From the NCBI GenBank assembly GCA_048270045.1, contig JBLWTS010000003.1, positions 10,069 to 74,068 on the forward strand: a stretch of 64,000 nt of DNA, in the 5' to 3' direction. Made by a program: the position numbers and the translations under genes. This document shows positions 1-64,000 of this stretch, in pieces (positions within the stretch are counted from its first letter, which is position 1; each line of letters opens with the position of its first letter). The notes below the pieces were generated by a model that saw only the letters and a list, made by a program, of their open reading frames with translations, was not told the DNA's origin and did not search any database. This stretch comes from Aequorivita sp. Its GTDB lineage: Bacteria; Bacteroidota; Bacteroidia; Flavobacteriales; Flavobacteriaceae.

Positions 1-2077
1 TTTCCCAGGAGGTGGCATTCTTATCATCTTCGTCTGCATCCTTATACATAAAGACCAATTGCGGTAATCCTAAGTGTTCATTATCTTCTTCCTCTTTTGG
101 AGCTTTTTCTTTCTTCTTTTCCTTATCTGCAATTTTCACCCAAAACAATTGTTCAAAATTTTTTCCCGGAGCGGTCAGCGTTGCCTTCATTTGTACCGCA
201 TCTCCTACCTCCAAATCTTCCTTCGGGTTTAGGCTTATTTTTATAGTTCCCTTGTTGGGGCTGCTTTTTACAATATTAAATACATCAGTTGGCTCTTTAG
301 GTTCTCCTGGTTTATCACCGCCGCCTTTCTCATTATTTTTTATGTTGAGTATGGATATTTGCAATTCACCGGGGTCATCCAATCGGTCAAAATAATCATT
401 CTCAACATCCGTAGAAAATTTAATAGTCTTTTCGCCACCCAAAGGTATTTTGGCTACTTCATTTTCACCATTATTTCTTGCATCTATTTTAAAATGAGAA
501 GGGTATCTTTCAGGCTGAAAGGGAATTTCCTCTTTCTGTTTTTTAGCTGGTTTTTTATCTCCTTGCTTCTTCTCATTTTTCTTAATGTCCAATTTAAAGG
601 TTTGACTTAACAACTTCATTAAATCGGAATCTAAAGGAAGGTCTTTAGTAAAGCTCTTTAAAAGTTCTCCTGTATTGGCTGAGGTATCAATATTAACAGC
701 TTGTTTTCTATGTTTCTCTATTTCAGCGAGTCTCCCATCGCTTTTACTCAATTGATTAGCCAAATATTTCCTAAGGTATTGAGTTTCTTCCCCCTCTTTC
801 AATCTATCACGTGAAGCCATAAAAAGCTCTTTTCTAAAGTCATAATTCATTTCCGTACAATCAACGTGAATTAGTAAATGGCTTTTTAATAAGTTGAATT
901 TTAAGGAACGTGAAATAAATTCTGAAGTATAATGTCCATGTACTTGACCGTTCAAGGTAAATAGGACAGACATAGAGTTTTTAAAATATCTTCTTTGGAT
1001 ATTTTCCTTTGTTTTTTTTAAGTCATTATCTTTAACTTTGGTTTTAAAAACAAAACAGGAAACTTTCATTTCTCCTATTGTCTCATCGTTATAAGTTTCG
1101 GAAAATCGATCAGCTAAATAATCCGACTCTTCACTACTTAATCTTCTTTTTAATCCATATAAATCTTGGGTAAGTACTTTATTGTTTGGATATCGTTCTT
1201 CAGTATCCTTTGTTAATATAGGCAAAGCGGGATTAAAAAGAAATTCATTAATGCTTTGATTAAGATCTTGTGCAAATCCTGAATAACCTTTGGGGAATTG
1301 ATAAGAATACATTTTAATAATTGTTCCGGTCGTGAATTTTCTCCCTTCCAGGCCAATATCTAATTGATCAATAGGAAAAGAAGCTATTTTCCCCTCGATT
1401 AATAAATATTCATACCAAGTCTCTTTAGCGTGGTCAGATTCTCTTTTAGGATGCTCCCGGATAAGGGTAAAACCGAAATCTCCATCACTCGAATATCTCT
1501 TGGAAGCTATTAGTTGGTATCTTTTTTTACCACAGAATACAATTGCACCACTACCGCCCATATTATATTTTCCCTGCACAAACTGAACGTCATTTTTATT
1601 GCCTCTTAAAAGAGATAAAAAAGTACTTTCAAAATCTTCGGGATGTTGTCCCTCTCCATTATCATAAACGATAACCGAAGTTGGCTGTTGGCTCCTTGGA
1701 GTTCTAGGCCCTTTGCCATCTGCAATGATCTGAATTTCCTCAGCCTGACTTTTTCTAAATTGTTGTAAATCCCAATTATGATCCGGAAAAAAAGTATCAA
1801 TGGCTTCTTCCATTGATTGCGGAGCATTCTCACCTTTTGGGTCTATACCTGCTTGATAGCATTTTTTTGTCAACAATGCATCAATGGAATTAGTAACCTT
1901 TTCTATAAGTGCCGCAATGGGATTAGATTGTTGATTTTTAACTACTCCATAATTACTTTTGTTATTTCCTAACGGTTTCCAATTATGATCCGCGAAAATG
2001 GACGGATATTTATCAAGTATAGCACCTAAGTCCTCTTCATCCTTTGCATTGAAGAGATCAAAAAAAAGTTTTTGCAT
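1..2077 (-). CDS. GHKL (HATPase_c-type) ATP-binding protein, partial; C-terminus runs off the window
   Basis: Not in the ORF track because there is no stop inside the window. I translated the minus strand codon by codon from ATG at 2077 down to about position 360 with no stop, and read the last ~360 nt to position 1 less rigorously, also seeing no stop: MQKLFFDLFNAKDEEDLGAILDKYPSIFADHNWKPLGNN... Bergerat-fold motifs are present: IEKVTNSIDA (N box), VYDNGEGQ (DxGxG, G1), GKYNMGGSGA (G2). The + strand ORFs 12..395 and 359..610 and the - strand ORF 1606..1833 are out-of-frame or antisense shadows. Confidence 0.8.
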   Translation of the reverse strand, partial: MQKLFFDLFNAKDEEDLGAILDKYPSIFADHNWKPLGNNKSNYGVVKNQQSNPIAALIEKVTNSIDALLTKKCYQAGIDPKGENAPQSMEEAIDTFFPDHNWDLQQFRKSQAEEIQIIADGKGPRTPRSQQPTSVIVYDNGEGQHPEDFESTFLSLLRGNKNDVQFVQGKYNMGGSGAIVFCGKKRYQLIASKRYSSDGDFGFTLIREHPKRESDHAKETWYEYLLIEGKIASFPIDQLDIGLEGRKFTTGTIIKMYSYQFPKGYSGFAQDLNQSINEFLFNPALPILTKDTEERYPNNKVLTQDLYGLKRRLSSEESDYLADRFSETYNDETIGEMKVSCFVFKTKVKDNDLKKTKENIQRRYFKNSMSVLFTLNGQVHGHYTSEFISRSLKFNLLKSHLLIHVDCTEMNYDFRKELFMASRDRLKEGEETQYLRKYLANQLSKSDGRLAEIEKHRKQAVNIDTSANTGELLKSFTKDLPLDSDLMKLLSQTFKLDIKKNEKKQGDKKPAKKQKEEIPFQPERYPSHFKIDARNNGENEVAKIPLGGEKTIKFSTDVENDYFDRLDDPGELQISILNIKNNEKGGGDKPGEPKEPTDVFNIVKSSPNKGTIKISLNPKEDLEVGDAVQMKATLTAPGKNFEQLFWVKIADKEKKKEKAPKEEEDNEHLGLPQLVFMYKDADEDDKNATSWE

Positions 2078-2640
2078 TGAATAATTTTTTGAGATTACTA
2101 ATATTATTTTTAAACCTTAATTAGAATACCATTCTAATATTTAAATTTCCATAAGACATAATAGAATAACAATATAAGTCACAGCATACAAAATATATTA
2201 AATTGAATTTACTCTTTGAGTAAAAACTCAATAAATACGGAGAGCTACTTTGTATATTAACTTCGACTGTTTAAGTGGGGAGATTTTAATGACATTTATA
2301 AGTGGGTTTGTAATGTATTAAATGCATTGTAAGCTAAACTAAAATAATTTTAAAGAATTAGCAAATTTATTTTAGGTGTATAATCTATTCGTGCTAATTC
2401 ACCTTTTTTATAATTATTTGTCATAGTGAAGTAGTTTCTCTAAAACTAGTATGCAGGCCTGTTTTATAGAATTTAAACTACAATCAATATCATAATCCCA
2501 GAAGATAATGTGGGGTTCTAATTTGTTATTATAAATCTTAGTGGTTTTAATGTCCCAGCCTATGCCACTAAACGATGAAGTTTAATTATTATCACTATTG
2601 CTGATTACTTGAAACACTATGCTATTACGTAATAAAATTG

Positions 2641-3060
2641 TTATTTATTTTTATCCAGAATATCTTCCAGCTCCTTTTCAGTAAGTTGAAGTTGATTAGT
2701 TAAAAGTTCAATAGCCTTTTTAATCTGGCTGCCAGATTCACTCATTATTTTATCCGCCTGCCCAAGCACCCTTAATTCATCCTCCAAATAAGCTAATTTT
2801 TTTCGTAGAATGTATGGACTTTTAGCCTCATTAACTTGAAGCTCTTTTTCCTCATCACTCATCATTGGCTCCTTTCCACACAAAAGCCAAGAAGGATTGA
2901 GTTCAGGGCATTTATTATATAGTAACTCCGCATCAAAAGAGTTCCTGCTCTTCCAGTTTGAATATACCTGTGGTGTAATTCCTAAAAACTTGGCAAAGTC
3001 TACGTCAGTTTTAAAGCTGTAGTAGTCCTTAATCTTATCTAACATTATGGCCTTATCCAT
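2641..3060 (-). CDS. HTH transcriptional regulator, phage CI-repressor/XRE-like N-terminal domain with helical C-terminus
   Basis: 139-aa ORF. The N-terminus DVDFAKFLGITPQVYSNWKSRNSFDAELLYNKCPELNPSWLLCG looks like a CI-type HTH. The gene is divergent from the sigma/Cas12f-like operon. Confidence 0.7.
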   Translation of the reverse strand: MDKAIMLDKIKDYYSFKTDVDFAKFLGITPQVYSNWKSRNSFDAELLYNKCPELNPSWLLCGKEPMMSDEEKELQVNEAKSPYILRKKLAYLEDELRVLGQADKIMSESGSQIKKAIELLTNQLQLTEKELEDILDKNK

Positions 3061-3085
3061 AACAATAAAATATTTGTGTATAAAA

Positions 3086-3117
3086 TTTGCACAATAAACA
3101 AAACGTTTATATATTTG
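3086..3117 (+). promoter_or_regulatory. Candidate Bacteroidota-type promoter for the 3183..5660 module
   Basis: TTTG at 3086-3089 and TATATTTG (matches TAnnTTTG) at 3110-3117, about 65 nt upstream of the ATG at 3183. Confidence 0.35.
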
Positions 3118-3134
3118 ATTTTCAGTATGTAAAA

Positions 3135-3155
3135 CTGTTCAATAAATGTGAACAG
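3135..3155. promoter_or_regulatory. Perfect inverted repeat CTGTTCA-N7-TGAACAG; candidate operator
   Basis: Read directly from the sequence. It sits between the candidate -7 box and the first ORF, in the divergent intergenic region shared with the CI-like repressor gene. Confidence 0.4.
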
Positions 3156-3182
3156 ATTATTTAATCTGTAAATATAGCTAAA

Positions 3183-3371
3183 ATGAAGCAAACTTATAAT
3201 GCAACCCTTGTCAAGGCGCTTGCCAAGAAGTATGAGATATCGCCGCGATATGTTAGGTACTGTCTCAAAGGAGAGCGATCCCCCTGTTTTGCAGAGAAAA
3301 TTAAAAAGGATTATACAAGATTTATAAGTAAGATAGAAAATATAATAGAAAAGGAATGTAAATCAAAATAG
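3183..3371 (+). CDS. Small (62 aa) basic protein, possible HTH
   Basis: ORF track. ALAKKYEISPRYVRYCLKG is HTH-like. The stop lies 6 nt before the sigma factor ATG, so the two are probably co-transcribed. Confidence 0.5.
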   Translation: MKQTYNATLVKALAKKYEISPRYVRYCLKGERSPCFAEKIKKDYTRFISKIENIIEKECKSK

Positions 3372-3377
3372 TGTCCC

Positions 3378-4160
3378 ATGAAACCAAGCACTTTCATACA
3401 ACTAAAAAAAGGCTGCCCAAACGCCCTTACCGCTATTTATGATGAGTACCAGAGGCGTATTTTTGGGTTGGGCAGGTACTTGCTACGCGACCACTTTGTG
3501 GTGGAATGCCTGATGCAGGACACCTTTTTAAAACTCTGGGTGCACCGCGACCGCATCGAGCGGCCTGAACACATCCTTTTCTTCCTCCTTTTCGTAATGA
3601 AAAGAGAGTGCATCTCCTATTACACCCGACCCAGAAACGACTTCAATAGAAAAATCTGCTCCCTCGATAGTTTTGATAATTATCAAAACTATATGGCGGG
3701 CTACGATCCTCTGACCGAGGCCGAAACCCTAAGGTTACAAGCCAAGGAACAACAACACTTTGAGCTCATACAAAGTGTACTGCCCCTATTAGATACCGAA
3801 GGAAAACACCTAATCGAGCTTTGCCTAAAATACGGCTTCCATTACAAGGCCATTGCTCAAGCCATGGGTAGCAGTGTTACAGACACCAGCAACAAAGTGA
3901 AAAAAGCCATTGCAGCCCTTAAGATCATTGTGGACCAAGGCGGAACGCTTAACAGCAAACAAAAGCCTGCCACCATCAAACTACAAGGTGCAATGACCCC
4001 CGAACAGGCGGAAATACTAAAACTGCGCTGTGAAAATAAATACTCCTTCGCCGACATAGCCCAAACCCTCAACCGCCCCCAAAAGGAAATCCATCGAGAA
4101 TTTATAACAGCATACAAACTCATACAACAAAAACATCACCTACAAACACAATCCGCTTAA
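3378..4160 (+). CDS. ECF-type sigma-70 family factor with an extra C-terminal sigma4-like HTH module (260 aa)
   Basis: Region-2-like DTFLKLWVHRDRIERPEHILFFLLFVMKRECISYY. Region-4-like LIELCLKYGFHYKAIAQAMGSSVTDTSNKVKKAIAALK. A second region-4-like segment follows: MTPEQAEILKLRCENKYSFADIAQTLNRPQKEIHREFITAYKLI. It is about 100 aa longer than the ordinary ECF sigma at 51876..52355. Confidence 0.85.
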   Translation: MKPSTFIQLKKGCPNALTAIYDEYQRRIFGLGRYLLRDHFVVECLMQDTFLKLWVHRDRIERPEHILFFLLFVMKRECISYYTRPRNDFNRKICSLDSFDNYQNYMAGYDPLTEAETLRLQAKEQQHFELIQSVLPLLDTEGKHLIELCLKYGFHYKAIAQAMGSSVTDTSNKVKKAIAALKIIVDQGGTLNSKQKPATIKLQGAMTPEQAEILKLRCENKYSFADIAQTLNRPQKEIHREFITAYKLIQQKHHLQTQSA

Positions 4161-4213
4161 TGTGAAAACTTTAGGACCTAAATTCGTAATTCCAAATCCG
4201 AAATACCACCAGC

Positions 4214-4340
4214 TGTGGAATTTGAAAATTGAAAATTAATAATGTAAACCCGAGGGTGCTTGTAGACACTTAAGGTGAGGCCAACCGCACTCACTAAATG
4301 CCTGGGCATATACAACGCGTGAGTACTTACTTTTTTTTAA
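4214..4340 (+). ncRNA. Candidate guide RNA copy A: conserved ~105-nt scaffold (4214-4316) plus a divergent 3' tail
   Basis: Direct repeat of 5675-5781, about 80% identical by eye. It has three hairpins (4259-4274, 4275-4294, 4298-4309). Their stems are conserved between the two copies and their loops differ. It ends in ATACAAC, followed by sequence that diverges from copy B. See findings. Confidence 0.55.
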
Positions 4341-4559
4341 ACGCTCTTTAAATTGTTTTTGTAAGCCCAAACTTTTAGCCCTCCAACCAGCGAAGCAAGA
4401 GGAAGACAATGCAAAAAGGAAAGAATAATGAACAACTGAGTTGAATAGACTCATACTATTTAAATTTTTCTAACCAACACCCAACGACTGTCACACTGAG
4501 CGCAGTCAAAGTGCATAACCAACAAACAGACATCAGACAACAGAAAACACACAACTGAA

Positions 4560-5660
4560 ATGAAAACCTCCACCCTAAAACTCACCCGAAAACTCCAGCT
4601 CATCATAGACCTGCCAGAAGGGGAGGAGCGCAACGAAGCTTTTGAAAAACTCTATCGCTGGCAGAACCGTGCTTATCGTGCGGCAAACCTGATTGTCTCC
4701 CATCACTATATTCAGGAAATGATACAGGAATTTCTATACCTCTCCGATAAAGTGCAATACAAACTAACCGACGAGATAAAGGACCCTCTGGGCATACTTA
4801 ATCGCTCCCGAAATAACACAACTTATCGTTTGGTATCAGACCGTTTCAAAGGCGAAATCCCAACCAATATCCTCTCCAACCTCAACCGTGCTCTTCTCCT
4901 ATCATTCAACAAGGAGAAGCATGGATACTGGAAAGGGGAGCGGTCGGTAAAAAACTTTAAGAGGAATATGGCCTTCCCTTTTGCCCCTGATGAATGCATC
5001 CACTGCCTGCACTACAACGAGGAAAAGAAAGCCTTTTGCTTTCGATTGTTCAAAATTCCCTTTCGAATCTATCTGGGCAGGGATTCCACCGACAAGCGAA
5101 AGCTGTTGGAAAGGGCAATAGCAGGAGAGACCAGCATCCGCACCTCCCATATTAAATTAAAAGATGGAAAAATATTTTGGCTAGCAGTCTTTCAAATAGA
5201 AAAGGAAAACCACACCCTAAGGCCAGAAGTAATTGCCGAGGCCTCCCTTTCATTGGAATTTCCTATTGTGGTAAAGGCCAATAAAACGAGGCTCACCATT
5301 GGTAGCAAAGAGGAATTCCTGCACCGAAGGCTCGCAATACAGGCAGCGCGGAAAAGAGCGCAAAGCGGTGCCACCTTTTCCCGCTCCAGCAAAGGCACCA
5401 AAAGAAAGCTAAAAGCAGTGGATAGCTTCCATGAAAAAGAGCGCAATTATGTCCACACCCGCCTCCACGTGTACAGCAGAAAGCTAATCGACTTCTGCGT
5501 AAACCAACAGGCAGGAACGCTAGTCCTTTTGAACCAAGAAGACAAAATAGGCATCGCCAAAGAAGAAGAATTCGTATTGCGAAACTGGAGCTATTATGAG
5601 TTAATGGAAAAAATAAAATACAAAGCCCAAAAAGCAGGAATAGAACTTATAGTAGATTGA
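4560..5660 (+). CDS. Cas12f/TnpB-like protein, C-terminally truncated and apparently nuclease-dead (366 aa)
   Basis: The N-terminus KLTRKLQLIIDLPEGEERNEAFEKLYRWQNRAYRAANLIV has the WED/REC-like layout of TnpB/Cas12f. The central FRLFKIPFRIYLGRDSTDKRKLLERAIAGETSIRTSHIKLKDGKIFWLAVFQIEKE resembles the Cas12f WED/RuvC junction. The C-terminus YSRKLIDFCVNQQAGTLVLLNQED...LRNWSYYELMEKIKYKAQKAGIELIVD matches the RuvC-II region and the following helix. The protein stops exactly where the TSQ/CxxC zinc ribbon and RuvC-III would begin. Confidence 0.75.
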   Translation: MKTSTLKLTRKLQLIIDLPEGEERNEAFEKLYRWQNRAYRAANLIVSHHYIQEMIQEFLYLSDKVQYKLTDEIKDPLGILNRSRNNTTYRLVSDRFKGEIPTNILSNLNRALLLSFNKEKHGYWKGERSVKNFKRNMAFPFAPDECIHCLHYNEEKKAFCFRLFKIPFRIYLGRDSTDKRKLLERAIAGETSIRTSHIKLKDGKIFWLAVFQIEKENHTLRPEVIAEASLSLEFPIVVKANKTRLTIGSKEEFLHRRLAIQAARKRAQSGATFSRSSKGTKRKLKAVDSFHEKERNYVHTRLHVYSRKLIDFCVNQQAGTLVLLNQEDKIGIAKEEEFVLRNWSYYELMEKIKYKAQKAGIELIVD

Positions 5661-5674
5661 TTTTTTGGTTTAAT

Positions 5675-5805
5675 TGTGGAATTGTTTATTGCTAATTCTT
5701 TATTGAAAATTGTAAAGAGGGTTCTTGTAAACCCACAAGGTGAGGCCTAGGCACTCACTAAATGCAAAATGCATATACAACGCGTGGGCTCTCTTACCTT
5801 ATAAA
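5675..5805 (+). ncRNA. Candidate guide RNA copy B: scaffold (5675-5781) plus a divergent 3' tail
   Basis: Second copy of the 4214-4316 element, starting 15 nt after the Cas12f-like stop codon. Hairpins at 5724-5739, 5740-5758 and 5762-5774. It ends in ATACAAC, followed by GCGTGGGCTCTCTTACC... Confidence 0.55.
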
Positions 5806-5864
5806 ACATTCCGTTCGCACAGGTCGCGGCATGTCCCCAATTCCCTTGAGTCCTGCCTCCAAAA

Positions 5865-5969
5865 GTCGTGATTCCAACCGTCGTGATTCCAACCGTCGTG
5901 ATTCCAACCGTCCTGATTCAAACCGTCCTCCCTCAAACCGTCCTGATTCCAACCGTCGGGCCCCAAACC
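5865..5969. repeat. Tandem 15-mer repeat (about 7 copies, consensus CGTCGTGATTCCAAC)
   Basis: Read directly. Same family as 13400..13676 and the degenerate copies at 63840..63990. It produces the spurious ORFs 5762..6040 (+) and 5794..5982 (-). Confidence 0.9.
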
Positions 5970-5978
5970 CTTCTTTCC

Positions 5979-6761
5979 TCAAAACACTCCCACAATCCGC
6001 ATCCCGCCACTTTTGGGAATTGCTAACATCTCAGTATTGACCTCCTTATAAAAAGTTATTCCCACCGCTACTACCAATCCAGCCTCCTGTGGCAACTGAG
6101 AAATGGGTAGCGTTATCTCCATTGTCTCCATCTCGATACCAGCTACGGTAAGGGGCAGAATTTCACCCTGCATAAACCCTCCCAAACCGATGACTTCCTT
6201 GCAAAGTGGAAGATATTTTTTATGTTTGTCATTATAGGCATAATTGCTCAAGGCAGCTACATTTATTTGCAGTGCAAAATGCGTAGCTTTCTCCGGACCG
6301 GTAATTTGGGTTTGCGGTTTTATATTGCCAACTTCCCATAGCACTCCGTTTCCGTTTTTATGGAATCGCGGCATTGCCTTTAAGCCTCCTAAACTATTTA
6401 CTAGGGGTTGGAACTTTCTAAATTCAGTTTCAATCAAGTGAGATCCATTGGTGCGCAGGTCCAATTTTCGCCCTCCTTCTGTTCCTTCTCCAAAATAAGC
6501 AATACGCCTAAGTGCCCCACTAAACCTAGCCGACACGCTGCCATCTGCCAAGGAAAGGGAATGAAGTGAAAAACTTTTCCGCAAATCGCGGGCAGCCGTA
6601 CTCCCAACTCCAAATTCAATACTCGAGAGCTTGGTGCGCTCGCTTTGTTTAATGGGGCCTTCAATTTTTTTCCTGACTCTTTGCTGTCCATTTTCATCCA
6701 TATAAAATGTCAGCTCCCCAATGTTTCCGCTTATTCCCGTTAATCCATTTACTCGTGCCAT
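5979..6761 (-). CDS. Hypothetical protein (260 aa), no recognisable domain
   Basis: Long ORF convergent with the Cas12f-like gene. I see no signal peptide and no motif I recognise. Confidence 0.6.
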   Translation of the reverse strand: MARVNGLTGISGNIGELTFYMDENGQQRVRKKIEGPIKQSERTKLSSIEFGVGSTAARDLRKSFSLHSLSLADGSVSARFSGALRRIAYFGEGTEGGRKLDLRTNGSHLIETEFRKFQPLVNSLGGLKAMPRFHKNGNGVLWEVGNIKPQTQITGPEKATHFALQINVAALSNYAYNDKHKKYLPLCKEVIGLGGFMQGEILPLTVAGIEMETMEITLPISQLPQEAGLVVAVGITFYKEVNTEMLAIPKSGGMRIVGVF

Positions 6762-6951
6762 AACTATCTAATTTATAAAGTCTTGCCGCCTTGGTCAAGA
6801 CCTTTGTTAAACTTTTATAAACTGCTTAAATAAAATATTCTAAACCATCCTTTATGGGAGTTAAAGGCCAAGTTAAGGCCACCATGCTCCATAGATGCGG
6901 CTACCTAAGTCCGGGGTAAGTCCGGGTATAATGCGGGTAAATTTTTATAAA

Positions 6952-7206
6952 TTACTTGCTACTTTGATCTTCACATTTCCCATCCGTCCAAGAAAGTAGT
7001 CCCGCCCGACCAGCGGCGCAGGGGTTCGAGTAGGTCTTTCCATCGCAACCACATACTGGTGCATATTCTAAAGTACACGGCCCATCACTTATTTTGGATG
7101 CATCGATACACGCAGTGGTGTTGGTGCTGCCACAAGAGTTGACTAATAGCAACCCGCAAATAAGAAAAATGGGAGTCCAAAAAGATAGTTTGTGCACTAC
7201 TTTCAT
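6952..7206 (-). CDS. Kazal-type serine protease inhibitor domain lipoprotein
   Basis: Start moved to the ATG at 7206 (MKVVHKLSFWTPIFLICGLLLVNSC, signal peptide plus lipobox Cys). Kazal signature CTLEYAPVCGCDGKTYSNPCAAGRAG. Confidence 0.75.
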   Translation of the reverse strand: MKVVHKLSFWTPIFLICGLLLVNSCGSTNTTACIDASKISDGPCTLEYAPVCGCDGKTYSNPCAAGRAGLLSWTDGKCEDQSSK

Positions 7207-7370
7207 TTCTTGAAATTGTACTACTAATATAAGCCCGTTTGCCTCGAATTCCAAAAATAGGGTGCAAATATATTTAAAACACTAATAATCAAATTTTTAT
7301 GTATTTATTTCTTGAATTTACTAAAGTTTTATTGTAATTCATTTTCCTTCTTTTTAAACGTTAAAAGGCT

Positions 7371-7378
7371 TAAATTTG
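7371..7378 (+). promoter_or_regulatory. TAAATTTG -7 box (TAnnTTTG) upstream of ppa
   Basis: Matches the Bacteroidota -7 consensus, 38 nt upstream of the ATG at 7416. Confidence 0.45.
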
Positions 7379-7415
7379 CACCCTCAAAAATTGGAACAAA
7401 GTAAATATCATAAAT

Positions 7416-7928
7416 ATGAGTAAGACATTCGATGTGCTAATAGAAATTCCTAAAGGCAGCCGTAACAAATATGAATACGATTTTAAACTAAAGAAAATTC
7501 GTTTCGACCGTATGCTTTTCAGCAGTATGATGTACCCGGCCGATTACGGTTTTATTCCCGAAACCTATGCCCAAGATGGCGATCCTTTGGATGTATTGGT
7601 GCTAGGCCACGAACCTACCTTCCCAATGTGCGTGATGGAAGTAAAGGCTATCGGCGTATTCCATATGGCCGATGAAAAAGGACCGGATGAAAAGATAATC
7701 TGCGTCCCTATGTCCGATCCTATCTGGAACCAGCTAAATGACCTGGAAGATCTCAACCCACACCTTATTAAGGAAATAGAACATTTCTTTAAAGTCTATA
7801 AAGACCTTGAAAAAAAACGTGTAGACGTAGGAGGCTGGGGCAACGCCGAAGAAGCCTTGGAAATCTACCGCCAATGCGTAAAACGCTACAACGAAACCCC
7901 CGAAGTACACGGACAGTTCAGTATTTAG
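7416..7928 (+). CDS. ppa: Soluble inorganic pyrophosphatase (family I)
   Basis: 170 aa. IEIPKGSRNKYEYD...YPADYGFIP...DGDPLDVLV are classic family I PPase motifs. Confidence 0.95.
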   Translation: MSKTFDVLIEIPKGSRNKYEYDFKLKKIRFDRMLFSSMMYPADYGFIPETYAQDGDPLDVLVLGHEPTFPMCVMEVKAIGVFHMADEKGPDEKIICVPMSDPIWNQLNDLEDLNPHLIKEIEHFFKVYKDLEKKRVDVGGWGNAEEALEIYRQCVKRYNETPEVHGQFSI

Positions 7929-7946
7929 AAATTAGACATAAGACTA

Positions 7947-7998
7947 AAAGACATAAGACGTAAGACTCATTTCAGTTTAAGTCTTATGTCTTTTGAAT
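7947..7998 (+). terminator. Long hairpin followed by a T-run after ppa
   Basis: AAAAGACATAAGAC (7947-7960) pairs perfectly with GTCTTATGTCTTTT (7981-7994). The stem is built from inverted copies of the AGACATAAGAC repeat. Confidence 0.6.
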
Positions 7999-8151
7999 TT
8001 ATAAAACACATCTCCAATCTCTTACAATTCAGTCTAGTCTCTAGCAGTCCCGATTTATCGGGGCGGTCCAGTCTCTCGTTTCTCGTCTCTCGTCTCCTCC
8101 ACCATTTAACATATCCTTCACTTTCCTGTTTCGTATCCCAAACCATTTCCC

Positions 8152-8159
8152 TACTTTTG
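8152..8159 (+). promoter_or_regulatory. TACTTTTG -7 box upstream of hppA
   Basis: TAnnTTTG match 41 nt upstream of the ATG at 8200. Confidence 0.45.
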
Positions 8160-8199
8160 CAGTCGCAAATTTGAAAACCAACCTTAATCTAAAATATTT

Positions 8200-10719
8200 A
8201 TGGAATCAATGATGATCTACGCGCCAATAGCAATGGCGCTATTAGGCTTAATCTTTATGGCCGTTAAACGTTCGTGGGTAATGAAACAAAACCCTGGTGA
8301 CGGTAAAATGAAAGAAATAAGCGACCACATTTATGAAGGGGCTTTGGCCTTTCTTAATGCTGAATACAGAGTGCTAGCTATTTTTGTGGTTATTGTAAGT
8401 ATAGCCTTGGCAGTGGTATCTTATATAGTTCCTACCACCCACATATTAATTGTTGTAGCGTTTATATTCGGTGCCGTTTTCTCTGCCTTGGCAGGAAATA
8501 TGGGGATGAAAATCGCAACAAAAACTAACGTTCGTACCACCCAAGCCGCTCGTACCAGCCTACCAAATGCACTAAAAGTTTCTTTTGGCGGGGGAACAGT
8601 AATGGGACTTGGTGTGGCAGGTCTTGCAGTACTTGGTTTAACTGCATTCTTTATATTCTTCTTCCATTATTTTATGGGAGGTATTTGGACCAATACAATG
8701 GATATGACCATCGTTCTTGAAACATTGGCAGGTTTCTCGCTGGGAGCCGAATCTATTGCATTGTTCGCTAGAGTAGGAGGTGGGATCTATACAAAAGCAG
8801 CCGATGTGGGTGCCGACCTTGTTGGAAAAGTAGAAGCAGGTATTCCTGAAGATGATCCACGAAACCCAGCTACTATTGCCGATAACGTTGGAGATAACGT
8901 TGGGGACGTAGCAGGTATGGGTGCCGACTTATTTGGTAGTTATGTTGCAACCGTTCTGGCAGCAATGGTTTTAGGAAATTACGTAATTAAAGATATGGGC
9001 GGAGTAATTAACGACGCATTCGGAGGTATTGGCCCAATCCTGTTGCCAATGGCAATTGCAGGTGTGGGTATCATTATTTCTATTATCGGAACCATGCTCG
9101 TAAAAATCAATAGCAACGATGCAAAAGAATCGCAAGTAATGGGGGCTTTAAATATTGGTAACTGGGTATCTATCGTTTTAGTTGCCATTTCTTGCTTTGC
9201 GCTTGTAAAATGGATGCTTCCCGAAACAATGAATATGAGCTTCTTCGGCGAAGGCCTTCAGGAAATATCTTCGATGAGAGTATTCTATGCTACCCTAGTA
9301 GGTTTGGTTGTAGGTGCGGGAATTTCATCGGTAACAGAATATTACACTGGATTGGGTAAAAAACCAATTCTTAAAATAGTTCAGCAATCGTCAACAGGGG
9401 CTGGAACAAACATTATTGCCGGTTTGGCAACAGGGATGATTTCTACTTTCCCTTCTATCTTACTTTTCGCAGGTGCTATCTGGGCATCATACGCCTTTGC
9501 AGGATTCTACGGAGTTGCCCTCGCTGCTTCTGCTATGATGGCAACTACAGCTATGCAACTTGCAATCGATGCTTTCGGACCTATTAGCGATAACGCAGGG
9601 GGTATTGCCGAAATGAGCGAGCAGGAACCAATAGTACGTGAGCGTACCGATATTCTGGATGCCGTAGGAAATACTACCGCTGCTACAGGTAAAGGATTTG
9701 CTATCGCCTCTGCTGCATTGACTTCCTTAGCTCTTTTTGCAGCTTACGTAACCTTTACAGGTATCGACGGAATCAACATCTTTAAAGCTCCTGTATTGGC
9801 GATGCTTTTTGTAGGTGGAATGGTGCCGGTAGTATTTTCAGCATTGGCAATGAACGCCGTTGGAAAAGCTGCTATGGAAATGGTAAATGAGGTGAGAAGA
9901 CAGTTCCGCGAAATTCCAGGAATTATGGAAGGAACCGGAAAACCAGAATACGACAAGTGTGTGGCTATTTCAACCCAAGCGTCTTTAAGAGAAATGGTGT
10001 TGCCAGGAGTTCTTACAATCGGTTTCCCAATAGTAATTGCTTTCGCTCCCATGCTTTTTGGAATGGATAATATGTCTATCGCCGAAATGCTTGGTGGTTA
10101 TATGGCCGGAGTTACCGTAAGTGGTGTACTTTGGGCTATTTTCCAAAACAATGCTGGTGGGGCCTGGGATAACGCAAAGAAATCCTTTGAAGCCGGAGTT
10201 CTTATCGATGGCGAAATGACATACAAAGGAAGCGAAGCCCACAAAGCCGCAGTTACGGGAGATACTGTAGGAGATCCATTTAAGGATACTTCAGGGCCTT
10301 CGATGAACATCTTGATTAAACTTACCTGTTTGATCGGACTCGTAATCGCGCCTATTCTTGGAAATCACGATGGGGTTGTGTTGGCAAATGAAACTACTTT
10401 AAATGAAACCACTACGAATGAAGTTTATATGATCGATGCAGAAGGTAATAAGGTGCCATTGACCGAAAAGCAAATTCAGTTTATCGAAACAGGTAGAGCC
10501 GTTACTCCCATTCAAAATGGAGAAGACCGCACCCAAACTTTGGTTGAAATGATTAAAAATGACAATAACGATCAAGTTAAAGCCAACGTAACCATTATAC
10601 GAACCATTAACGGGGAACAATCTACCGAAACCCTAACCTTCGCTGGTACCGAAGAAGAGGTTCGCAGCCAAATGAAGGATGTAAAGGGAATGAAAATCAA
10701 GATAAAGGATAAAGAGTAA
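8200..10719 (+). CDS. hppA: Membrane-bound ion-translocating pyrophosphatase with a ~100-aa soluble C-terminal extension
   Basis: 839 aa and multi-TM. Motifs [53 protein letters not shown]. The tail after ...LGNHDG is hydrophilic ([20 protein letters not shown]...KIKDKE). Confidence 0.95.
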
Positions 10720-10766
10720 TTCTTAATCTATGTCGCCAAATAAACAAAGGCGTTCAATAAAATTCC

Positions 10767-10806
10767 AAAACCTGCAAAATCCCACCGATTTTGCAGGTTT
10801 TTTTAT
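10767..10806 (+). terminator. Rho-independent terminator after hppA
   Basis: AAAACCTGCAAAATC / GATTTTGCAGGTTTT stem followed by a T-run. Confidence 0.8.
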
Positions 10807-10825
10807 TGGTTAAAAAAGTCGATAG

Positions 10826-10912
10826 ACTTCGACTTCAATTTCAATTTCAACCTCAACTTCAAATTCAATTTCAACTTCAATTTCAATTTCAACTTCAATT
10901 TCAACCCCAAAT
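10826..10912. repeat. Tandem repeat tract of TTCAAT/TTCAAC units (CAATTTCAACTTCAA type)
   Basis: Read directly. Same family as 27027..27087 and 36771..36818. Confidence 0.9.
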
Positions 10913-10963
10913 TAACATTTCCAAAATAATCCTACATTAAAATTTACATATCTTAGCCTGACT

Positions 10964-12226
10964 ATGGATTACAACGACCTCGTAACACTGGGAATTTCAT
11001 TTGGACTGGGCCTTCTGGTAGGGTTACAGCGTGAAAAAACCAATCATGAAACAGCGGGAGTTCGTACCTTTACCCTTATTGCAATCCTAGGAACAATCGC
11101 CGGATTCTTAACCCGCGAATACGACAATCCCTTTATACTTCCCATTTTCGGAATTGCCGTAACAGCCTTAATGATTACCGCCAATATTATAATTGCGAGA
11201 AGAGATGAAGATACTTCCGCCGGACAAACCACTGAAGTTGCCGTATTATTGATGTTTGCACTGGGTGCCTATTTGGTTTTGGGCGATCACGTAATTGGAG
11301 TAATCATAGGCGGAGCTCTTGCTATTCTACTATATATAAAAGAATCACTTCATAATTTTATCGATAAGCTTAAGGATAAAGACCTCGGTGCAATTATGAC
11401 TTTTGTTGGCATTTCATTGGTCATTCTCCCAATTCTCCCAGATGAAACCTATGGTCCATTAAACGTACTTAACCCACGCGATATATGGTTAATGGTTACG
11501 CTTATAGTCGGTATTAGCGTTCTGGGCTATTTTGTATATAAATGGGTAGGGAAGAAGGCCGGAATGATATCCAACGGCATCTTGGGAGGAATTATCAGCA
11601 GTACTGCCACCACGGTGAGTTATGCCCGGAATGCTTCGAAAAACGCCAGCATAAGTAAGGTTTCGGCATTTGTTATTATGGCTTCGGTCACGGTTTCAAT
11701 TATTCGCGTAATTATTGAGATTGGAATAGTCGTACCCGAAAAGCTTCCTGCCTTAATAACCCCCTTTGCCATTCTATTTTTATTTATGGCTGTTCTATCT
11801 GTAATTCTTTTCTATACGGTGTCGAAAGATAAATCGGTTGAAGACATGCCAGAACCAAAGAATCCTGCGCAGTTTAAGAGTGCGTTTGTTTTTGGATTGT
11901 TGTACGGACTTATTCTCTTGGCTGTAGCATTTACAGAAAGGGAATTTGGAAACGAAGGACTTTACATCGTTTCTATCATTGGAGGATTGGCAAAAAAAGA
12001 TGCCATTACTTTATCATTGGCACATTCCATAAGTGGAGGATTGGCAACCGAATTGGGCTGGCGACTCATAATGACAGGAGTGCTAGCTAATTTTGCATTT
12101 AAAATCGTTTTGGTAGCTGTGTTGGGGAATAAAAAACTTGTAACTTGGGTAGGTGGCGCAATGTTTCTTTCAATCGTCGCTGGCTTATTACTGATGTGGC
12201 TTTGGCCTGAAGGATGGCATTTTTAA
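10964..12226 (+). CDS. MgtC/SapB-family plus DUF4010 integral membrane protein
   Basis: 420 aa, polytopic. The N-terminus LGLLVGLQREKTNHETAGVRTFTLIAILG is typical of the MgtC family. Confidence 0.7.
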   Translation: MDYNDLVTLGISFGLGLLVGLQREKTNHETAGVRTFTLIAILGTIAGFLTREYDNPFILPIFGIAVTALMITANIIIARRDEDTSAGQTTEVAVLLMFALGAYLVLGDHVIGVIIGGALAILLYIKESLHNFIDKLKDKDLGAIMTFVGISLVILPILPDETYGPLNVLNPRDIWLMVTLIVGISVLGYFVYKWVGKKAGMISNGILGGIISSTATTVSYARNASKNASISKVSAFVIMASVTVSIIRVIIEIGIVVPEKLPALITPFAILFLFMAVLSVILFYTVSKDKSVEDMPEPKNPAQFKSAFVFGLLYGLILLAVAFTEREFGNEGLYIVSIIGGLAKKDAITLSLAHSISGGLATELGWRLIMTGVLANFAFKIVLVAVLGNKKLVTWVGGAMFLSIVAGLLLMWLWPEGWHF

Positions 12227-12275
12227 TTTGAATAGCCTCCTTTTTATCAACCCCATTTTCAAAAACATAGTCAAT

Positions 12276-13298
12276 ATGAATTTCTTTAAAAAAGACCCTC
12301 TACATATAGTTCCATTTAGAAGCTATGGCACTTCAAGCCATCTCTATGCTAAAGGAAGAGCTTTGGAAGATGAAAGCATCGATTTAACCAAAAAGGGGTT
12401 TTTTAATATGCTGTGGATTGCATACAAACGCTTTGGGACCGACCTTGTCAAAAATACCCAAGTGCTGCTTAAGCTTTCGGATGGCAGGAAATTAAAAACC
12501 AAAACCAGCGACCAAGGATATTACCTCATTGATGAAACCGTAGAGGATATGACCCCTTTAGTTGATAAAGAAGGTATTCTGAAGTATCAAATTTCTTTTT
12601 TGGAACCTATGTCAGGACGAAAAATCCAACGGGAGAATATGTTTAAAGGAGAGATAATTATTCCTTCGCAAACTGCCAAATTCGGAGTAATAAGCGATAT
12701 TGATGACACTATTATCCATACAGGATTAACCTCGCGACTTAAATGGCAAGTAGTAAAAAACACCATTTTTAAACGCGCCGAAAATAGAATTCCTTTAGAA
12801 GGAGCTCCAGAGTTCTATACAAAACTTCAGCACGGAAAATCAGGTAACGATTGCAATCCCATTTTTTACGTTAGCCACAGTCCTTGGAACTTGTATGAAT
12901 ATCTCGAACTGTTTTTAAGGGCAAACAACTTTCCAAAAGGCCCCATATTGTTACGTGATTTTGTGAGTCCGCTTAAAACCATGTTTCAGCCAAAAGAAAA
13001 AGGGGAGAAGCCCGAAAAACAAAAGGAAATTTTAAATATTCTGAAGACATATCCAGAATTGCCTTTTATCCTGATTGGAGATAGTGGCGAACGCGATCCC
13101 GACATCTATATAGAAATAGCCGAAGCCCATCCCGAACGCATTCTCGCTATCTATATGCGAAGCGTAAACCATAGAAAAAAGATGATTCGCGTAGAAGGAC
13201 TTTTTAAAGAATATGAAACCGTCCCCGTCCTGCTTGTAGAAAACAGCAAAGCAGCCGTAGAACACGCCCGCCAAATGGGATTCATTTCAGAAACATAA
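12276..13298 (+). CDS. App1-family (DUF2183) phosphatidate phosphatase-like protein
   Basis: GVISDIDDTIIHTG (DxDxT) motif. I prefer the ATG at 12276 to the TTG at 12228 used by the ORF track. Confidence 0.7.
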   Translation: MNFFKKDPLHIVPFRSYGTSSHLYAKGRALEDESIDLTKKGFFNMLWIAYKRFGTDLVKNTQVLLKLSDGRKLKTKTSDQGYYLIDETVEDMTPLVDKEGILKYQISFLEPMSGRKIQRENMFKGEIIIPSQTAKFGVISDIDDTIIHTGLTSRLKWQVVKNTIFKRAENRIPLEGAPEFYTKLQHGKSGNDCNPIFYVSHSPWNLYEYLELFLRANNFPKGPILLRDFVSPLKTMFQPKEKGEKPEKQKEILNILKTYPELPFILIGDSGERDPDIYIEIAEAHPERILAIYMRSVNHRKKMIRVEGLFKEYETVPVLLVENSKAAVEHARQMGFISET

Positions 13299-13399
13299 AA
13301 GATATAAGAATCAAGACCGCTCCGCTACAAGGATCTAGGCAATACTAGAAAAACTCTTGGCTCAAAACCTTCCCAATGAAAAATCGGAACAGACTCTAA

Positions 13400-13676
13400 T
13401 TCCACTCCTCGTAATTCAAAAAGTCCTGATTCAAAAAGTCCTGATTCAAAAAGTCGTGACTCCAACTGTCCTGATTCAAAAAGTCGTGACACCAACCGTC
13501 CTGATTCAAAACGTCGTAATTCAAAAAGTCCTGATTCCAACTGTCGTGATTCAAAACGTCGTGATTCCACCCGTCGTGATTCCAAATGTCGTGATTCAAA
13601 ACGTCGTGATTCAAAACGTCGTGATTCAAAAAGTCCTGATTCCAAAAGTCCTGATTCAAAACGTCCTGATTCCCCC
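13400..13676. repeat. Tandem 15-mer array (about 18 copies, GTCCTGATTCAAAAA / GTCGTGATTCAAAAC variants)
   Basis: Read directly. It produces three overlapping spurious ORFs (13325..13780 -, 13357..13716 +, 13396..13692 -). Confidence 0.95.
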
Positions 13677-13688
13677 TCCGTCCAAACC

Positions 13689-15746
13689 TCACCCCATCCT
13701 CTCAAAATACCTGTAAATCTCCACCTGCGATTGAAGTTCCTCCTCTGAATTGCGATCGTATTCATTCTTTTGATCGGCATCTATAATTCTGGCTTTTACA
13801 TTATCGGCAAGTTCCAAGTTAATCACATCTCTCACAACTTTCTTATGCTCTGGGTCCAAAATAGGAGCTACAACTTCAATTCGATGGGTGAGGTTTCGCG
13901 TCATCCAATCTGCCGACCCGATAAATATTTTCTCGTCACCCCCATTTCCAAAGATGTATATGCGACCGTGTTCCAGAAACCGGTCCACTACACTGGTAAT
14001 CGTTATATTTTCACTCTGACCTTTTATGCCCGGAATTAAACAGCAAATACCTCGAATCAATAATCGGATTTTCACCCCAGCATTACTGGCTTTATACAAT
14101 TCCTTTATCATATCCTTATCCTCCAAACTGTTCATCTTAAGGATAATCAGACCCTCTTTCCCTGCGTGAGCCAATTCTATTTCTTTTTCTACCAACTCCG
14201 TAAAACGAAGGCGAGCGGAAAAAGGAGCCACAATTAGTTGCTTGGTCTTTGGCACCAATACCGTGCGTTCCAATACCATAAAGACCTTTTTAACGTCCGC
14301 AGCTATCTTTTTGTGCGCGGTCATCAATCCAAAATCGGTGTATAATTTCGCGGTGTTTTCGTTGAAATTGCCAGTTCCTATATATGCGTAACCTTTCGCC
14401 TCGCCTTCTATTTCCCTTTCTATGTAAAGTATTTTTGAATGTACCTTAATATCAGGATAACTGTAAATTACCTTCGCTCCATTTTCACGGAATTTCTCAC
14501 CCCATTTTAAGTTGTTTTCTTCATCAAAACGAGCTTTTACTTCCATAAAAACAGTAACATCCTTACCCTTTTTTGCAGCAAGTGCTATGGCATCATTAAG
14601 AGGCGACTCTTCCGCTGAGCGATAGATTGTCAACTTAATCTGAGTGGTAAAAGAATCGTTTGCAGCCTCTTCCATCAACTTGATAACCGGATCAAAATTC
14701 TGATACGGAAAGTGCATCAGCTGATCTTTCTTTTCAATCTCTTCAAAAACAGATTCACATTCCCCAAGAATAGGATGAGGTAACGGAGGTAACTTTTTGT
14801 TGGATAAATCCTTATCCGCCGGATTCGGAAAATCCATAAAATCCCTAAAGTTGTGGTACCGCCCGCCCAAGATTACGTCTATGTGAGAAAGATCCAACGC
14901 CTTCTTTAATCCTTCCTGCAAGTCCGTAGCCATTTCAGGATCGATTAAAATCCGGGTGGCTTGACCTGTATCCCTTTTCGGAAGGGCAGCTTTAATCTTT
15001 TCCATTAAATTTCCTGAGAATTCATCCTCGATGTACAATTCCGCATCACGCGAAATCTTGATGGAGTAGAACTTGATTTGATTTGTTTCTGAAAACTCTT
15101 TTTCGAGATTGAATTTTAAAATATCATCAATAAAAGTGATATAATGCTTTGGTTCCTTTTTGCTGGAAACTCTTTCTGTAGTATTGGGAAATACAAAAAA
15201 TCTCGGTTTGGATTGCGGAATCTCCACCAATGCAAATTCCTCCTTGGAAAGAGCGGCAGTTAAATAAAGGGTTTCGTTTTTTACAAATACCTTATTATTT
15301 TTTGAGTAACTATTTTGCTCTATTTGTAATATGGGCTTTAAAGTATCCCGATAATACCGAGTTGCAACTTCCTTTTGTGCCTCAGAAAAATCTTCGTGAC
15401 GGAGCAGGTGAATCCCTTCAGAAGCTAACTGCGGAATGATTTCCTTTTTAAATACTTGGCCAAACTCCTCTTGTTGACGGTCTAATTGTATTTTGATTTC
15501 CTTTAAAACCCTGTTTGGTTTAGTAACAAGCTTTTTTCTAAGCGGTTTGTCCAGTTGCTTGATCTGCCGTATATCCGAAACCCGAACACGAAAAAACTCA
15601 TCGAGATTGGAAGAGAAAATAGCCAAAAATTTAATCCGTTCATACAACGGATTCCGCTTATCTGCTGCTTCCTGCAACACACGATGATTAAATCGCAACC
15701 AAGAAAGATCGCGATGATAAAATTTATTATTATATAGTGAAGCCAT
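13689..15746 (-). CDS. ppk1: Polyphosphate kinase 1
   Basis: 685 aa. The N-terminus YHRDLSWLRFNHRVLQEAADKRNPLYERIKFLAIFSSNLDEFFRVRV and two PLD-like HxK regions (KVHSKI...). Confidence 0.95.
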   Translation of the reverse strand: MASLYNNKFYHRDLSWLRFNHRVLQEAADKRNPLYERIKFLAIFSSNLDEFFRVRVSDIRQIKQLDKPLRKKLVTKPNRVLKEIKIQLDRQQEEFGQVFKKEIIPQLASEGIHLLRHEDFSEAQKEVATRYYRDTLKPILQIEQNSYSKNNKVFVKNETLYLTAALSKEEFALVEIPQSKPRFFVFPNTTERVSSKKEPKHYITFIDDILKFNLEKEFSETNQIKFYSIKISRDAELYIEDEFSGNLMEKIKAALPKRDTGQATRILIDPEMATDLQEGLKKALDLSHIDVILGGRYHNFRDFMDFPNPADKDLSNKKLPPLPHPILGECESVFEEIEKKDQLMHFPYQNFDPVIKLMEEAANDSFTTQIKLTIYRSAEESPLNDAIALAAKKGKDVTVFMEVKARFDEENNLKWGEKFRENGAKVIYSYPDIKVHSKILYIEREIEGEAKGYAYIGTGNFNENTAKLYTDFGLMTAHKKIAADVKKVFMVLERTVLVPKTKQLIVAPFSARLRFTELVEKEIELAHAGKEGLIILKMNSLEDKDMIKELYKASNAGVKIRLLIRGICCLIPGIKGQSENITITSVVDRFLEHGRIYIFGNGGDEKIFIGSADWMTRNLTHRIEVVAPILDPEHKKVVRDVINLELADNVKARIIDADQKNEYDRNSEEELQSQVEIYRYFERMG

Positions 15747-15851
15747 AAATGCCCAAGAAGTCGGGTATCTTTTTAGAATTAATCCTGATTTCCAAAGGAA
15801 ACGATTTATGTCGAAATGGACTGTTTTAGAAATGTTAAGGTTTATATATCA

Positions 15852-15885
15852 AAAGACCCCAAAGTTTTTAAGCCTTTGGGGTCTT
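15852..15885. terminator. Hairpin AAAGACCCCAAAG-N8-CTTTGGGGTCTTT; probable terminator downstream of the dNK operon
   Basis: Perfect 13-bp stem flanked by A/T runs, between 16041 (dNK stop, - strand) and 15746 (ppk1 start). Confidence 0.6.
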
Positions 15886-16040
15886 TCCATATATTATAAT
15901 ATAACTGTATTTAAACCGTCTCACATCTCAAATCTCCCGTCTCACATCTCAATTTTTTAAGGTCCTTCAATATATTATAACTTCACTGTATTTAAACCGT
16001 CTCAAATCTCAAATCTCAAATCTCCCGTCTCACATCTCAA
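15886..16040. repeat. Two tandem ~75-bp units ending in TCTCAAA/TCTCACA heptamer runs
   Basis: ATATATTATAA..CTGTATTTAAACCGTCTCA[CA]ATCTCAAATCTC... occurs twice (about 15886-15952 and 15966-16040). Confidence 0.85.
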
Positions 16041-16655
16041 CTAAAACAGCCCGTGCAACTCCGCATCAATCTTGTTGATCACCTCTCCCAAATGCTCGGG
16101 ATCATCTACAAAATTAATATTGTCCACATCAAGGATAATTAGATTTCCTTTGTCGTAACCGTGGATCCAGGCTTCATAACGTTCGTTTAAGCGGCTGAGG
16201 TAGTCAATGCTGATTGAGTTTTCGTACTCACGTCCACGTTTGTGGATTTGACTGACCAAATTTGGAATACTGCTTCTTAAATAGATTAGTAAATCGGGTC
16301 CTTCGGTTACACTTTCCATTAACTCAAATAAGGAACGGTAGTTTTCAAAATCGCGATTGGTCATAAGTCCCATCGCATGTAGGTTGGGCGCAAAGATGTA
16401 GGCATCTTCATAAATTGTTCTATCCTGAATTACACTCTTCCCCTTTTCTCTGATTTCTAGAATCTGCCGAAAACGACTGTTCAAAAAATAGATCTGAAGA
16501 TTGAAAGACCAACGTTCCATCTGATTGTAAAAGTCGTCTAAATACGGATTGTCATCAACTTCTTCAAAATGAGGCTGCCATTTGTAATGTTTTGCCAATA
16601 AACGGGTAAGAGTAGTTTTTCCGGAACCAATGTTTCCTGCAATCGCAACGTGCAT
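16041..16655 (-). CDS. Deoxynucleoside kinase
   Basis: 204 aa. P-loop IAGNIGSGKTTL, and ERS/DR(T)IYED motifs typical of the dNK family. Confidence 0.9.
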   Translation of the reverse strand: MHVAIAGNIGSGKTTLTRLLAKHYKWQPHFEEVDDNPYLDDFYNQMERWSFNLQIYFLNSRFRQILEIREKGKSVIQDRTIYEDAYIFAPNLHAMGLMTNRDFENYRSLFELMESVTEGPDLLIYLRSSIPNLVSQIHKRGREYENSISIDYLSRLNERYEAWIHGYDKGNLIILDVDNINFVDDPEHLGEVINKIDAELHGLF

Positions 16656-16656
16656 A

Positions 16657-17460
16657 TTATTCTTTCTTTGGGAAGGTTAGTGTAAAAGTGTGCAAATTTT
16701 TGCCGTCATAAATATACAGGAAATCATTGTTAAGCTGCAAATCCTTTATGTTGATTTCAGGAAGTTCTAACTTTACGGTTTCCTTTAACGCTTCTCCTTT
16801 TCGTCTGGCAAAATCTGGGATAAAGTACAATGAGTTCCCCTTCAGTGCTACCAAGTTTTCGTTTTGCTGCACTATTTTTTCATATTCTTCGCTTGGCACT
16901 TCATTCAAAATACTTCCATAAACATTGAAAGCTCTAAGATACTTTTCAGATAGAGTAAAACAATAGTTGAAATTGCTGGCCTGGGATAATAATTTTCCGG
17001 GGAAAGGCTGCGAAACCACGGTCTGTATTTTAGCGCGGTAATTGTATAGTTCCAGCTGTTGGGTATCGATGTTGAAAATCCACAAGCTATTGCTGCCGGC
17101 ACTTGTGGCCGTGCCCACGTTTAAAAATTGTCGTAAATTGTTAAAGCTGATGCGCTCTATCTCATTGAGTTTATTGTCGAGTAAAACAACGGTGTTCGTG
17201 TCCTGAAAAAAAACGACTACCTGTAAGGGATTGATAATATCAACAGAGGTAATCCGTCCCAATTGCAATGCATTATAGACAAAATTACCGTCTTCTCCTT
17301 GTTTATGGAGTACTCGATCTTTTAAAAAGTAAATGTTTTTGTAATTATCTATTCCTATAAATCGGTCCGCCAACAACGAATTGGAGCTCTTCAAAACAAT
17401 CGTTTGCCCAAAAGCGATTTGAACGCTGAAAAAGAAAAAAAGATAATAAATAGGTTTCAT
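16657..17460 (-). CDS. Secreted hypothetical protein
   Basis: 267 aa with N-terminal signal peptide MKPIYYLFFFFSVQIAFGQ. Its stop abuts the dNK start. Confidence 0.6.
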   Translation of the reverse strand: MKPIYYLFFFFSVQIAFGQTIVLKSSNSLLADRFIGIDNYKNIYFLKDRVLHKQGEDGNFVYNALQLGRITSVDIINPLQVVVFFQDTNTVVLLDNKLNEIERISFNNLRQFLNVGTATSAGSNSLWIFNIDTQQLELYNYRAKIQTVVSQPFPGKLLSQASNFNYCFTLSEKYLRAFNVYGSILNEVPSEEYEKIVQQNENLVALKGNSLYFIPDFARRKGEALKETVKLELPEINIKDLQLNNDFLYIYDGKNLHTFTLTFPKKE

Positions 17461-17801
17461 AATTTTATAAAAAGTCGCTTAAAGCGAAGATACTTTAAAC
17501 GGATTAAGTAGGGGAATGTTTCGTTTGAATTTAAAGCTCTGTTTTTATCAGAAACTGATTTGGTTAAATTTTGGGTAAAATATTTTAATATAAAGGAGAG
17601 ACGTTTAAAGATTTCTCATCTGGTTTGAAAATGCATTGTAACAATGTTTGTTTACAATCGTCTTAACCAATAGGACGGTCTTTATTTAGAAATGAACACC
17701 TTCTGTTTCCTCCTTTTTTTAATCCTTTTAGTTTTTATAAAGTGTTATAAACAGGAATTAACTAATTTCAATAAAATTTAATAATCTTAAATACTTTTTA
17801 A

Positions 17802-18671
17802 ATGAAAATATTCTTATCCACATTCTTGCTGGTTTTTTCCCTTCATTGTTTCGGCCAAAATATTAGCGGCCAAGCCTATTACGAATCCAAAACAACTGTC
17901 GATCTCGACGCTTTTGACAGTAACCAACAGATGACCGAGGACATGAAAAAGATGATTGCCGAGCGCATGAAAAGCATGCTCGAGAAAACTTTCATTCTTA
18001 CTTTTAACAAAGAGGAATCTATTTATAAGGAAGAAGTAAAATTAGATGCAAACCCCGGAAACGCTGGTTTTAAAATGATGATGGGCAGTTTTGTTCCAGG
18101 GCCACAGTATAAAAACCTGAAGACGGGTGAAACTGTGGAAGAAAATGAATTCTTTGGAAAACAATTCTTAGTTACCGATCATATTGAACCTCTGGACTGG
18201 AAATTGGGCAAAGAGTCAAAGCAAATTGGTCAGTATGTTGTTTTTAAAGCTACTGCTACGAAAAAGGTAGATCCTAATGATTTTCAAATGGCGCGTCCCA
18301 AAAGGAAAAACGACAATACAAACGAAAAGACAGATGCCAAAAAAGATGAATCACAGGATCCGATGGATATGATTGAAATTCCAGAAGAAGTTGAAGTAAC
18401 GGCTTGGTACACTCCACAAATACCAGTGGGTAATGGTCCTGGAGAATATGGAGGACTTCCAGGTTTAATTATGGAGCTGAACTTTTATAAAACGACACTT
18501 TTGTGTTCAAAAATTGTAATGAATCCTAAAAACCCTGAAAAAATTGAACGTCCAAAGAAGGGAAAAGTGGTAACTCGTGAAGAATACACCAAAATCGTTA
18601 AGGATAAGGTTGAAGAGATGCAAGAGAACTTTAGAAATAGTGGTGGCCGACGAGGTTCTGGAGGATTTTAA
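17802..18671 (+). CDS. GLPGLI family protein
   Basis: Signal peptide and the diagnostic GGLPGLIMEL motif. Confidence 0.85.
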   Translation: MKIFLSTFLLVFSLHCFGQNISGQAYYESKTTVDLDAFDSNQQMTEDMKKMIAERMKSMLEKTFILTFNKEESIYKEEVKLDANPGNAGFKMMMGSFVPGPQYKNLKTGETVEENEFFGKQFLVTDHIEPLDWKLGKESKQIGQYVVFKATATKKVDPNDFQMARPKRKNDNTNEKTDAKKDESQDPMDMIEIPEEVEVTAWYTPQIPVGNGPGEYGGLPGLIMELNFYKTTLLCSKIVMNPKNPEKIERPKKGKVVTREEYTKIVKDKVEEMQENFRNSGGRRGSGGF

Positions 18672-18783
18672 AAGTTATCTGTCTACAAAATCAAACCGCA
18701 AAGACGCGAAGCGCGCAAAGAAATCTAATCTGACTGTTTAATTCTCCCCGTTCTCTGCGACTTTGCGGTAAAAAAGTATTTCA

Positions 18784-21519
18784 ATGAATAAAATTCTTAT
18801 ATTTCTTCTTTTATTTTTCTCTCTCTCCCTCTCCGCCCAAAGCATCAAGGTAAAAGGAACCATAAAAGATTCCATAGGCAATCCTTTGGAATTTGCCAAT
18901 GTGATAGCTAGCATAAAATCTTCTGGTGAAACGGAAACGTATGGAATAACCAATTACGAAGGCCGTTTTCAACTCGATCTTCCAAAAGGAAATACTTATA
19001 TTTTAAGAGCCAGTTTTTTAGGGTTTCAAAATAATGAAAAGACTATAGAGGTTCCTGCCGATGCCCAAAATATGCAAATCGATTTTATTCTCAAGGAACA
19101 AGAAAATCAGCTGGATGGCGTGGAATTGGTCTATGAAATGCCCGTATCCATAAAAGGAGATACTATTATTTATAATGCCGATAGTTTTAAATCTGGTACC
19201 GAACGTAAACTGGGCGACGTGCTAAAAAAACTCCCGGGAATTGAGGTGAATTCTGATGGCGAAATACAAGTAGAAGGCAAAACCGTTCAAAAAGTAATGG
19301 TAGAGGGAAAAGACTTCTTTGATGGAGACAGCAAGCTCGCCACAAAAAATATCCCTGCAGATGCCGTTGATAAAGTTGAAGTGCTTCGCAACTACAACGA
19401 AGTGAGCCAGATGCGAGGTCTTGGAAATGATCAAGATAATATTGCCATCAACATAAAACTCAAAGAAGGAAAAAAGAACTTCTGGTTTGGCGAAGTGACC
19501 GCTGGTGCTGGAATTGCTGATACTTATGGTGATGAAAATGGTCGCTATCTGGCGCATCCTAAACTTTTCTACTATAGCCCAAAATACAGTATCAACTTAA
19601 TTACCGATTTCAACAATATTGGTGAAGTTCCATTTACGTTTAGGGATTATTTCAATTTTACGGGTGGGTTTAAGAATTTTAATCGCGGTGGCGGAACCAA
19701 TTTTAGAATTAGCGACAGCGATCTCGGTTTTGCTGTTTCGCAAAATGACCGCGCAAAAAGGATTGATGCGAAATTTATTGCAGGCAATTTTAGTTATGCG
19801 GTAAATAAAAAACTAGACATCAGCGGTTTCGGAATTTTGAGTGATAATAAAACTGATATAGTCAATAACAGTTACCGCCAATACACAACCACAGGAGATA
19901 TTGAAGCCACAAATAGCCTGAACAACCAACGAAATCAACTCGGAATGTTGAAATTAAGTACCAGTTACAAACCGAGTACAAACTTTCAGTTGGACTACGA
20001 TGCCTTGATTAAAACATCAAATCAGACAGAAAATGATAAAACACTTTCACAATTTGCAGGATTTGATAATAATATTCAAGAGGTCAAAGAAAATAAACCT
20101 TTCAGCATAAATCAAAATGCAAATGTTTATTACACTTTGAATGATAAAAACATCTTTGCTGCTCAAATTCAATACTTGTATCAAGATGAAGATCCGTTTT
20201 ATACGGCCATTACCGATTTGCTTCCTTTTCCAGAAATTCTGCCGTTAGACGTTCCTCAAAATAGATATAATATCAATCAAGAAAAGAATATTAAAACTAA
20301 TAAGGTTGACGCCAAAGTCGATTATTACTATGTGTTGAACAACATCAGCAATCTTAATTTTACTTTGGGAACTACCTACAGCAATCAAAGATTCAACAGT
20401 AATATTTTTCAAATTTTGGACAATACAGACCGTCTGGATTTTGATATTTCAAAGGAAATAGAAGAGGAAACCTTTCCCTTGGTCAACGACGTTGCCTATA
20501 GCTTCAGGGATGCATTTTTTGGACTTCATTATAAAGTGAAAAAAGGAAAATTCATATTCACACCCGGAGTTACACTTCACAATTACAATCTCAAAAATGA
20601 ACAACTAGGAACAACTTCTACCCAAAATGACTGGATGGTTTTGCCCGATGTAAATATTATTTGGGAAATGAAAAAGAGTGAAAATCTGCGTTTCAACTAC
20701 GCAATTTCATCTGAATATAGCGATGTGAATAATTATGCCGAAGCATACGTCTTTAATAATTACAACCGTCTGTTTCGGGGAAATCGCGATTTGGAAAATT
20801 CACTTTCCCACAGTTATAATCTCACTTATTTCAGTTTCAATCTGTTCAACTATACCAATATTGGCGGGAGTTTAGGCTACACCCGACGTATTGACGCTAT
20901 TAGAGCAAATACCGAATTGGTGGGAATCAGCCAAGTTAGCAGTCCAATAAATTTTGACAGCAATTTTCCAGATGAAACTTTTTCGGCAGTAGGTAGGTTT
21001 AGTAAAACCATTAAAAAAGTCCAGTTCAAACTAGATGCTGCTGTGTTTTTATCAAAAACAACAAATACAATTAATGATCAATTCCGCGAAAGTCAAAGCT
21101 TAACACAAAATTACAACGCAAGTGTTTTGAGTAATTTCAAATCTTTTCCAAATTTTGAAGTAGGCTATCGTTTCATTAAAAACGATTACGATAACGGTGG
21201 TTCAGAACAGATTTTTTTTACAAATCGTCCGTATGCGAACGTAAATATTCGTTTTTTGAAGGATTTTAATCTGCTAGCTGATTGGGAGTATTATAATTAT
21301 TCAAATGAAGAAAAAACAGTTAAAAATGATTATTCATTTTTCAATGCGACCCTTTACTACAAACAAGGAGAAAGTCCTTGGGAGTTTTCAGTCCAAGCGA
21401 CTAATATTCTCAACACGAAGTCTATAAATAATGATAGTTTTAATGAGCAGTTTACAATTACTAGTGAGTATTTCGTGATGCCAAGGATTGTAATGTTCGT
21501 AATGAAATATGATTTGTAA
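18784..21519 (+). CDS. Outer-membrane beta-barrel, TonB-dependent-receptor-like, with N-terminal carboxypeptidase-regulatory-like domain
   Basis: 911 aa with a signal peptide. KVKGTIKDSIGNPLEFANV (CarbopepD_reg-like), a plug-like segment, and a C-terminal aromatic residue pattern (...VMKYDL). Confidence 0.8.
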   Translation: MNKILIFLLLFFSLSLSAQSIKVKGTIKDSIGNPLEFANVIASIKSSGETETYGITNYEGRFQLDLPKGNTYILRASFLGFQNNEKTIEVPADAQNMQIDFILKEQENQLDGVELVYEMPVSIKGDTIIYNADSFKSGTERKLGDVLKKLPGIEVNSDGEIQVEGKTVQKVMVEGKDFFDGDSKLATKNIPADAVDKVEVLRNYNEVSQMRGLGNDQDNIAINIKLKEGKKNFWFGEVTAGAGIADTYGDENGRYLAHPKLFYYSPKYSINLITDFNNIGEVPFTFRDYFNFTGGFKNFNRGGGTNFRISDSDLGFAVSQNDRAKRIDAKFIAGNFSYAVNKKLDISGFGILSDNKTDIVNNSYRQYTTTGDIEATNSLNNQRNQLGMLKLSTSYKPSTNFQLDYDALIKTSNQTENDKTLSQFAGFDNNIQEVKENKPFSINQNANVYYTLNDKNIFAAQIQYLYQDEDPFYTAITDLLPFPEILPLDVPQNRYNINQEKNIKTNKVDAKVDYYYVLNNISNLNFTLGTTYSNQRFNSNIFQILDNTDRLDFDISKEIEEETFPLVNDVAYSFRDAFFGLHYKVKKGKFIFTPGVTLHNYNLKNEQLGTTSTQNDWMVLPDVNIIWEMKKSENLRFNYAISSEYSDVNNYAEAYVFNNYNRLFRGNRDLENSLSHSYNLTYFSFNLFNYTNIGGSLGYTRRIDAIRANTELVGISQVSSPINFDSNFPDETFSAVGRFSKTIKKVQFKLDAAVFLSKTTNTINDQFRESQSLTQNYNASVLSNFKSFPNFEVGYRFIKNDYDNGGSEQIFFTNRPYANVNIRFLKDFNLLADWEYYNYSNEEKTVKNDYSFFNATLYYKQGESPWEFSVQATNILNTKSINNDSFNEQFTITSEYFVMPRIVMFVMKYDL

Positions 21520-21592
21520 GAAAGTATATTTTATATTTTCAACTCTTCATTCCTGTAGAATACTTAAATTTCGAGGTTGAAATAAATTTAAT

Positions 21593-22099
21593 ATGGATCC
21601 ACTATTTAGAAAAGCTGAATCTGCTGATATTCCAAGGATTTGGGAAATTCTTCAGTTTGCCATTGCGCGTCGTAAAAGTGATGGCAGCAATCAGTGGCAA
21701 GATGGATATCCTAACCCTGAGGTTATTGCAAACGATATTGAACAAGGTAACGGTTACCTGTTGTTGAAAAATGATGAGGTTGTCGGGTATGTAGCTATTC
21801 TTATAAATGATGAACCTGAATATGCCAATCTTGAAGGGAAATGGCTGTCTAATGAAGATTTTGTGGTTTTCCATCGATTGGCGATTTCTCAAAAATGGCT
21901 GGGACAAGGGCTCGCAAAGGAATTGTTTTTTCACATAGAAAATTTTGCTCGTAGCAAAGGAATTAGCAGTATTAAAGCTGACACAAATTTTGATAATAAG
22001 CCTATGCTCAGGCTATTCGAGAAATTGGGATACAAATATTGTGGCGAGGTTCATTTTAGAGGTAGTCCGCGGAAGGCTTATGAGAAAAAGCTGGAATAA
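21593..22099 (+). CDS. GNAT family N-acetyltransferase
   Basis: 168 aa. VFHRLAISQKWLGQGLAKELF matches the acetyl-CoA binding motif A (Q/RxxGxG/A). Confidence 0.85.
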   Translation: MDPLFRKAESADIPRIWEILQFAIARRKSDGSNQWQDGYPNPEVIANDIEQGNGYLLLKNDEVVGYVAILINDEPEYANLEGKWLSNEDFVVFHRLAISQKWLGQGLAKELFFHIENFARSKGISSIKADTNFDNKPMLRLFEKLGYKYCGEVHFRGSPRKAYEKKLE

Positions 22100-22302
22100 A
22101 ACATTATATAAAACGATTATAACCGTTTATGCTTTCTCTTTTTGGTTCTCGGAGGCTGGACTTACCTTAAATCTTTCTCAAAATCCAATACCTTCCTATA
22201 TTCTGTTTAAATAATCCTTATTTTTGGAAGACATACACTCAGAATCGAAAGTGAGGAGTCCAACATTTAGTGTCCTTTAAAACATACCTAACTCATATTT
22301 AT

Positions 22303-22917
22303 ATGCGAAAAATTTTTCTCGGAATTGTAATCGCCTTCGTTATCGTTTTTGGTTTGCGGTATTGCGAAAATAAAAAGGACAATCGCGAGCAATTAGAAGC
22401 AAATACTGCATTGATACAAAAAGAATTGAAAAATGTAGGGAAACTCATTGTTACCGAAGGAACCTACGCACAAGTTTTTAGTTTTAGTGCGAGTAGGGAT
22501 TTGCTTTTGGGCCTTACCTATGCTAAAAAAAGAGCGTTGGTGGTCGTCAATGCTACGGCAACTATAGCATACGATTTAAGTAAAGTAGAAACAGAAATTG
22601 ACGAAACATCCAAAACTGTCACCATCACCCAAATTCCCGAACCCGAGCTCAGCATTAATCCCAACATCCAATATTATGACATACAGCAGGATTATTTAAA
22701 CAAGTTTGATGCTGCAGATTACAATAAAATTAAACAACGAATAGAAAAGTCACTCCGAAAGAAAATTGAAGAATCAGAGTTGCGCACCAATGCCGAAAAC
22801 CGCTTAATCACAGAGCTTTCCAAGATTTATATCCTTACCAATTCAATGGGATGGACTTTGAAGTACAACCAGACAATAGTTGAAAAAGAAGAGGATCTGC
22901 AAGAAATCAAACTCTAA
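22303..22917 (+). CDS. DUF4230-like membrane-anchored protein
   Basis: I prefer the ATG at 22303 (MRKIFLGIVIAFVIVFG, TM anchor) to the GTG at 22270. Confidence 0.6.
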   Translation: MRKIFLGIVIAFVIVFGLRYCENKKDNREQLEANTALIQKELKNVGKLIVTEGTYAQVFSFSASRDLLLGLTYAKKRALVVVNATATIAYDLSKVETEIDETSKTVTITQIPEPELSINPNIQYYDIQQDYLNKFDAADYNKIKQRIEKSLRKKIEESELRTNAENRLITELSKIYILTNSMGWTLKYNQTIVEKEEDLQEIKL

Positions 22918-22968
22918 GCAAAACGAAAACGAAGGTTATAAGGTTTGGTATATAATTTAGTTATCGCC

Positions 22969-23037
22969 GTAATCCCTAATCCCTAATCCCCAATCCCTCA
23001 TTGAACATTGAACATTGACAATTGAGAATTAAGAATT
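22969..23037. repeat. Heptamer tandem repeats (TAATCCC x4, then TTGAACA variants)
   Basis: Read directly, in a convergent intergenic region. Confidence 0.85.
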
Positions 23038-23343
23038 CTAAAGCTTCCTACTCAAACTAAACCACCCCCCACCGTTAATAGCCTCCACACCCTGACTCCT
23101 TAAAATCCCCGCCGCACTCGCGCTTCGCATCCCACTGGCGCAACAGCATATTACGGGTTTGTCCCATTTCTTTATTGTAGATATTTTGGAATTCAGACTT
23201 TGAAGCGGAATGTTCTTCGATCCAGGAATAGCGCCCCCATCGTATTCACCTTTACTGCGAACATCTAAAATGATTGCACCCCGACTTTTAAAATCTTCGA
23301 TTTTTTTGTTTTTGTTTCCGAATAAAAAGTCCAATAAGCCCAT
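23038..23343 (-). CDS. Rhodanese-like single-domain sulfurtransferase
   Basis: ILDVRSKGEYDGGAIPGSKNIP and the active-site loop CCCASGMRS. I prefer the start at ATG 23343 (MGLLDFLFG). Confidence 0.85.
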   Translation of the reverse strand: MGLLDFLFGNKNKKIEDFKSRGAIILDVRSKGEYDGGAIPGSKNIPLQSLNSKISTIKKWDKPVICCCASGMRSASAAGILRSQGVEAINGGGWFSLSRKL

Positions 23344-23420
23344 AAGTTGTAGTGTTTTTACAAGTACAAAATTACATGATTTCAACAAGACCTATTTATG
23401 ATATTGATTATATTGCATCA

Positions 23421-23990
23421 ATGGAAAACCTTTCTCGAAAAGAAGAAATAATTCAGGTAGCCGCCACCCTTTTTAGAAATAAAGGGTATAATGCTGTTAC
23501 GATGCGCGACATAGCTGCGGATATGCAAATAAAGGCTTCAAGTCTCTACAATCACATCAGCGGTAAACAAGAAATTCTCGCAGCCATTATCTTAAAAGTC
23601 GCAGAGGAATTCACCTTGGGAATGCAAGATGTTGTTTCACAGAATTCGACTTCCCTGAAAAAAATAGAAAATTTAATCGAACTTCATATCGATATAACCT
23701 TAAATCATTCCGAAGCACTGGCCTCACTGAATAATGATTGGATGCATTTAGAAGGTGAAAATTTGAATGCTTTTATTAAAATGCGGGATGGTTATGAAAA
23801 TCATTTTAGACAAATTATCAAAGACGGAATTGATTCAAATGAAATAAAACCACATCATCCCGAAGTAATCCTATTTTCCATTCTCTCAACCTTGCGAACC
23901 CTTTATTTATGGCAGGAGAAACGTGGGAAGTTGGATATTAATGTATTGAAGAAAGATATGGTTTCAGTTTTGTTGAGTGGAATCGTATAA
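23421..23990 (+). CDS. TetR/AcrR family transcriptional regulator (likely paa cluster regulator)
   Basis: IIQVAATLFRNKGYNAVTMRDIAADMQIKASSLYNHI is a TetR HTH. I prefer the start at ATG 23421. Confidence 0.85.
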   Translation: MENLSRKEEIIQVAATLFRNKGYNAVTMRDIAADMQIKASSLYNHISGKQEILAAIILKVAEEFTLGMQDVVSQNSTSLKKIENLIELHIDITLNHSEALASLNNDWMHLEGENLNAFIKMRDGYENHFRQIIKDGIDSNEIKPHHPEVILFSILSTLRTLYLWQEKRGKLDINVLKKDMVSVLLSGIV

Positions 23991-24013
23991 TTTTACTCTA
24001 AACTTGCAATTCT

Positions 24014-24034
24014 AACTAACAACTGTTAGTTTTG
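24014..24034. promoter_or_regulatory. 18-bp palindrome AACTAACA-AC-TGTTAGTT overlapping a TAGTTTTG -7 box; candidate TetR operator and paa promoter
   Basis: The palindrome at 24014-24031 was read directly. The TAnnTTTG match lies at 24027-24034, 24 nt upstream of the paaE start. Confidence 0.5.
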
Positions 24035-24057
24035 CTTCTAATAAACGACAAAAACAA

Positions 24058-25131
24058 GTGGCTAAATTTCATAATTTAAAAGTTAAAGATATTCAGAAGG
24101 AAACCAAGGATTGCTCGGTTATTACTTTTGAAGTGCCAGAACACTTAGCAGCGGACTTTCATTTTCGTCAAGGTCAGCACCTCACCTTGAGAACCATATT
24201 GGAAGGAGAAGATACACGCAGATCATATAGCCTATGCTCAAGTCCCGTGGATAATGAGTGGCAAGTTGCAGTAAAAACAATTCCCGAGGGAAAGTTTTCC
24301 AATTTTGTGAATTCCCAACTTAAGGCGGGTGATTCCATAGATGTAATGATTCCTAGTGGAACTTTTGGAGTAGATGTAAATCCTGATAATCCTAAAAATT
24401 ACTTGTTTTTTGCTGCCGGCAGTGGAATAACGCCCGTTCTTTCAATGATAAAAACGCATTTGGCACTCGAACCAAATTCCACTTGCAAACTGTTTTATGT
24501 CAACAGGACAGCAAAATCTATTATCTTTAAGGAAGCGTTGGAGCAACTCAGAAATAAGTATTTCGGACGCTTGGAGATTTATTATTTTCTAACAAAAGAA
24601 CGCCGTGATATCGAACTGTTCAACGGTCGTTTTGATGATGAGAAAATGGATATCTTAACAAAGAACTTTATAGATATTCCAGATACCAGTGAAGTGTTTT
24701 TGTGCGGTCCAGAAAAAATGGTAAATTATGTCAGCGAATATCTCATAAAAGCAGGTTTGCCAATGGAATTGATTCATTTTGAACTCTTTGTTACAGGTCT
24801 TTCTGAAGAAGATATCGCAAGAGCTGAACGTTTGGCAAAACAAAATGTGGAAGGTGTGGAAGTGACCATTGTTGATGGTGGAAAAGAATTTCAGTTCACA
24901 ATGACTCAGGACTACGACAATATTTTAGATGCCGCCCTTGCCGCTGGTGCCGATTTGCCTTTCGCGTGTAAAGGAGGAGTTTGTAGCACTTGCAAATGTC
25001 AAATTATTGAAGGTGAGGTAGAAATGAAAGTAAATTACGCATTAGATGAAAAAGAAGTCGGACAGCATTTGGTGCTCAGTTGCCAATCTGTGCCCATAAC
25101 CAAGAAAGTAAAAGTGGATTTTGATGTTTAG
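24058..25131 (+). CDS. paaE: Phenylacetyl-CoA epoxidase reductase subunit (FNR-like plus 2Fe-2S ferredoxin)
   Basis: 357 aa with a GTG start. RSYSLCS (FAD binding), the GSGITP NAD(P) motif, and a C-terminal CKGGVCSTCKC...C plant-type ferredoxin. Confidence 0.9.
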   Translation: MAKFHNLKVKDIQKETKDCSVITFEVPEHLAADFHFRQGQHLTLRTILEGEDTRRSYSLCSSPVDNEWQVAVKTIPEGKFSNFVNSQLKAGDSIDVMIPSGTFGVDVNPDNPKNYLFFAAGSGITPVLSMIKTHLALEPNSTCKLFYVNRTAKSIIFKEALEQLRNKYFGRLEIYYFLTKERRDIELFNGRFDDEKMDILTKNFIDIPDTSEVFLCGPEKMVNYVSEYLIKAGLPMELIHFELFVTGLSEEDIARAERLAKQNVEGVEVTIVDGGKEFQFTMTQDYDNILDAALAAGADLPFACKGGVCSTCKCQIIEGEVEMKVNYALDEKEVGQHLVLSCQSVPITKKVKVDFDV

Positions 25132-25206
25132 AAACTGATTAACAAAATCTCCTGCAAGGTGTTGCCGAGGCACGAGGCCTCCTTGTAGGTATAATATGAA
25201 GAAATT

Positions 25207-26163
25207 ATGAGCGAAAAAGAAATAATGAACCTAGAAGAAATCTTCGAAGCCCGCATTGCGCGCGACGAAAAGATAGAGCCAAAAGACTGGATGCCGGAAA
25301 AATACCGACAAACACATATTCGGCAAATAAGTCAACATGCCCATTCCGAAATCGTGGGAATGTTACCAGAAGGAAATTGGATAACCCGAGCTCCTTCCTT
25401 GCGAAGAAAAGTTGCGCTCTTGGCAAAAGTTCAGGACGAAGCAGGGCATGGATTATATCTTTATTCAGCATGTGAAACCTTGGGCATTTCCCGCGAAGAA
25501 ATGTACGAACAACTTCACAGCGGAAAAGCGAAATATTCCTCCATATTCAATTATCCTACTATCACTTGGGCAGATATTGGAGCCATAGGTTGGTTGGTCG
25601 ATGGCGCGGCGATTATAAATCAAGTGCCGTTATGCAACACCTCTTTCGGCCCGTATGCACGAGCTATGGTACGCGTTTGCAAGGAAGAAAGCTTCCATCA
25701 ACGTCAGGGATTCGAAATTATGCTCACACTTTGCCGCGGTAACGAAGAGCAGAAAGCCATGGCGCAAGATGCGCTTAACCGTTGGTGGTGGCCAGCTTTA
25801 ATGATGTTGGGTCCAACCGATGCTGAATCAATTCACACGGAACAATCCATGAAGTGGAAATTGAAAAGAAAATCAAACGACGAATTACGTCAACAATTTA
25901 TAGACCAAACCGTACCACAAGCCGATATTTTGGGAATTACCATGCCCGATCCCGATCTAAAATGGAATGAGGAAACAGGTCACTACGACTTCGGAGAAAT
26001 CGATTGGGATGAATTCTGGCAGGTAGTAAAAGGCCACGGCCCAATGAACAAAGAAAGAATGAAAGCTCGAGTAGGTGCATGGGAAAGAGGCGAGTGGGTG
26101 CGTGATGCTGCAATGGCGTATGCCGAGAAGAGCGAAGAAAGAAAAATAGCGAAATCAAGTTAA
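25207..26163 (+). CDS. paaA: 1,2-phenylacetyl-CoA epoxidase catalytic subunit A
   Basis: 318 aa. Di-iron ligand regions QDEAGHG and EESFHQRQG. Its position is followed by paaB. Confidence 0.92.
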
Positions 26164-26174
26164 AAATAGATGTT

Positions 26175-26234
26175 AGACTTGAGATTTGAGACGTGACATC
26201 CATCTTAAATCTCTAGTCTCAAATCTCAAATCTT
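26175..26234 (+). other. Intra-operon 18-bp-stem hairpin between paaA and paaB
   Basis: AGACTTGAGATTTGAGAC (26175-26192) pairs 17/18 with GTCTCAAATCTCAAATCT (26217-26234). It is built from inverted TCTCAAA heptamer repeats. Confidence 0.7.
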
Positions 26235-26241
26235 AAATCTC

Positions 26242-26535
26242 ATGTCTGAAAACAAAAAAAACTGGCCTCTTTGGGAAGTCTTTGTCCGTAGTAAAAACGG
26301 ATTGGAACACCGACATTTTGGTAGCCTCCATGCTGCAGATGCCGATATGGCCCTTGAAAATGCCCGCGACGTTTACACCCGCCGAAACGAAGGCGTAAGC
26401 ATCTGGGTAGTTGAATCAAAAAATATAACCGCCTCAAACCCCGAGCACAACGCCGAAATGTTTGAACCCGCAAAAGATAAAATCTACCGCCATCCCACGT
26501 TTTACGACTTGCCGGATGAGGTGAAACATATGTGA
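26242..26535 (+). CDS. paaB: 1,2-phenylacetyl-CoA epoxidase subunit B
   Basis: 97 aa. WPLWEVFVRSKNGLEHRHFGSLHAADADMALENARDVYTRR is highly characteristic of PaaB. Confidence 0.92.
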   Translation: MSENKKNWPLWEVFVRSKNGLEHRHFGSLHAADADMALENARDVYTRRNEGVSIWVVESKNITASNPEHNAEMFEPAKDKIYRHPTFYDLPDEVKHM

Positions 26536-26609
26536 AAAAGAAATCGAAATAGAAGCTGAAATTGAACTTGAATGGGCTCGAATTAGTCTTTTGAAAATAC
26601 GATTAGGAA

Positions 26610-26966
26610 ATGGAATACTCAGGTAATCCTAAATATGATTTGAGTGAACGATTGGAAGATTTTGCGGCTTCGATAATTTCGTTATATGATAAAAAACCAC
26701 TTTCATTCGCAGGGGAATATTTGGCTAGACAACTAATAAGATCTTCTTGTTCTGCGGCATTAAATTATGGTGAAGTTTTAGGTGCAGGTACTGACAAAGA
26801 TAAAATTAATAAGTTAAGAATATGTCTGAAAGAACTTAGAGAGAGTATCCGAAATCTGAACATTCAAACTAAGGCGAAGTTGTTTTCTGATGAAAGTTTG
26901 ATCAACCTGAAGGATGAAAATGATCAATTAATACGAATTATAGTAACAAGAATTAAAAACATATAA
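26610..26966 (+). CDS. Four-helix-bundle protein (23S rRNA intervening-sequence protein / Avd-like family)
   Basis: 118 aa. LARQLIRSSCSAALNYGEVLGAGTDKDKINKLRICLKELRES is the family signature. It is inserted between paaB and paaC. Confidence 0.85.
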   Translation: MEYSGNPKYDLSERLEDFAASIISLYDKKPLSFAGEYLARQLIRSSCSAALNYGEVLGAGTDKDKINKLRICLKELRESIRNLNIQTKAKLFSDESLINLKDENDQLIRIIVTRIKNI

Positions 26967-27026
26967 ATCCAATCACGGATTTGGTTTCGATTTCTCTCAA
27001 TTATTATTGGACAGGAATTCGATGTC

Positions 27027-27087
27027 AAGTTCAATTTCAATTTCAACTTCAATTTCAATTTCAATTTCAACTTCAACTTCAATTTCA
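27027..27087. repeat. TTCAAT/TTCAAC tandem repeat tract
   Basis: Read directly. It creates the false SSSISISTSISISIS N-terminal extension of paaC and the KLKLKL ORF on the - strand. Confidence 0.9.
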
Positions 27088-27840
27088 ATGAATTTACACT
27101 TATACAACTACATCCTAACAATCGCCGACAACTCCCTCATCCTCGGCCAACGAATGGGCGAGCTGTGCGGACATGGGCCTAGCTTGGAAACAGATATCGC
27201 TTGCACAAATATTTCCTTGGATTTATTGGGGCAAGTGCGGAGTTATTATCAGTACGCCGCAAAAATTGCCGGAGATGGCAGAACGGAAGACGATATCGCG
27301 ATGCTTCGAACAGAACGCGAATATGTGAACGTGCTATTGGTAGAACAACCAAATACGGATTTTGCATATACAATGGCGCGTCATTTTTTGTTTGACGTGT
27401 ATCATTTCTTGCTCCTAAAAGAATTGGAAAAAAGCAAGGATCTGACTTTGGACGCAATCGCAACAAAATCCTTAAAAGAAGTAAGTTATCATGAACGATT
27501 TACTTCAGATTGGATAAGGAGACTTGGCGATGGCACTGAAGAAAGTCACAAACGTATGCAAGCCGCTATTGATGAGCTATGGATGTATACGGACGAGTTA
27601 TTTAATCCAACCCCCACTGAAATAGCAATGGCAGAGGAAGGAATTGGAGTTGATATTACAAAATTGAAGCCCAAATACTACGAAACCGTAAGTGAAGTTT
27701 TAGAAGAAGCCACACTAAAAGTTCCAGATTCAAAATACTTCCACAAAGGTGGAAAACAAGGTGTTCATACAGAGCATATGGGCTTCCTTTTGGCGGAATT
27801 GCAATATATGCAGCGGACGTATCCGGGGATGGAATGGTAA
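27088..27840 (+). CDS. paaC: 1,2-phenylacetyl-CoA epoxidase subunit C
   Basis: I prefer the start at ATG 27088 (MNLHLYNYILTIADNSLILGQRMGELCGHGPSLETDIA, a typical PaaC N-terminus). Confidence 0.9.
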   Translation: MNLHLYNYILTIADNSLILGQRMGELCGHGPSLETDIACTNISLDLLGQVRSYYQYAAKIAGDGRTEDDIAMLRTEREYVNVLLVEQPNTDFAYTMARHFLFDVYHFLLLKELEKSKDLTLDAIATKSLKEVSYHERFTSDWIRRLGDGTEESHKRMQAAIDELWMYTDELFNPTPTEIAMAEEGIGVDITKLKPKYYETVSEVLEEATLKVPDSKYFHKGGKQGVHTEHMGFLLAELQYMQRTYPGMEW

Positions 27841-27892
27841 ATAATATTCAATTTTCAATGATCAACTAACAATATTCAATAACAAATATTTT

Positions 27893-28261
27893 ATGGATAG
27901 AAAATTTGATCTAGAGGATAGGCTTATAGATTTTGCAGTATTATGTATTAAACTTTTTAAGAAGATTGAATATAATTACGCGTTGGACCATTTATCAAAG
28001 CAACTAATTCGTTCGTCGACCGGAGCTGCTTTAAATTATGGAGAAGTCCAAGGAGCTGAATCGGCTAAGGATTTTGTTCATAAAATGGGGATAGTACTTA
28101 AAGAGTTGAAAGAGTCTAGGGTTAATTTAAAAATTCAATTAGGAGCCGACCTATTAAAGGACTTAAAGAATGCCGAAATCAGTTTAAAGGAGTGCGAAGA
28201 ATTGATCGCTATTTTCGCTAAAAGTCTTCAAACGGCTAAAACTAAGAACAAAAAACAATAA
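27893..28261 (+). CDS. Four-helix-bundle protein (second copy, same family as 26610..26966)
   Basis: 122 aa. LSKQLIRSSTGAALNYGEVQGAESAKDFVHKMGIVLKELKESR. It is inserted between paaC and paaD. Confidence 0.85.
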   Translation: MDRKFDLEDRLIDFAVLCIKLFKKIEYNYALDHLSKQLIRSSTGAALNYGEVQGAESAKDFVHKMGIVLKELKESRVNLKIQLGADLLKDLKNAEISLKECEELIAIFAKSLQTAKTKNKKQ

Positions 28262-28270
28262 CTTATTTTA

Positions 28271-28386
28271 ACATTGAACATTGAACATTGAATATTGAAC
28301 ATTGAATATTGAACATTGAATATTGAACATTGAATATTGAACATTGAACATTGAAAATTGAACATTGAACATTGAAAATTGAACAT
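28271..28386. repeat. Tandem heptamer repeat (ACATTGA / ATATTGA)
   Basis: Read directly. It runs into the annotated TTG start of paaD and generates the ORF 28263..28526 on the - strand. Confidence 0.95.
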
Positions 28387-28872
28387 TTAAATATCGCCCC
28401 TTCTCTAAAGGATATCCTTTCCTCCGTGCCCGATCCCGAAATTCCCGTAATTTCTTTATTGGATCTTGGTGTCATTCGTGAGGCTTTGGAAATTGATGGA
28501 GTAGTAAAAATAAAAATGACTCCCACCTACTCAGGTTGCCCCGCAACAGATGTGATGTCCGATGATATAAAAGCTGCATTCGCCAATGAAGGTAAAACTG
28601 CTGAGGTCGAACTTATCCTTTCTCCAGCTTGGACCACCGATTGGATTTCGGAAGAAGGTTTAATAAAATTGGAGAAATATGGCATTGCCCGTCCGCTATC
28701 GGAATCCCATGACAAAGACGTTTTGCTGGGAGGTAAAAAATTAGTGAAATGCCCACAATGCGGCAGTACCCAAACTCATTTAGTAAGCCAATTCGGATCC
28801 ACCCCTTGCAAGGCGCTTTTCAAATGCGACGACTGTCACGAGCCCTTTGATTATTTTAAATGCTTGAAATAA
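28372..28872 (+). CDS. paaD: Phenylacetate-CoA oxygenase subunit PaaD (PaaJ-type, Fe-S assembly-like domain plus C-terminal Cys cluster)
   Basis: VPDPEIPVISLLDLGVIR and the C-terminal CPQCGS...CKALFKCDDCHEPFDYFKC. The start codon is uncertain: the TTG at 28372 lies inside the repeat. Confidence 0.85.
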   Translation: MKIEHLNIAPSLKDILSSVPDPEIPVISLLDLGVIREALEIDGVVKIKMTPTYSGCPATDVMSDDIKAAFANEGKTAEVELILSPAWTTDWISEEGLIKLEKYGIARPLSESHDKDVLLGGKKLVKCPQCGSTQTHLVSQFGSTPCKALFKCDDCHEPFDYFKCLK

Positions 28873-28980
28873 ATTCCCGCGGAGGCGGGAATCTCATCTT
28901 CCGCTTTTCGAAATGGTGCTGATTTTTAACCAAATCTTCAAAGAGAGTTTTAAAACGATAAACAAGTAAAATTTTTACGC

Positions 28981-29066
28981 TATAATCGGAAAATATCCGA
29001 TTATGTATTTTAAATAATACAAAAAAGAGTATCTTTGTGAAGGTATAATCGGATTGAATCCGATTA
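28981..29066. promoter_or_regulatory. Two related palindromes, TATAATCGGAAAATATCCGATTAT and TATAATCGGATTGAATCCGATTA; candidate AbiEi operators
   Basis: Read directly at 28981-29004 and 29044-29066, immediately upstream of the AbiEi ATG at 29086. Confidence 0.55.
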
Positions 29067-29085
29067 AGCTAGTTAAAAAACACAA

Positions 29086-29724
29086 ATGACCTTTAGAAGA
29101 ACCATACAGGATTATGTAAATGCACCTTTAACCCATCAGCTTGTTTCCGATGTGTTGGCAGAATACAGGCGTCCGAATGACAAAATCAATGAGTTGGTAC
29201 GGAGCGGGTTTTTAATTTCCTTAAGAAGAGGGCTATACGTTCCTGGGCCAGAGTTAGATTTGCCGCTTCCACATCTTTTTGTGATTGCGAATCACCTGCG
29301 GGGGCCTAGTTATGTTTCCCTTGAAACGGCACTTGCACATTGGGGTATGATTCCTGAACGGGTTTATGAAATCAATTCCATCACTCTAAAAACTTCACAG
29401 GTTTATGACACGCCTATTGGTAGTTTCACCTATCGCCATCTCGATGCGCCTTATTATACTTTTGGTCTTCAGCGTGTTGAGATGGGAGACGATCAGTTTG
29501 CTTTGGTGGCATCTCCAGAAAAAGCCATTTGCGACAAAATAATCACCACGGCAGGGGTTACGTTGCGTAGCCAATCTCAAACCATGGCTTTTTTATTGGA
29601 AGATTTACGTATGGACGAGGAGGTTTTGGCAAGTTTAAGTTTAAACACCATCTCTAGTTGGATAGTAGATGCCCCAAAAGCATCCAGTCTGCAAATGTTG
29701 GTCAATACCCTCCAAAACTTATGA
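29086..29724 (+). CDS. Type IV toxin-antitoxin AbiEi-family antitoxin / transcriptional regulator
   Basis: 212 aa. It shares a 4-bp ATGA overlap with the downstream nucleotidyltransferase gene, which is the classic AbiEi/AbiEii arrangement. Confidence 0.75.
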   Translation: MTFRRTIQDYVNAPLTHQLVSDVLAEYRRPNDKINELVRSGFLISLRRGLYVPGPELDLPLPHLFVIANHLRGPSYVSLETALAHWGMIPERVYEINSITLKTSQVYDTPIGSFTYRHLDAPYYTFGLQRVEMGDDQFALVASPEKAICDKIITTAGVTLRSQSQTMAFLLEDLRMDEEVLASLSLNTISSWIVDAPKASSLQMLVNTLQNL

Positions 29725-30575
29725 TAAAAGAATGGATTGAAACGTACGAGCCAGCGAATGAGGAAGAAGCACTTTCCGCTTTGCGCGAGATTATGCAGGA
29801 AATCGCTCTCGCCGGTTTATCGCGCACCGATTTTTTCAAGAAGGCTGCTTTTTATGGAGGAACGGCTCTAAGGATTTTTTATGGACTGGACCGATATTCG
29901 GAAGATTTGGATTTTTCCCTGCTTTCAGTAGATAAAAAGTTTTCCTTGGATCCGTATTTTCAGGCCATACAGAATGAGTTCAACAGTATGGGGATGAATG
30001 TGAGCCTGCGCACAAAGAGTAAAATTCATAAAACTCCAATCGAGTCGGCATTCCTTAAATCTGAAACTCTTTGGAAGGAATTAGTTTTGGAGGATGTGGT
30101 GGAACAGCTAGGAATACGGTCCAATAAAAATATTAAAATCAAGATTGAAGTGGACCGGATTCCGCCAATGCACTTTCAAACGGAGGAGAAATTGTCACTT
30201 CGACCTTTTTCATTTTATGTGAAATGTTTTGATCTGCCCAGTTTATTCGCAGGGAAAATGCACGCCCTGCTTTTTCGAAAGTGGCAAGACCGCGTAAAAG
30301 GCCGTGATTGGTTTGATATGGAATGGTATATCCGTAAGGGTGTTTCTCTAAACCTAGCCCATTTTCTGCAACGTGCCCAAGATTCTGGCGATTGGCAAGA
30401 ATCTACCATTTCAAAGGAACAATTTCTTGCTTTATTGAGAGATAAAATCCAAAACACTTCAATAGATAAGGTAAAAGCAGATGTTAGACCGTTTGTTCGA
30501 AATATTAATCAGCTAGAAATATGGAGTCCACAGTATTTTCAAGATTTGGTGAGTTTGTTGAAGATGGAAAAATAA
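29721..30575 (+). CDS. AbiEii/AbiGii-family nucleotidyltransferase toxin (DUF1814)
   Basis: I prefer the start at ATG 29721 (MIKEWIETY...). FYGGTALRIFYGLDRYSEDLDFSL is the DUF1814 signature. Confidence 0.85.
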   Translation: MIKEWIETYEPANEEEALSALREIMQEIALAGLSRTDFFKKAAFYGGTALRIFYGLDRYSEDLDFSLLSVDKKFSLDPYFQAIQNEFNSMGMNVSLRTKSKIHKTPIESAFLKSETLWKELVLEDVVEQLGIRSNKNIKIKIEVDRIPPMHFQTEEKLSLRPFSFYVKCFDLPSLFAGKMHALLFRKWQDRVKGRDWFDMEWYIRKGVSLNLAHFLQRAQDSGDWQESTISKEQFLALLRDKIQNTSIDKVKADVRPFVRNINQLEIWSPQYFQDLVSLLKMEK

Positions 30576-30801
30576 TTATGTTGTTCAAAAATGAAACCGC
30601 AATTCGCAATTTACCGAACTTTAAATTTTAAGAAATGTTAGTCTCCTTTATTATTTTAGTCTTAGCTCCCACCACGGCGGGCAGGCTTGGTTCTTGTAGT
30701 CCCGATTTATCGGCACGGTCTTGTCTCTTTCCCCAGAGTATCGATTCTTTCAAAAAACTTCTTCCTTCGCAAATCCCATAGAAACGGTGTACAAGATTTT
30801 G

Positions 30802-30809
30802 TAGTTTTG
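30802..30809 (+). promoter_or_regulatory. TAGTTTTG -7 box
   Basis: TAnnTTTG match 14 nt upstream of the ATG at 30823. Confidence 0.4.
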
Positions 30810-30822
30810 CTCCCAAAAAACT

Positions 30823-31626
30823 ATGGGATTCTATTACGAGTTACTTCATCGGGAAATTAAGTCAGACGGCACCCAAGTGGCGCATTATCGTCCAACTATA
30901 AACACCCAAGGCGCTTGGAATGAAAAGGAACAGCATATGGCGCCGGCCACGGGCGTTATCTGTGCCGAGCTCGAAAAATTCCACCCTAAAGATCATATGC
31001 AGATTGGCCGTATTAGCCTTGATATATGGGGAATGATTTATTTGGATGATTTCAGTATCACCACACGCTGCATCCGTCCCGGAAGAACCATCGAGCTTCT
31101 GGAATCGGTTTTTGAGGCCAAGGGAAGAACTTGTATCGTTGCGAGGATTTGGAGAATGATAACTGAAGACACCTCGGAAATAGCTGGATTGGAAGACACC
31201 TCCATTCCTTCATATAAAACCTTGCCCAATTGGGAAGGAATGTCACTGTGGGATGGTGGATATATTCGTTCGGTTTCAAAAAATATTAAAGTAGTTGAAC
31301 GCCGTCCCGGAAAAGGATGCGTGTGGATTACGAATGATTTGGAAATGATAGGCGGTGAAACAACAAGCTCCTTCGTAAAGTTAATGGGAATGGTAGATAC
31401 CATGAATGGAGTAGTAGTGCGACAGGACAATCCTTTTTCGCATATGTTTCCCAATGTAGATTTGCAGATTCATCTTTATCGACTTCCCGAAGGAAAACAT
31501 TTAGGACTGGACGTGGAGCAACAATATGGAAAGAACGGTATTGGTCTAACCACCGCGGTGCTTCATGATAAAAAAGGTCCATTTGGTCACGCGGAACAAA
31601 TATTGACAATTCGAAAATTCGCTTGA
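30823..31626 (+). CDS. Thioesterase-like (double hotdog, TesB-like) protein; tentative
   Basis: 267-aa ORF in the paa cluster. The assignment rests on size and general resemblance only. Confidence 0.35.
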   Translation: MGFYYELLHREIKSDGTQVAHYRPTINTQGAWNEKEQHMAPATGVICAELEKFHPKDHMQIGRISLDIWGMIYLDDFSITTRCIRPGRTIELLESVFEAKGRTCIVARIWRMITEDTSEIAGLEDTSIPSYKTLPNWEGMSLWDGGYIRSVSKNIKVVERRPGKGCVWITNDLEMIGGETTSSFVKLMGMVDTMNGVVVRQDNPFSHMFPNVDLQIHLYRLPEGKHLGLDVEQQYGKNGIGLTTAVLHDKKGPFGHAEQILTIRKFA

Positions 31627-31793
31627 TTCAGACAGTTTATTGGATTTTCGATAGATACTATCTAAAAGGGAAAGTCTCTTTCCTATCAATTTTGTAACAA
31701 GTTCCCACAACTCTTTCTATTTTTGTAAAAAGGCCTTTGGCAAAACAGTATCTTTCTACCACAAATCTGAAAATCATCATTTAAACAAACTAT

Positions 31794-32573
31794 ATGGCTT
31801 CTATAACCAAGGAAATAAAAGATAAAATCGCGTACCTCACTCTCAATCGTCCTGAAGTTTTCAATAGCTTTAATCGCGAGATGGCGTTGCTGCTTCAAAG
31901 TGAATTAGATGATGCTGAAAAAAGTTCTGAGATTCGAGCCATTGTAATCATGGGAAACGGAAAAGCATTTTGTGCAGGACAGGATTTAAAAGAAGTAACT
32001 TCACCTGAATTAAATCCGGGGTTTAAGAAAATTCTGGAAGAACATTACAACCCAATTATTTCTCGAATTCGAAATATCGAAAAACCAATAATTGCAGCGG
32101 TTAACGGAGTTGCGGCAGGAGCGGGAGCGAACATTGCATTAGCATGCGATGTGGTCGTAGCTTCAGAAAACGCAAGTTTCATCCAAGCATTTAGCAAAAT
32201 TGGTTTGGTTCCAGATAGTGCAGGGACTTTCTTTCTACCAAGATTAATCGGTTTTCAAAAAGCATCTGCCCTTATGATGTTAGGTGATAAAGTTTCTGCT
32301 GAAGCAGCCGAAAAATTAGGAATGGTTTACAAAGTATTTTCTTCAGAAAACTTTATGGAAGAAGTAAATAATATCGCCAGAATCCTTGCTAATATGCCGA
32401 CAAAAGCTCTAGGGCTAACAAAACGTTTATTGAATAATTCAGTGCAAAATTCTTTAGATGAACAGTTAATTTTGGAAAGTAAACTTCAAATTGAATCCGC
32501 TCAAAGTGAAGATTACGCCGAAGGAGTTGATGCCTTTGTGAATAAAAGAAAACCGGAGTTTAAAGGTATATAA
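31794..32573 (+). CDS. paaG: Enoyl-CoA hydratase/isomerase, PaaG-like (1,2-epoxyphenylacetyl-CoA isomerase)
   Basis: LTLNRPEVFNSFNREM...GNGKAFCAGQDLKE parallels the E. coli PaaG N-terminus. Crotonase fold. Confidence 0.8.
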   Translation: MASITKEIKDKIAYLTLNRPEVFNSFNREMALLLQSELDDAEKSSEIRAIVIMGNGKAFCAGQDLKEVTSPELNPGFKKILEEHYNPIISRIRNIEKPIIAAVNGVAAGAGANIALACDVVVASENASFIQAFSKIGLVPDSAGTFFLPRLIGFQKASALMMLGDKVSAEAAEKLGMVYKVFSSENFMEEVNNIARILANMPTKALGLTKRLLNNSVQNSLDEQLILESKLQIESAQSEDYAEGVDAFVNKRKPEFKGI

Positions 32574-32668
32574 TCAGATCCATGCGCCACTTATTGAAAA
32601 CAAAGATTTAATTTCAGTATTTGTAGCATGTATAAAAACTGCCTCTAACTAAAATAAATTATAATAAT

Positions 32669-33853
32669 TTGGAAAATCAGAAATCAAAAATTGTTAACAT
32701 TGGAATTATAGGCGCAGGAACAATGGGCGCGGGAATAGCACAAGTAGCTGCAACAGCGGGGTGCAAAGTAAAAATTTACGATACAAAAACGGACGCTTTG
32801 GAAACTTCTAAAGCCGATTTAGAAAAAATATTGGATCGGTTAATTGAAAAAAATAAAATCGATTCCAAAGAAAAAGAACGAATCCAAAGCAATATAAAAT
32901 ATGTCAATACCTTAAAAGAATTGAAGGATTCTGATTTGACAATTGAAGCGATTGTTGAAAATCTAGACGTTAAAAAAAATGTCTTTTCAACACTTGAAAA
33001 ATTTGTCAAGGAAGATTGTATCCTAGCTTCCAACACATCTTCACTTTCAATAGCATCAATTGCCTCTTCCCTTGAAAATCCAGAACGCTGTATCGGAATT
33101 CACTTTTTCAACCCTGCACCATTGATGAAATTGGTTGAGGTTATTCCTGCAATTCAGACTTCCCAAGAGACATTAAATATTTCCGTTAAAGCCATTAAAG
33201 ATTGGGGGAAAACGGTTGCGGTTGCAAAAGATACTCCTGGATTTATTGTAAATCGCGTTGCACGCCCTTTTTACGGGGAAGCACTTAGAATTTATGAAGA
33301 AGGAATTGCCGATTTTGCAACGATAGATTGGACTATGAAAAACTTTGGAAACTTTAAAATGGGACCATTTGAACTCATGGATTTTATAGGAAATGATGTA
33401 AATTACACCGTCACCGAAACAGTTTTTAAGGAATTCTATTTTGACCCACGCTATAAGCCCTCTTTCACCCAAAAACGATTTGCGGAAGCTGGGTATTTGG
33501 GAAGGAAATCTGGAAGAGGATATTACTCTTATGCTGAAAATGCCGTAAAACCCGAACCCAATTTTAAGGACGGATTAAATGTAGAAGTTCTTATTTTTGA
33601 GAGAATCCTTGTAATGCTTATTAACGAGGCTGCAGATGCATTGTTTCTCAATATAGCGAGTGCAGAAGATATAGATAACGCAATGACCAAAGGGGTAAAT
33701 TACCCCTCGGGTCTATTAAAGTGGGCGGATGATAGAGGTATAGACTGGTGCGTAAACAAAATGGATGAGTTGTATAATATGTATCATGAAGACCGTTATC
33801 GTTGTTCACCCTTACTGCGAAAAATGAAAAATGAAAATATAACGTTCTTTTAA
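32669..33853 (+). CDS. paaH: 3-hydroxyacyl-CoA dehydrogenase (3-hydroxyadipyl-CoA dehydrogenase)
   Basis: 394 aa with a TTG start. Rossmann motif IGIIGAGTMGAGIA, plus the HFFNPAP motif. Confidence 0.85.
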   Translation: MENQKSKIVNIGIIGAGTMGAGIAQVAATAGCKVKIYDTKTDALETSKADLEKILDRLIEKNKIDSKEKERIQSNIKYVNTLKELKDSDLTIEAIVENLDVKKNVFSTLEKFVKEDCILASNTSSLSIASIASSLENPERCIGIHFFNPAPLMKLVEVIPAIQTSQETLNISVKAIKDWGKTVAVAKDTPGFIVNRVARPFYGEALRIYEEGIADFATIDWTMKNFGNFKMGPFELMDFIGNDVNYTVTETVFKEFYFDPRYKPSFTQKRFAEAGYLGRKSGRGYYSYAENAVKPEPNFKDGLNVEVLIFERILVMLINEAADALFLNIASAEDIDNAMTKGVNYPSGLLKWADDRGIDWCVNKMDELYNMYHEDRYRCSPLLRKMKNENITFF

Positions 33854-33854
33854 A

Positions 33855-34259
33855 ATGCTTGAACCAGAAAAAATTCCAGTAAAAATGTTAAGTCTAGATG
33901 CTTTCAGCTCTTGGCTTGGGATTAAAATTTTGGACGTAGAAAAAGGCCGTTGTAAGGTGGCAATGACCGTTCGTAAAGAAATGTTGAATAGTATGAATAA
34001 GGCTCACGGTGGCATAAGTTATAGCCTAGCGGATACAGCCTTCGGGTTTGCAGCAAATACCCACGGAAAGTACGCAGTTTCAATTGAAACATCTATAAAT
34101 CACATTGAAGCACTCAATGAAGGAGATTATTTAACCGCCGAATCGGTTATTGAAAAAGTCGGCAACAAACTAGGGTTTAATATTGTTGAAGTAAAGCGCG
34201 GAGATGATTTGGTTGCGCTTTTTAAAGGAGTGGTTTATAGAACATCAAAACAATGGTAG
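33855..34259 (+). CDS. paaI: Hydroxyphenylacetyl-CoA thioesterase (hotdog)
   Basis: 134 aa. NSMNKAHGGISYSLADTAFGFA is typical of PaaI. Confidence 0.85.
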   Translation: MLEPEKIPVKMLSLDAFSSWLGIKILDVEKGRCKVAMTVRKEMLNSMNKAHGGISYSLADTAFGFAANTHGKYAVSIETSINHIEALNEGDYLTAESVIEKVGNKLGFNIVEVKRGDDLVALFKGVVYRTSKQW

Positions 34260-34473
34260 TAATAATTGAGAATGGTAACAACCAATTTTAAAACTCTTTA
34301 AATTCCTTTTAATCTAGAAGCTGCCATGTCTTCTTTTAGCGGCTTCATAGTATTGATTTTTTAAAAAAAGGTTTCTGAAGTAAGGTATTCTTATATCTTT
34401 TAAAAAACTTAACGTTTTAAAAATACGCTTTTCGATAGTTTTGCCAGAGATGTAAAATCTAGAATTAAAAATA

Positions 34474-35796
34474 ATGCCTATGAAGATATACCCGATAGAC
34501 AGAATTACAAAGCCTTTTAGAAAGATGATGCAGGAAGAGAAATCTGGATCATTAGTGTTGGGCGTCAGTATTCTTGTGGCATTTATTTTGGCCAATTCTC
34601 CCTGGCACGAGCAGTATCATCTTTTCTTTGAACACAAATTTGGTTTTCAATTTGACGGAAATCCTTATTTGGAATACTCAATTTCTGAATGGATAAATGA
34701 TGGGCTGATGGGCATGTTCTTTTTTGTTGTGGGACTTGAACTCAAACGAGAAATTGTTGCAGGAGAACTCTCAGATATTCGAAAGGCAATGTTGCCAATT
34801 GCAGCTGCCGTTGGTGGAATGGTAATTCCAGCATTTATTTATTTTATTTTGAATCCAACCGGAGATGTAAACAGTGGATGGGGAATCCCAATGGCTACGG
34901 ATATAGCTTTAGCACTCGGTGTAGTGTACCTTTTGGGCAATAGGGTTCCCTTGGTCTTTAAAGTGTTTTTGACAGCTTTGGCAATTGTTGATGATATTGG
35001 AGCTGTATTGGTAATTGCATTTTTCTACACTTCCAGTATTTCATTCTTAAATCTTGCGGTAGGTTTTGGATTTCTTCTACTAATGTTTATAGGTAATAGA
35101 ATGGGCGTGAGAAGTCTTTTCTATTATGCCATAATTGGAATTGTTGGGGTCTGGACTGCATTTTTACTTTCGGGCATCCACGCCACAATCGCTGCAGTAT
35201 TGGCCGCATTTATGATTCCTGCGGAAGTGAGAATTAAAGAAAGCATTTATATTGCTAGAATTAAAAAACATTTAATCCGATTTATTCGAACGGATCCTGA
35301 TGACGATATTCCAACATTAACCAATGACCAACTAAAGATATTGGAACAGGTGAATTCAGATACGAGGAAAGCCATGCCACCGTTACAAAGGTTGGAACAC
35401 GCAATGACTCCTTTCGTTAATTTTATTGTCCTACCCGTTTTTGCATTGGCCAATGCTGGAGTTACGGTGTTTGATATTGAAATTGAAAAACTGTTCAATA
35501 CCAATGTGGCAATAGGCGTGGCTCTCGGATTATTAATTGGAAAAGTATCAGGGATCGTAGGTTTTACTTGGTTGGCAGTGAAAATGAAGATTTCATCTTT
35601 CCCAAGAGGAATGAATCTGAGAAATCTTTCGGGATTAGCCCTCTTGGCGTCTATCGGGTTTACAATGTCTTTGTTTATTACACAATTAGCCTTCACAAAC
35701 GAAGATTACAAAACGCAGGCAAAGATCGGCATCTTTGTGGCCTCTATACTGGGAGGTGTGTTAGGCTATTTAATCTTAAGAAAACAGTCTAAATAA
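34474..35796 (+). CDS. nhaA: Na+/H+ antiporter NhaA
   Basis: 440 aa, polytopic. ANSPW, FFFVVGLELKRE and ALAIVDDIGAVLVIAFFYT motifs. Confidence 0.92.
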   Translation: MPMKIYPIDRITKPFRKMMQEEKSGSLVLGVSILVAFILANSPWHEQYHLFFEHKFGFQFDGNPYLEYSISEWINDGLMGMFFFVVGLELKREIVAGELSDIRKAMLPIAAAVGGMVIPAFIYFILNPTGDVNSGWGIPMATDIALALGVVYLLGNRVPLVFKVFLTALAIVDDIGAVLVIAFFYTSSISFLNLAVGFGFLLLMFIGNRMGVRSLFYYAIIGIVGVWTAFLLSGIHATIAAVLAAFMIPAEVRIKESIYIARIKKHLIRFIRTDPDDDIPTLTNDQLKILEQVNSDTRKAMPPLQRLEHAMTPFVNFIVLPVFALANAGVTVFDIEIEKLFNTNVAIGVALGLLIGKVSGIVGFTWLAVKMKISSFPRGMNLRNLSGLALLASIGFTMSLFITQLAFTNEDYKTQAKIGIFVASILGGVLGYLILRKQSK

Positions 35797-35870
35797 TTCC
35801 CAAATTTTCTATTTAACAGATTTCAATTCATAACTTTACCTACTAATCAATCCTTAATTTATTAAAAATT

Positions 35871-36719
35871 ATGAAATGGAAAGGCAGAAGAGAAAGCAGT
35901 AACCTCGACGATAGAAGAGGAATGAGTACCAAAGGCAAATTTGCCGCCGGTGGAGGTGTGATTGCTTTAATTGTGTTAGCACTCCAGTTTTTTGGAGGAG
36001 AAACTGGACAACAGCTCGCGCCAATACTCAACCAACTGGGCAATGGATCGTCCCAGCAGACAGAACAACGTGAGCTTACCTCCCAAGAAAAGGAAATGGG
36101 AAGTTTTATGGCAACAGTTTTAGCCGATACAGAAGATGTATGGAGTCAGATATTTGCGCAAAATAATTTAGGGCGTTACCAAGAACCGACTATGGTTTTA
36201 TTTACTGATGCCGTGAATACAGGCTGTGGAAATGCTACGTCGGCATCAGGTCCTTTCTATTGTCCTGCGGATCAAAAATTATATATGGATTTGGCATTTT
36301 TCAATGAATTGAAAACACGTTTTGGCGCAAAAGGTGGAGATTTTGCTATTGCCTATGTCACTGCCCACGAAATTGGTCATCACGTTCAAACATTGTTAGG
36401 AACTTCCCAAAAAGTAAACAGTTTACAGCGACAAAACAGGAACGAAGCTAATAGATTGTCCGTCGCTTTGGAGCTTCAAGCCGATTTTTATGCAGGCGTT
36501 TGGGCTCATTATAACAAAAAATATTTGGAAGAAGGCGATATAGAAGAAGCTCTAAGTGCTGCGAATGCCGTTGGGGACGATGCAATCCAAAAAAGAACAC
36601 AAGGAAGCGTTCGGCCCGATAGTTTTACGCACGGAACTTCGGAACAAAGGATGAGATGGTTTATGAAAGGATATAAAACGGGCGATATCAATCAAAACGA
36701 TACTTTCTCAGAGATGTAA
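35871..36719 (+). CDS. YpfJ-family neutral zinc metallopeptidase
   Basis: MKWKGRRESSNLDDRRG N-terminus, a TM anchor and HEIGHH. Confidence 0.88.
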   Translation: MKWKGRRESSNLDDRRGMSTKGKFAAGGGVIALIVLALQFFGGETGQQLAPILNQLGNGSSQQTEQRELTSQEKEMGSFMATVLADTEDVWSQIFAQNNLGRYQEPTMVLFTDAVNTGCGNATSASGPFYCPADQKLYMDLAFFNELKTRFGAKGGDFAIAYVTAHEIGHHVQTLLGTSQKVNSLQRQNRNEANRLSVALELQADFYAGVWAHYNKKYLEEGDIEEALSAANAVGDDAIQKRTQGSVRPDSFTHGTSEQRMRWFMKGYKTGDINQNDTFSEM

Positions 36720-36770
36720 TATTTTTAAAAAACTTAATTTAAACATTTAATCTAATAGCTGAAATTCATT

Positions 36771-36818
36771 TTTTGATTTTGATTTCGATTTCAACTTCAA
36801 TTTCAGTTTCAATTTCAT
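36771..36818. repeat. TTCAAT/TTCGAT-type tandem repeat tract
   Basis: Read directly, just upstream of paaJ. Confidence 0.8.
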
Positions 36819-36821
36819 TTT

Positions 36822-38033
36822 ATGGAAGCATATATTATTGACGGAATAAGAACACCAATAGGTAATTATCAAGGCGGTTTATCAGATGTGAGAACGGATG
36901 ATTTAGCCGCCTTGGTCATTAAAGAAATAGTAAAAAGAAACCCAAATATCCCCAAAGAAGCATATGACGACGTAATCCTTGGTTGCGCAAATCAAGCTGG
37001 CGAGGACAATCGTAATGTTGCCCGAATGGCTTCACTTTTAGCCGGTTTGCCCTATTCCGTACCTGGAGAAACGGTCAACCGACTTTGTAGTAGCGGACTT
37101 TCGGCAATCATCCATGCCAATCGAGCAATCAAAGCTGGCGATGGTGATTTGTTTATCGCAGGAGGAGTGGAGCACATGACGCGAGGGCCTTATGTTATTG
37201 CAAAACCATCCTCTGCGTATGGAACAGATGCAAAAATGTACGATTCCAGTTTCGGATGGCGATTTGTAAATCCAAAAATGCACGAAATGTATGGCACGGA
37301 TGGAATGGGAAATACAGCTGAAAATCTCGTAGAGAAGTATAATATTTCTCGGGAAGATCAAGACAAATTTGCCTATTGGAGTCAAATGAAAGCTACCAAA
37401 GCACAAGAGAATGGCCGATTGGCAAAGGAAATTGTTACTGTTGAAATTCCACAACGCAAGAAGGATCCGATTCAGTTTTCAAAAGACGAGTTCATAAAAC
37501 CGAATACAACTTTAGAAGTTCTTGGAAAATTGCGTCCTGCCTTTAAAAGAGAGGGAGGAAGCGTAACCGCAGGAAATTCCTCAGGGTTAAATGACGGGGC
37601 GGCAGCAACAATTATAGCTTCGGAAGAAGCTGTGAAAAAATATAATCTAAAGCCATTAGCTCGAATTGTCAGTTCTGCTGTCGTTGGTGTGGAACCCAGA
37701 ATTATGGGAATTGGACCTGTGGAAGCATCTAATAAAGCACTCGAAAAAGCTGGATTGACAATGGATGATATGGATATCATCGAACTCAATGAAGCTTTTG
37801 CCGCTCAAGCACTTGCCTGTACTCGTGCTTGGGGCTTGGCAGATGATGATGCAAGACTTAACCCTAACGGAGGCGCAATAGCTATCGGACATCCACTTGG
37901 CGTTACTGGTGCAAGACTCGCATATTCTGCTGCTTTGGAACTGAAAGAACAGAATAAAAGATATGCGTTGATTACCATGTGTATTGGCGTCGGACAGGGT
38001 TATGCTGCTGTGATTGAACGAATTCCTGCGTAG
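36822..38033 (+). CDS. paaJ: 3-oxoadipyl-CoA / 3-oxo-5,6-dehydrosuberyl-CoA thiolase
   Basis: 403 aa. Thiolase motifs [16 protein letters not shown] and [11 protein letters not shown]. Confidence 0.9.
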
Positions 38034-38235
38034 GCAGGAATCTCTGAGAGTGACTGCTTGATTAGATTTTGGATATTCTAAAAATAAGGCTGTTCGATGT
38101 ATCATTGTTTTTTGTGATGGCAAAAAGAACATCTTTTCTGTGAAGTGTCATTTTCTTTTTGCGATAGTGAAAAAGAAAACCTCCTTGTAGGTTTAAATCC
38201 CAATATGTATTATATTTACAAAAAATAAATATAAA

Positions 38236-38481
38236 ATGGCAACATTCACTTCTAGTTTACCGGATGAGCTTCTTGAAAATCTTTCGAAAATGGCTAAAGA
38301 GCTTAAAATGCCTAAAAATAAAATTTTAGAAAAGGCGCTTAAAATCTATTTGGAGCAATTGGATAAGGCGGCATATTTAAAAAGCTATAAGCAAATGGCA
38401 AATGATCCAGACATGCTTGCTATGGCCGAAGAGGGTATGGCTGATTATTTTAAACAGTTGGAAGATTTAGAATCAGAATGA
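38236..38481 (+). CDS. Ribbon-helix-helix type II antitoxin
   Basis: 81 aa with an acidic C-terminus. It shares a 4-bp ATGA overlap with the MazF-like gene. Confidence 0.7.
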   Translation: MATFTSSLPDELLENLSKMAKELKMPKNKILEKALKIYLEQLDKAAYLKSYKQMANDPDMLAMAEEGMADYFKQLEDLESE

Positions 38482-38810
38482 AACAAGGAGAGATTTGGAA
38501 TGTATATTTTGATCCTGTTTTGGGAAGTGAACAAGGCGGACGCCGTCTAGCTCTAATAATTTCAGGGAACTTAGCAAACAATAACCTGAACACAATAATA
38601 GTTTGTCCTTTAACATCAAAGCTAAAAAATTATCACGGTAACTTAATCCTGAAACCATCGGCCAATAACGGATTATCAAAAACATCAGAAGTTATGATAA
38701 TTCATATTCGTTCCTTGTCAAAAGAACGATTTTTGAAAAAGATGGGTTCTATTTCAAAATCTGATTTTGATATAGTAAAAGAAGGACTTGACAAAATAAT
38801 AAAATATTGA
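38478..38810 (+). CDS. PemK/MazF-family endoribonuclease toxin
   Basis: 110 aa. MKQGEIWNVYFDPVLGSEQGGRRLALIIS is the MazF/PemK signature. Confidence 0.88.
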   Translation: MKQGEIWNVYFDPVLGSEQGGRRLALIISGNLANNNLNTIIVCPLTSKLKNYHGNLILKPSANNGLSKTSEVMIIHIRSLSKERFLKKMGSISKSDFDIVKEGLDKIIKY

Positions 38811-38816
38811 TTATCA

Positions 38817-41315
38817 ATGAAAAAACTACATAATTACGTTACAGGACAATGGAGAACCGGGAATGGAGAAGGTGTCCCAATGCACGACGCCATTACGGGT
38901 GAAGTGATTGCTCTGTCAGATACCGAAGGTATGGATTTTGCCGAAGTCCTTCAATATGGAAGAACAAAAGGAGGCGAAGTTCTTCGAAAAATGACCTTTC
39001 AGGAAAGAGGAAATATGCTGAAATCTTTAGCGCTTCACTTGGTAAAAAAGAAAGCCGATTTTTATGAAATTAGTTATCGTACCGGAGCAACAAAAGTTGA
39101 TAGCTGGATCGATATTGAAGGAGGTTTTGGAAATCTTTTTGCCAATGCTTCACTTAGAAAATTATTTCCAAATCAATCATATCACGTTGAAGGGGATCCA
39201 ATAGATCTGTCTCGTGGCGGACGTTTTATGGCACATCATATTATGGTGCCCAAACGCGGCGTCGCGATTCATATAAACGCCTTTAACTTTCCGGTTTGGG
39301 GAATGCTGGAAAAGTGTGCTGTAAACTGGATGGCGGGAGTGCCAGCAGTTGTAAAACCTGCAACAAACACTTCGTTTTTGACTGAGGCCGTAGTACGGGA
39401 AATTATCGCTTCTGGCATTTTACCAGAAGGTGCTTTGCAGTTAATTAATGGTTCGGCTCGTACCATTTTGGATTCTGTGGAATCCCAAGATGTGGTAACT
39501 TTTACAGGTTCGGCAACTACTGGGAGAATGCTTAAAGCACATCCAAGAATTATAGAGGAAGCGGTTCCGTTCACAATGGAAGCGGATTCTTTAAATGCTT
39601 CAATTTTGGGAGAAGATGCCGTTCCCGGAACTCCAGAATTCGATCTGTTTATCAAGGAAGTGCGTACCGAAATGACAGTTAAATGTGGACAGAAATGTAC
39701 GGCCATCCGCCGGGTTATTGTGCCAGAAAATTTAATTGAAGATGTTCAGATTGCTCTTGGACAAGCTCTATCAAAAGTAACAATAGGTGACCCGCGGTTA
39801 AAAGAAGTCCGAATGGGGTCATTAGTAAGTTTAGATCAAGTGAAGGAAGTAAGAGAACGCGTTCAGGAATTATCTAAAACTGCGAGTATCGTTTATGGCG
39901 ATTTAGATAAAATTGAAGTAATTGGTGCCGATGCTAAAAAAGGTGCTTTCCTAGCTCCAATATTACTTCGTGAAGATAAACCATTCGAAAACCTAGCTGT
40001 TCATGAAACAGAAGCTTTTGGACCTGTGAGTACGATAATGCCATATAAAAACTTAGATGAAGCTATCGAATTGGCCAAAATGGGCAAAGGTTCTTTGGTT
40101 TCTTCGATTGCAACAAATGATGATAAAATAGCCAAGGATTATGTTGTTAATGCCGCTTCACATCACGGAAGGATTTTGGTTTTAAACCGGGAAAGCGCCA
40201 AAGAAAGTACCGGTCACGGTTCTCCATTACCCTATTTGGTTCACGGAGGTCCAGGAAGAGCAGGAGGAGGAGAGGAAATGGGAGGATTGCGTGGAATAAA
40301 ACATTATCTACAGCGCACCGCTATTCAAGGTTCTCCTACTACTTTGACAGAGATCACAGGTATTTACCAACAAAATGCGAAATATAAGGAAGCCGAAGAG
40401 CATCCATTTAAATATCATTGGGAGGATATTGAGCCTGGAATGTCCTTAAAAACACATAAGCGAACCCTTTCTGATAGCGATATTATCAACTTTGCGAATT
40501 TGACTTGGGATCACTTTTATGCTCACACCGATATAACTTCTTTAGATGGAAGTATTTTTGAAAAACGCACTGCTCACGGATATTTTATAATTGCAGCAGC
40601 AGCAGGATTATTCGTTTATCCAAATAAAGGTCCAGTTGCAGCGAATTACGGATTGGAAGACTGTCGTTTTTTGCGACCGATGTATCACAACGACACTATT
40701 TATGTGCGTTTAACTTGTAAACAAAAAGTGGAGAGGGATGTTGCTGGAGCGGAACACCCAAGTGGAATTGTCAAGTGGTTTGTCGAAGTATTTGATCAGG
40801 AAGATGAATTGGTAGCAGTTGCCACCATTCTTACTATGGTTCAAAAGAAGCAAGAAGTTTTTATTGAAATGACCGATGAAAAAATTCGAGAAGCACTCAG
40901 CAACTTAACCGAAAACTCCAAACCGAAATGGGGTATTATGACGCCTCAGCATTTGGTCGAACATTTAGAGGAGTCTTATAGAATTCTTTCTGGAGAGATT
41001 CAGGATTTTGAGATAGCTACGCCGGAGAAGATTTTGGAAAAGGTTCATAATAGCTTGTATAATTATGATAAATTCCCTCATCACACTCAGTTTCCTACTA
41101 TGAAAAAGGGGGAGTTGGAAGACTTAAAACATCCCGATCTAGCCACAGCGAAAGAAAAACTTTTGGAAGCTCGTGGAGAATATATAACCTTTTTTAAAGA
41201 AAATCCTGATGCTGTTTTGAAGAATATGGTCTTTGGGGAATTGAATAGATATGAATCATACCTATTGGAAAGGAAGCATTTAAATCATCATTTTGAGCAG
41301 TTTGGGTTGGTTTAA
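38817..41315 (+). CDS. paaZ: PaaZ: aldehyde dehydrogenase plus MaoC-like hydratase, with an additional C-terminal DinB/DUF1569-like domain
   Basis: 832 aa. The ALDH region includes EADSLN and GQKCTAIRR. The MaoC hotdog region includes FANLTWDHFYAHTD. The extra ~140-aa tail is KWGIMTPQHLVEHLEESYR...LERKHLNHHFEQFGL. Confidence 0.88.
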   Translation: MKKLHNYVTGQWRTGNGEGVPMHDAITGEVIALSDTEGMDFAEVLQYGRTKGGEVLRKMTFQERGNMLKSLALHLVKKKADFYEISYRTGATKVDSWIDIEGGFGNLFANASLRKLFPNQSYHVEGDPIDLSRGGRFMAHHIMVPKRGVAIHINAFNFPVWGMLEKCAVNWMAGVPAVVKPATNTSFLTEAVVREIIASGILPEGALQLINGSARTILDSVESQDVVTFTGSATTGRMLKAHPRIIEEAVPFTMEADSLNASILGEDAVPGTPEFDLFIKEVRTEMTVKCGQKCTAIRRVIVPENLIEDVQIALGQALSKVTIGDPRLKEVRMGSLVSLDQVKEVRERVQELSKTASIVYGDLDKIEVIGADAKKGAFLAPILLREDKPFENLAVHETEAFGPVSTIMPYKNLDEAIELAKMGKGSLVSSIATNDDKIAKDYVVNAASHHGRILVLNRESAKESTGHGSPLPYLVHGGPGRAGGGEEMGGLRGIKHYLQRTAIQGSPTTLTEITGIYQQNAKYKEAEEHPFKYHWEDIEPGMSLKTHKRTLSDSDIINFANLTWDHFYAHTDITSLDGSIFEKRTAHGYFIIAAAAGLFVYPNKGPVAANYGLEDCRFLRPMYHNDTIYVRLTCKQKVERDVAGAEHPSGIVKWFVEVFDQEDELVAVATILTMVQKKQEVFIEMTDEKIREALSNLTENSKPKWGIMTPQHLVEHLEESYRILSGEIQDFEIATPEKILEKVHNSLYNYDKFPHHTQFPTMKKGELEDLKHPDLATAKEKLLEARGEYITFFKENPDAVLKNMVFGELNRYESYLLERKHLNHHFEQFGLV

Positions 41316-41422
41316 GAGTTTAGAAGTTGAAAAGTTTATGAGTGATAATACTGTAGGTAGAAATAATTCTTTCAGCTGAGATACTGACTATACGTCCATT
41401 CCAGATTTGCCTTAAGAGGGTT

Positions 41423-42004
41423 TTATTGGGTCAAATTTGCTATACACTTTTCTCTTATTTCCCAGATTTTATCGAAATCGAAATTTGAGTTGGTGGTTTT
41501 TAGCCAGTTTTTGATAAAATTTTTGTGATAGTTCACTTTAAATTCTTCGACTTGTTCTGGTTCAATTTCGAGTTCTTGAATGATATCACTTTTTATCATT
41601 TCAAAATTTGATTCAATTGTTGTTATGTCAGTTCTTACGTTGTTTATTTTTAAATAACAGTGTGCTTCGGGAATAAAGTCAATTGGATTTTCTTTAAATA
41701 CATCACCAATATTTGGAGTGTTCTTTTTGTTCATTCTGTAAATTCCTAAAACTAGTTTTACGTTATCTATTTTATTCAGATCGGCTACTTTTTTTAAGAG
41801 TGCGTGTTTTGAACTACAACTTCCTTTCTTTTCGAGAATGACTAACTCGAGTTCGCTTCGGCTTGAATTTCGTCCATAAGGTAATTTCGCTGTGAATTCG
41901 ATAAGTTCATTCCAGATGGTAATTCCGTTGTTTTTTATGATTGTAGTAAGCTCATCCTTGGAATTCAATTTATAATTTTTCGTCACTGATTTCTGAGTAT
42001 TCAT
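41423..42004 (-). CDS. Hypothetical protein
   Basis: 193-aa ORF. I recognise no domain. Confidence 0.5.
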   Translation of the reverse strand: MNTQKSVTKNYKLNSKDELTTIIKNNGITIWNELIEFTAKLPYGRNSSRSELELVILEKKGSCSSKHALLKKVADLNKIDNVKLVLGIYRMNKKNTPNIGDVFKENPIDFIPEAHCYLKINNVRTDITTIESNFEMIKSDIIQELEIEPEQVEEFKVNYHKNFIKNWLKTTNSNFDFDKIWEIREKCIANLTQ

Positions 42005-42026
42005 TTCTGTGCGGTCTCAAATAATT

Positions 42027-42665
42027 TTAGTTCCATTTCTTCTTCGCGGTTACTATGGTGTGGATCTCCATTTGAGATGCTGTTCTTTTATAATTGACCT
42101 CAAATTTGTTTAGTTCGACAAAATTATTTTGAATAAGGAGTTTTTTTAGTTCCTTCAAAGTATGGAAATAGAAGTAACTTCGGTCGCCAGTACTACCAAT
42201 TTGAAAACCTGATTTATTCGGCTCGCCTTCTACAAAACTTATATAGAGGATTCCATTTTTGTTTAGCAAATTGAAGCAATCGGCGATAAATTTTATGCTG
42301 TCAGACGGAGATAAATAGGGCAAGCAGAATCCGCAAACTATGCCGTCATATTTGGTTTGGAGGAGGTTTATTTCTCTGCAATCCATCACTTTGAAACTTG
42401 CTGTAAAATTGTTTTTGGTTGCAAGTTCTACCATATTAGGAGCAATGTCAATTCCGAAAATATTAAAGTCATCTCGTTTTGATAAAAGATACTTTGTAAT
42501 GTTTCCAGGGCCGCAGCCAATATCTAATATGTTTGATTTTCCGTCAGGAATTGAATTACAAAAAAAGTCATAAGAGTCATTGTATAGGTCAAGAGCCATA
42601 AACTTATCTTGGTATTGTGAGGCGATTTTGTTCCAAGTTTCAAAGGTTTCTTTGTAGTTGTCCAT
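42027..42665 (-). CDS. Class I SAM-dependent methyltransferase
   Basis: ILDIGCGPGNITKYL motif I. Confidence 0.85.
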   Translation of the reverse strand: MDNYKETFETWNKIASQYQDKFMALDLYNDSYDFFCNSIPDGKSNILDIGCGPGNITKYLLSKRDDFNIFGIDIAPNMVELATKNNFTASFKVMDCREINLLQTKYDGIVCGFCLPYLSPSDSIKFIADCFNLLNKNGILYISFVEGEPNKSGFQIGSTGDRSYFYFHTLKELKKLLIQNNFVELNKFEVNYKRTASQMEIHTIVTAKKKWN

Positions 42666-42759
42666 TGTATAGTGGGTTTTTATTAGAAGTTAAGCCTCTT
42701 CAGAAAACAGCACTAACTGCTATTTTTAATGATGTTTAAGGGATTAAAACGTTAATGGT

Positions 42760-43206
42760 TTAATCCGCTAATGTGATTTCAATTAATTGTTTTTTTTCTG
42801 GTGGGGTTTTAATTCTGATTTGGATTTTTGTGTAGTGCCACCCTTCCTTTATTCGATTTGCAGCAATATCTAGCATCGCTTTTCCTTTGGTTACTACTAC
42901 GCGAATTGAGGAATTCACAGCCTTGTTGTTGTTTGAATACTCCACATGGCCTTCCAAAATGGCAAGCTTGTCAATGGGTTTTAATTCTCCCAACAACTCT
43001 TTTACTTGTTTGTTGGAATTTGCTTTTTGCAAAGCATTTTCATAAAGTTCGGGGTTGCTATAGGCTTGGGCTAAATCGGTTGCAACGACGTCCATTCCAG
43101 AAGTGAAGAAAATAGTAATCGAAATTAAAATTGTGCCAACCATAGGTATGAGCCATTTCCAACTATTTTTCCACCAACTTGGCTGTGCCGTCAATTCGGT
43201 ATTCAT
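42760..43206 (-). CDS. Membrane-anchored protein of unknown function
   Basis: 148 aa with a single N-terminal TM segment (WKWLIPMVGTILISITIFF). Confidence 0.55.
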   Translation of the reverse strand: MNTELTAQPSWWKNSWKWLIPMVGTILISITIFFTSGMDVVATDLAQAYSNPELYENALQKANSNKQVKELLGELKPIDKLAILEGHVEYSNNNKAVNSSIRVVVTKGKAMLDIAANRIKEGWHYTKIQIRIKTPPEKKQLIEITLAD

Positions 43207-43221
43207 TTTTTGTTTTTTTTT

Positions 43222-44028
43222 TTAGCTATTTTTCTTTGTCGCAACTATCGAATAAACCATAGGTATTTTATTGTCTAGATGTTCTATTCTGTATTTTTTT
43301 GCTTCGAATTCTATAGTCTTGTTAAAACAATTATATGGGGAATAATCATACTCATCAAGGGAATTTATCTCAAGACCGTTTTTGATGAGGCTGTTAATTA
43401 CTTCGCTTAATCCGTGATTCCACATTACATATTCCTGAGTTATAGCTGCTGTTTTGTCTGCATAAGTCCCACTTTCAGTTTCCACAATTGCTCCCGAGTT
43501 GAAATAGCGATACTTGATTTTTTCGAAATTATCGTCAAACATCCAAACCACAGGATGGAATTCAACAAATATAAATTGTCCGTCTGGTTTTAGAAATCTG
43601 GAAATGATTTTTGCCCATTTGTCTAAATCAGGTAACCAACCGATTATACCGTAACTTGTATAAACGATGTCGAATTGTTTGTCTAGACGGGTTGGCAAAT
43701 CATAAATATCACAACAGATGAAATTTGTATTTGAATTCGTTTCTTTCGCAATGCTTTTTGCACTTTCAATTGCTTTGTCCGACAAATCTACACCTGTAAC
43801 TTCGGCTCCAAGTCTGCTTAACGAAATTGAATCTTGCCCAAAATGACATTGCAAATGCAAAATACTTTTGCCTTTAATATCACCTAATAAACGTAGTTCA
43901 ATGTCATTTAAAGAAGTTTTTCCTTTTATGAAGTTGGCAAGATCATAAAACTCCGACTTTAAGTGAGTTTCGGTTTTGTTATTCCAAGATTGTCTGTTTA
44001 TAGCTATGTAGTTTTCTTCGGAATTCAT
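43222..44028 (-). CDS. Class I SAM-dependent methyltransferase
   Basis: ILHLQCHFGQDSISLSRLGAEVTGVDLS motif I/II region. Confidence 0.8.
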   Translation of the reverse strand: MNSEENYIAINRQSWNNKTETHLKSEFYDLANFIKGKTSLNDIELRLLGDIKGKSILHLQCHFGQDSISLSRLGAEVTGVDLSDKAIESAKSIAKETNSNTNFICCDIYDLPTRLDKQFDIVYTSYGIIGWLPDLDKWAKIISRFLKPDGQFIFVEFHPVVWMFDDNFEKIKYRYFNSGAIVETESGTYADKTAAITQEYVMWNHGLSEVINSLIKNGLEINSLDEYDYSPYNCFNKTIEFEAKKYRIEHLDNKIPMVYSIVATKKNS

Positions 44029-44077
44029 TTTTAGGGTGGTTGGGGTTGATTCAGGGCATGCCCTAAAATTAGAGGCA

Positions 44078-45334
44078 TTATTTTTTTATTATTTTTTCTG
44101 CGTAAAAAGCTTCATCAGCAATTATATTTAATAAGTAAATTCCTTTGCTTAGAGTTGAAATGTCTATGGTTAATTCGGTTAGATTATTTGCTGACGTAGT
44201 AAGAAGTCTTTTTCCTGAAAGATCTGAAATAACGATGCTCATTTCCTTATAACTTTTATCAAATTGCAAGTTTAGGTTTCCAGTTGTTGGATTGGGAAAT
44301 ACTCGTAGTGTTTTTAGGTTAAAGGTTGGAGTACTTAAAACAGTAATGTTTAAAACTTTAGTTTGAGTGTCTGATTTTTCACATTTAGTGGTTGTGAGAG
44401 AAACAGTATATGTTCCGTTTTCTGCATAAGTGTGAATAGGGTTTGTTTCGATTGAAGTACTTGAGTCGCCGAAATCCCACAATAAACTATAATAACTGCT
44501 ACTTGTATTTGTGAACGATACTTCGCCGCCATTAATGACTTCAGAAAAATCTGCTACGGGGTTTTCGGTAAAATCCCAAGTGGAAATTTCGTCAAAAACG
44601 CTTGTTTTTGCCGCCAACTTTATGAGATTGGCTTCGGTTTCACTTAAGGTGAAATTCCAAGGAATTGAAGTTGGATCTTTTTTATAAATCATTGTGTAAA
44701 AAGCACAGGCCACCGCATACGAACCCGCTATGGATGGATGGGAGCCGTCACTAGAATACAAATCTATGTTTGGATGATTTTCCCGAAGATATCTCCAAAC
44801 GGCTCCAGCAGGTGCTAATTCGGCTTCATTGGTATCCGCCATATTGATGTAGGTAGCTCTAATTACATCATCCATTTCTTCATAAGTACAGACCCAGGGC
44901 AGGAATGCACAGTTGGCAGAGTCGCCATTCTCGCGGCCCCAAGTCATATAAAATAGGGGTTGTGAACATTCATTGTTTGTTCTAATGGCACTGCTCAATG
45001 ATTCAGCATAAGGGTAAAGTTCTACTTGCATTTGTGCTTCACTAAATGATGTCTCTTGACTTTGTGCTTGAAGTGCTACATAATCCCAGTTGTCGGAATT
45101 TATTTTAGCAAGAGATGTTGCATCAGAGGCGTGATTCATAAATCGATAACCTCCTGGTGTGTATGAGTCAAATATTAAAATATCTCCAGTGCTGTCGGCC
45201 ATGTTTTTTACCAGTAGTGGTAGGTTATTTACAGCAGTGTAACTATTGCCAAGAAATAGAACCTTTTTTGTGGTTTGGCAGTAACTGGAAAATGCGGCAA
45301 CAAAAAGTGATATTAAAAGTAATAGGTGTTTCAT
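44078..45334 (-). CDS. Secreted SGNH-like hydrolase domain plus PKD domain plus T9SS C-terminal sorting domain
   Basis: Signal peptide. VLFLGNSYT near the N-terminus, a PKD-like WDFGDSSTSIETNPIHTYAENGTYTVSL, and a C-terminal FPNPTTGNLNLQF...GIYLLNI. Confidence 0.75.
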   Translation of the reverse strand: MKHLLLLISLFVAAFSSYCQTTKKVLFLGNSYTAVNNLPLLVKNMADSTGDILIFDSYTPGGYRFMNHASDATSLAKINSDNWDYVALQAQSQETSFSEAQMQVELYPYAESLSSAIRTNNECSQPLFYMTWGRENGDSANCAFLPWVCTYEEMDDVIRATYINMADTNEAELAPAGAVWRYLRENHPNIDLYSSDGSHPSIAGSYAVACAFYTMIYKKDPTSIPWNFTLSETEANLIKLAAKTSVFDEISTWDFTENPVADFSEVINGGEVSFTNTSSSYYSLLWDFGDSSTSIETNPIHTYAENGTYTVSLTTTKCEKSDTQTKVLNITVLSTPTFNLKTLRVFPNPTTGNLNLQFDKSYKEMSIVISDLSGKRLLTTSANNLTELTIDISTLSKGIYLLNIIADEAFYAEKIIKK

Positions 45335-45537
45335 TATGTTATGGGGATTTTGACTTTTTGTGAGTGTAGTTATACCTTTCGTTTTTAAAATTGTTAAAAT
45401 GAAAATATTGTATTTTTTTCTTCAATTCAATGGATGATTGATAGAAAGGCATTTTGTCTTACAATCAAATATATTAAAATCTTTAAGGCTGTCGTTTTTC
45501 ACACTTGATATAATTCGATTTAATCGAGTTAATACGA

Positions 45538-46380
45538 TTAATAAAACAGTTTCCGAATAGCAATAAAAACGAAAACCAGAAAAGTATATACTAAAAAGAA
45601 AGGTAGAATAAAGTCTTCTAATCGAAATACAAGCAATGTTGCTATAATGAGTAATTGAAACCCCAAACCAAAGGTAGAAATGCTAGTCATAAACCAATTT
45701 GGAAATGTTTTGCTCTCGTTCGCTTTAGGATCTAGGGCATAAATAGTTTTATCAAAAGCACCGTAAAGCAGTTTATACAAACCGAAAAGGATATTAACAT
45801 GATTTTGTTTTTCGCCTTTTAAAGCAATTGGGGTTGTGTTTTCAAACACACGGCTCGTAGTGTCACCATCAAATTTATATCGTAGAATAACATAGTAGTA
45901 ATTGTAAAGTGTGCCTTGTAACTGAAGTCCTAAAAATGCTAGAAGACAGATCCAAATGGACGTGCTGCTAATGTACCATATTGAAATAAAAATGAGTGCA
46001 TTTAATATAATGTCGGCCACCGAATCTAAAAAACGACCCGTATAGGAGGGGGTTTGTTTTATGCGGGCTAGTTCGCCGTCTGCAGCATCGAGAATTGATT
46101 TGAGAATTAAAAAGAATGCCGACAGCCAAAAATATCCTTCAATAATGCAATAGACTGCAATAAGCCCAGAAATTATAAACCCAATAGAAATGTGAATAGG
46201 ACTGAAAGCAGTATTTTTCAGTGAGTTCGCGATCACTCTCGCAACAGGTCTTCCATAGTCTGATAGGTCAAGGAATTTATGCTGTTTTGGTAATTTGGAC
46301 ATACAATATTGCAGAAAATTTTTAAGTGGAACCCCTGTAAAGGTATCATTGTTGTCTGAGAAAATAAAGAGATACCTCAT
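45538..46380 (-). CDS. CDP-alcohol phosphatidyltransferase family protein
   Basis: DAADGELARIKQTPSYTGRFLDSVADIILN fits D(x)2DG(x)2AR...G(x)3D(x)3D. The start could be the internal Met at 46302. Confidence 0.8.
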   Translation of the reverse strand: MRYLFIFSDNNDTFTGVPLKNFLQYCMSKLPKQHKFLDLSDYGRPVARVIANSLKNTAFSPIHISIGFIISGLIAVYCIIEGYFWLSAFFLILKSILDAADGELARIKQTPSYTGRFLDSVADIILNALIFISIWYISSTSIWICLLAFLGLQLQGTLYNYYYVILRYKFDGDTTSRVFENTTPIALKGEKQNHVNILFGLYKLLYGAFDKTIYALDPKANESKTFPNWFMTSISTFGLGFQLLIIATLLVFRLEDFILPFFLVYTFLVFVFIAIRKLFY

Positions 46381-46525
46381 TACTTCAATTGCTCCATAAA
46401 CTCTGTTTAATCATTATGGATTTACTCTGATGAATAAGATCCTTTTAAATGATAAATTGGTATTATTTTTTTATATCCTTTTGATATCCCTATATTAGTA
46501 AGAATATTAACCTAAATCTTTTAAT

Positions 46526-47260
46526 ATGAAAAAAATTTTACTTTTAGTAACTGTACTTTTAAGTACAATGACTTACGCACAAGGACATGAAACCTTTGAC
46601 AATTTAGAACTTACAGGCAATTCCTACGCCAGCGGAACTTTTGTGGGCCAAGATGGAATTACATGGACTTTTGGGGAAGCCCGTGGTGATATAGAAATTA
46701 ACGGCAAGGCAATTACCTTGGGGCGGAACAGAGCTAACCCAATGTTTCTTGAGTCTGAAACTATATCAACTGGAATCGGAAATTTGGAGTTTTCATATTC
46801 TCAAGCCTTTTCAACTAATGTTGGTTTGGAAGTATTCGTGAATGATGTATTGGTTTATACCGCTACCAGCGATGATGAGATGGAAGAAATAAAGTCTTCT
46901 GGATTGATTTCAGTTGAGGTTGGAGGAGATGTGACAATTAGGTTTAACAACCCTGAGACTTTTGGTCAAGTTGCTATTGATGATATTATTTGGACTGAAT
47001 ATGAAACCGCAGGAATCAATGATAATAATGATATTGGATTTAATTATTTTCCTAATCCAGTAAACACTATTTTAAATATCCATGCTAAAATAGGAATTGA
47101 AAGTGTTGAAGCTTATAATGTTTTGGGACAGAAGGTAATTAATAATAGTTATTTTAATAATGGTCAAGTTGATGTATCCAATCTACCTGCAGGGTCTTAT
47201 ATTTTCAAGGTGAAATTTGAAGATGGTTCTCAAGAGAGCATTAATGTATTGAAGCAATAA
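46526..47260 (+). CDS. T9SS C-terminal-domain secreted protein
   Basis: Signal peptide and a C-terminal YFPNPVNTILNIHA...GSYIFKVKFEDG sorting domain. Confidence 0.75.
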   Translation: MKKILLLVTVLLSTMTYAQGHETFDNLELTGNSYASGTFVGQDGITWTFGEARGDIEINGKAITLGRNRANPMFLESETISTGIGNLEFSYSQAFSTNVGLEVFVNDVLVYTATSDDEMEEIKSSGLISVEVGGDVTIRFNNPETFGQVAIDDIIWTEYETAGINDNNDIGFNYFPNPVNTILNIHAKIGIESVEAYNVLGQKVINNSYFNNGQVDVSNLPAGSYIFKVKFEDGSQESINVLKQ

Positions 47261-47293
47261 AATAAGGAAACTTTCTTAAATTATGATTTTTAG

Positions 47294-47323
47294 AAAGCTG
47301 TCTGGTTTCAGGCAGCTTTTTTG
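47294..47323 (+). terminator. Rho-independent terminator
   Basis: AGCTGTCT-GGTTTC-AGGCAGCT stem (one G-U pair) followed by TTTTTT. Confidence 0.7.
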
Positions 47324-47340
47324 AATTTTTAAATATTTTT

Positions 47341-47814
47341 TTAGGAATCCAAATATTGAAGGTCTGTTTTCATCCTTGTTTCGGAGGGTATTAAATAGAT
47401 CATATAGATGATTATGAAGATTCCAAAGAGCAGATATTCAGGAGCCATTAATAAAATTATAAAAGCAGCACCTTCCAAAATTGCCAATCGGATAATGGAA
47501 GCAGTTTGGTAAATCCCAAGGTTTTCTTCTAAGCTCTTGTTTCTATCAGCTCTTTTTAATTGTGATTTGAATAAAAAATTTCCCAACACGAAAGCTATTA
47601 ATGGAACCGCTAAAAAATAATTGGATGCAGAATCCATAGATGGGATGATAAGTGTGTCTCTGGAAATGTTTCCTAAAACTATATAAAATAGTATTGTGCC
47701 TCCGCAAATGGCGAGATGAATAAATTTTAGAGCTTTTATTTTTTCTTTCATGGGGTTGGAGTTTGAAATACTATAAGGTGTTTTCCAATTTTTGAACTTC
47801 CAAATATCGTTCAT
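47341..47814 (-). CDS. Integral membrane protein, unknown function
   Basis: 157 aa with 3-4 predicted TM segments. Confidence 0.5.
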   Translation of the reverse strand: MNDIWKFKNWKTPYSISNSNPMKEKIKALKFIHLAICGGTILFYIVLGNISRDTLIIPSMDSASNYFLAVPLIAFVLGNFLFKSQLKRADRNKSLEENLGIYQTASIIRLAILEGAAFIILLMAPEYLLFGIFIIIYMIYLIPSETRMKTDLQYLDS

Positions 47815-47874
47815 TTTCTAACCTTATCAAAAAGTGAAGTCTAGTAAACATCGACTGAAGATTACGGAATCGGT

Positions 47875-49389
47875 CTATTCAAATACCCGATTCTTAAATA
47901 ATTCCTTGAGTTTGTCAAATGATTGTTTCGGTCTTTTGCAGATATAAATGTGCTGGTGCAATTCCTCTTCATTTTCTGAATAGGGATTGTAAATGGTTCT
48001 TACTTCAATAACTTCCTCAAAATATTCCTGAAAAAAGTCGCCAACATCGTAACTCAAAGTTATGGTAACTGGAGTCATTTCTCCTTTAGGAACCCAATTG
48101 TAAAAACTTCCGTGTAATGAAAATGCCTTAGGCAATTCATATTCTTGACGGAACAGATTGACTGCTCCTGCTTGTCCATAATGCTTTCCCCAAATCAAGG
48201 TGTTTTCTCTTTCCGCTTTGGGAAGGCTATCATAAACTTGTTGCAATACCATTAATGTAATTGCCCATTTCTCCTTTGAGTAGCGTTCGTCAAATTTAAC
48301 GGCATACTTTCCACCTGCAATTTCCTTTTTCTCGTATGGGTAGCCGTGCGCTAAGTAGCTTTCCAACGAAAATATAGGCATCCCAAAAGGAATCAAGACA
48401 CTCCCAATTAAAAGTAAAACAGTTAATGGATAAAGTAACCATTTTCTTTTCATCAAAATCGTATTTTCCCAAAACACGGCACCAAAAGTTAGAAGCGAAA
48501 GGACTAGTGGATAAAAGTAATACCCTTTTCCCTCACTAAAAGCCAATAGGATTGCGGAGAGCAGAATAGATACTGATATAGGTCTGTACGCCCTCATTGA
48601 ATGATGAAAGAAGGCAACAATGGCGGCAATAGAAATAAACATCGTCATGGGGTTTAATGCTATAATGAGATTTCCAAAAACCTCTAGCGGGGTTTGCTTG
48701 TCCAATTGGGTTTCATAAAGTCGGTCGAACATCTGGAACACTGGAAAATCGTTCACAAATTGCCAAACAATATTTGGACTTATAAGCAGGATAAAAACGA
48801 TCCCATTCCACCAAAATTTGTGTTTAATCAACGCCAAACGTGTTTTTTTAAAAAACAATAAGGAGGCCACTCCGAATATGAAAAACACGGCATCATATTT
48901 AGTTAAAAATGCAAGTACTGCCCCGAGAGTCAACAACCATAAATACTTTTTGTCCAGATATTTGACATATTTGGTAAGCCAGTAGAAATTTAGCATCCAA
49001 AATAATTGACTGAAAACCACAGGTTGAAAGAGCTGTTGTGACCTGCCGAATGCCGGGGCAATGATAATGCATATCAATACTAAAAAAACAGCCTTTGATT
49101 TTCCACCTAATTCGATAGTTATTTTAGCAACTAGTATCAGAATTAGAATTGAAGCAAGATGAGAGAAAATATGATTTACGTAAACAGAGTGGGAGTGAAA
49201 AAGATTTTGAATAAATGCCAAAACTCCAATCATTGGAGGAAACTCCATAAACCCAAATGCAAGGTGATTTCCAGTTTCAATGTGTAACAGTTCGTCGCCT
49301 TGGAATCCAGAATTGCTGTCGGCAATGAGATGAAGTGCTAACTTGATGCTACAAAAAGTTACCAGAATAAGTTTTATTTGCTTAGTCAT
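47875..49389 (-). CDS. ArnT/PMT-like (GT-C fold) membrane glycosyltransferase
   Basis: 504 aa, polytopic. The first-loop GDELLH (DE motif) and the overall topology resemble GT39/GT83 enzymes. Confidence 0.65.
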   Translation of the reverse strand: MTKQIKLILVTFCSIKLALHLIADSNSGFQGDELLHIETGNHLAFGFMEFPPMIGVLAFIQNLFHSHSVYVNHIFSHLASILILILVAKITIELGGKSKAVFLVLICIIIAPAFGRSQQLFQPVVFSQLFWMLNFYWLTKYVKYLDKKYLWLLTLGAVLAFLTKYDAVFFIFGVASLLFFKKTRLALIKHKFWWNGIVFILLISPNIVWQFVNDFPVFQMFDRLYETQLDKQTPLEVFGNLIIALNPMTMFISIAAIVAFFHHSMRAYRPISVSILLSAILLAFSEGKGYYFYPLVLSLLTFGAVFWENTILMKRKWLLYPLTVLLLIGSVLIPFGMPIFSLESYLAHGYPYEKKEIAGGKYAVKFDERYSKEKWAITLMVLQQVYDSLPKAERENTLIWGKHYGQAGAVNLFRQEYELPKAFSLHGSFYNWVPKGEMTPVTITLSYDVGDFFQEYFEEVIEVRTIYNPYSENEEELHQHIYICKRPKQSFDKLKELFKNRVFE

Positions 49390-49442
49390 TTATATTGGTT
49401 GATAATTCAATTTCTCTCAAAGGAAAGCAAGCTTGATGTATT

Positions 49443-49652
49443 TCATTCGCCTTTCGAGTATTCCAAAATATCTCCAGGCTGACATTCCAGCGCTTCACAA
49501 ATGGCTTCTAAAGTGGTAAACCGCATCGCTTTTGCCTTTCCCGTTTTCAAAATTGAAAGATTGGAGAGGGTAACGCCCACCTTATCCGAGAGTTCATTTA
49601 GAGACATTTTTCGCCTGGCCATCATCACATCTAAGTTTACAATTATCGCCAT
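49443..49652 (-). CDS. XRE-family HTH regulator (YozG-like)
   Basis: 69 aa. MARRKMSLNELSDKVGVTLSNLSILKTGKAKAMRFTTLEAICEALECQPGDIL. Confidence 0.88.
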   Translation of the reverse strand: MAIIVNLDVMMARRKMSLNELSDKVGVTLSNLSILKTGKAKAMRFTTLEAICEALECQPGDILEYSKGE

Positions 49653-49655
49653 TTT

Positions 49656-50192
49656 TTACACCGTTAATTCGTTTTCATTCTGAATTTCAAGTCCCTTTTT
49701 GAAAATAGCTGCAATTATATAGACTACGGCCGCCATTAGAATATATGCTTGGCTGTCTACCCAAAACTGACTTAGTTGGTCGATTTCGTAACCCTTATGA
49801 AGGAACCCCTTAGCTGAATCTCTGGCTAAGTAGCTCAATAACCCTATGGAAAATGTGAAATAACTAATTTGTGAAATTTGATTTAACACAAAATTGTTGA
49901 ATGGGTTTGACAAATTGAGCTTGCTTATTAGTTTGATAACTACATAAAACAAGTAGGCTTTCAAAATCGCGATAACCAGTATGAATGAATACATGCAGAA
50001 AAAAGCCCATTTACTGCGATTATACATTTCACTTAAGTCCAACGTTTGATATAAATTTGAAACAATTTCAGGTTTGTATAGGCTGAATACAAAGTTGACT
50101 AGTAAGCCTCCAGCTTCAATACATAAGCCAACGAAAATCACCCAAGCCACAATACTTAGGACTTTAAATACGAAGTTATTTTGTTTAGACAT
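49656..50192 (-). CDS. DUF2975-like membrane protein paired with the YozG-like regulator
   Basis: I prefer the start at ATG 50192 (MSKQNNFVFKVLSIVAWVIFVGL). There are 4 TM segments and the stop lies 3 nt before the XRE gene. Confidence 0.6.
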   Translation of the reverse strand: MSKQNNFVFKVLSIVAWVIFVGLCIEAGGLLVNFVFSLYKPEIVSNLYQTLDLSEMYNRSKWAFFCMYSFILVIAILKAYLFYVVIKLISKLNLSNPFNNFVLNQISQISYFTFSIGLLSYLARDSAKGFLHKGYEIDQLSQFWVDSQAYILMAAVVYIIAAIFKKGLEIQNENELTV

Positions 50193-50407
50193 CACTATTA
50201 AATTTAAATTGATGTCACAAATATAATTTGTTTTTATTGATAAACAATAAAAAAACATCTTTTATCGAAAAATATTTTTTGTACCTCGTTGCAAATCTGA
50301 AGATCACTTCTCAAAGAGCAATTCATTATATTATTTTATTCAATCATATTGTGGTTCCTCAAGAAATGGTGTAGTGATTCTACAATAATTCAAGCGGTGA
50401 TGTATGG

Positions 50408-51064
50408 CTATGCAAGTGTTGAAGGCAACTTTTTTCCTATTAATAAAGTATTAGTATTTTCAACCTTTTCAAACTTCTGGAAGTCATAGTTAAGTTTGAA
50501 ATCTTCCATAATCTCATCGATTTTTTTAATATCCGTTTGGTTGAATCCAGCGTTAAAAATCACATATCCTCCCGCTTCAACCAAAGGCGTGAGTGTTTTC
50601 CAAAAATCAAAAGAAAAACATTGCGTCTGCACATCCTTGTCGATGAATAAATCTATTATGATGATGCCAAAGATTTTTTTAGCATTCTTTACATACGAAA
50701 ATGCATCACAGGCAACAATTTCAAGATTTTCATTATTCGATAAATTGAACTCATTTTCAGCAATAGCAATTATTACCTTGTCAATTTCAATGGCAGTAAT
50801 ATTTTCACTGTAGTCTAAATCCTTTCTAAGAGTTTGTATAACACTTCCAGCTCCAAGCCCTAATACGAGTATTTCGGAAACATGAGAGACATCAGTCTTT
50901 AAGAGTGCGAATTTCAGGATACGTTGTAAGGAACCGTACGAAAAATTAGTGTTCTTTGTGTCCAGGATTTTTTTACCGTTTATCCAAGTTATTTCTAAGG
51001 TACCATTTATTGCAGACTCAATATACTTTGTAATTGGCCATAAATAACTTAAAACTCGTTTCAT
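50408..51064 (-). CDS. Spermidine-synthase-like SAM-dependent methyltransferase
   Basis: ILVLGLGAGSVIQTL...ITAIEIDKVII...IIIDLF pattern. Confidence 0.65.
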   Translation of the reverse strand: MKRVLSYLWPITKYIESAINGTLEITWINGKKILDTKNTNFSYGSLQRILKFALLKTDVSHVSEILVLGLGAGSVIQTLRKDLDYSENITAIEIDKVIIAIAENEFNLSNNENLEIVACDAFSYVKNAKKIFGIIIIDLFIDKDVQTQCFSFDFWKTLTPLVEAGGYVIFNAGFNQTDIKKIDEIMEDFKLNYDFQKFEKVENTNTLLIGKKLPSTLA

Positions 51065-51325
51065 TTAATTAGTATTGGAGGTCATATAGTTGAAATTGAG
51101 CGAGAAATCACCGTTTTTTCAGTTAGGGGAAAGATATTAATTATACCAGAATTTTTAGGTCGAAATTTCTGTCTATTATTTTGTTTTATACTAAGAAGTA
51201 TAGTGGTTCACACCTTTATTTCATTCGGTTTTGGAGTTTTATTTGTCTGAGGTTTTAAAGCTGCATTTTTAATTTTTTTGGTTTTTTATTAAATATTCCC
51301 CCGAATGTTGAGTTTGAGAAAAGGA

Positions 51326-51883
51326 TTATTCCTGCATTAGTGTCTGTAGTAATTTTAATTCCTTCCAGATTTGATATGCAATCAGAATCGCCAAGGCAAT
51401 AAAGATTGTGGTAGAGGAAATGAGGATATATGTGTAAAACCCACCAGAAAACTCTAGTTTAAAAGAGGGTAATAACATTGAAAAGCCTATAATATAGGTT
51501 AAAAACAAAATCGGGGTAATTATGAAGTGTATGTATTTTCTCCGATTGTAAAATAATATAAGCTTGTTGGTGTAACTTTTCATATCCCAACCTGCTGGGA
51601 AATGATTTTTTTTAATCATAGCCAGAAACTCGATTCCTATTCTGAGAAGTAAACTGCCAATCATAATGCCCAAACCTAAAAACACCGTGTTGTTCTTAAA
51701 CGCCGAAATATAGAAGAAGAACGCAATTAGAATTATAACGGTTATGCCCAAAACCCATTGCCCGATTATTTGCTTTTTACGAATGCTTTTTGACTTCTCA
51801 ATAATTCCAGAGAAGTCTTTTTCAGCATACTGCGGAATATTTCGTTCGGACCATTGCTGTTTTATATTTTCAAAATTATTCAT
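51326..51883 (-). CDS. Membrane protein, possible anti-sigma factor
   Basis: 185 aa and multi-TM. It overlaps the ECF sigma gene stop by 8 nt. Confidence 0.5.
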   Translation of the reverse strand: MNNFENIKQQWSERNIPQYAEKDFSGIIEKSKSIRKKQIIGQWVLGITVIILIAFFFYISAFKNNTVFLGLGIMIGSLLLRIGIEFLAMIKKNHFPAGWDMKSYTNKLILFYNRRKYIHFIITPILFLTYIIGFSMLLPSFKLEFSGGFYTYILISSTTIFIALAILIAYQIWKELKLLQTLMQE

Positions 51884-52355
51884 GTTTTACACAGTTTGAA
51901 AGTTGTTCTTTGATTCGGTGGATTCTAGTTCGAATTGCAGCGTGGGTTATTCCAATGATTTCCGCTATTTCATTTTGTGGCACTTCTTCTAATTCCAAAA
52001 GAATAATACTTCTGTTTTCCACGCTTAACGAGTTTATGCATTTGTACATACTCTCAAAACGGTTTTCTGTTTCTATCGGATTTGGAACGCTGTCATTAGT
52101 GATATCTATTTTTAACTCGATATATTTTTTCTTTCGTAGTTCCTGAAGGCAAGTGTTTACCGTTATTCTATAAATCCAGGTAGAAATTTTGGATTGTTCG
52201 CGAAAATGGGAAAGGTTTTGCCAAACTTTCACGAAAACCTCTTGGGCAAGGTCTTTAGCCAGAAATTCGTTGCCTTTCACATAACCCAAACACAAGCCTA
52301 TGACTCTTGGATAATTCTCCTTATATATTTGTTGAAATTCCAATTCGTTACTCAT
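51876..52355 (-). CDS. ECF (group 4) sigma-70 factor, ordinary size
   Basis: 159 aa. DLAQEVFVKVWQNLSHFREQSKISTWIYRITVNTCLQELRKK (region 2) and EIAEIIGITHAAIRTRIHRIKEQL (region 4). Confidence 0.9.
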   Translation of the reverse strand: MSNELEFQQIYKENYPRVIGLCLGYVKGNEFLAKDLAQEVFVKVWQNLSHFREQSKISTWIYRITVNTCLQELRKKKYIELKIDITNDSVPNPIETENRFESMYKCINSLSVENRSIILLELEEVPQNEIAEIIGITHAAIRTRIHRIKEQLSNCVKHE

Positions 52356-53190
52356 TGCTTTTAAGCACTGTTTGAATTTGAATCTTCAGCCATTCTGGTT
52401 GGTCGTACATTATAAAATGACCAGAACCTTCAGCAAATTTAAGGCTATAATCCTTAAGGTTTTCGTACTGCTTTCTGTAATTAGTCTCCGCGGCCTGCTT
52501 CCCATAGGGTTCGGTTGCCGCCAAAATATAAACGGGAGTTGTTATATCGCCTAAGGATTCGCGTAAATCCAGTTTTAATAAATCAGTGTAGCCATAGACA
52601 TAGGTTTTTCTGTCGCTTTTAATAATCCAATTGGCTATTACTTGTTGCTTCTCGGTATTACTGGTCATATAAGTAGCACTTTGGAGTGCCATATTGCGAA
52701 AAGATTCGTCGTCCATAGCCAATACTTGATCATTATATGGATTATCATAAACAATTGTTTCACTGTTATAATCTGCCATCATTAATGCGCCCATTGCTGG
52801 CAAGGCATCAATAACGATAAGTTTAGAATATGCGTCAGAATCCGATAATATCCAAAGTCCGAGCGTTCCTCCCAAACTATGTCCGATAATAATTGGGTTC
52901 TTTAAGTTGTTTGTTTTTATATAATTTTCAATATCTGTTTTAATTTGTGGCAACCACGGAAAAGAGATAGGAGGGACGTCACCGAAACCAGCAAAAGTAA
53001 AAGCGTGAACTTCATAGTTTTTGGACAACTCATCTTTTAAGTTGTCAAACACATCGGAAGTACAAGCAAACCCTGGAAATAATAAAATTGGCTGACCTTT
53101 TCCTGTTTTTTCGATCCCAAAACTGTTTTGCCCAAAGGATGTGAAACCTGAAACAAGTAAAATGACAATGAGTAAATTTATTTTTTTCAT
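52348..53190 (-). CDS. Secreted alpha/beta hydrolase
   Basis: Signal peptide and the nucleophile elbow GHSLGG. Confidence 0.85.
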   Translation of the reverse strand: MKKINLLIVILLVSGFTSFGQNSFGIEKTGKGQPILLFPGFACTSDVFDNLKDELSKNYEVHAFTFAGFGDVPPISFPWLPQIKTDIENYIKTNNLKNPIIIGHSLGGTLGLWILSDSDAYSKLIVIDALPAMGALMMADYNSETIVYDNPYNDQVLAMDDESFRNMALQSATYMTSNTEKQQVIANWIIKSDRKTYVYGYTDLLKLDLRESLGDITTPVYILAATEPYGKQAAETNYRKQYENLKDYSLKFAEGSGHFIMYDQPEWLKIQIQTVLKSNE

Positions 53191-53542
53191 GACTAAGAAT
53201 TTATGTTTTGCCCTTTAGATACATTATTTTTAAAATGTTACATGGACTCTTAAATATTTTTAATTATTTGGAATGTCATTTTAATGAAAGGAAGAATCTT
53301 GTGACGAAATTCATGTATACGACAAGCTAGATATTCAGGATAATTTATAGTCGAAGTTTAATTTAACAATAGAAATAATAATATAGCGGTAATACTATCT
53401 TCACAAATTAGAATCTTGATAAATAATTTGTAATTTGCAACCAGTAATCGAAATCTACTAACGCTTGATTATCAATAATTCATGTTTTAAATGGGCTATT
53501 TAATTCTTTTGAACATAGTCTGAAATGCAATAAAATTCTATT

Positions 53543-55150
53543 ATGCGTACTAACTTCTATATTATATCGAGCATATCGCTCGTGATAACCTTTGCATTAG
53601 CTTTTTTCCTAAGTGCAAACTGGTATGTGCTTTTTGCAATAGTTTTAGCCCTGACTATTTTGGGGTATTATGATGTTTTTCAAACCCGGCATACCGTTAT
53701 GCGGAATTATCCCGTACTGGGCAGATTGCGTTATGTTCTTGAAGATCTTCGTCCAAAAATGTATCAATATTTTATTGAATCTGATATTGATGGTCGTCCA
53801 TTCAATAGAGTGGATCGTTCCACGGTTTACCAAAGAGCGAAATCAGTGCGTGATACAATTCCTTTTGGAACACAGCACGACGTATATGCCGAAGGTTACG
53901 AATGGATTTGCCATTCCATCGCCCCAAAGGCTTTTGACACCTTGAATAGCGACCCTCGGATTGAGATAGGGAACAAGGATTGTAAACAACCTTATTCTGC
54001 CAGTATATTGAATATTTCTGCAATGAGTTTTGGATCTCTGAGTGCCGCGGCTGTAGAGGCATTAAATGGCGGTGCAAAAATTGGAAATTTTGCCCATAAT
54101 ACAGGAGAGGGTGGTTTGAGTGATTACCATTTAAAACATGGTGGCGATATAATTTGGCAAATTGGAACAGGATATTTTGGATGCCGAACAGAAGAAGGGA
54201 AATTTAACCCTGAACTTTTTGCAGAAAAGTCGAAACATCCAAACGTAAAAATGATTGAGCTCAAAATTTCACAAGGAGCAAAACCAGGACATGGTGGAAT
54301 CCTACCCGCTGAAAAGAACTCTGAGGAAATTGCTAGAATTCGACATATTGAACCATTTACCAAAGTAGTTTCGCCTCCGTATCATTCTGCTTTTGATACC
54401 CCTTTGGAGATGGTGAAATTCATTCAGAAATTAAGAGATTTATCCGGAGGAAAACCTGTTGGATTTAAATTGTGTATTGGTTATAAAAGTGAATTTATAT
54501 CCATTTGTCAAGCTATGGTTGAGCTGGATATCTATCCAGATTATATTGCCGTTGATGGAGGTGAAGGAGGAACGGGTGCTGCGCCCCCAGAGTTCAGCAA
54601 TTATGTGGGGGCTCCACTAATAGACGGTCTTGATTTTGTTCATAATATTCTGAGAGGGATGGGAATCAGGCAACACATTAAAATTATGGCTGCAGGCAAA
54701 ATTAGTTCTGCTTTTCATGTGGCTCGTGCTATTGCTTTGGGAGCAGATGCATGTTATCAGGCTCGGGCAATGATGTTGGCATTGGGATGTATTCAAGCAT
54801 TAATATGTAACACAAATAAGTGCCCTACAGGTATTACTACACAAGATCCAAAGTTGACTAAAGGCTTGGTTCCTAAAGACAAAATGACACGAGTTGCTAA
54901 TTATCATCAAAAAACTATTGAAAATTTTGTAGAACTTCTCGGGGCTACTGGTCTAGATGAAACGACAAACTTAACACGTTCACACATTTATCGTCGTATT
55001 TCATTTAATGATATGATTACTTATGAGGAGCTTTTCCCATCTATAAAACCAGGATCAATGCTCAACGGCGAGATTCCTGAGAAATATAAATTGGACTTTG
55101 CTTTTGCCGATAGAACACGTTGGGGTATCCATCCGGACGTAAAATTTTAA
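53543..55150 (+). CDS. FMN-binding glutamate synthase family protein (GltB domain 2-like) with N-terminal TM segments
   Basis: 535 aa. ISAMSFGSLS, GEGG, KISQGAKPGHGG and VDGGEGGTGAAP motifs. Confidence 0.88.
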   Translation: MRTNFYIISSISLVITFALAFFLSANWYVLFAIVLALTILGYYDVFQTRHTVMRNYPVLGRLRYVLEDLRPKMYQYFIESDIDGRPFNRVDRSTVYQRAKSVRDTIPFGTQHDVYAEGYEWICHSIAPKAFDTLNSDPRIEIGNKDCKQPYSASILNISAMSFGSLSAAAVEALNGGAKIGNFAHNTGEGGLSDYHLKHGGDIIWQIGTGYFGCRTEEGKFNPELFAEKSKHPNVKMIELKISQGAKPGHGGILPAEKNSEEIARIRHIEPFTKVVSPPYHSAFDTPLEMVKFIQKLRDLSGGKPVGFKLCIGYKSEFISICQAMVELDIYPDYIAVDGGEGGTGAAPPEFSNYVGAPLIDGLDFVHNILRGMGIRQHIKIMAAGKISSAFHVARAIALGADACYQARAMMLALGCIQALICNTNKCPTGITTQDPKLTKGLVPKDKMTRVANYHQKTIENFVELLGATGLDETTNLTRSHIYRRISFNDMITYEELFPSIKPGSMLNGEIPEKYKLDFAFADRTRWGIHPDVKF

Positions 55151-55178
55151 AACGATAAATCTTTATCAGTCAAAAAAT

Positions 55179-55224
55179 AACGCTAAACCTAAAGTTTGAT
55201 TTTCACTTAGGTTTAGCGTTTGGC
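55179..55224. terminator. Bidirectional hairpin between convergent genes
   Basis: AACGCTAAACCTAA (55179-55192) pairs perfectly with TTAGGTTTAGCGTT (55207-55220). Confidence 0.7.
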
Positions 55225-55243
55225 TTTGATTTCGATTTCTGAT

Positions 55244-56062
55244 TTAGTTTTTGATAATCTTCTTTGTTTGAACTCCCTTGGCACTGATTATTTTTAGAAA
55301 ATAAACTCCATTTGAAAAAGCGGATAAATCTATCTCGTGAAGGTTTGAGGCTTCTATTTTTTTCATTCTTCCCAAAGAATCATAAATTTCTAAGCGATCA
55401 ATTTTGGAATTATTCGATTTGATGTATAAGACGTCTTTGGTCGGGACGGGGTATATACTCACAAGTTGGTTTTTAAAATCACCAGCGTCTAATAGATATA
55501 ATGTTCCTACGGTATCAATTTCAAGATTTCCGTTTTCGTATGCGCCATTGAATGAAATGTCTGGATTGTGGATTATCGACAACTCAAATGCTTGGGATAA
55601 AACCTCCGTGATTGAGTTAGTGCCTTTAATTAAAGTAAAGACTCCTGGCCAAATTGGAAACTCGATCCATGAATCCCATGTGTCTGTGTTTGCTGGAACT
55701 ATTACAGGCTCGGTAGTCACGATTTTTGAACCTTCATAATTTGCAAACCCCAGACGAAGATGGATGTCAAATGGATTATTGTTCTTTACTTCCATGTATA
55801 TTGTAGCCGCATCATCACTCACATAGTTATCCTGAAAATAAGAGAGGTTCCTAATGGACATTTCGCCATTCACGGTATTACTGCCGTCACAGCTCTTTTT
55901 AAAACTATAAGGGTTTCGATCCTCTAATGATAAATTTGTAATTGATCCATCTGAGTTTGTCCATTCCTCAAAAGTTCCAGAATCAAAATAAGTGTATCCA
56001 TGGGTCTGACTATAGCCGAAGGAAACCGACAAGAGTAAAATATAAATGTATAAGTTTTTCAT
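55244..56062 (-). CDS. T9SS C-terminal-domain secreted protein
   Basis: Signal peptide and a C-terminal IYPVPTKDVLYIKS...GVYFLKIISAKG. Confidence 0.7.
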   Translation of the reverse strand: MKNLYIYILLLSVSFGYSQTHGYTYFDSGTFEEWTNSDGSITNLSLEDRNPYSFKKSCDGSNTVNGEMSIRNLSYFQDNYVSDDAATIYMEVKNNNPFDIHLRLGFANYEGSKIVTTEPVIVPANTDTWDSWIEFPIWPGVFTLIKGTNSITEVLSQAFELSIIHNPDISFNGAYENGNLEIDTVGTLYLLDAGDFKNQLVSIYPVPTKDVLYIKSNNSKIDRLEIYDSLGRMKKIEASNLHEIDLSAFSNGVYFLKIISAKGVQTKKIIKN

Positions 56063-56361
56063 GGTTTCTAGTGTTTATGGGCTGTTGGTTGTTAGAGTTT
56101 TCAGTGTTCTCTCATCTTATTTTTCATTACAAGATTTCAGTATTTTTATTGTGTATTTCACCTTAAATTTTGTTTTTTCACAAATGATTGAAGGGGTATA
56201 TCAAGATAGGAATTAATTTTCATTCTACCCAATATTGTAAAAATTAACGTCTTACGACAATAGTTTTAGAAAGATAGAATGTGCTTTTGTAATAAAAACT
56301 CACAAATCCGCAAGATTAAAAAGTGGTTCGGTGAGTGCAATGATTGAAGTTTTTAATGGCA

Positions 56362-56943
56362 CTAATTATTGAGGTCGATATCAATATTATATTTCTCCAA
56401 CAATCCTGAAATGCCAGAAAGGGAAAATTTTGCGTTTTTAATTCGGTTTATTTCAGGGTTTAAAGAGTAATTGAATGAAGTTCTAATATCCGATTTTTCA
56501 AGATTTGTATTGTTGAAAGTTGCGGCTGCCAAATCGCAATTATCAAAAACAGACGCACTCAAATCACATTCTGCAAAATCTACTTCGCGAAGTTGTGAGT
56601 TTTTAAATCTTGTCTTTTTAATTTTTAATTTATAAAATGAAGAGTGGTTTAAAGTGCAATTCTCAAAGCTAAATGCAAGTCCAAATTCATTACACTGGTC
56701 AAAACGCAATCCCAGCATTTTACAATCTTTGAATTGAACATCTTTAAAAGCGGTGCCTGCAAGTTTGGTCAAACTTAAATTGCAACCAAGAAATTCGCAG
56801 TCGGTAAAGCTAAAATTGAATAGGTTGTAATTTGAAAAATCACAATCCACAAAACGACAATTGTCATACTCTCCTTTTGCCAAAGGGTTATGGTTGAAGT
56901 CTATTTTGGTAAACGTCTTTTCTTCAAAATATGATTGTTCCAT
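56362..56943 (-). CDS. Pentapeptide-repeat protein
   Basis: 193 aa with repeated A(D/N)LxX quintets (CDFSNYNLFNFSFTDCEFLGCNLSLTKLAG...). Confidence 0.85.
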   Translation of the reverse strand: MEQSYFEEKTFTKIDFNHNPLAKGEYDNCRFVDCDFSNYNLFNFSFTDCEFLGCNLSLTKLAGTAFKDVQFKDCKMLGLRFDQCNEFGLAFSFENCTLNHSSFYKLKIKKTRFKNSQLREVDFAECDLSASVFDNCDLAAATFNNTNLEKSDIRTSFNYSLNPEINRIKNAKFSLSGISGLLEKYNIDIDLNN

Positions 56944-57147
56944 TTGTTGTTTTTGATGATTACAAAATTGAGAAGAAAATTTTTCAAAACTGTGTTTTCC
57001 TTCCCGAGTTGCCGTTTTTCCTTTTTCTAGTTGTCCTAGAAGTGCGTCATATATCGCAGAGGTGGAAGAGTTAAGACTTGAAAAATGAAGGACGACTCGA
57101 TACAGGAAGTTCAGAACCTCTCACGAAGTAGTTTTCAATTCCGATTT

Positions 57148-57942
57148 CTACAGATCTTCCCCAAAGGCCTCTATATCGGAGAGATAGATTTCATTTAAAT
57201 ATTCATTATAATGGTCCTCTCGTTTATAGGCGAAATTCTCTTTGGCTTTTATTATGTATTTCCTCGCTTGTGGAAGGCTGTCCATTGCTTTATACACTTT
57301 GGCTAGATAAAAATAGGCCTCTGGTGTTTTGTCTGATTGAGCCAATGTTCTGTTCAATTCTATTATTGCTTTTTGGTAGTTTCCGAGTTCATATTCACAC
57401 ATCCCGAGATAAACAAAGGAATGGATATCTGCCCATTCTTCCGATTGATTTTTGATATTCAGATTGAAACGATCAATTGCTTTTTGGTATTCTTTTTTGC
57501 CATAATAATATTCACCCCGTAGGAAATCTATGTTTTCGCCCCATGGCGCATCGTTAAAGTTTGGGGTTAGACTATCCAGCTGGTCGAAATCTGCCAGTGC
57601 GCCGTCAAAATCCCTTAAAAATCGGAGCTTCATATAACCTCGATATCCCAAATGTTTTTTTGGCTCTAACGCCACCGCTTGATCTAAAAGTTCAAAACCT
57701 TTGTCGTGATGGCCGTATTTATTAAAAGCGATGGATTGCGAAAAGTAAATATCTGAATCATCAGGATTTTGAAACTTAAGAATTTCAAATAACGTTTCAG
57801 ACAATTCCGAGCCTTGCAAATGTCCAGCCGTCTTATATCGCTGCTCTTTATTTTGAAACAAAAGAAAAAATGCCAGTAATGATATATAAAGGAACAGTAC
57901 GAAGGAAATAAATATCTTCAGGATTTTTAAAAATAACTTCAT
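57148..57942 (-). CDS. TPR-repeat protein with N-terminal TM anchor
   Basis: 264 aa with several TPR-like units (YYYGKKEYQKAIDRFN, ELGNYQKAIIELNRTL, FYLAKVYKAMDSLPQARKY). Confidence 0.75.
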   Translation of the reverse strand: MKLFLKILKIFISFVLFLYISLLAFFLLFQNKEQRYKTAGHLQGSELSETLFEILKFQNPDDSDIYFSQSIAFNKYGHHDKGFELLDQAVALEPKKHLGYRGYMKLRFLRDFDGALADFDQLDSLTPNFNDAPWGENIDFLRGEYYYGKKEYQKAIDRFNLNIKNQSEEWADIHSFVYLGMCEYELGNYQKAIIELNRTLAQSDKTPEAYFYLAKVYKAMDSLPQARKYIIKAKENFAYKREDHYNEYLNEIYLSDIEAFGEDL

Positions 57943-57945
57943 AGC

Positions 57946-58446
57946 TTAAAAAATGTCAGTGATTTGTCCTTCTTCAATTTTGAAGTTTATAAAGTAATAG
58001 CTGTCATATTTATTACCATTATGGGGTTTTATCTCCCAGTTATTCAGCGTGCTGACAATATTTGTAAGCTCATTAATAGTTGCGCTGGAATAATTTGCGG
58101 CTTTCATCTCGGCATCAATCTCATTGGCTCTGAACAAACCGATTTCGCCATTACAGTTAACAATAAATCTGATAGTGACATAGCCGTTTTTAGAATCGAA
58201 TTGAATATTTTTTTCATTTATTAATGGGAGTAATTCCTTTTTTATCGCTTTTTTGCTCTCTACATAATCGGTCAAGGAGTGATAATGAGAAAGTATGTTT
58301 TTATTGCAAATGTTTAGTTCCTTGTGGTCCACACTGGCTTCATATTTTATGGGCAAAATATTATTGCTAATATTATACATCCAAACCGTCAAAGCCGTTG
58401 CAATAATCACGGTTGACAGCAGAAAAATATTCCAAAACTTTTTCAC
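57946..58446 (-). CDS. Membrane-anchored hypothetical protein
   Basis: 166 aa with an N-terminal TM segment. The stop lies 3 nt before the TPR gene start. Confidence 0.5.
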   Translation of the reverse strand: MKKFWNIFLLSTVIIATALTVWMYNISNNILPIKYEASVDHKELNICNKNILSHYHSLTDYVESKKAIKKELLPLINEKNIQFDSKNGYVTIRFIVNCNGEIGLFRANEIDAEMKAANYSSATINELTNIVSTLNNWEIKPHNGNKYDSYYFINFKIEEGQITDIF

Positions 58447-58749
58447 TTTAATGGGGGGTTAATATTGGTTAGTGATATCCGATTTCTCGATTTTCAAATA
58501 TAGATAATATAAAACACCTTGGTTGGTATCCAATAGTCATCGGTTGTGAGAAGATTGAAACACGAAAACGGAGCTTATTCATATAGATATCATCTCAGAA
58601 CAACTTCATTTTTGATTTCAATAGCGAAACGAATTTGAGTCTCGTAAGTCACATAACTATTAAATGATTTAAACTTTTCTAAAAACGGCAATATTTCAAA
58701 AAAGTTGGTTTATTTTGTAGAACACAATCCCAGTAAATATTGATAATAA

Positions 58750-59502
58750 ATGAGCGAATCTTATGTAACTTCAACGATCGAAAAAGGAATTACAACCATC
58801 GAATTCTTCCATCCAGCACAAAATAGTCTGCCAGGAGATCTTTTGGCAAAACTTGCAAATACGATTACCGAAGCGGGAAATGACGCTAAAGTAAAAGTAA
58901 TAATATTAAAAAGTGGTGGCGACCGAACTTTTTGTGCAGGCGCCAGTTTCACCGAATTAATAAACATCAACGATGCCGAAACCGGAAAAATATTTTTCAG
59001 CGGATTTGCAAATGTTATAAACGCCATGCGCAAATGTCCAAAATTTATCATTGGAAGAATCCAGGGAAAAGCTGTTGGTGGCGGGGTGGGAGTTGCATCG
59101 GCTACGGATTTTTGTATGGCAACAAAATTCGCAGCAATCAAGTTGAGTGAGTTGAATGTTGGAATAGGTCCATTTGTTGTCGGTCCAGCAGTTGAAAGAA
59201 AATTAGGCACTAGCGGTTACAGCCAAATCGCCATTGATGCGAACAGTTTTTACGACGCCGAATGGGCAAAACAAAAAGGATTGTACAATCATGTTTATGA
59301 TTCTTTGGAAGAGTTGGATGAGGCAGTTCAGAAGTTTGCTGAGAACCTTTGCAATTACAATCCTGAGGCAATGAAAGAAATGAAAAAGGTTTTTTGGAAC
59401 GGCACCGAGGATTGGGATGAATTGCTTGCTGAAAGAGCAGTGATTTCAGGAAGATTGGTATTGAGTGATTTTACGAAGGAAACTTTGAAGAGGTTTGAAT
59501 AG
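58750..59502 (+). CDS. Enoyl-CoA hydratase/isomerase family protein
   Basis: 250 aa. Crotonase motifs KSGGDRTFCAGASF and GKAVGGGVGVA. Confidence 0.85.
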   Translation: MSESYVTSTIEKGITTIEFFHPAQNSLPGDLLAKLANTITEAGNDAKVKVIILKSGGDRTFCAGASFTELININDAETGKIFFSGFANVINAMRKCPKFIIGRIQGKAVGGGVGVASATDFCMATKFAAIKLSELNVGIGPFVVGPAVERKLGTSGYSQIAIDANSFYDAEWAKQKGLYNHVYDSLEELDEAVQKFAENLCNYNPEAMKEMKKVFWNGTEDWDELLAERAVISGRLVLSDFTKETLKRFE

Positions 59503-59587
59503 TTGCTTGAGAATGGTTTTTGAACCAATCAAATGGAAATATATTCTGCAGGGAATTGACTAACTTTAGATTTTTAAAACGAGTGCT

Positions 59588-59893
59588 ATGGAAAGTGCCA
59601 CTAAGGATAAGATACTGGAGTTTCTGAAAGAACAAAAACCTTATTTATACAAAACGTTTAGCCTAACAAAGATTGGTCTATTTGGTTCTTTTGCTAATGA
59701 AAATGCCACATCAGAAAGTGACATAGACCTGATAGTTGAATTTGAAGAGGGAACTTCTGATATTTATGGAAAAAAGGAGTCTTTGCGTAATTTGCTTTTC
59801 AATAAATTCAATCGTTCTGTAGATGTTGCCTCTGAAAAATATTTAAAGCCTTATTATAAGCAAGAGATATTAAAAGAAGTGATTTATGTATAA
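59588..59893 (+). CDS. MNT-type nucleotidyltransferase antitoxin (type VII TA)
   Basis: GLFGSFANENATSESDIDLIVEF (GSxxR/N...DxD). It overlaps the DUF86 gene by 8 nt. Confidence 0.85.
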   Translation: MESATKDKILEFLKEQKPYLYKTFSLTKIGLFGSFANENATSESDIDLIVEFEEGTSDIYGKKESLRNLLFNKFNRSVDVASEKYLKPYYKQEILKEVIYV

Positions 59894-60233
59894 AAAGGAT
59901 AAGGCGAATCTGATGGCAATTCAAGATTCTTGTGCAAAAATAGTCGATTTTACACAAGGCATCTTTTCTGCGGAAGCGTTTTATCAAGATCAAAAAGTAT
60001 TTGATGCTGTGTTGATGAATTTTATCGTTTTAGGAGAGGCTGTTTCAAAAATCTCGACAGAATTTAAATCGAAATTTGCAACTGTTGAATGGAATAAGAT
60101 AAAATCATTTAGAAACATCGTAGCACATAATTATTTTGGTGTGGATGCGGAGGAGGTTTGGCAAATAATTGATCTTGACATTCCAATTCTTAATAAATCC
60201 GTTCAGGAAATAATTCAAGATTTGGAAGCATGA
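59886..60233 (+). CDS. HepT/DUF86-family RNase toxin
   Basis: 115 aa. FRNIVAHNYFGVD contains the Rx4HxY motif. It shares a 4-bp ATGA overlap with paaY. Confidence 0.85.
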   Translation: MYKKDKANLMAIQDSCAKIVDFTQGIFSAEAFYQDQKVFDAVLMNFIVLGEAVSKISTEFKSKFATVEWNKIKSFRNIVAHNYFGVDAEEVWQIIDLDIPILNKSVQEIIQDLEA

Positions 60234-60826
60234 TTTATTCTTTCAAAGGCCACATCCCCGTAATCCACGAATCAAGTTTCGTTCATCCACTAGCGGCTGT
60301 AACAGGCAATGTGCTAATAGGAAAAAATTGTTATATCGGCCCAGGAGCAGCAATTCGGGGCGATTGGGGCGAAATTATTTTGGAAGACGGAGTAAATGTG
60401 CAAGAAAATTGTACAGTGCACATGTTTCCAGGGAAAAGCATTATACTGAAAGAAGGCGCTCACGTAGGCCACGGAGCAATAATTCACGGTGCAAATTTGG
60501 GTAGAAATTGTTTGATAGGAATGAACAGCGTGATAATGGACGATGCTGAAATTGGCGATGAATGTATTGTTGGTGCCATGAGTTTTGTAAAAGCCGAAGA
60601 AAAATTTCCGAAGCGTAAGTTGATTGTCGGTAATCCTGCAAAAGCAATCAAAGATATTTCAGATGAAATGATTGCTTGGAAAACAGCGGGAACGAGATTG
60701 TATCAGCAATTACCAGCTGATTGTCATGAAAGTTTGAGGGAAGTAGAACCTTTGCTTGAAATACCTAAGAACAGGCCAATTCAAGAGGATTTTTATAAAA
60801 CCTTGGAAGAGTTTAGAAAGAAATAA
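60230..60826 (+). CDS. paaY: PaaY-like hexapeptide-repeat (gamma-carbonic-anhydrase fold) protein
   Basis: 198 aa. MIYSFKGHIPVIHESSFVHPLAAVTGNVLIGKNCYIGPGAAIRGDWG with a left-handed beta-helix repeat pattern. Confidence 0.8.
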   Translation: MIYSFKGHIPVIHESSFVHPLAAVTGNVLIGKNCYIGPGAAIRGDWGEIILEDGVNVQENCTVHMFPGKSIILKEGAHVGHGAIIHGANLGRNCLIGMNSVIMDDAEIGDECIVGAMSFVKAEEKFPKRKLIVGNPAKAIKDISDEMIAWKTAGTRLYQQLPADCHESLREVEPLLEIPKNRPIQEDFYKTLEEFRKK

Positions 60827-60976
60827 TGCTTCGATACAATCCTAATAATCCCGATAGCTTTCAGGACGGAATCACTCAGCAACCTTATTAAATTGATAAT
60901 TTTAATTGAGAAAAATGAACTTGACCTGCAAGGTATTGCCGCAGGCTACCTTTTAGGTCTTTCACAATTAACGCTC

Positions 60977-62176
60977 CTAATACATAAATCCGAACAGCCA
61001 TAAGGGAATGATATTCGGCGTACCAAATTCGATGTCGTCCCTCGCCACATAAGCTCTTGGAACATTCAAGATTTGTTTTCCCGATTTGTTTTTTCCACCT
61101 ATTTCAAAAGTGTAGGTGTTGTTTACTATAAAATCTCCTTTTTCAGCCAAATGTAAGATTTCACTCCTCCCGACTTGATTGGCAAAAAAAGTTTCCCGTA
61201 TTGCTCCTTTATCAGAGTTTTTACTGTCGAGTGCAAAAATTATATTGGCGTTGTGCAAGTATAGTTTCTCTGGCTTGGTAAAAGCTCCGATTCCTTTATT
61301 GGGTTTGAAGAGTTCAATGATCAAATCCGCTCTAGCTAATAATCGTAGCGCGTTGAGGAGATTTTTTCGGTTCATACCCAATCGCTCACTCAGTTTTGAA
61401 ATATTTGGGGTAAACGGAGTGCTTTGCGCAATGGCTACTAATAGCTTTTTGATTTTTCGGGTTTCGTCGAAACTAATATTTTCCACTGCATTCATATCGT
61501 TTTCGATAATTAGCATAATGGTTTGAAGCAGCTTTTGAGGATAAGTATTCCTGTTTTCTTTATAATATGGGTATGCCCCAAAAGAAAGGTAATCCTGAAA
61601 ATGCTTCAGAGGAAACTCTAGTTCTTTTTTAAGACTATCGGAAATATCTCGGTGGTTTTCCAAAATTTCTCCAAAGGTAAAAGTCGGTAATTCCTTTTCG
61701 AGTTCCAATTCGAGAAATTCTCGATATGACAATTCCTGAAGGGTGTAAGAAACTGCCCTTCTGCTCAAATCTGACTCCCCACTCAAAATATCCAGCATAG
61801 AAGATGATGTAAAAACAACCTTGAGTTCGGGAAATTGATCGTAAATCAACTTCAATTCCCTGGACCATCGCGGATATTTGTGAACTTCATCCAAAAAAAG
61901 AAATTTCCCACCAGAAAGTTGGAAATCTTTAGCCAAATCGACTATGGTGTTTTCTAAGAAATATAAATCATCCAAGGTGGCATATAGCGCCCGATTCTTA
62001 TCTTCTTCGTTTAAATCCAATTTAATACGTTGAAGCAAAAGTGTTGTTTTTCCTGTGCCACGCGTTCCCTTGACAGCTATCAGCCGATCGCTCCAATCGA
62101 TTTCTAGCGAAAGATATCTGCGGAAAGGAGACAGATGTTTTAATAGTGTTTCCTGAACAAGTCGTAATGAATCCAT
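60977..62176 (-). CDS. AAA+ ATPase (AAA_14 plus DUF4143 type)
   Basis: Walker A GTRGTGKTT and Walker B FLFLDEVH. I prefer the start at ATG 62176 (MDSLRLVQE). Confidence 0.8.
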   Translation of the reverse strand: MDSLRLVQETLLKHLSPFRRYLSLEIDWSDRLIAVKGTRGTGKTTLLLQRIKLDLNEEDKNRALYATLDDLYFLENTIVDLAKDFQLSGGKFLFLDEVHKYPRWSRELKLIYDQFPELKVVFTSSSMLDILSGESDLSRRAVSYTLQELSYREFLELELEKELPTFTFGEILENHRDISDSLKKELEFPLKHFQDYLSFGAYPYYKENRNTYPQKLLQTIMLIIENDMNAVENISFDETRKIKKLLVAIAQSTPFTPNISKLSERLGMNRKNLLNALRLLARADLIIELFKPNKGIGAFTKPEKLYLHNANIIFALDSKNSDKGAIRETFFANQVGRSEILHLAEKGDFIVNNTYTFEIGGKNKSGKQILNVPRAYVARDDIEFGTPNIIPLWLFGFMY

Positions 62177-62513
62177 TTCTATTGTGATAGAATTCAAAAA
62201 CAAATATACTTAGAATTGTTCTAATATGGAACATAAAATAGGAAAAATTGTTCTTTATAAGAACGATTATAGCTGATTTTGTTGTCAGATGGAACAAAAA
62301 AATCCTCTGTTTTAAATTGAAAGTGCGATCTGAAACTTAGGTTAGCTATCATAGAAAACTGGATTTCTGAAAAAGAATTACGTATTTTCGCATTGGAACT
62401 TTTTAACAAATTGGAATCAGCCAAAAGCCAATGATAGGTTTACAGATAACTAAACTCTCTGCGTTCTTTGCGGTAAATCATTCAACGCTGAGTTACCTAG
62501 GTCGCAAAGGAAT

Positions 62514-63818
62514 ATGAAAATAATGAACAAAACAGAATTCAAAATGCCCAAAATGGGCGAAAGCATTACCGAAGGCACCATCATTGAATGGCGTGTTAAT
62601 GAAGGCGATTCTTTTGAAGAAGGCGATATACTACTTGAGGTTGCTACGGATAAAGTGGACAATGAAGTCCCGGCACCCGTCTCAGGAAAAATGATAACGC
62701 ATAAGTTCAATAATGGAGATATAGTCCCGATAGGAGAAGTGATTGCAATTTTGGAACTTTCAGAAAATGGAGAATTAGTGAAAACTACTTCAAAAACGAA
62801 AGGGAAATCGAAGACTTCATCTTCATCTTCAAAAGATAAGGTTACTGAGCGGAGTCGAAGTACGACTTCATCTTCTTTCAAGGTAAACGAAAACATCTTT
62901 ATTTCACCTTTAGTTGATAGCATTGCAAGAAAAAATCATATCAGTTACGAAGAGCTTGCTAGAATTCCTGGAACTGGAAAAGACGGCCGTTTGCGAAAAA
63001 GTGATGTTTCAGAATATATAGAAAACGGACGTCCGTTTAAATTTGCGCAAAATACCCACGAAGGCGGGAATCCCACTTTTCAAGTTCCCGATTTAAAATT
63101 CGACAAAGGCAAAGGCAAGATTGTCGAAATGGATCGTATGCGGCAAATGATTGCCGACCATATGGTTTTTTCAAAACATACTTCTCCTCACGTAACTGCT
63201 TATGTAGAAGCGGATTTAACCGAAATGGTTAATTGGAGAAATATAAATAAGGAAGTCTTTCAGAAAAAATATGGCGAGCGATTGACGTTTACACCTTTAT
63301 TTGTAGAAGCTGTAGCGAAAGCAATCAAAGATTTCCCAATGATAAATTCTTCCTTAGATGGAAAAAATGTCATTGTAAAAGATGAAATAAATATCGGGAT
63401 GGCAACGGCACTACCTTCAGGAAACCTAATTGTTCCTGTTGTGCGAAATGCCGATAAAAAGAATTTAAAGGAATTGGCGGCAGCGACCAACGAACTTGCG
63501 GGAAAAGCTCGTGACAACAAATTGAAAGCAGATGACACCAGTGGCAGCACTTTTACAATCAGTAATGTAGGTACCTTCGGAAGTTTGATGGGCACGCCTA
63601 TTATCAACCAACCAGAAGCGGCAATTTTAGCCGTCGGAGTCATCAAAAAGCGCGCGGAGGTAATGGAACGTGAAAATGGAGATACCATTGAAATCCGTCA
63701 AATGATGTACCTTTCACTCTCTTTCGATCATAGAATAGTAGATGGGTTTTTAGCAGGTTCTTTTTTAAGAAGAATTGCTGAATATATGGAAGAATTTGAT
63801 GTGAAAAGGACGTTTTAG
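62514..63818 (+). CDS. 2-oxoacid dehydrogenase E2 component (dihydrolipoamide acyltransferase)
   Basis: Lipoyl domain LEVATDKVDNEVPAP, an S/T/K-rich linker, the E3-binding segment SPLVDSIARKNHISYEELARIPGTGKDGRLRKSD, and the catalytic LSLSFDHRIVDG. Confidence 0.92.
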   Translation: MKIMNKTEFKMPKMGESITEGTIIEWRVNEGDSFEEGDILLEVATDKVDNEVPAPVSGKMITHKFNNGDIVPIGEVIAILELSENGELVKTTSKTKGKSKTSSSSSKDKVTERSRSTTSSSFKVNENIFISPLVDSIARKNHISYEELARIPGTGKDGRLRKSDVSEYIENGRPFKFAQNTHEGGNPTFQVPDLKFDKGKGKIVEMDRMRQMIADHMVFSKHTSPHVTAYVEADLTEMVNWRNINKEVFQKKYGERLTFTPLFVEAVAKAIKDFPMINSSLDGKNVIVKDEINIGMATALPSGNLIVPVVRNADKKNLKELAAATNELAGKARDNKLKADDTSGSTFTISNVGTFGSLMGTPIINQPEAAILAVGVIKKRAEVMERENGDTIEIRQMMYLSLSFDHRIVDGFLAGSFLRRIAEYMEEFDVKRTF

Positions 63819-63839
63819 TGTGAAAGGAACGTTTTGAAT

Positions 63840-63990
63840 CACGACCGTTCGCTTTGCTTACTGCACGAACCAGGACAGGGATAGCCGTGAATCAAATCGT
63901 CAAATTTTGAAAAGTCGTGAATCGTGTAGTCCAGCTAGCGGGATGATCGTGGTTCAAACCGTCCAACAATAAGCCAATGGTAAATAAAAT
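63840..63990. repeat. Degenerate copies of the GTCGTGATTC-type repeat family in both orientations
   Basis: GAATCACGACCG, AGTCGTGAATCG and GATCGTGGTTCAAACCGTCCAAC were read directly. They are related to 5865..5969 and 13400..13676. Confidence 0.6.
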
Positions 63991-64000
63991 GAATAAAAAG

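Follow-up and report, generated by a model that had tools for sequence, protein, structure and literature searches.

The published dCas12f-sigmaE system for RNA-guided transcription (Hoffmann et al., Nature 2026; Xiao et al.) very probably has an orthologue in the 64-kb window, the whole stretch of DNA analysed here, which most likely comes from an Aequorivita-like flavobacterium. Guide-RNA-directed recruitment of the sigma factor and RNA polymerase has experimental and structural proof in the Flagellimonas taeanensis (Fta) system (PMC13472631; PMC12259091), with structures PDB 9N9C, 9N9M, 9N9O, 9N9P, and 9N9Q. The kind of system is therefore already published, and the window contributes one more orthologue, a close relative of the structure-solved copy. 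We established what the genes and RNAs are, that the nuclease is inactivated, that the interface residues are conserved, and that sigma factor and dCas12f are strictly linked.

A first-pass annotation had read the locus as a nuclease-dead Cas12f-like effector whose guides deliver a dedicated sigma factor and RNA polymerase to sites with no promoter motif. Homology to the Fta system supports this interpretation because both proteins are full-length orthologues, the residues that mutagenesis or structures assign to the contact between sigma and dCas12f are kept, as is the guide RNA (gRNA) scaffold, and one guide is identical to that of Flagellimonas loci. The reports it mentioned of dead Cas12f with ECF sigma factors in Bacteroidota are real (PMC13472631, PMC12259091). 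The novelty it implied fails, as published work describes exactly such a system. All five elements that it placed at the locus are present, with exact coordinates for the three ORFs, 3183-3371 (62 aa), 3378-4160 (260 aa), and 4560-5660 (366 aa). The features of the locus are as follows.

2641..3060, minus strand: hth, a divergent CI-type helix-turn-helix (HTH) repressor gene, 139 aa (Pfam Phage_CI_repr, E=1.4e-5; PHROG transcriptional repressor families)
3087..3117, plus strand: predicted Bacteroidetes-type promoter of the ORF62-rpoE operon (motif scan; TTG 3087-3089, 20-nt spacer, TATATTTG 3110-3117)
3135..3169, no strand assigned: two overlapping inverted repeats, candidate operator of the HTH repressor (CTGTTC-N9-GAACAG 3135-3155; ACAGATTA-TT-TAATCTGT 3152-3169)
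3183..3371, plus strand: ORF62, a conserved 62-aa three-helix protein, possibly DNA-binding (synonymous substitutions, AlphaFold2 model)
3378..4160, plus strand: rpoE, a 260-aa ECF sigma factor associated with dCas12f; domains are sigma2, sigma4, and a further C-terminal one (9N9Q chain C match)
4242..4330, plus strand: gRNA copy 1, scaffold ~4242-4316, 14-nt guide GCGTGAGTACTTAC 4317-4330, then T8 4331-4338 (covariance model)
4560..5660, plus strand: dcas12f, nuclease-dead Cas12f, 366 aa (match to PDB 9N9C, RuvC substitutions)
5707..5795, plus strand: gRNA copy 2, scaffold ~5707-5781, 14-nt guide GCGTGGGCTCTCTT 5782-5795 (covariance model)

The 366-aa protein had been described as having a Cas12f/TnpB architecture that stops before the zinc ribbon and RuvC-III, and both points were borne out. 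In a phmmer search of the PDB it matched 'Nuclease-deactivated Cas12f' (9N9C) over its full length (E=2.1e-167, residues 3-365 to 3-364, 68.5% identity), while active Cas12f structures matched at E=5e-43 and weaker. It also matched NCBIfam guided_TnpB (2e-15). Alignment with 9NZO placed Ser229 at the RuvC-I Asp (GVDLG motif) and Asn325 at the RuvC-II Glu. The C-terminus falls at position 20 of the 60-position Pfam Cas12f TNB (zinc-ribbon) profile, and about 90 residues of the active homologue are absent; the zinc ribbon and RuvC-III are missing. Residues Y89, R90, S106, and Y344/Y345 are kept, and the lid motif is identical to that of Fta at 21 of 22 positions. Three residues contacting DNA beside the target differ from Fta (M85N, H110R, Q144E), and the adjacent-motif requirement may therefore deviate from an exact 5'-G. 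Protein identity to A. viscosa (94%) exceeds DNA identity (89%), which points to purifying selection on dcas12f.

Type V-F Cas12f nucleases (for example PDB 9NZO, 9NZR, 8HR5, 7L48) share the REC/WED/RuvC core with the window protein (residues 84-363, E=5e-43 to 1e-6) and, as would be the case here, are RNA-guided DNA binders acting as dimers. Unlike the window protein, they are 415-540 aa long, retain a zinc ribbon and all of the Asp/Glu/Asp RuvC site, take crRNA and tracrRNA from CRISPR arrays, and cleave DNA. A repeat search of positions 1-12000 returned short-period tandem repeats only and no CRISPR array, and no transposase was found among the ORFs of the same region, in agreement with the first-pass annotation. 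An active type V-F CRISPR-Cas12f was rejected given Ser229 and Asn325, the missing C-terminus, and the lack of an array. An IS200/IS605 TnpB transposon was rejected as well, there being no transposase among the ORFs of 1-12000 and the RuvC site being dead. The neighbouring genes comprise hth, ORF62, and those for a 260-aa protein without a family, a Kazal-domain protein, and pyrophosphatases; none of them matched a FecR-type anti-sigma factor.

The rpoE product matched RpoE of PDB 9N9Q chain C (E=1.4e-85, residues 4-260 to 4-261, 51.8% identity). Pfam placed Sigma70_r2 at residues 20-84 and a region-4-like helix-turn-helix at 205-241, the latter being the extra C-terminal domain, which spans about residues 200-260 (nt 3975-4157). 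Of the 260 residues, the ECF models of NCBIfam reach only 16-182. The protein is thus oversized as first noted, by about 75 extra C-terminal residues rather than ~100. All eight interface residues of the Fta sigma factor named in the structure paper (L137, H144, Y152, I184, R218, F225, H240, F243) are kept, with R218, F225, H240, and F243 in the C-terminal domain and L137 and I184 in sigma4. To count linkage we took 11 genome loci, L132, and 10 further places; the sigma gene lies directly upstream of dcas12f in 22/22 of these related loci (11/11, L132, and 10/10), and in the window both genes are on the same strand. From this arrangement we infer that rpoE and dcas12f form one operon.

For the guide RNAs we used a covariance model (R1) trained on 17 related copies. 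It had exactly two matches in the window, at 4241-4332 (84.1 bits) and 5706-5797 (104.4 bits), and also matched loci outside the training set (L132, L010, L011, L137-L145). Aligned to each other, the two copies share a conserved core and an identical ...GCATATACAACGCGTG junction and diverge beyond it. The RNA ends were placed by homology with the 89-nt Fta guide RNA, for the 5' end of copy 1 to within a few nt, predicting a scaffold of about 75 nt and a 14-nt 3' guide. The RNA repeats found in the first pass are real; their bounds, corrected by the Fta homology, are ~4242-4330 and 5707-5795. In the elements as originally drawn, the initial ~28 nt (4214-4241, 5675-5706) are upstream of the RNA, probably as leader or promoter. 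Covariation is thin (1/18 pairs compensatory) because the sequences are too alike.

Published gRNAs are 85-105 nt, join a conserved multi-stem scaffold to a 14-16-nt 3' guide, involve no tracrRNA, and lie 'immediately downstream of dcas12f' (PMC13472631), the position occupied by copy 2. Its scaffold is shared with Flagellimonas loci, where it abuts the stop codon; copy 2 begins about 47 nt past the dcas12f stop codon, compared with ~3 nt in Fta. The guide of copy 2, GCGTGGGCTCTCTT, recurs unchanged in loci of Flagellimonas, Maribacter, and Aequorivita (L003, L005, L006, L007, L009, L132). Copy 1 sits between rpoE and dcas12f. This spacer holds no gRNA in the closest relatives, L001 and L132, and two to three gRNAs in L004, L008, and L137-L145.

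Published targets are guide-matching intergenic sites with a 5'-G motif, upstream of susCD, two-component, or rpoE-dcas12f genes. The base before the guide is C, not the G motif, in every gRNA copy, and the gRNA gene itself would therefore be spared. The best matches in the window were 11/14 for either guide, the level expected by chance. The flanks of 23 related loci yielded no target, and a metagenome scan with a 15-mer gave chance hits only. Guide 2 is the broadly conserved guide, and its most likely role is to activate a susC-susD-peptidase operon at another place in the genome. Guide 1 is specific to this lineage and would add a second target.

Upstream of ORF62 the divergent gene at 2641-3060 had been overlooked in the first pass. 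This CI-type hth is the 'oppositely oriented hth gene' of the published dCas12f-sigmaE architecture and is kept at the same position and orientation in L001, L004, and L008 (85-97% aa identity). The Bacteroidetes sigmaA promoter consensus is TTG-N17-23-TAnnTTTG. Across eight related intergenic regions, neither the TTG nor the TATATTTG box varies. The inverted repeats fall between this predicted promoter and the ORF62 start, and across eight loci their arms are kept while the 9-nt loop varies. In the published system, inverted-repeat HTH binding sites likewise lie near hth (PMC13472631).

ORF62 is a real coding gene because most of its substitutions relative to L004 and L008 are synonymous and at third positions, AGG>CGT and CTC>TTG among them. 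It has 16 homologues at 66-100% identity. The coding call of the first-pass annotation was correct; its HTH assignment fared less well, with a PHROG match at E=0.03, no match in Pfam or NCBIfam, and a fold search in which the AlphaFold2 model (pLDDT 88.5, three helices) gave no significant match and only a weak LacI-type HTH resemblance. In the published system an 'hth-associated ncRNA' has a 5' end resembling the guide seed. We found no guide-like sequence in 3061-3377; a protein-coding ORF is there instead. The hth/ORF62 pair heads the rpoE-dcas12f operon in the window, L001, L004, L008, L132, and L137-L146, and with a near-identical predicted promoter and inverted repeats it also precedes susC-susD-peptidase operons on the related contigs L133 and L135. 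Operons of this class are targets of the Fta system. Conceivably, hth and ORF62 form a portable two-gene cassette around one divergent promoter/operator and stand in for the published 'hth plus ncRNA' layer, although we regard this as unlikely. If it is true, the one repressor of the cassette would gate the RNA-guided activator together with the operon this probably targets, and ORF62 would be a protein component new to the system, for example a co-regulator or an anti-activator, undescribed in published work.

Like the Fta system, the window encodes a truncated RuvC-dead Cas12f (365/366 aa, 68.5% identical) and an ECF sigma factor with an extra C-terminal domain (260/261 aa, 52% identical, named interface residues all kept), with rpoE directly upstream of dcas12f, a divergent hth, an ~89-nt single guide RNA, ending in a 14-nt 3' guide, downstream of dcas12f, and neither a CRISPR array nor an anti-sigma gene. 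Beyond the altered residues near the target-adjacent motif (M85N, H110R, Q144E) and the longer gap before copy 2, the window differs in three respects. Its hth is of the CI type (139 aa), whereas Flagellimonas loci have an XRE-type gene; the hth-rpoE gap holds the conserved 62-aa protein gene rather than the abundant ncRNA of the Fta locus; and the spacer from rpoE to dcas12f contains an additional gRNA whose guide is a different one.

Leeuwenhoekiella/Galbibacter-type loci (L004, L008, L137-L146) share with the window the gene order CI-type hth, ORF62, rpoE, dcas12f; they likewise have gRNAs in the rpoE-dcas12f spacer, and their hth/ORF62 promoter-operator region is nearly identical to that of the window. 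They differ in carrying two to three spacer gRNAs, the guides of which start GGCGTGGG, and L137-type loci have no gRNA downstream of dcas12f. RIP-seq in L. palythoae revealed tandem gRNAs (PMC13472631). A tyrosine integrase adjoins hth in nine of the 10 further places but is absent from the window.

By homology to F. taeanensis, a dCas12f dimer would hold the ~89-nt single guide RNA (~75-nt scaffold and 14-nt 3' guide). The complex would locate a guide-complementary genomic site beside a minimal 5'-G motif and then form an R-loop. The ordered lid motif and truncated RuvC would dock two parts of the co-encoded sigma factor, sigma4 and its extra C-terminal domain. The sigma factor would recruit RNA polymerase, with transcription starting ~46 bp downstream and no -35/-10 promoter. 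In the Fta system the promoter-independent start lies ~46 bp from the target-adjacent motif and depends on both guide and sigma (PMC13472631). Judging from the local sequence only, a conventional Bacteroidetes promoter at 3087-3117 may drive an ORF62-rpoE-(gRNA1)-dcas12f-gRNA2 operon, and the divergent CI-type HTH protein probably represses it via the inverted repeats at 3135-3169.

Whether both gRNAs take part can be questioned. It is possible, though we consider it somewhat improbable, that copy 2 alone is functional and copy 1 is a decaying duplicate that does not load on dCas12f or has no target, the main effect of its T8 run then being partial termination in the rpoE-dcas12f spacer. Among the full-length copies of the clade, copy 1 scores lowest (84 vs 104 bits). 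Two pairs of its first helix are broken, a unique C>A change included, and its folding energy is not in excess (z=+0.79, compared with -2.69 for copy 2). It is also missing in the two closest relatives, L001 and L132, and its guide, GCGTGAGTACTTAC, is absent from all other loci compared. Yet copy 1 keeps 41/41 invariant scaffold positions and a clean T8 end, and its guide retains the family-wide GCGTG seed and a GTACT core common to the spacer-located guides of L004 and L137. Moreover, gRNAs at this position are the rule in the sister clades and the sole gRNAs detected in L137-L145.

Two other readings concern the locus as a whole. The dead Cas12f could be an RNA-guided repressor blocking promoters, with the neighbouring sigma factor acting independently on ordinary promoters. 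Such repressors are known among nuclease-dead TnpB/Cas12 relatives: TldR (Wiegand et al. 2024, PMC10705468) resembles the window protein as a nuclease-dead TnpB-family protein with a fixed guide beside its gene that regulates host genes, and an ancestral sigma-less dCas12f clade is predicted to repress efflux genes (PMC13472631). TldRs, however, descend directly from TnpB, repress through promoter blocking, and lack a dedicated sigma factor (PMC10705468), whereas the window protein falls in the Cas12f branch and has a linked sigma factor with a docking domain. That extra C-terminal domain is almost confined to dCas12f-linked sigma factors, the dCas12f-contacting residues are all kept, the linkage is 22/22, and the closely related Fta system activates transcription and requires sigma (PMC13472631); the repressor explanation is accordingly very improbable. 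We give still less credence to an inactive relic, that is, a dead IS200/IS605-type TnpB remnant with an omega-RNA-like leftover and a sigma gene beside it by chance. The nuclease is dead, and public names fit such a relic, close relatives being called 'hypothetical protein' and one member of the 90%-identity cluster 'IS605 OrfB family transposase'. Against it, the ORF is intact and full-length with protein identity to relatives above DNA identity (94% vs 89%), gene order is kept across at least six genera, guide and scaffold are kept, and the locus has no TnpA and no transposon ends. An orthologue of the dCas12f-sigmaE system remains our preferred reading, and these public labels can now be corrected.

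Transcription initiation guided by RNA, with a dead Cas12f and its dedicated sigma factor, is important as a mechanism and amounts to a natural CRISPRa that is independent of promoters; for it, genetics, biochemistry, and cryo-EM structures were published in 2025-2026 (PMC13472631; PMC12259091). The locus in the window shows that guide RNAs can lie between rpoE and dcas12f and that a pan-genus guide can be combined with a second, private one. ORF62 travels with the HTH repressor at activator loci and at susCD-peptidase loci, and it bears on the way in which the HTH protein and the RNA associated with it feed into the published system, a question left by the authors of that work (PMC13472631).

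The first-pass annotation had placed three ORFs on the plus strand, and the ORF list has them at the same coordinates. A divergent gene encoding a CI-type repressor (hth) was overlooked. The features of the locus are as follows, in window positions.

2641-3060, minus strand: hth, divergent CI-type repressor gene (profile match)
3087-3089 (TTG) and 3110-3117 (TATATTTG), 20-nt spacer: predicted Bacteroidetes-type promoter (consensus match)
3135-3155: inverted repeat CTGTTC-N9-GAACAG, arms conserved, loop variable
3152-3169: second inverted repeat, in the hth/ORF62 spacer
3183-3371, plus strand: ORF62, 62 aa
3378-4160, plus strand: sigma factor gene rpoE, 260 aa
4242-4330, plus strand: gRNA1, with guide 1 (GCGTGAGTACTTAC) at 4317-4330, then T8 (4331-4338)
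4560-5660, plus strand: dcas12f, 366 aa
5707-5795, plus strand: gRNA2, with guide 2 (GCGTGGGCTCTCTT) at 5782-5795

The 366-aa protein had been assigned a Cas12f/TnpB architecture, and homology bears this out. In a sequence search of the PDB it has a full-length match to "Nuclease-deactivated Cas12f" (9N9C, 9N9M, 9N9O and 9N9Q; E=2e-167, 68.5% identity), with residues 3-365 aligning to 3-364 of 9N9C. Active Cas12f and TnpB structures rank below in the same search (E=5e-43 and weaker), and a profile search also matches the protein to the TnpB family model. When aligned with the active Cas12f 9NZO, the RuvC-I Asp of GVDLG is replaced by Ser229 and the RuvC-II Glu by Asn325, and the window protein lacks the equivalent of about 90 residues at the C-terminus of 9NZO. 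As proposed earlier, the protein stops before the zinc ribbon: solely its last 20 residues match the Cas12f TNB (zinc-ribbon) profile, reaching position 20 of 60 from position 1. For the sigma factor, "RpoE" (chain C of 9N9Q) is likewise a full-length match (E=1.4e-85, 51.8% identity). Sigma70 region 2 lies at residues 20-84 and a region-4-like helix-turn-helix at 205-241 in profile searches. ECF sigma profiles reach only residues 16-182, which leaves an extra domain at the C-terminus. The earlier description of an oversized ECF sigma factor holds in this respect, but the extra part is about 60 residues plus a linker rather than about 100 aa.

The four PDB entries come from cryo-EM work on the dCas12f-sigmaE-RNA polymerase complex of Flagellimonas taeanensis (Fta; PMC12259091). 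The residues named in that paper are conserved in the window sigma factor, both in the sigma4 domain (L137, I184, H144, Y152) and in the C-terminal domain (R218, F225, H240, F243), with none changed. In dCas12f, Y89, R90, S106 and Y344/Y345 are conserved and the lid motif is identical at 21 of 22 positions; the changes relative to Fta (M85N, H110R, Q144E) are in residues near the target-adjacent motif.

The dCas12f-sigmaE system is already published, its mechanism in full detail. Hoffmann et al. described the rpoE-dcas12f operons of Bacteroidota (bioRxiv 2025; Nature 2026; PMC12259090, PMC13472631), with a divergent hth gene alongside and a single guide RNA of 85-105 nt encoded beside dcas12f. 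The guide is the 3'-terminal 14-16 nt and the target-adjacent motif is 5'-G. SigmaE and RNA polymerase are recruited in a guide-dependent manner, and initiation takes place 46 bp downstream of the motif in the absence of promoter motifs. Most native targets sit upstream of susCD operons, and the Fta susCD operon has a peptidase gene after it (PMC12259090, PMC13472631). The earlier proposal of RNA-guided sigma recruitment agrees with this system at every point, and the strong sequence homology supports that interpretation for the window.

Conserved linkage of the effector with a sigma factor gene is also found. The sigma gene is directly upstream of dcas12f in 11 of 11 loci from one-genome-per-species contigs, spanning Aequorivita, Galbibacter, Leeuwenhoekiella, Flagellimonas, Maribacter and Sphingobacterium, as well as in the related locus L132 and 10 of 10 further places. 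The nearest relative of the window dCas12f is in Aequorivita viscosa, with 94% protein and 89% DNA identity, a difference that points to purifying selection. The relatives point to a Flavobacteriaceae origin of the window locus. No dCas12f relatives were found in viral contigs.

Two copies of a structured RNA element had also been claimed. Copies 1 and 2 (gRNA1 and gRNA2) align with an identical junction, GCATATACAACGCGTG, and are divergent beyond it. Nine of the 11 related genome loci yielded gRNA-like copies, and 17 copies, both window copies among them, were aligned. The scaffold is strongly conserved (GAGGGTGCTTGTAcACCCgtAAGGTGAGGyc...GCACTCACTAAATGC...GCATATACAAC) and has three helices by RNAalifold; because the sequences are so alike, only one pair has a compensatory change. 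A covariance model built from the alignment has exactly two matches in the 64 kb, gRNA1 at 84 bits and gRNA2 at 104 bits, and also matches copies in loci outside its training set. No Rfam family matches the gRNAs or any other part of the window. In Flagellimonas loci the element begins about 3 nt beyond the stop codon of dcas12f and is 89 nt long with the guide taken as the 14 nt after ACAAC; the reported length of the Fta gRNA is 89 nt (PMC12259090, PMC12259091). The ends of the window gRNAs were set on this register. Two divergent copies resembling gRNAs (36-46 bits), in the Sphingobacterium loci L010 (1312-1637) and L011 (4545-4790), are located upstream of rpoE and not downstream of dcas12f, so the position of the gRNA gene varies across the family.

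Guide 2 is identical across Flagellimonas, Maribacter and Aequorivita loci. Such conservation fits the "inflexible guide" aimed at a conserved susCD site (PMC12259091). Guide 1 was not seen among the other loci examined. It retains the family seed GCGTG, and its GTACT core recurs in guides that lie in the spacer of Galbibacter and Leeuwenhoekiella loci. We considered whether the copy 1 scaffold clusters with gRNAs that other genera carry in the spacer; this is unsupported, as it is 75-83% identical to every copy without distinction, and the weak affinity is confined to the guide. Copy 1, a putative gRNA, contains a helix with two broken pairs, and its folding energy shows no excess. The rpoE-dcas12f spacer has no gRNA in the two closest relatives (L001, A. 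viscosa, and L132), and carries two to three in L004, L008 and L137-L145. In L137-type loci these are the only gRNAs detected.

The base before the guide is C, never G, in every gRNA copy examined. If 5'-G is required, this would spare the gRNA gene itself from targeting. When gRNA2 is folded to minimum free energy, its scaffold 5' end (AAGAGGGUUC) is base-paired with positions 5-14 of the guide (GGGCUCUCUU; z=-2.69). This differs from Fta, where the guide is sequestered in stem P5 and unwinding is required (PMC12259091), and the pairing does not look conserved in the Flagellimonas crocea locus (L005). Starting 55 nt after gRNA2 (5850-5958), a 15-nt unit, GTCGTGATTCCAACC, occurs about 6-7 times in tandem; the array is not CRISPR-like. 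In L004, short-unit repeats of a comparable kind take up the rpoE-dcas12f spacer.

ORF62 had been called a small HTH ORF. It is a real coding gene on sequence evidence: it has 16 homologues, and its differences from L004 and L008 are mostly synonymous (for example AGG>CGT, CTC>TTG). The HTH assignment is weak. Structure prediction gives a three-helix bundle with high confidence (pLDDT 88.5), and a fold search gave nothing with E below 0.9. That ORF62 is instead the published ncRNA was rejected because the substitutions are overwhelmingly synonymous and the predicted fold is confident. Deriving the ncRNA from an alignment of Flagellimonas hth-rpoE spacers was dropped, since the four loci represent two unrelated upstream arrangements. 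We infer that a conventional promoter in the 122-nt hth/ORF62 spacer serves the operon and that the inverted repeats are a candidate operator of the CI-type repressor. For the Fta locus, HTH autoregulatory sites have been reported (PMC13472631), in agreement with this putative operator.

We also searched for targets. The window was scanned with each guide, first allowing up to 3 mismatches and then requiring 9/14 or better under a seed filter; matches are confined to the gRNA genes themselves, apart from 11/14 hits in coding regions, which are at chance level. The flanks of 23 related loci, searched with their own guides, have nothing of at least 12/14 outside gRNA genes. A metagenome scan with G plus guide 1 (GGCGTGAGTACTTAC, a 15-mer) gave at least 120 matches. 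Those listed are of all GC contents and in unrelated contexts, with no homologue of any locus protein and no similarity to the window; they are chance 15-mer matches in a very large collection and uninformative.

In two metagenomic contigs (L133 5459-11362, L135 5459-10700), the hth(-)/ORF62(+) cassette, its promoter and inverted repeats matching those of the window, heads susC-susD-peptidase S9 operons. There it is directly upstream of susCD-peptidase, in place of rpoE-dcas12f. This parallels the published occurrence of hth and its ncRNA at both rpoE-dcas12f loci and susCD target loci (PMC12259090, PMC13472631). Presence of the cassette at both kinds of operon suggests where the targets of this lineage are, and susC-susD-peptidase S9 operons are probably its target class. 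With guides from other loci, no match was found in L133 and L135. Just upstream of the susC start codon both have a conserved block of about 85 nt (L133 about 6840-6925, L135 about 6225-6310): GACCCGCTCC...ACGACCGTG.GAGCAGG.CC, an imperfect hairpin, then GAATGTATAA..ATGCAAAATTATGAA. Rfam contains no counterpart of this block, a possible leader element of the susCD operons. Repeats of about 55 nt are also upstream of susC in L133.

The surroundings have no CRISPR array or transposase by repeat and ORF checks, as claimed before, and no tRNA is nearby; the window contains no integrase. The cassette may travel on integrative elements. In Leeuwenhoekiella-type loci (L137-L143, L146) a 374-aa tyrosine integrase adjoins hth and the right flanks are unlike one another; L137 has an IS110 transposase farther upstream and L142 an IS110-family transposase fragment. 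The Flagellimonas crocea locus (L005 891-4421) follows two tRNA genes and mobilisation-like genes, read from ORF translations, with restriction-modification genes downstream.

Beyond hth, the surroundings look like a defence island. After a 520-nt gap, a large ORF (2-2116, minus strand; at least 705 aa) that weakly matches HATPase_c_3 extends past the window start. It is not homologous to the genes on the equivalent side in L132 and L001. Both have a DNA methylase there, with HEF_HK, Response_reg_2 and DUF2357/PDDEXK_7 genes in L132 and a large protein (at least 852 aa) in L001. On the other side, a 260-aa ORF (5979-6761, minus strand) without Pfam, NCBIfam or PHROG match has homologues at the same place beside the module in A. 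viscosa (38% identity) and L003 (24%). A small protein with a Kazal domain and an N-terminus that is probably of signal or lipoprotein type (6952-7254, minus strand) is encoded beside pyrophosphatase genes, and a 12-nt-period tandem repeat (TTCAAT/TTCAAC units, 10828-10923) comes after the membrane pyrophosphatase gene.

The published set holds about 700-870 dCas12f proteins collected from the NCBI non-redundant (NR) protein database (PMC12259090, PMC13472631), and homologues of the window kind are almost certainly among them. The ORF62, the spacer-located gRNA with its private guide and the CI-type hth of the window are variations on a known theme.

Follow-up and report, generated by a model that had tools for sequence, protein, structure and literature searches.

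The closest described relatives of the locus presented here are the RNA-guided transcription systems composed of hth, rpoE, dcas12f and a guide RNA (gRNA). A complex of sigmaE, dCas12f and gRNA recruits RNA polymerase (RNAP) in these systems and transcription starts without promoter motifs, as demonstrated for orthologues (PMC13472631, PMC12259091). This represents a natural CRISPRa-like mechanism, with an RNA guide in place of promoter recognition. The earliest mention of the system is by Altae-Tran et al. (PNAS 2023, PMC10691335). The C-terminal domain (CTD) of sigmaE is described as unique to dCas12f-linked sigmaE and as docked on the truncated RuvC of dCas12f, and the published descriptions call it only "HTH-like" or "CTD" (PMC10691335, PMC13472631, PMC12259091). 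In the cryo-EM structure from Flagellimonas taeanensis, the CTD binds the truncated RuvC of dCas12f.1 through R218, F225, H240 and F243, and deletion of residues 201-265, the R218A substitution or the H240A/F243A substitutions leave about 50% activity (PMC12259091). Since deletion of the CTD costs only about 50% of the activity, the domain is contributory and not essential, and the contacts between sigma4 and the dCas12f lid matter more (PMC12259091). The R-loop formed by dCas12f and the gRNA replaces -35 recognition. Contact with DNA is made by the resident sigma4, in the minor groove; it also holds the flap-tip helix, while the CTD contacts protein (PMC12259091). Transcription by the F. taeanensis orthologue is independent of promoter motifs (PMC13472631). 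The CTD is one of three tethers keeping sigmaE-RNAP on dCas12f, and both the domain and its docking are already known, having been published between 2023 and 2026 with cryo-EM and mutagenesis of the same domain.

The window, which is the whole 64-kb stretch of DNA that was analysed, very likely carries an orthologue of this hth/rpoE/dcas12f/gRNA system in which the CTD docks sigmaE on the RuvC domain of dCas12f. The rpoE gene (3378..4160, plus strand) has an ATG start and encodes a dCas12f-associated ECF sigma factor (sigmaE) of 260 aa. Its product matches RpoE of F. taeanensis (PDB 9N9Q chain C, 9n9q_C) over the full length with an E-value of 1.4e-85 and 52% identity. A total of 298 homologues were found, the best 120 of which are all ~255-270 aa with full coverage. 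The closest relatives, at 92-93%, belong to Aequorivita viscosa, and the window contributes a further orthologue near this species.

The sigma2 domain of the protein (aa 20-84; 3435..3629, plus strand) was identified by Pfam (Sigma70_r2, E 3e-8). Two full-length ECF models, TIGR02985 (profile positions 2-159 of 162) and TIGR02937 (2-162 of 165), span aa 16-182 from one end to the other, and TIGR02985 is the NCBIfam model with the highest score for the N-terminal core. Because these models end at aa 182, the canonical core of sigma2 and sigma4 is complete before aa ~187. The resident sigma4 (aa ~138-187; 3789..3938, plus strand) is divergent in sequence and has helices at 140-152, 156-163 and 167-187 in the AlphaFold2 model of the full-length protein. 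It is followed by a flexible linker (aa 188-205; 3939..3992, plus strand) with the sequence GGTLNSKQKPATIKLQGA, which exhibits pLDDT values below 50 at aa 189-203 in the same model and 28% identity to F. taeanensis sigmaE, compared with 53% in the flanking domains. The CTD is a sigma4-type three-helix HTH module (aa 206-260; 3993..4157, plus strand) supported by Pfam, AlphaFold2, Foldseek and conserved contact residues. It begins at aa 206 with MTPEQ, contains helices at 208-218, 224-231 and 235-259 in the full-length model, and aligns with residues 200-261 of 9n9q_C. When modelled alone the CTD has a mean pLDDT of 84 with a core above 90, while the full-length model has a pTM of 0.38 with its domains placed independently and an unreliable inter-domain arrangement. 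The coordinates, ATG start, length and linker all agree with a preliminary description made from the sequence alone, and the extra module that it had placed past sigma4 in this ORF is confirmed. That description had set the ORF against a "housekeeping-style" ECF sigma factor of 159 aa at 51876..52355, said to lack the extension. The extension is indeed absent there, as the ECF models reach aa 155-158 of 159, but the gene, which is on the minus strand, encodes an ordinary ECF sigma factor and the housekeeping label does not apply.

The HTH-like CTD is specifically ECF-sigma4-like, and this is the one small addition made here to the published accounts. Pfam analysis of the full protein places Sigma70_r4 (PF04545) on CTD aa 206-239 with an E-value of 8.8e-7 and 28.8 bits against a cut-off of 24.1, and Sigma70_r4_2 (PF08281) reaches 27.8 bits against a cut-off of 25.7. 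The best stretches of both families in full-length sigmaE lie on aa 205-239, and the CTD outscores the resident sigma4 for Sigma70_r4. The isolated CTD of the window scores 23.0 bits with PF04545 and 21.9 with PF08281, slightly under the cut-offs. Across a set of diverse CTD segments, Sigma70_r4 was matched in 45/45 and Sigma70_r4_2 in 43/45 (Pfam, E <= 0.01), making them the best-scoring and most frequent families. The sigma4 end of TIGR02937 was matched by 43/45 segments and that of the Bacteroidetes ECF model TIGR02985 by 36/45. The resident sigma4 segments of the family reach Sigma70_r4_2 in 22/45 cases and Sigma70_r4 in 2/45. Because much of the signature is gone from the resident sigma4, automated annotation will put "region 4" on the wrong module. 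Foldseek analysis of the CTD model returned 9n9q_C first (TMq 0.86). The domain also superposes on AlgU, SigK, BldN, SigD4, region 4 of E. coli sigmaE and domain 4 of SigW with TMq 0.70-0.75 and rmsd 0.6-1.0 A over 45-48 residues; the small size of the domain makes the E-values for these ECF sigma4 domains weak (0.1-0.5). The sigma4-like character that had been assigned to the C-terminal module is thus borne out by Pfam, NCBIfam and fold comparison.

The further claim that this module is a duplicated sigma4 is unproven, as pairwise similarity is lacking in BLASTP and the profile similarity is weak. A recent duplication of sigma4 was rejected on BLASTP self-comparison, in which the resident sigma4 (aa ~112-188) and the CTD (aa ~189-260) gave no alignment at E <= 100. 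Comparison of the CTD with the family sigma4 using hhalign gave a weak match in register, with P values of 9e-5 to 2.5e-4 and a probability of 43-59%, and the sigma2 control found nothing with the CTD profile. The CTD HMM also produced weak in-register secondary matches on the sigma4 of distant members (iE 0.015-0.09). A possible but tentative history has a Bacteroidetes ECF sigma4 duplicated in tandem to produce the CTD, inside the gene or through fusion with the sigma4 of a paralogue, after which the two copies would have swapped constraints. The distal copy would have kept the sigma4 signature while its DNA-reading helix became a protein-docking face replacing the lost zinc finger (ZF)/RuvC-III of Cas12f, and the proximal copy, freed from -35 reading, would have become a structural adaptor touching both the minor groove and the lid of Cas12f. 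The profile-level similarity between CTD and sigma4, together with the TIGR02985 matches of the CTDs, is explained just as well if the sigma4 was captured from a paralogous ECF gene.

It is unlikely that the likeness to sigma4 is convergent or generic and that the CTD is a tri-helical HTH recruited from a YlxM/UPF0122-like or LuxR/GerE-like family, with no copying of sigma region 4, though several searches point in this direction. Besides 9n9q_C, the CTD profile compared with PDB sequences had the UPF0122 protein 1xsv (E 0.0029) as its best match, and this search contained no sigma factor other than 9n9q_C, the matches at E 0.003-0.1 being UPF0122 and MarR/AdcR-type HTH proteins. The PDB search alone consequently proves no kinship with sigma4; the proof comes from the Pfam and NCBIfam profiles. 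In the Foldseek ranking 1xsv and RcsB come after 9n9q_C and slightly ahead of the ECF sigma4 domains, Pfam UPF0122 is matched by 34/45 and NCBIfam YlxM by 37/45 of the CTD segments, and the lack of BLASTP similarity between the CTD and the resident sigma4 also fits recruitment. However, the two Sigma70_r4 families lead the Pfam matches while GerE is found in only 1/45 segments, and both TIGR02937 and TIGR02985 match the CTDs at their sigma4 end. The CTD profile also aligns, without a shift, to that of the resident sigma4 of the family (P 9e-5) and not to sigma2. In addition, YlxM/UPF0122 is usually considered a sigma4-like HTH family itself, which counts against recruitment from outside.

The preliminary description had proposed that the extra module is the docking surface for the Cas12f-like protein, and this is supported by the cryo-EM structure and mutants of the 52%-identical orthologue together with the contact residues kept here. 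The window equivalents of the CTD contact residues are R217, F224, H239 and F242, all four identical to those of F. taeanensis and conserved among 121 homologues at 100%, 99%, 94% and 100% respectively. The published sigma4 residues that contact dCas12f or DNA (L137, H144, Y152 and I184) are also identical in the window sigmaE, with L137 conserved in 98% and I184 in 95% of the 121 homologues. The physical contact between CTD and dCas12f and its functional effect come from the literature on the orthologue, and at 52% sigmaE identity the same would be expected of the window protein. The CTD would not read DNA, and its helix 2 and "recognition" helix 3 would expose a conserved hydrophobic and polar patch made of the same four residues. 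This patch is predicted to pack on the truncated RuvC of the guide-bound dCas12f subunit, filling the gap of the lost zinc-finger/RuvC-III segment, and the docking would keep sigmaE-RNAP attached to the R-loop of dCas12f and gRNA. The resident sigma4 would act as a bridge between the lid of dCas12f, the minor groove of the DNA and the flap-tip helix of beta, while sigma2 would melt the DNA and transcription would start at a fixed distance from the target.

A mainly regulatory role, in which the CTD acts as a built-in anti-sigma that folds back on sigma2 and sigma4 until dCas12f captures the factor, with docking secondary or concurrent, is very unlikely. C-terminal extensions regulating sigma activity are known from ECF groups elsewhere, and the long disordered linker (aa 189-203) would permit such a fold-back. 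A regulatory role is also favoured by the absence from rpoE-dcas12f loci of the FecR-type anti-sigma that adjoins related rpoE genes (PMC13472631). However, the AlphaFold2 model has no confident intramolecular contact (pTM 0.38, domains placed independently), the published deletion of the CTD lowers activity and does not raise it (PMC12259091), and auto-inhibition is not reported in PMC10691335, PMC13472631 or PMC12259091. The preliminary description had also suggested that the CTD replaces -35 recognition when the factor is delivered by RNA guidance, and its role as a second DNA-reading sigma4 that replaces or supplements recognition of a -35-like or auxiliary element would be favoured by its more canonical sigma4 signature (Sigma70_r4 in 45/45 vs 2/45 for the resident sigma4), its superposition on sigma4 domains solved with -35 DNA (2h27, 6jhe; rmsd about 1 A) and the basic K236, R240 and K246 retained in the helix 3 sequence, but it is extremely improbable because the solved orthologue complex has the CTD on dCas12f RuvC and not on DNA, with the R-loop supplanting -35 recognition and the resident sigma4 making the minor-groove contact (PMC12259091), because the invariant helix-3 residues H239 and F242 form a hydrophobic protein interface, and because the orthologue transcribes without promoter motifs (PMC13472631).

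The role of the CTD as a dock for dCas12f was also considered at the level of gene linkage. Within the sigma family, dCas12f is encoded directly downstream in 79/80 loci, and the remaining locus contains an N-terminal remnant of dCas12f cut by an insertion. This survey ran from a full-length sigma alignment and covers the sigma family, not CTDs fused to unrelated proteins. A search with the CTD profile found only 119 representatives at E <= 1e-3 among 1.84 billion, mostly of the same architecture or fragments of it. The specificity of the extension, a survey of which the preliminary description had called for, is already published: the CTD extension is specific to dCas12f-linked sigmaE except for a rare clade tied to restriction-endonuclease (RE)-like genes (PMC13472631). 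The present survey repeats this one way, from CTD-bearing sigma genes to dCas12f downstream, and the RE-like-linked clade did not turn up in any of its 80 loci. In the distant CTD-bearing sigma P0166, the first 23 residues of the next ORF loosely resemble the dCas12f N-terminus as judged by eye.

The hth gene (2641..3060, minus strand) is divergent from rpoE and encodes a 139-aa CI-repressor-type HTH protein (Pfam Phage_CI_repr, E 1.4e-5). Copies with 97% and 85% identity are found at the same position in loci L001 and L002, and a divergent hth is the usual neighbour in rpoE-dcas12f loci (PMC13472631). A repeat search identified two overlapping palindromes upstream of hth (3132..3169), CTGTTCA-N7-TGAACAG and ACAGATTA-N2-TAATCTGT. 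These are candidate HTH operator sites by analogy with the HTH auto-repression site published for rpoE-dcas12f loci (PMC13472631). The hth-associated ncRNA was not located in 3061-3182, where only the operator-like palindromes were found. Directly upstream of rpoE is a small ORF of 62 aa (3183..3371, plus strand), which is conserved in position in 6/80 loci, with 92-94% identity in L001 and L002 and 39-48% in L030, L041, L048 and L057 (E down to 1e-16). It has no Pfam or NCBIfam match and possibly encodes a second small DNA-binding protein. Pfam analysis gave no match to a FecR-type anti-sigma next to rpoE, the neighbours being hth and this 62-aa ORF.

Downstream of rpoE, dcas12f (4560..5660, plus strand) encodes a C-terminally truncated Cas12f homologue of 366 aa that matches PDB 9n9c_A, "Nuclease-deactivated Cas12f", with an E-value of 2.1e-167. 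The truncation is reflected in Pfam TNB, which is matched only at profile positions 1-20 of 60 at the extreme C-terminus, and the match to the TnpB profile covers 66-338 of its 389 positions. From its close match to 9n9c_A, the protein is predicted to be nuclease-dead. The gRNA (5712..5800, plus strand) was identified by blastn and folding, with inferred boundaries, and comprises a scaffold and a predicted 14-nt guide, GCGTGGGCTCTCTT, at 5782-5795. Its folding z-score is -3.37, and the scaffold lies at the equivalent place, about 15-30 bp past dcas12f, in 74/80 loci (blastn). In the literature the gRNA is given a length of 89 nt, with a guide of 14 nt at its 3' end (PMC12259091, PMC13472631). 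The spacer between rpoE and dcas12f is 400 bp, whereas most loci form a tight operon, and it holds an extra gRNA-like scaffold copy (4247..4335, plus strand; boundaries approximate) that aligns with the scaffold after dcas12f and carries a 14-nt guide-like tail, GCGTGAGTACTTAC, after which comes a T-run. By blastn this copy is similar to the sequence at the gRNA position in 68 related loci, but it folds no better than shuffles (z +0.33), and functional gRNA status cannot therefore be claimed for it. Its presence between rpoE and dcas12f suggests that the position of the gRNA is less fixed than in the canonical arrangement. Rfam analysis of the whole window gave nothing at gathering thresholds, the gRNA and the hth-associated ncRNA being without an Rfam family. 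Published targets have a 5'-G TAM upstream of the regulated operon, which is a susCD operon, a two-component system or the locus itself (PMC13472631). A search of the 64-kb window with both predicted 14-nt guides, allowing up to 3 mismatches, gave only chance-level matches.

Among known systems, the YlxM/UPF0122 small HTH proteins (1XSV, 1S7O) are the nearest non-sigma match to the isolated CTD in sequence and fold, but they are stand-alone proteins of about 110 aa with no sigma fusion and no link to Cas12f. The canonical ECF sigma region 4 (PF04545/PF08281; E. coli sigmaE region 4 with -35 DNA, 2H27) shares the three-helix HTH fold and the sequence signature with the CTD, which differs in following a complete sigma4 as a second copy. 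Canonical region 4 reads the -35 major groove and binds the beta flap, whereas the helix-3 face of the CTD in the F. taeanensis orthologue binds the dCas12f RuvC domain, and the CTD probably does not act as a region 4, with binding to the -35 element and to the flap-tip helix of beta. The sigmaE homologues linked to nuclease-dead RE-like genes (Hoffmann et al., Extended Data Fig. 1, PMC13472631) have the same extra CTD on an ECF sigma factor and an inactivated nuclease partner, although this partner is RE-like and not Cas12f. The F. taeanensis dCas12f-sigmaE system (9N9Q/9N9C; PMC13472631, PMC12259091, PMC10691335) differs from the window in its host, in a gap of 5-20 bp instead of the 400-bp spacer with an extra gRNA-like copy, and in the lack of the additional 62-aa ORF ahead of rpoE; no susCD target is identifiable within the 64-kb window. 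Both loci have the same order of divergent hth, rpoE, dcas12f and gRNA, and they share the sigma2-sigma4-linker-CTD architecture, eight identical interface residues, a truncated dCas12f and a conserved gRNA scaffold.

The rpoE gene (3378..4160, + strand) encodes a 260-aa dCas12f-associated ECF sigma factor (sigmaE), in exact agreement with the ORF given in the preliminary description. Over its full length the protein matches chain C of PDB entry 9N9Q, RpoE of Flagellimonas taeanensis (Fta), with an E-value of 1.4e-85 and 52% identity. The next gene, dcas12f (4560..5660, +), encodes a 366-aa protein with a match to the nuclease-deactivated Cas12f from the same set of structures (E 2.1e-167); it ends 20 positions into the Pfam profile Cas12f TNB and therefore lacks the zinc-finger/RuvC-III end. 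A CI-type hth gene identified by Pfam (2641..3060, −) lies upstream in divergent orientation, and the locus is organized like the published dCas12f-sigmaE system of RNA-guided transcription. Directly before rpoE is a small ORF of 62 aa (3183-3371, +) with no family match, which is kept at the protein level in the same position in 6 of the best 80 of 269 related loci (39-94% identity). This product features an HTH-like stretch recognized by eye (KALAKKYEISPRYVRYCL) and may be the "second HTH" known from some published systems. Two overlapping palindromes, CTGTTCA-N7-TGAACAG and ACAGATTA-N2-TAATCTGT, are located between hth and the small ORF (3132-3169) and are candidate operators of the HTH repressor. 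No susCD or two-component operon adjoins the locus. The flanking genes give little information on it: an ORF of more than 692 aa (2-2077, −) extends beyond the start of the window and weakly matches a GHKL-ATPase (E 2.8e-4), and a convergent 260-aa ORF (5979..6761, −) has no Pfam match.

The core, linker and second module previously described for sigmaE are confirmed by ECF models, Pfam and AlphaFold2. The sigma2 domain spans aa 20-84 (Pfam Sigma70_r2), and the NCBIfam whole-protein models TIGR02985 (Bacteroidetes ECF) and TIGR02937 (ECF superfamily) align end to end with aa 16-182, so that a two-domain ECF sigma factor is complete by about aa 187. A linker (aa 188-205) follows, and the second module, the C-terminal domain (CTD), begins at M206. 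The full-length AlphaFold2 model, built from an alignment of 33 homologues, places a long connecting helix (111-137) after sigma2, then the sigma4 helices (140-152, 156-163 and 167-187), disorder at aa 189-203 (pLDDT <50) and a second helix triplet (208-218, 224-231 and 235-259). Modelled alone, the CTD has a mean pLDDT of 84, with the core above 90.

The CTD was called sigma4-like, and Pfam, NCBIfam and Foldseek all bear this out beyond chance. The Sigma70_r4 (E 8.8e-7) and Sigma70_r4_2 matches in full-length sigmaE both fall on the CTD (aa 205-239) and exceed the Pfam gathering scores. When 45 non-redundant CTD segments from homologues were searched against Pfam, Sigma70_r4 was matched by 45/45, Sigma70_r4_2 by 43/45, UPF0122/YlxM by 34/45 and GerE by 1/45; against NCBIfam, the ECF superfamily model was matched at its sigma4 end by 43/45, and the Bacteroidetes ECF model by 36/45. 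The top Foldseek hit of the CTD model is the solved Fta sigmaE (9n9q_C, TMq 0.86), followed by YlxM, RcsB and then many ECF sigma4 domains (TMq 0.70-0.75, rmsd 0.6-1.0 A). The term is a slightly sharper description than the "HTH-like" of the literature. The resident sigma4, the first region 4 of this family (window 3789-3938), has drifted in sequence, with Sigma70_r4_2 found in 22/45 segments and Sigma70_r4 in only 2/45, compared with 45/45 for the CTD. Automated annotation therefore puts "region 4" on the CTD (3993-4157) and misses the true sigma4, and automated domain maps of dCas12f-linked sigmaE proteins are misleading about this region.

The further proposal that the module is a duplicate of sigma4 remains a hypothesis. 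BLASTP found no similarity between the two segments of the window protein, but the family profiles align in register over 40-44 columns (P 9e-5 to 2.5e-4) with a probability of only 43-59% and 14-15% identity, and sigma4 of distant family members is hit weakly by the CTD HMM, as a secondary match in register (iE 0.015-0.09). As a control, profile-profile comparison of the CTD with sigma2 returned nothing. This similarity is as compatible with an old duplication as with acquisition of the sigma4 of a different ECF gene.

Co-folding of TnpB/Cas12f proteins with their RpoE was performed by Altae-Tran et al. 2023 (PMC10691335), and the Fta complex has been solved, with the CTD bound to the dCas12f.1 RuvC domain, where F225 and F243 form a hydrophobic core and R218 and H240 make hydrogen bonds (Xiao et al. 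2025, PMC12259091). Deletion of Fta sigmaE residues 201-265, R218A or H240A/F243A each leaves about 50% activity, and the resident sigma4 makes contact with the minor groove of the DNA, the beta flap-tip helix and, through L137 and I184, the lid of dCas12f (PMC12259091). All eight residues probed in Fta (L137, H144, Y152 and I184 of sigma4; R218, F225, H240 and F243 of the CTD) are identical in the window protein, where the CTD contacts are numbered one lower (R217, F224, H239, F242) and are 94-100% conserved among 121 homologues. The solved orthologue and these conserved contacts support the suggested docking surface for the Cas12f-like protein. The alternative suggestion, a CTD that takes the place of −35 recognition, is a wrong attribution: in Fta the R-loop supplants this function (PMC12259091); the substitute is dCas12f-gRNA, and what the CTD contacts is protein. 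In the predicted structure, F224 starts helix 2 of the CTD, and helix 3, which corresponds to the "recognition" helix of the sigma4 fold, carries both H239 and F242; an ancestral DNA-reading face would have become a protein-docking face.

One genome per species was scanned for the locus survey, giving 269 relatives of the sigmaE family, of which the best 80 loci were examined. The CTD is present in 80/80, and dCas12f is directly downstream in 79/80, usually by 5-30 bp. The exception is a Chryseobacterium piscium locus (L069, 4515-7151), where an insertion carrying genes for HsdS-like specificity subunits and a tyrosine recombinase has cut dCas12f to its first ~30 codons, leaving an N-terminal remnant (MEKSTITLTRRIQLLIDV...); this is a natural knockout with an orphaned CTD-bearing sigmaE. 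In this survey the extension is not a common feature of unlinked ECF sigma factors. Among 1.84 billion representative proteins, a CTD profile matched only 119 at E <= 1e-3. Of these, 34 are complete proteins of sigma2-sigma4-CTD architecture and many others are fragments of such proteins; there are also a small number of ordinary ECF sigma factors, matched on sigma4, and some multi-repeat HTH proteins. Five matched proteins (P0128, P0136, P0138, P0143 and P0158; 646-1087 aa) contain 4-8 tandem sigma4-like HTH units, with an "LRDEQGLSF..IA" unit repeated in P0128 and P0136, and are unrelated to the window locus. A distant CTD-bearing sigma factor (P0166) is flanked by a divergent Xre-type hth and an ORF that, by eye, is loosely similar to the dCas12f N-terminus in its first 23 residues. 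The other ECF sigma factor in the window (51876..52355, −; 159 aa) indeed lacks the extension, but is not "housekeeping-style": it is encoded on the minus strand as part of a conventional ECF pair. The 3' end of its gene is overlapped by 8 bases by the start of a 185-aa ORF (51326..51883, −) with no family match, which reads as a multi-pass membrane protein and is probably its anti-sigma factor.

The CTD is real and mechanistically important, and is already fully described, including structure and mutagenesis. Hoffmann et al. (bioRxiv 2025, Nature 2026, PMC13472631) report it as unique to dCas12f-associated sigmaE, with one exception: a rare clade whose linked genes are restriction-endonuclease-like and nuclease-dead. 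The residual value of the window locus lies in the question of whether the CTD originated from a sigma4 and in the unusual gRNA placement. A structured gRNA-type element of ~89 nt (~5712-5800; folding z −3.37) is located 3' of dcas12f, as in 74 of the best 80 of 269 related loci, and is separated from the convergent ORF by an intergenic 15-bp tandem repeat (GTCGTGATTCCAACC; 5865-5958, 6.3 copies, 87% matches). The rpoE-dcas12f spacer (4161-4559) is 400 bp, compared with 5-30 bp in most of the 80 loci, and holds a second gRNA-like scaffold (~4247-4335) with its own 14-nt tail GCGTGAGTACTTAC followed by T8. The function of this copy is uncertain because its predicted fold is not better than shuffles. 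Targets of both predicted guides were searched for within the 64-kb window and none was found. Scaffold copies between rpoE and dcas12f also occur in L005 (one) and in L002 (three), a Leeuwenhoekiella MAG locus with six copies around a single dcas12f (4836-7426), three before and three after. This arrangement is an omega-RNA/gRNA array of the type proposed by Altae-Tran et al. (PMC10691335).

What the first reader, a model, noticed from the sequence alone, without database searches (positions are those of the whole stretch)
4214..5781. Two direct copies of a ~105-nt element with conserved stems and variable loops (structured RNA scaffold)
Seen in sequence: 4214-4316 and 5675-5781 align at about 80% by eye. 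Both begin TGTGGAATT and end GCATATACAAC. Almost all differences fall in the loops of three hairpins. H1: CTTGT-AGACAC-TTAAG (4259-4274) versus CTTGT-AAACCC-ACAAG (5724-5739). H2: GTGAGGC-CAACC-GC(A)CTCAC (4275-4294) versus GTGAGGC-CTAG-GC(A)CTCAC (5740-5758). H3: ATGC-CTGG-GCAT (4298-4309) versus ATGCA-AAA-TGCAT (5762-5774). In H1 a G-C pair in copy B is a G-T pair in copy A. That is tolerated as G-U only if the + strand is transcribed, which matches the gene orientation. Each copy follows a protein gene, one after the sigma factor and one after the Cas12f-like gene. The terminal ...ATACAAC is reminiscent, from memory, of the ...GCAAC 3' end of Cas12f crRNA repeats. Inference: these are natural single-guide-RNA scaffolds, possibly processed out of the operon transcript.
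Basis: partly seen in the sequence, partly recalled or inferred. Interest (0 to 1): 0.85.

Follow-up and report, generated by a model that had tools for sequence, protein, structure and literature searches.

The report
Guide RNA genes of dCas12f–sigma system
The two repeated elements are guide-RNA genes of a nuclease-dead Cas12f and sigma-factor system that switches genes on by RNA-guided transcription; that system was published in 2025-2026, so this is a new example of a known kind, unusual only in carrying a second, divergent guide RNA between the two protein genes.

Summary
The repeat is real. Its conserved unit is a ~71-nt scaffold plus a 14-16-nt 3' guide (A about 4246-4330, B about 5711-5797), not the ~105 nt claimed. 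The shared 5' part (TGTGGAATT...) is AT-rich, short-repeat-like intergenic sequence.

The flanking genes are close homologues of the Flagellimonas taeanensis proteins solved as "nuclease-deactivated Cas12f" (E=2e-167) and its RpoE partner (E=1e-85). That system is RNA-guided transcription (Hoffmann et al., Nature 2026).

A covariance model built from 72 relatives finds the element only next to dcas12f and always on its strand. It gives 2 hits in the 64-kb window and 106 hits in 88 related loci.

Hairpins H2 and H3 show compensatory changes. H1 competes with a mutually exclusive GGGUG/CACCC helix.

Copy B carries the guide conserved across genera, GCGTGGGCTCTCTT. In relatives this guide matches a site with a 5'-G upstream of rpoE. 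Copy A lies between rpoE and dcas12f, an arrangement seen in only 5 of 89 loci. It has a divergent guide and a weakened first helix, so it may be a second functional guide or a decaying duplicate.

No target site lies in the window.

The system is known, so interest is modest.

The parts
2641..3060 (-). hth: CI-repressor-like helix-turn-helix gene (139 aa), divergent from the operon
   Evidence: Pfam PF07022, E=1.4e-5. It occupies the same divergent position as hth in F. taeanensis locus L056. It is conserved in L001, L004 and L205.
3135..3170 (.). Two overlapping inverted repeats (CTGTTCA-n7-TGAACAG and ACAGATTA-ttt-TAATCTGT) just upstream of the small HTH ORF; candidate HTH operators
   Evidence: Read from the sequence, and the first repeat was also reported by the scan. 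[quoted passage not shown] Operator function is inferred.
3183..3371 (+). Small 62-aa HTH-like ORF, sitting where relatives carry the hth-associated ncRNA/target element
   Evidence: The ORF is intact and similar at protein level in L004, L205 and L210-L212. No Pfam hit.
3378..4160 (+). rpoE: ECF-type sigma factor with C-terminal extension (dCas12f-associated sigma-E)
   Evidence: Pfam Sigma70_r2 and r4. End-to-end match to PDB 9n9q_C RpoE, E=1.4e-85, residues 4-260 of 260. The next-best hit, an ECF sigma, aligns only to residues 16-186.
4214..4245 (+).
   Evidence: 60% identity to the equivalent stretch before copy B. It resembles the tandem repeats at 28270-28387. Not conserved in relatives.
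4246..4316 (+). gRNA A scaffold (copy A), in the rpoE-dcas12f spacer
   Evidence: Covariance model R1 scores the scaffold plus guide at 73.7 bits, E=2.7e-18, full length. The 5' end is set by homology to the 75-nt F. taeanensis scaffold, which starts 6 nt before GAGGG. Two non-canonical pairs in GGGUG/GACAC, involving 4265 and 4268. Orthologues in L207 and L208 have C at the position of 4268 and score 81.4 bits.
4317..4330 (+). Guide A (GCGTGAGTACTTAC), followed by T8 at 4331-4338
   Evidence: These are the 14 nt abutting ...ACAAC, as in the published gRNA. The GCGTG seed is shared with most relatives. It matches only 6-9 of 14 positions of the canonical target sites of relatives.
4560..5660 (+). 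dcas12f: nuclease-dead, C-terminally truncated Cas12f homologue (366 aa)
   Evidence: E=2.1e-167 to PDB 9n9c, residues 3-365. Nuclease-active Cas12f chains extend roughly 65-90 residues beyond the end of the match. 1052 homologues at E<=1e-10.
5675..5710 (+). AT-rich sequence 5' of copy B; not part of the conserved scaffold
   Evidence: In most relatives the scaffold begins about 12-14 nt after the dcas12f stop codon.
5711..5781 (+). gRNA B scaffold (copy B), the canonical gRNA just downstream of dcas12f
   Evidence: Model R1 scores the scaffold plus guide at 95.1 bits, E=2.9e-24. It is 95% identical to the L002 gRNA. It carries a compensatory U:A at the loop-closing pair of GGGUU/AACCC.
5782..5797 (+). 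Guide B (GCGTGGGCTCTCTT, possibly +AC)
   Evidence: Identical to the guide conserved across many Flavobacteriaceae genera. It matches the 5'-G-flanked sites upstream of rpoE in relatives at 11-14 of 14 positions.

Best explanation
The locus hth / small HTH ORF / rpoE / gRNA A / dcas12f / gRNA B is a dCas12f-sigma-E RNA-guided transcription system. Each repeat copy is a gene for a single guide RNA of about 85 nt. The RNA consists of a ~71-nt scaffold (a 5' hairpin module, the GGUGAGG..CUCACU hairpin, the AUGC..GCAU hairpin and the invariant AUACAAC tail) followed by a 14-16-nt guide.

By homology to the characterised F. taeanensis system, a dCas12f dimer binds the scaffold. The guide forms an R-loop at a DNA site flanked by a 5'-G. 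The sigma factor's C-terminal domain docks on dCas12f, and RNA polymerase starts transcription about 46 bp downstream without promoter motifs.

Copy B is the canonical gRNA, with the guide conserved across genera. Copy A is a lineage-restricted paralogue inside the operon with a different guide. It most likely adds a second target specificity, but it may be losing function.

Shown here: homology of both proteins; family membership, strand and context specificity of both RNAs; covariation in two hairpins. Inferred: expression, processing, binding, and target identity.
For: Proteins. dCas12f matches PDB 9n9c at E=2e-167. RpoE matches 9n9q_C at E=1e-85 over its full length.

RNA family. 72 distinct relatives align without ambiguity, including the F. 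taeanensis locus L056, where the gRNA was defined by RIP-seq and cryo-EM.

Specificity. Model R1 gives only 2 significant hits in the 64-kb window. It gives 95 hits in 80 related loci, all on the dcas12f strand and almost all starting just after its stop codon, plus 11 more in L201-L208. It gives none in hth-susCD loci or unrelated contigs.

Covariation.
- Pair 38:48 is UA 48, UG 14, CG 9.
- Pair 59:73 is AU 64, GC 6.
- Pair 61:71 is GC 68, AU 3.
- Pair 62:70 is CG 46, UG 16, UA 8.
- 30 cells changed on both sides, against 7.2 +/- 2.2 in shuffles.

Guide B. It equals the conserved guide. In relatives that guide matches a site upstream of rpoE with a 5'-G in 34/34 cases and 12-14/14 complementarity in 15 of 28 loci. 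This is the published 'category III' auto-regulation.

Copy A is not an assembly artefact. L207 and L208, from separate samples, carry it at 99% identity. L004 has two gRNAs in the same rpoE-dcas12f spacer. They share with copy A a G at column 22, a shortened third-hairpin loop ending GGCAU, and a GUACU guide core.
Against: No target site for either guide lies in the 64-kb window. The ncRNA/target element that about half the relatives carry upstream of rpoE is absent here. What the guides act on is therefore unknown.

There are no expression or binding data for this organism.

Copy A is among the lowest-scoring of all family members. It breaks two of five pairs of the GGUG/CACCC-type helix at otherwise 89-99% conserved positions. 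Its guide looks like a canonical guide with 2 nt deleted. It is missing from the closest named relative, A. viscosa L001, and from L002, L205 and L206.

Two dCas12f residues that stack on the G-C pair next to the TAM to help strand separation in F. taeanensis (M85, H110) are N and R here. The 5'-G requirement is therefore assumed, not shown.
Confidence: 0.88

Rival explanations
1. Copy B is the only working guide RNA. Copy A is a duplicated gRNA that landed in the rpoE-dcas12f spacer and is decaying. It is either no longer bound productively or has a guide with no target.
For: Copy A scores 73.7 bits, against 95.1 for copy B and 85-105 for most relatives. It has G:A and G:G mismatches in the first helix. 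It is the only one of 72 sequences with A at column 25 and with U at column 27. The C-to-A change at 4268 is specific to this strain, since L207 and L208 keep C. Its guide matches the canonical sites of relatives at only 6-9 of 14 positions, and the paper reports that more than 10 nt of complementarity is needed for activity. The copy is absent from L001, L002, L205 and L206.
Against: Copy A keeps the other two hairpins, the AUACAAC tail and the GCGTG seed. It is retained in three assemblies. A related arrangement with similar guide cores exists in L004, whose dCas12f is 85% identical. A guide of exactly 14 nt followed by T8 looks like a maintained 3' end.
Confidence: 0.35
2. The two copies are the omega-RNA or transposon-end sequences of an IS200/IS605-type TnpB element. 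They would be direct repeats marking a mobile unit that carries the Cas12f-like gene.
For: TnpB-family chains appear among weaker PDB hits (9nzp_A at E=5e-16, 8j3r_A at 6e-14). Some database records name homologues 'transposase'. The published gRNA architecture is described as reminiscent of omega-RNA.
Against: No tnpA gene is present. In 84 of 89 loci only the downstream copies exist. The rpoE-dcas12f pair is syntenic across dozens of genera. The protein is truncated like the nuclease-dead F. taeanensis protein. The guide is conserved across genera, which is not expected of a transposon-flank-derived guide.
Confidence: 0.02
3. The copies are remnants of a type V-F CRISPR array, that is, two repeats or a repeat plus a tracrRNA.
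For: The AUACAAC tail resembles the ...AUGCAAC end of Cas12f/Cas14 repeats (from my own knowledge, not tested). The paper proposes that these gRNAs evolved from repeat-spacer units.
Against: The copies are 1465 nt apart with a gene between them. The window contains no repeat-spacer array. The published system has no tracrRNA. The unit is a full ~71-nt structured scaffold rather than a 36-nt repeat.
Confidence: 0.03
4. The element is a generic dispersed intergenic repeat or terminator-like hairpin cluster, unrelated to the Cas12f-like gene.
For: The window is rich in short intergenic tandem repeats, and the 5' parts of both copies resemble them.
Against: Only two model hits occur in 64 kb. Every one of the 106 hits in related loci is adjacent to dcas12f and on its strand.
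Confidence: 0.01

Closest known systems
dCas12f-sigma-E RNA-guided transcription system and its single guide RNA, characterised in Flagellimonas taeanensis (Hoffmann et al., Nature 2026, PMC13472631; structures in PMC12259091, PDB 9n9c/9n9q)
   Same: Same gene set and order: divergent hth, rpoE with C-terminal domain, truncated dcas12f, and a gRNA on the same strand just downstream. The scaffold is alignable column by column with the F. taeanensis gRNA locus. The guide is 14-16 nt at the 3' end after ...ACAAC. Guide B belongs to the conserved guide class whose seed equals the 5' edge of the hth-associated ncRNA.
   Different: An additional gRNA sits between rpoE and dcas12f. I saw this in only 5 of 89 loci (window, L004, L051, L207, L208), and it is not mentioned in the sections of the paper I read. 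No hth-associated ncRNA/target element lies upstream of rpoE; a 62-aa HTH ORF sits there instead. About 45 nt of repeat-like sequence separates the dcas12f stop codon from the scaffold. The guides differ from the F. taeanensis guide UUGUGGGAUAUACG.
Tandem multi-gRNA dcas12f loci (Leeuwenhoekiella palythoae and Paenimyroides ummariense in the same paper; L002, L043, L065, L069, L073-L078 here)
   Same: More than one gRNA with similar scaffolds and related guides serves one dCas12f.
   Different: In those loci the gRNAs are arranged in tandem downstream of dcas12f. Here one copy lies upstream, inside the operon.
Type V-F CRISPR-Cas12f crRNA:tracrRNA and engineered Cas12f sgRNAs
   Same: Homologous effector fold (PDB hits 9nzo_B at 5e-43, 7l48_A at 9e-7). 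The guide is at the 3' end, next to a ...CAAC repeat-like tail.
   Different: No CRISPR array, no tracrRNA and no adaptation genes. The effector lacks the C-terminal part of RuvC. The output is transcription activation, not cleavage.
TnpB omega-RNA and TldR guide RNAs (nuclease-dead TnpB-like repressors)
   Same: A compact single guide RNA with a structured scaffold and 3' guide, encoded at the 3' end of the effector gene. TldR is likewise a nuclease-dead domesticated regulator.
   Different: No transposon ends. The system is coupled to a dedicated sigma factor and activates rather than represses.

Membership tests
dCas12f-sigma-E guide RNA (Hoffmann et al. 2026) | The scaffold is homologous to experimentally defined gRNAs in both sequence and structure | tested here: met
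   Both copies align full-length with 70 relatives, including F. taeanensis L056. Model R1 scores are 95.1 bits (B) and 73.7 bits (A). These two sequences were in the training set. However, blastn of copy A against the gRNAs of L001 and L002 alone gives E=8e-16 and 3e-22.
dCas12f-sigma-E guide RNA (Hoffmann et al. 2026) | Encoded immediately downstream of dcas12f on the same strand | tested here: met
   Met for copy B: the scaffold starts about 51 nt after the stop codon at 5660, on the + strand. Not met for copy A, which lies upstream of dcas12f but on the same strand and within the operon.
dCas12f-sigma-E guide RNA (Hoffmann et al. 2026) | [quoted passage not shown] | tested here: met
   Both guides start with GCGTG, as do most relatives. 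ncRNA/target sites in relatives start with G|GCGTG(G/A). Guide B matches them at 11-14 of 14 positions and guide A at 6-9 of 14.
dCas12f-sigma-E guide RNA (Hoffmann et al. 2026) | Partner effector is a Cas12f homologue with a truncated or inactivated RuvC domain | tested here: met
   E=2e-167 to PDB 9n9c 'Nuclease-deactivated Cas12f', with the same length. Active Cas12f chains continue roughly 65-90 residues past the end of the match. Catalytic residues were not checked individually.
dCas12f-sigma-E guide RNA (Hoffmann et al. 2026) | Adjacent sigma-E carrying the extra C-terminal domain | tested here: met
   The match to 9n9q_C RpoE covers residues 4-260 of 260. An ordinary ECF sigma (4nqw_A) aligns only to residues 16-186.
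dCas12f-sigma-E guide RNA (Hoffmann et al. 2026) | A genomic target with 5'-G TAM, perfect 6-nt seed, intergenic, upstream of a correctly oriented gene (susCD, two-component system, or rpoE-dcas12f) | tested here: inconclusive
   None was found in the 64-kb window. All seed matches lie inside coding regions. The ncRNA model R2 gives 0 hits. The rest of the genome was not available.
dCas12f-sigma-E guide RNA (Hoffmann et al. 2026) | The RNA is expressed, has defined ends and is bound by dCas12f | not testable with these tools
   This needs RNA-seq or RIP-seq.
Type V-F CRISPR-Cas12f crRNA/tracrRNA | A repeat-spacer array with a separate tracrRNA | tested here: not met
   No array was found in the window. 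There are two copies 1465 nt apart, each a complete scaffold plus guide.
IS200/IS605 TnpB omega-RNA | Lies at a transposon right end with tnpA and/or conserved LE/RE, in multiple mobile copies | tested here: not met
   No tnpA or transposon ends are present. The locus is syntenic across genera.
Any Rfam 15 family | Reaches the gathering score of a curated covariance model | tested here: not met
   0 matches in the whole window. The gRNA family is described in the literature but does not appear to be in Rfam 15.

The most novel reading that the evidence does not exclude
Copy A is a functional second guide RNA inside the operon. It would direct dCas12f-sigma-E to a target class different from the conserved GCGTGGGCUCUCUU sites. 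One candidate is the opposite strand of hairpin-type target loci, whose bottom strand reads GCGTG(G/A)ATACTY in relatives. In addition, its small 3' hairpin plus U8 tract between rpoE and dcas12f could act as an attenuator that uncouples sigma-factor and effector expression. The locus would then be a two-guide regulatory node with a built-in control point.
Probability: 0.2. Interest if true: 0.45.

Novelty: new member of a known kind. Interest (0 to 1): 0.3.

Why it matters
The locus adds a natural variant to a recently discovered mode of gene activation, in which a guide RNA replaces promoter recognition. Three features could help define what is dispensable in these systems and how a regulon grows by guide duplication. 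First, a second divergent gRNA sits between rpoE and dcas12f. Second, the auto-regulatory ncRNA/target element is absent. Third, a natural mutation lies in the first scaffold helix. The work also yields two reusable covariance models, one for the gRNA and one for the hth-associated ncRNA/target, and shows that neither family is in Rfam 15. It does not open a new question, because the mechanism and the RNA class are already established experimentally.

Tried and rejected
- Target search in the window. I searched for both guides with up to 3 mismatches and with a perfect 6-nt seed. The best hits lie inside coding regions and were treated as chance: 50587 (11/14), 35516 (inside an Na+/H+ antiporter-like ORF), 51940 and 14164.
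- Metagenome scan. An exact scan with the 14-mer guide A returned only chance hits. L186 looked interesting because it has a GGTATACCAGTGC motif nearby. It has very low ORF density and no model hit, so I dropped it.
- Retrieving more of the source contig. The exact-protein look-up failed, so the rest of the genome could not be searched.
- Promoters and terminators. The sigma-70-type scan is uninformative for Bacteroidetes, and the counts are close to the shuffle expectation. By eye I found no consistent Bacteroidetes -33/-7 motif upstream of the scaffolds.
- Pseudoknot. A possible pairing between loop UUGUA and tail UACAA is 99% complementary but invariant, so it can be neither supported nor refuted.
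- susC leader similarity. An apparent resemblance between the region upstream of dcas12f and the susC leaders of L210/L212 did not survive alignment.
- Single-sequence folding. Folds of copy A are no better than shuffles (z = +0.6), and copy B is only modestly better (z = -2.7). The structural evidence comes from comparison with relatives, not from energy.
- H1 versus GGGUG/CACCC. I could not settle this. The figures of the cryo-EM paper are not held, and its text gives no residue numbers for P1-P4.
Full report
**Observation.** TGTGGAATT starts at 4214 and 5675, and GCATATACAAC ends at 4316 and 5781. Over the claimed spans a global alignment gives 80 identical positions in 111 columns (72%). 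The identity is uneven. The core from GAGGG to ACAAC (4252-4316 vs 5717-5781) is 53/66 identical, with a score of 38 against -10.5 +/- 4.5 for shuffles. The 5' AT-rich part is only 27/45 identical and barely above shuffles. That 5' part resembles the 6-, 7-, 14- and 15-nt tandem repeats that fill intergenic DNA in this window and in Aequorivita relatives. It is not conserved in other genera, where the element mostly starts about 12-14 nt after the dcas12f stop codon. The similarity also runs on 3' of ACAAC: GCGTGAGTA--CTTAC in A against GCGTGGGCTCTCTTAC in B.

**The neighbouring genes.** The 366-aa ORF at 4560-5660 has no Pfam hit. It matches PDB 9n9c, 'Nuclease-deactivated Cas12f', at E=2e-167 over residues 3-365. 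Active Cas12f and TnpB chains follow at 5e-43 and weaker, and they continue roughly 65-90 residues beyond where this protein ends. The sigma factor at 3378-4160 matches chain C of 9n9q (RpoE) end to end at E=1e-85. An ordinary ECF sigma aligns only to residues 16-186, so the C-terminal extension is present. A CI-like HTH gene lies divergently at 2641-3060, as in the F. taeanensis locus.

**The published system.** This gene set is the one described by Hoffmann et al. (Nature 2026, PMC13472631) and in a companion structural preprint (PMC12259091). dCas12f binds an 85-105-nt single guide RNA encoded just downstream of its gene, recognises DNA with a 5'-G TAM, recruits sigma-E and RNA polymerase, and starts transcription about 46 bp downstream without promoter motifs.

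**Family membership of the RNAs.** I fetched 80 loci encoding dCas12f relatives (67-94% amino-acid identity), mostly from Flavobacteriaceae. A motif search and then a MAFFT alignment of 72 distinct sequences show that both window copies align column by column with the sequence after dcas12f in those loci. This includes F. taeanensis L056.

The cryo-EM paper states that guide residues 77-79 pair with 87-89. Applied to L056, this fits a 75-nt scaffold that starts 6 nt before GAGGG, followed by a 14-nt guide. Transferred to the window, gRNA A is about 4246-4330 and gRNA B about 5711-5795/5797.

A covariance model built from the alignment finds only these two elements in the 64-kb window. The scores are 95.1 and 73.7 bits, and the next hit is 8.7 bits at E=3.3. 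The model finds 95 hits in the 80 loci, all on the dcas12f strand and nearly all starting just after its stop codon. It finds 11 more in eight further loci. It finds none in hth-susCD loci or unrelated metagenome contigs. Rfam 15 has no matching family.

**Structure.** RNAalifold predicts three hairpins:
- GGGUG/CACCC with loop CUUGUA.
- GGUGAGGn/nC-CUCACU with a bulged A.
- AUGC/GCAU.

Pair 38:48 is UA 48, UG 14, CG 9. Pair 59:73 is AU 64, GC 6. Pair 61:71 is GC 68, AU 3. Pair 62:70 is CG 46, UG 16, UA 8. In all, 30 cells changed on both sides against 7.2 in shuffles, and far fewer when partners are slid by 1-3 columns. The invariant G31:U56 pair and the U:G variants would be C:A on the other strand, which supports + strand transcription.

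I could not decide between the two. The loop UUGUA could also pair with the tail UACAA, but both are invariant.

**The two guides.** Guide B is the sequence found after the scaffold in most of the relatives, GCGTGGGCTCTCTTAT. About half of the relatives carry a conserved element between hth and rpoE: GGCGTGGGCTCTCTTAT...GGTATACCAGTACC...ATAAGTTGAGTATCCACGCC followed by a T run. This corresponds to the published hth-associated ncRNA, whose 5' edge is the gRNA target. All 34 such sites are preceded by G, and the local guide matches 12-14 of 14 positions in 15 of 28 loci. Guide B matches these sites at 11-14 of 14 positions. Guide A matches at 6-9 of 14 and looks like a canonical guide with two bases missing.

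The window has no such element (0 hits at E<=10). Its closest relatives L001-L004 and L201-L208 lack it too. A conserved 62-aa HTH-like ORF occupies the position instead. Neither guide has a credible target in the window, and no susCD operon lies nearby. The targets must lie elsewhere in the genome, which I could not retrieve.

**Copy A.** A gRNA between rpoE and dcas12f is rare. It occurs in the window, in L207 and L208 (two near-identical assemblies from separate samples), in L004 (two copies) and in L051. A. viscosa L001 (94% protein identity) has only about 100 nt between the genes. L002, L205 and L206 have the genes abutting. L003 has a 430-nt repeat-filled spacer without a gRNA.

Copy A shares three features with the two L004 upstream gRNAs: a G at alignment column 22, a shortened third-hairpin loop ending GGCAU, and a GUACU guide core. 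This suggests common descent.

Copy A is one of the weakest family members. It has G:G and G:A mismatches in GGGUG/GACAC. The A at 4268 is strain-specific, because L207 and L208 have C there and score 81.4 bits. It keeps every other conserved feature, and its guide is exactly 14 nt followed by T8. I put roughly 55% on a functional second guide and 35% on a decaying duplicate.

**Verdict.** The element is a member of a family that was characterised experimentally in 2025-2026. The new points are local: an operon-internal second gRNA with a divergent guide, the missing cis target, and a natural scaffold mutation. These are of modest interest to specialists.

Noticed in passing
window 5850-5958, 13409-13672, 10826-10905, 27025-27089, 28270-28387, 26202-26242; also L003 720-1040 and 2300-2410: Intergenic regions here and in Aequorivita relatives are packed with short tandem repeats of 6-, 7-, 14- and 15-nt units. 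One example is GTCGTGATTCCAACC x6 directly after gRNA B, with a related 15-mer x18 at 13.4 kb. Their role is unknown. They explain the spurious 5' similarity of the two copies.
   Followed up: partly
L005-L077 at about locus position 3000 (e.g. L057 3006-3095); absent from the window: The hth-associated ncRNA/target element is a ~70-nt imperfect hairpin followed by a T run. Its 5' arm equals the conserved guide and is always preceded by G (34/34). Its bottom strand also reads as a guide-like site, G|GCGTGGATACTCAAC, so both strands offer potential dCas12f sites.
   Followed up: partly
window 3183-3371; L210 4690-4878, L211 4666-4863, L212 4690-4863: The divergent pair of CI-like hth and the 62-aa HTH-like ORF also occurs without rpoE-dcas12f, directly upstream of susC-susD operons in other metagenomic genomes. 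This matches the published link between hth-marked loci and susCD targets. I found no guide-like site or ncRNA there.
   Followed up: partly
window 3135-3170: Two overlapping perfect inverted repeats (CTGTTCA n7 TGAACAG and ACAGATTA ttt TAATCTGT) lie 13-48 nt upstream of the small HTH ORF. A similar sequence stands at the same place in L210-L212. They are likely operators.
   Followed up: no
window 4268 (compare L207 position 941 and L208 position 401): A strain-specific C-to-A change in copy A breaks a G:C pair that is intact in 71 of 72 family members. The near-identical assemblies L207 and L208 keep C.
   Followed up: yes
L201 1-42, L202 1-20: Two short-read contigs encoding the 93%-identical dCas12f break 20-40 nt upstream of the gene. 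This may be an assembly break caused by a duplicated gRNA scaffold upstream, so they may be further carriers of a copy-A-like element.
   Followed up: no
L004 5192-5283; L051, L059, L073, L075, L077, L080 downstream gRNAs: Some relatives carry gRNAs with entirely different guides, for example ATGCGAAAAACATC and CCCTCCAATCTTTA. The family is therefore not restricted to the conserved GCGTGGG guide class.
   Followed up: no
window 5979-6761 (-): A 260-aa ORF with no Pfam hit is convergent with the operon. A minus-strand ORF of similar size (247-252 aa) sits at the same position in L201, L203/L204 and L206; its sequence similarity to the window ORF was not checked.
   Followed up: no
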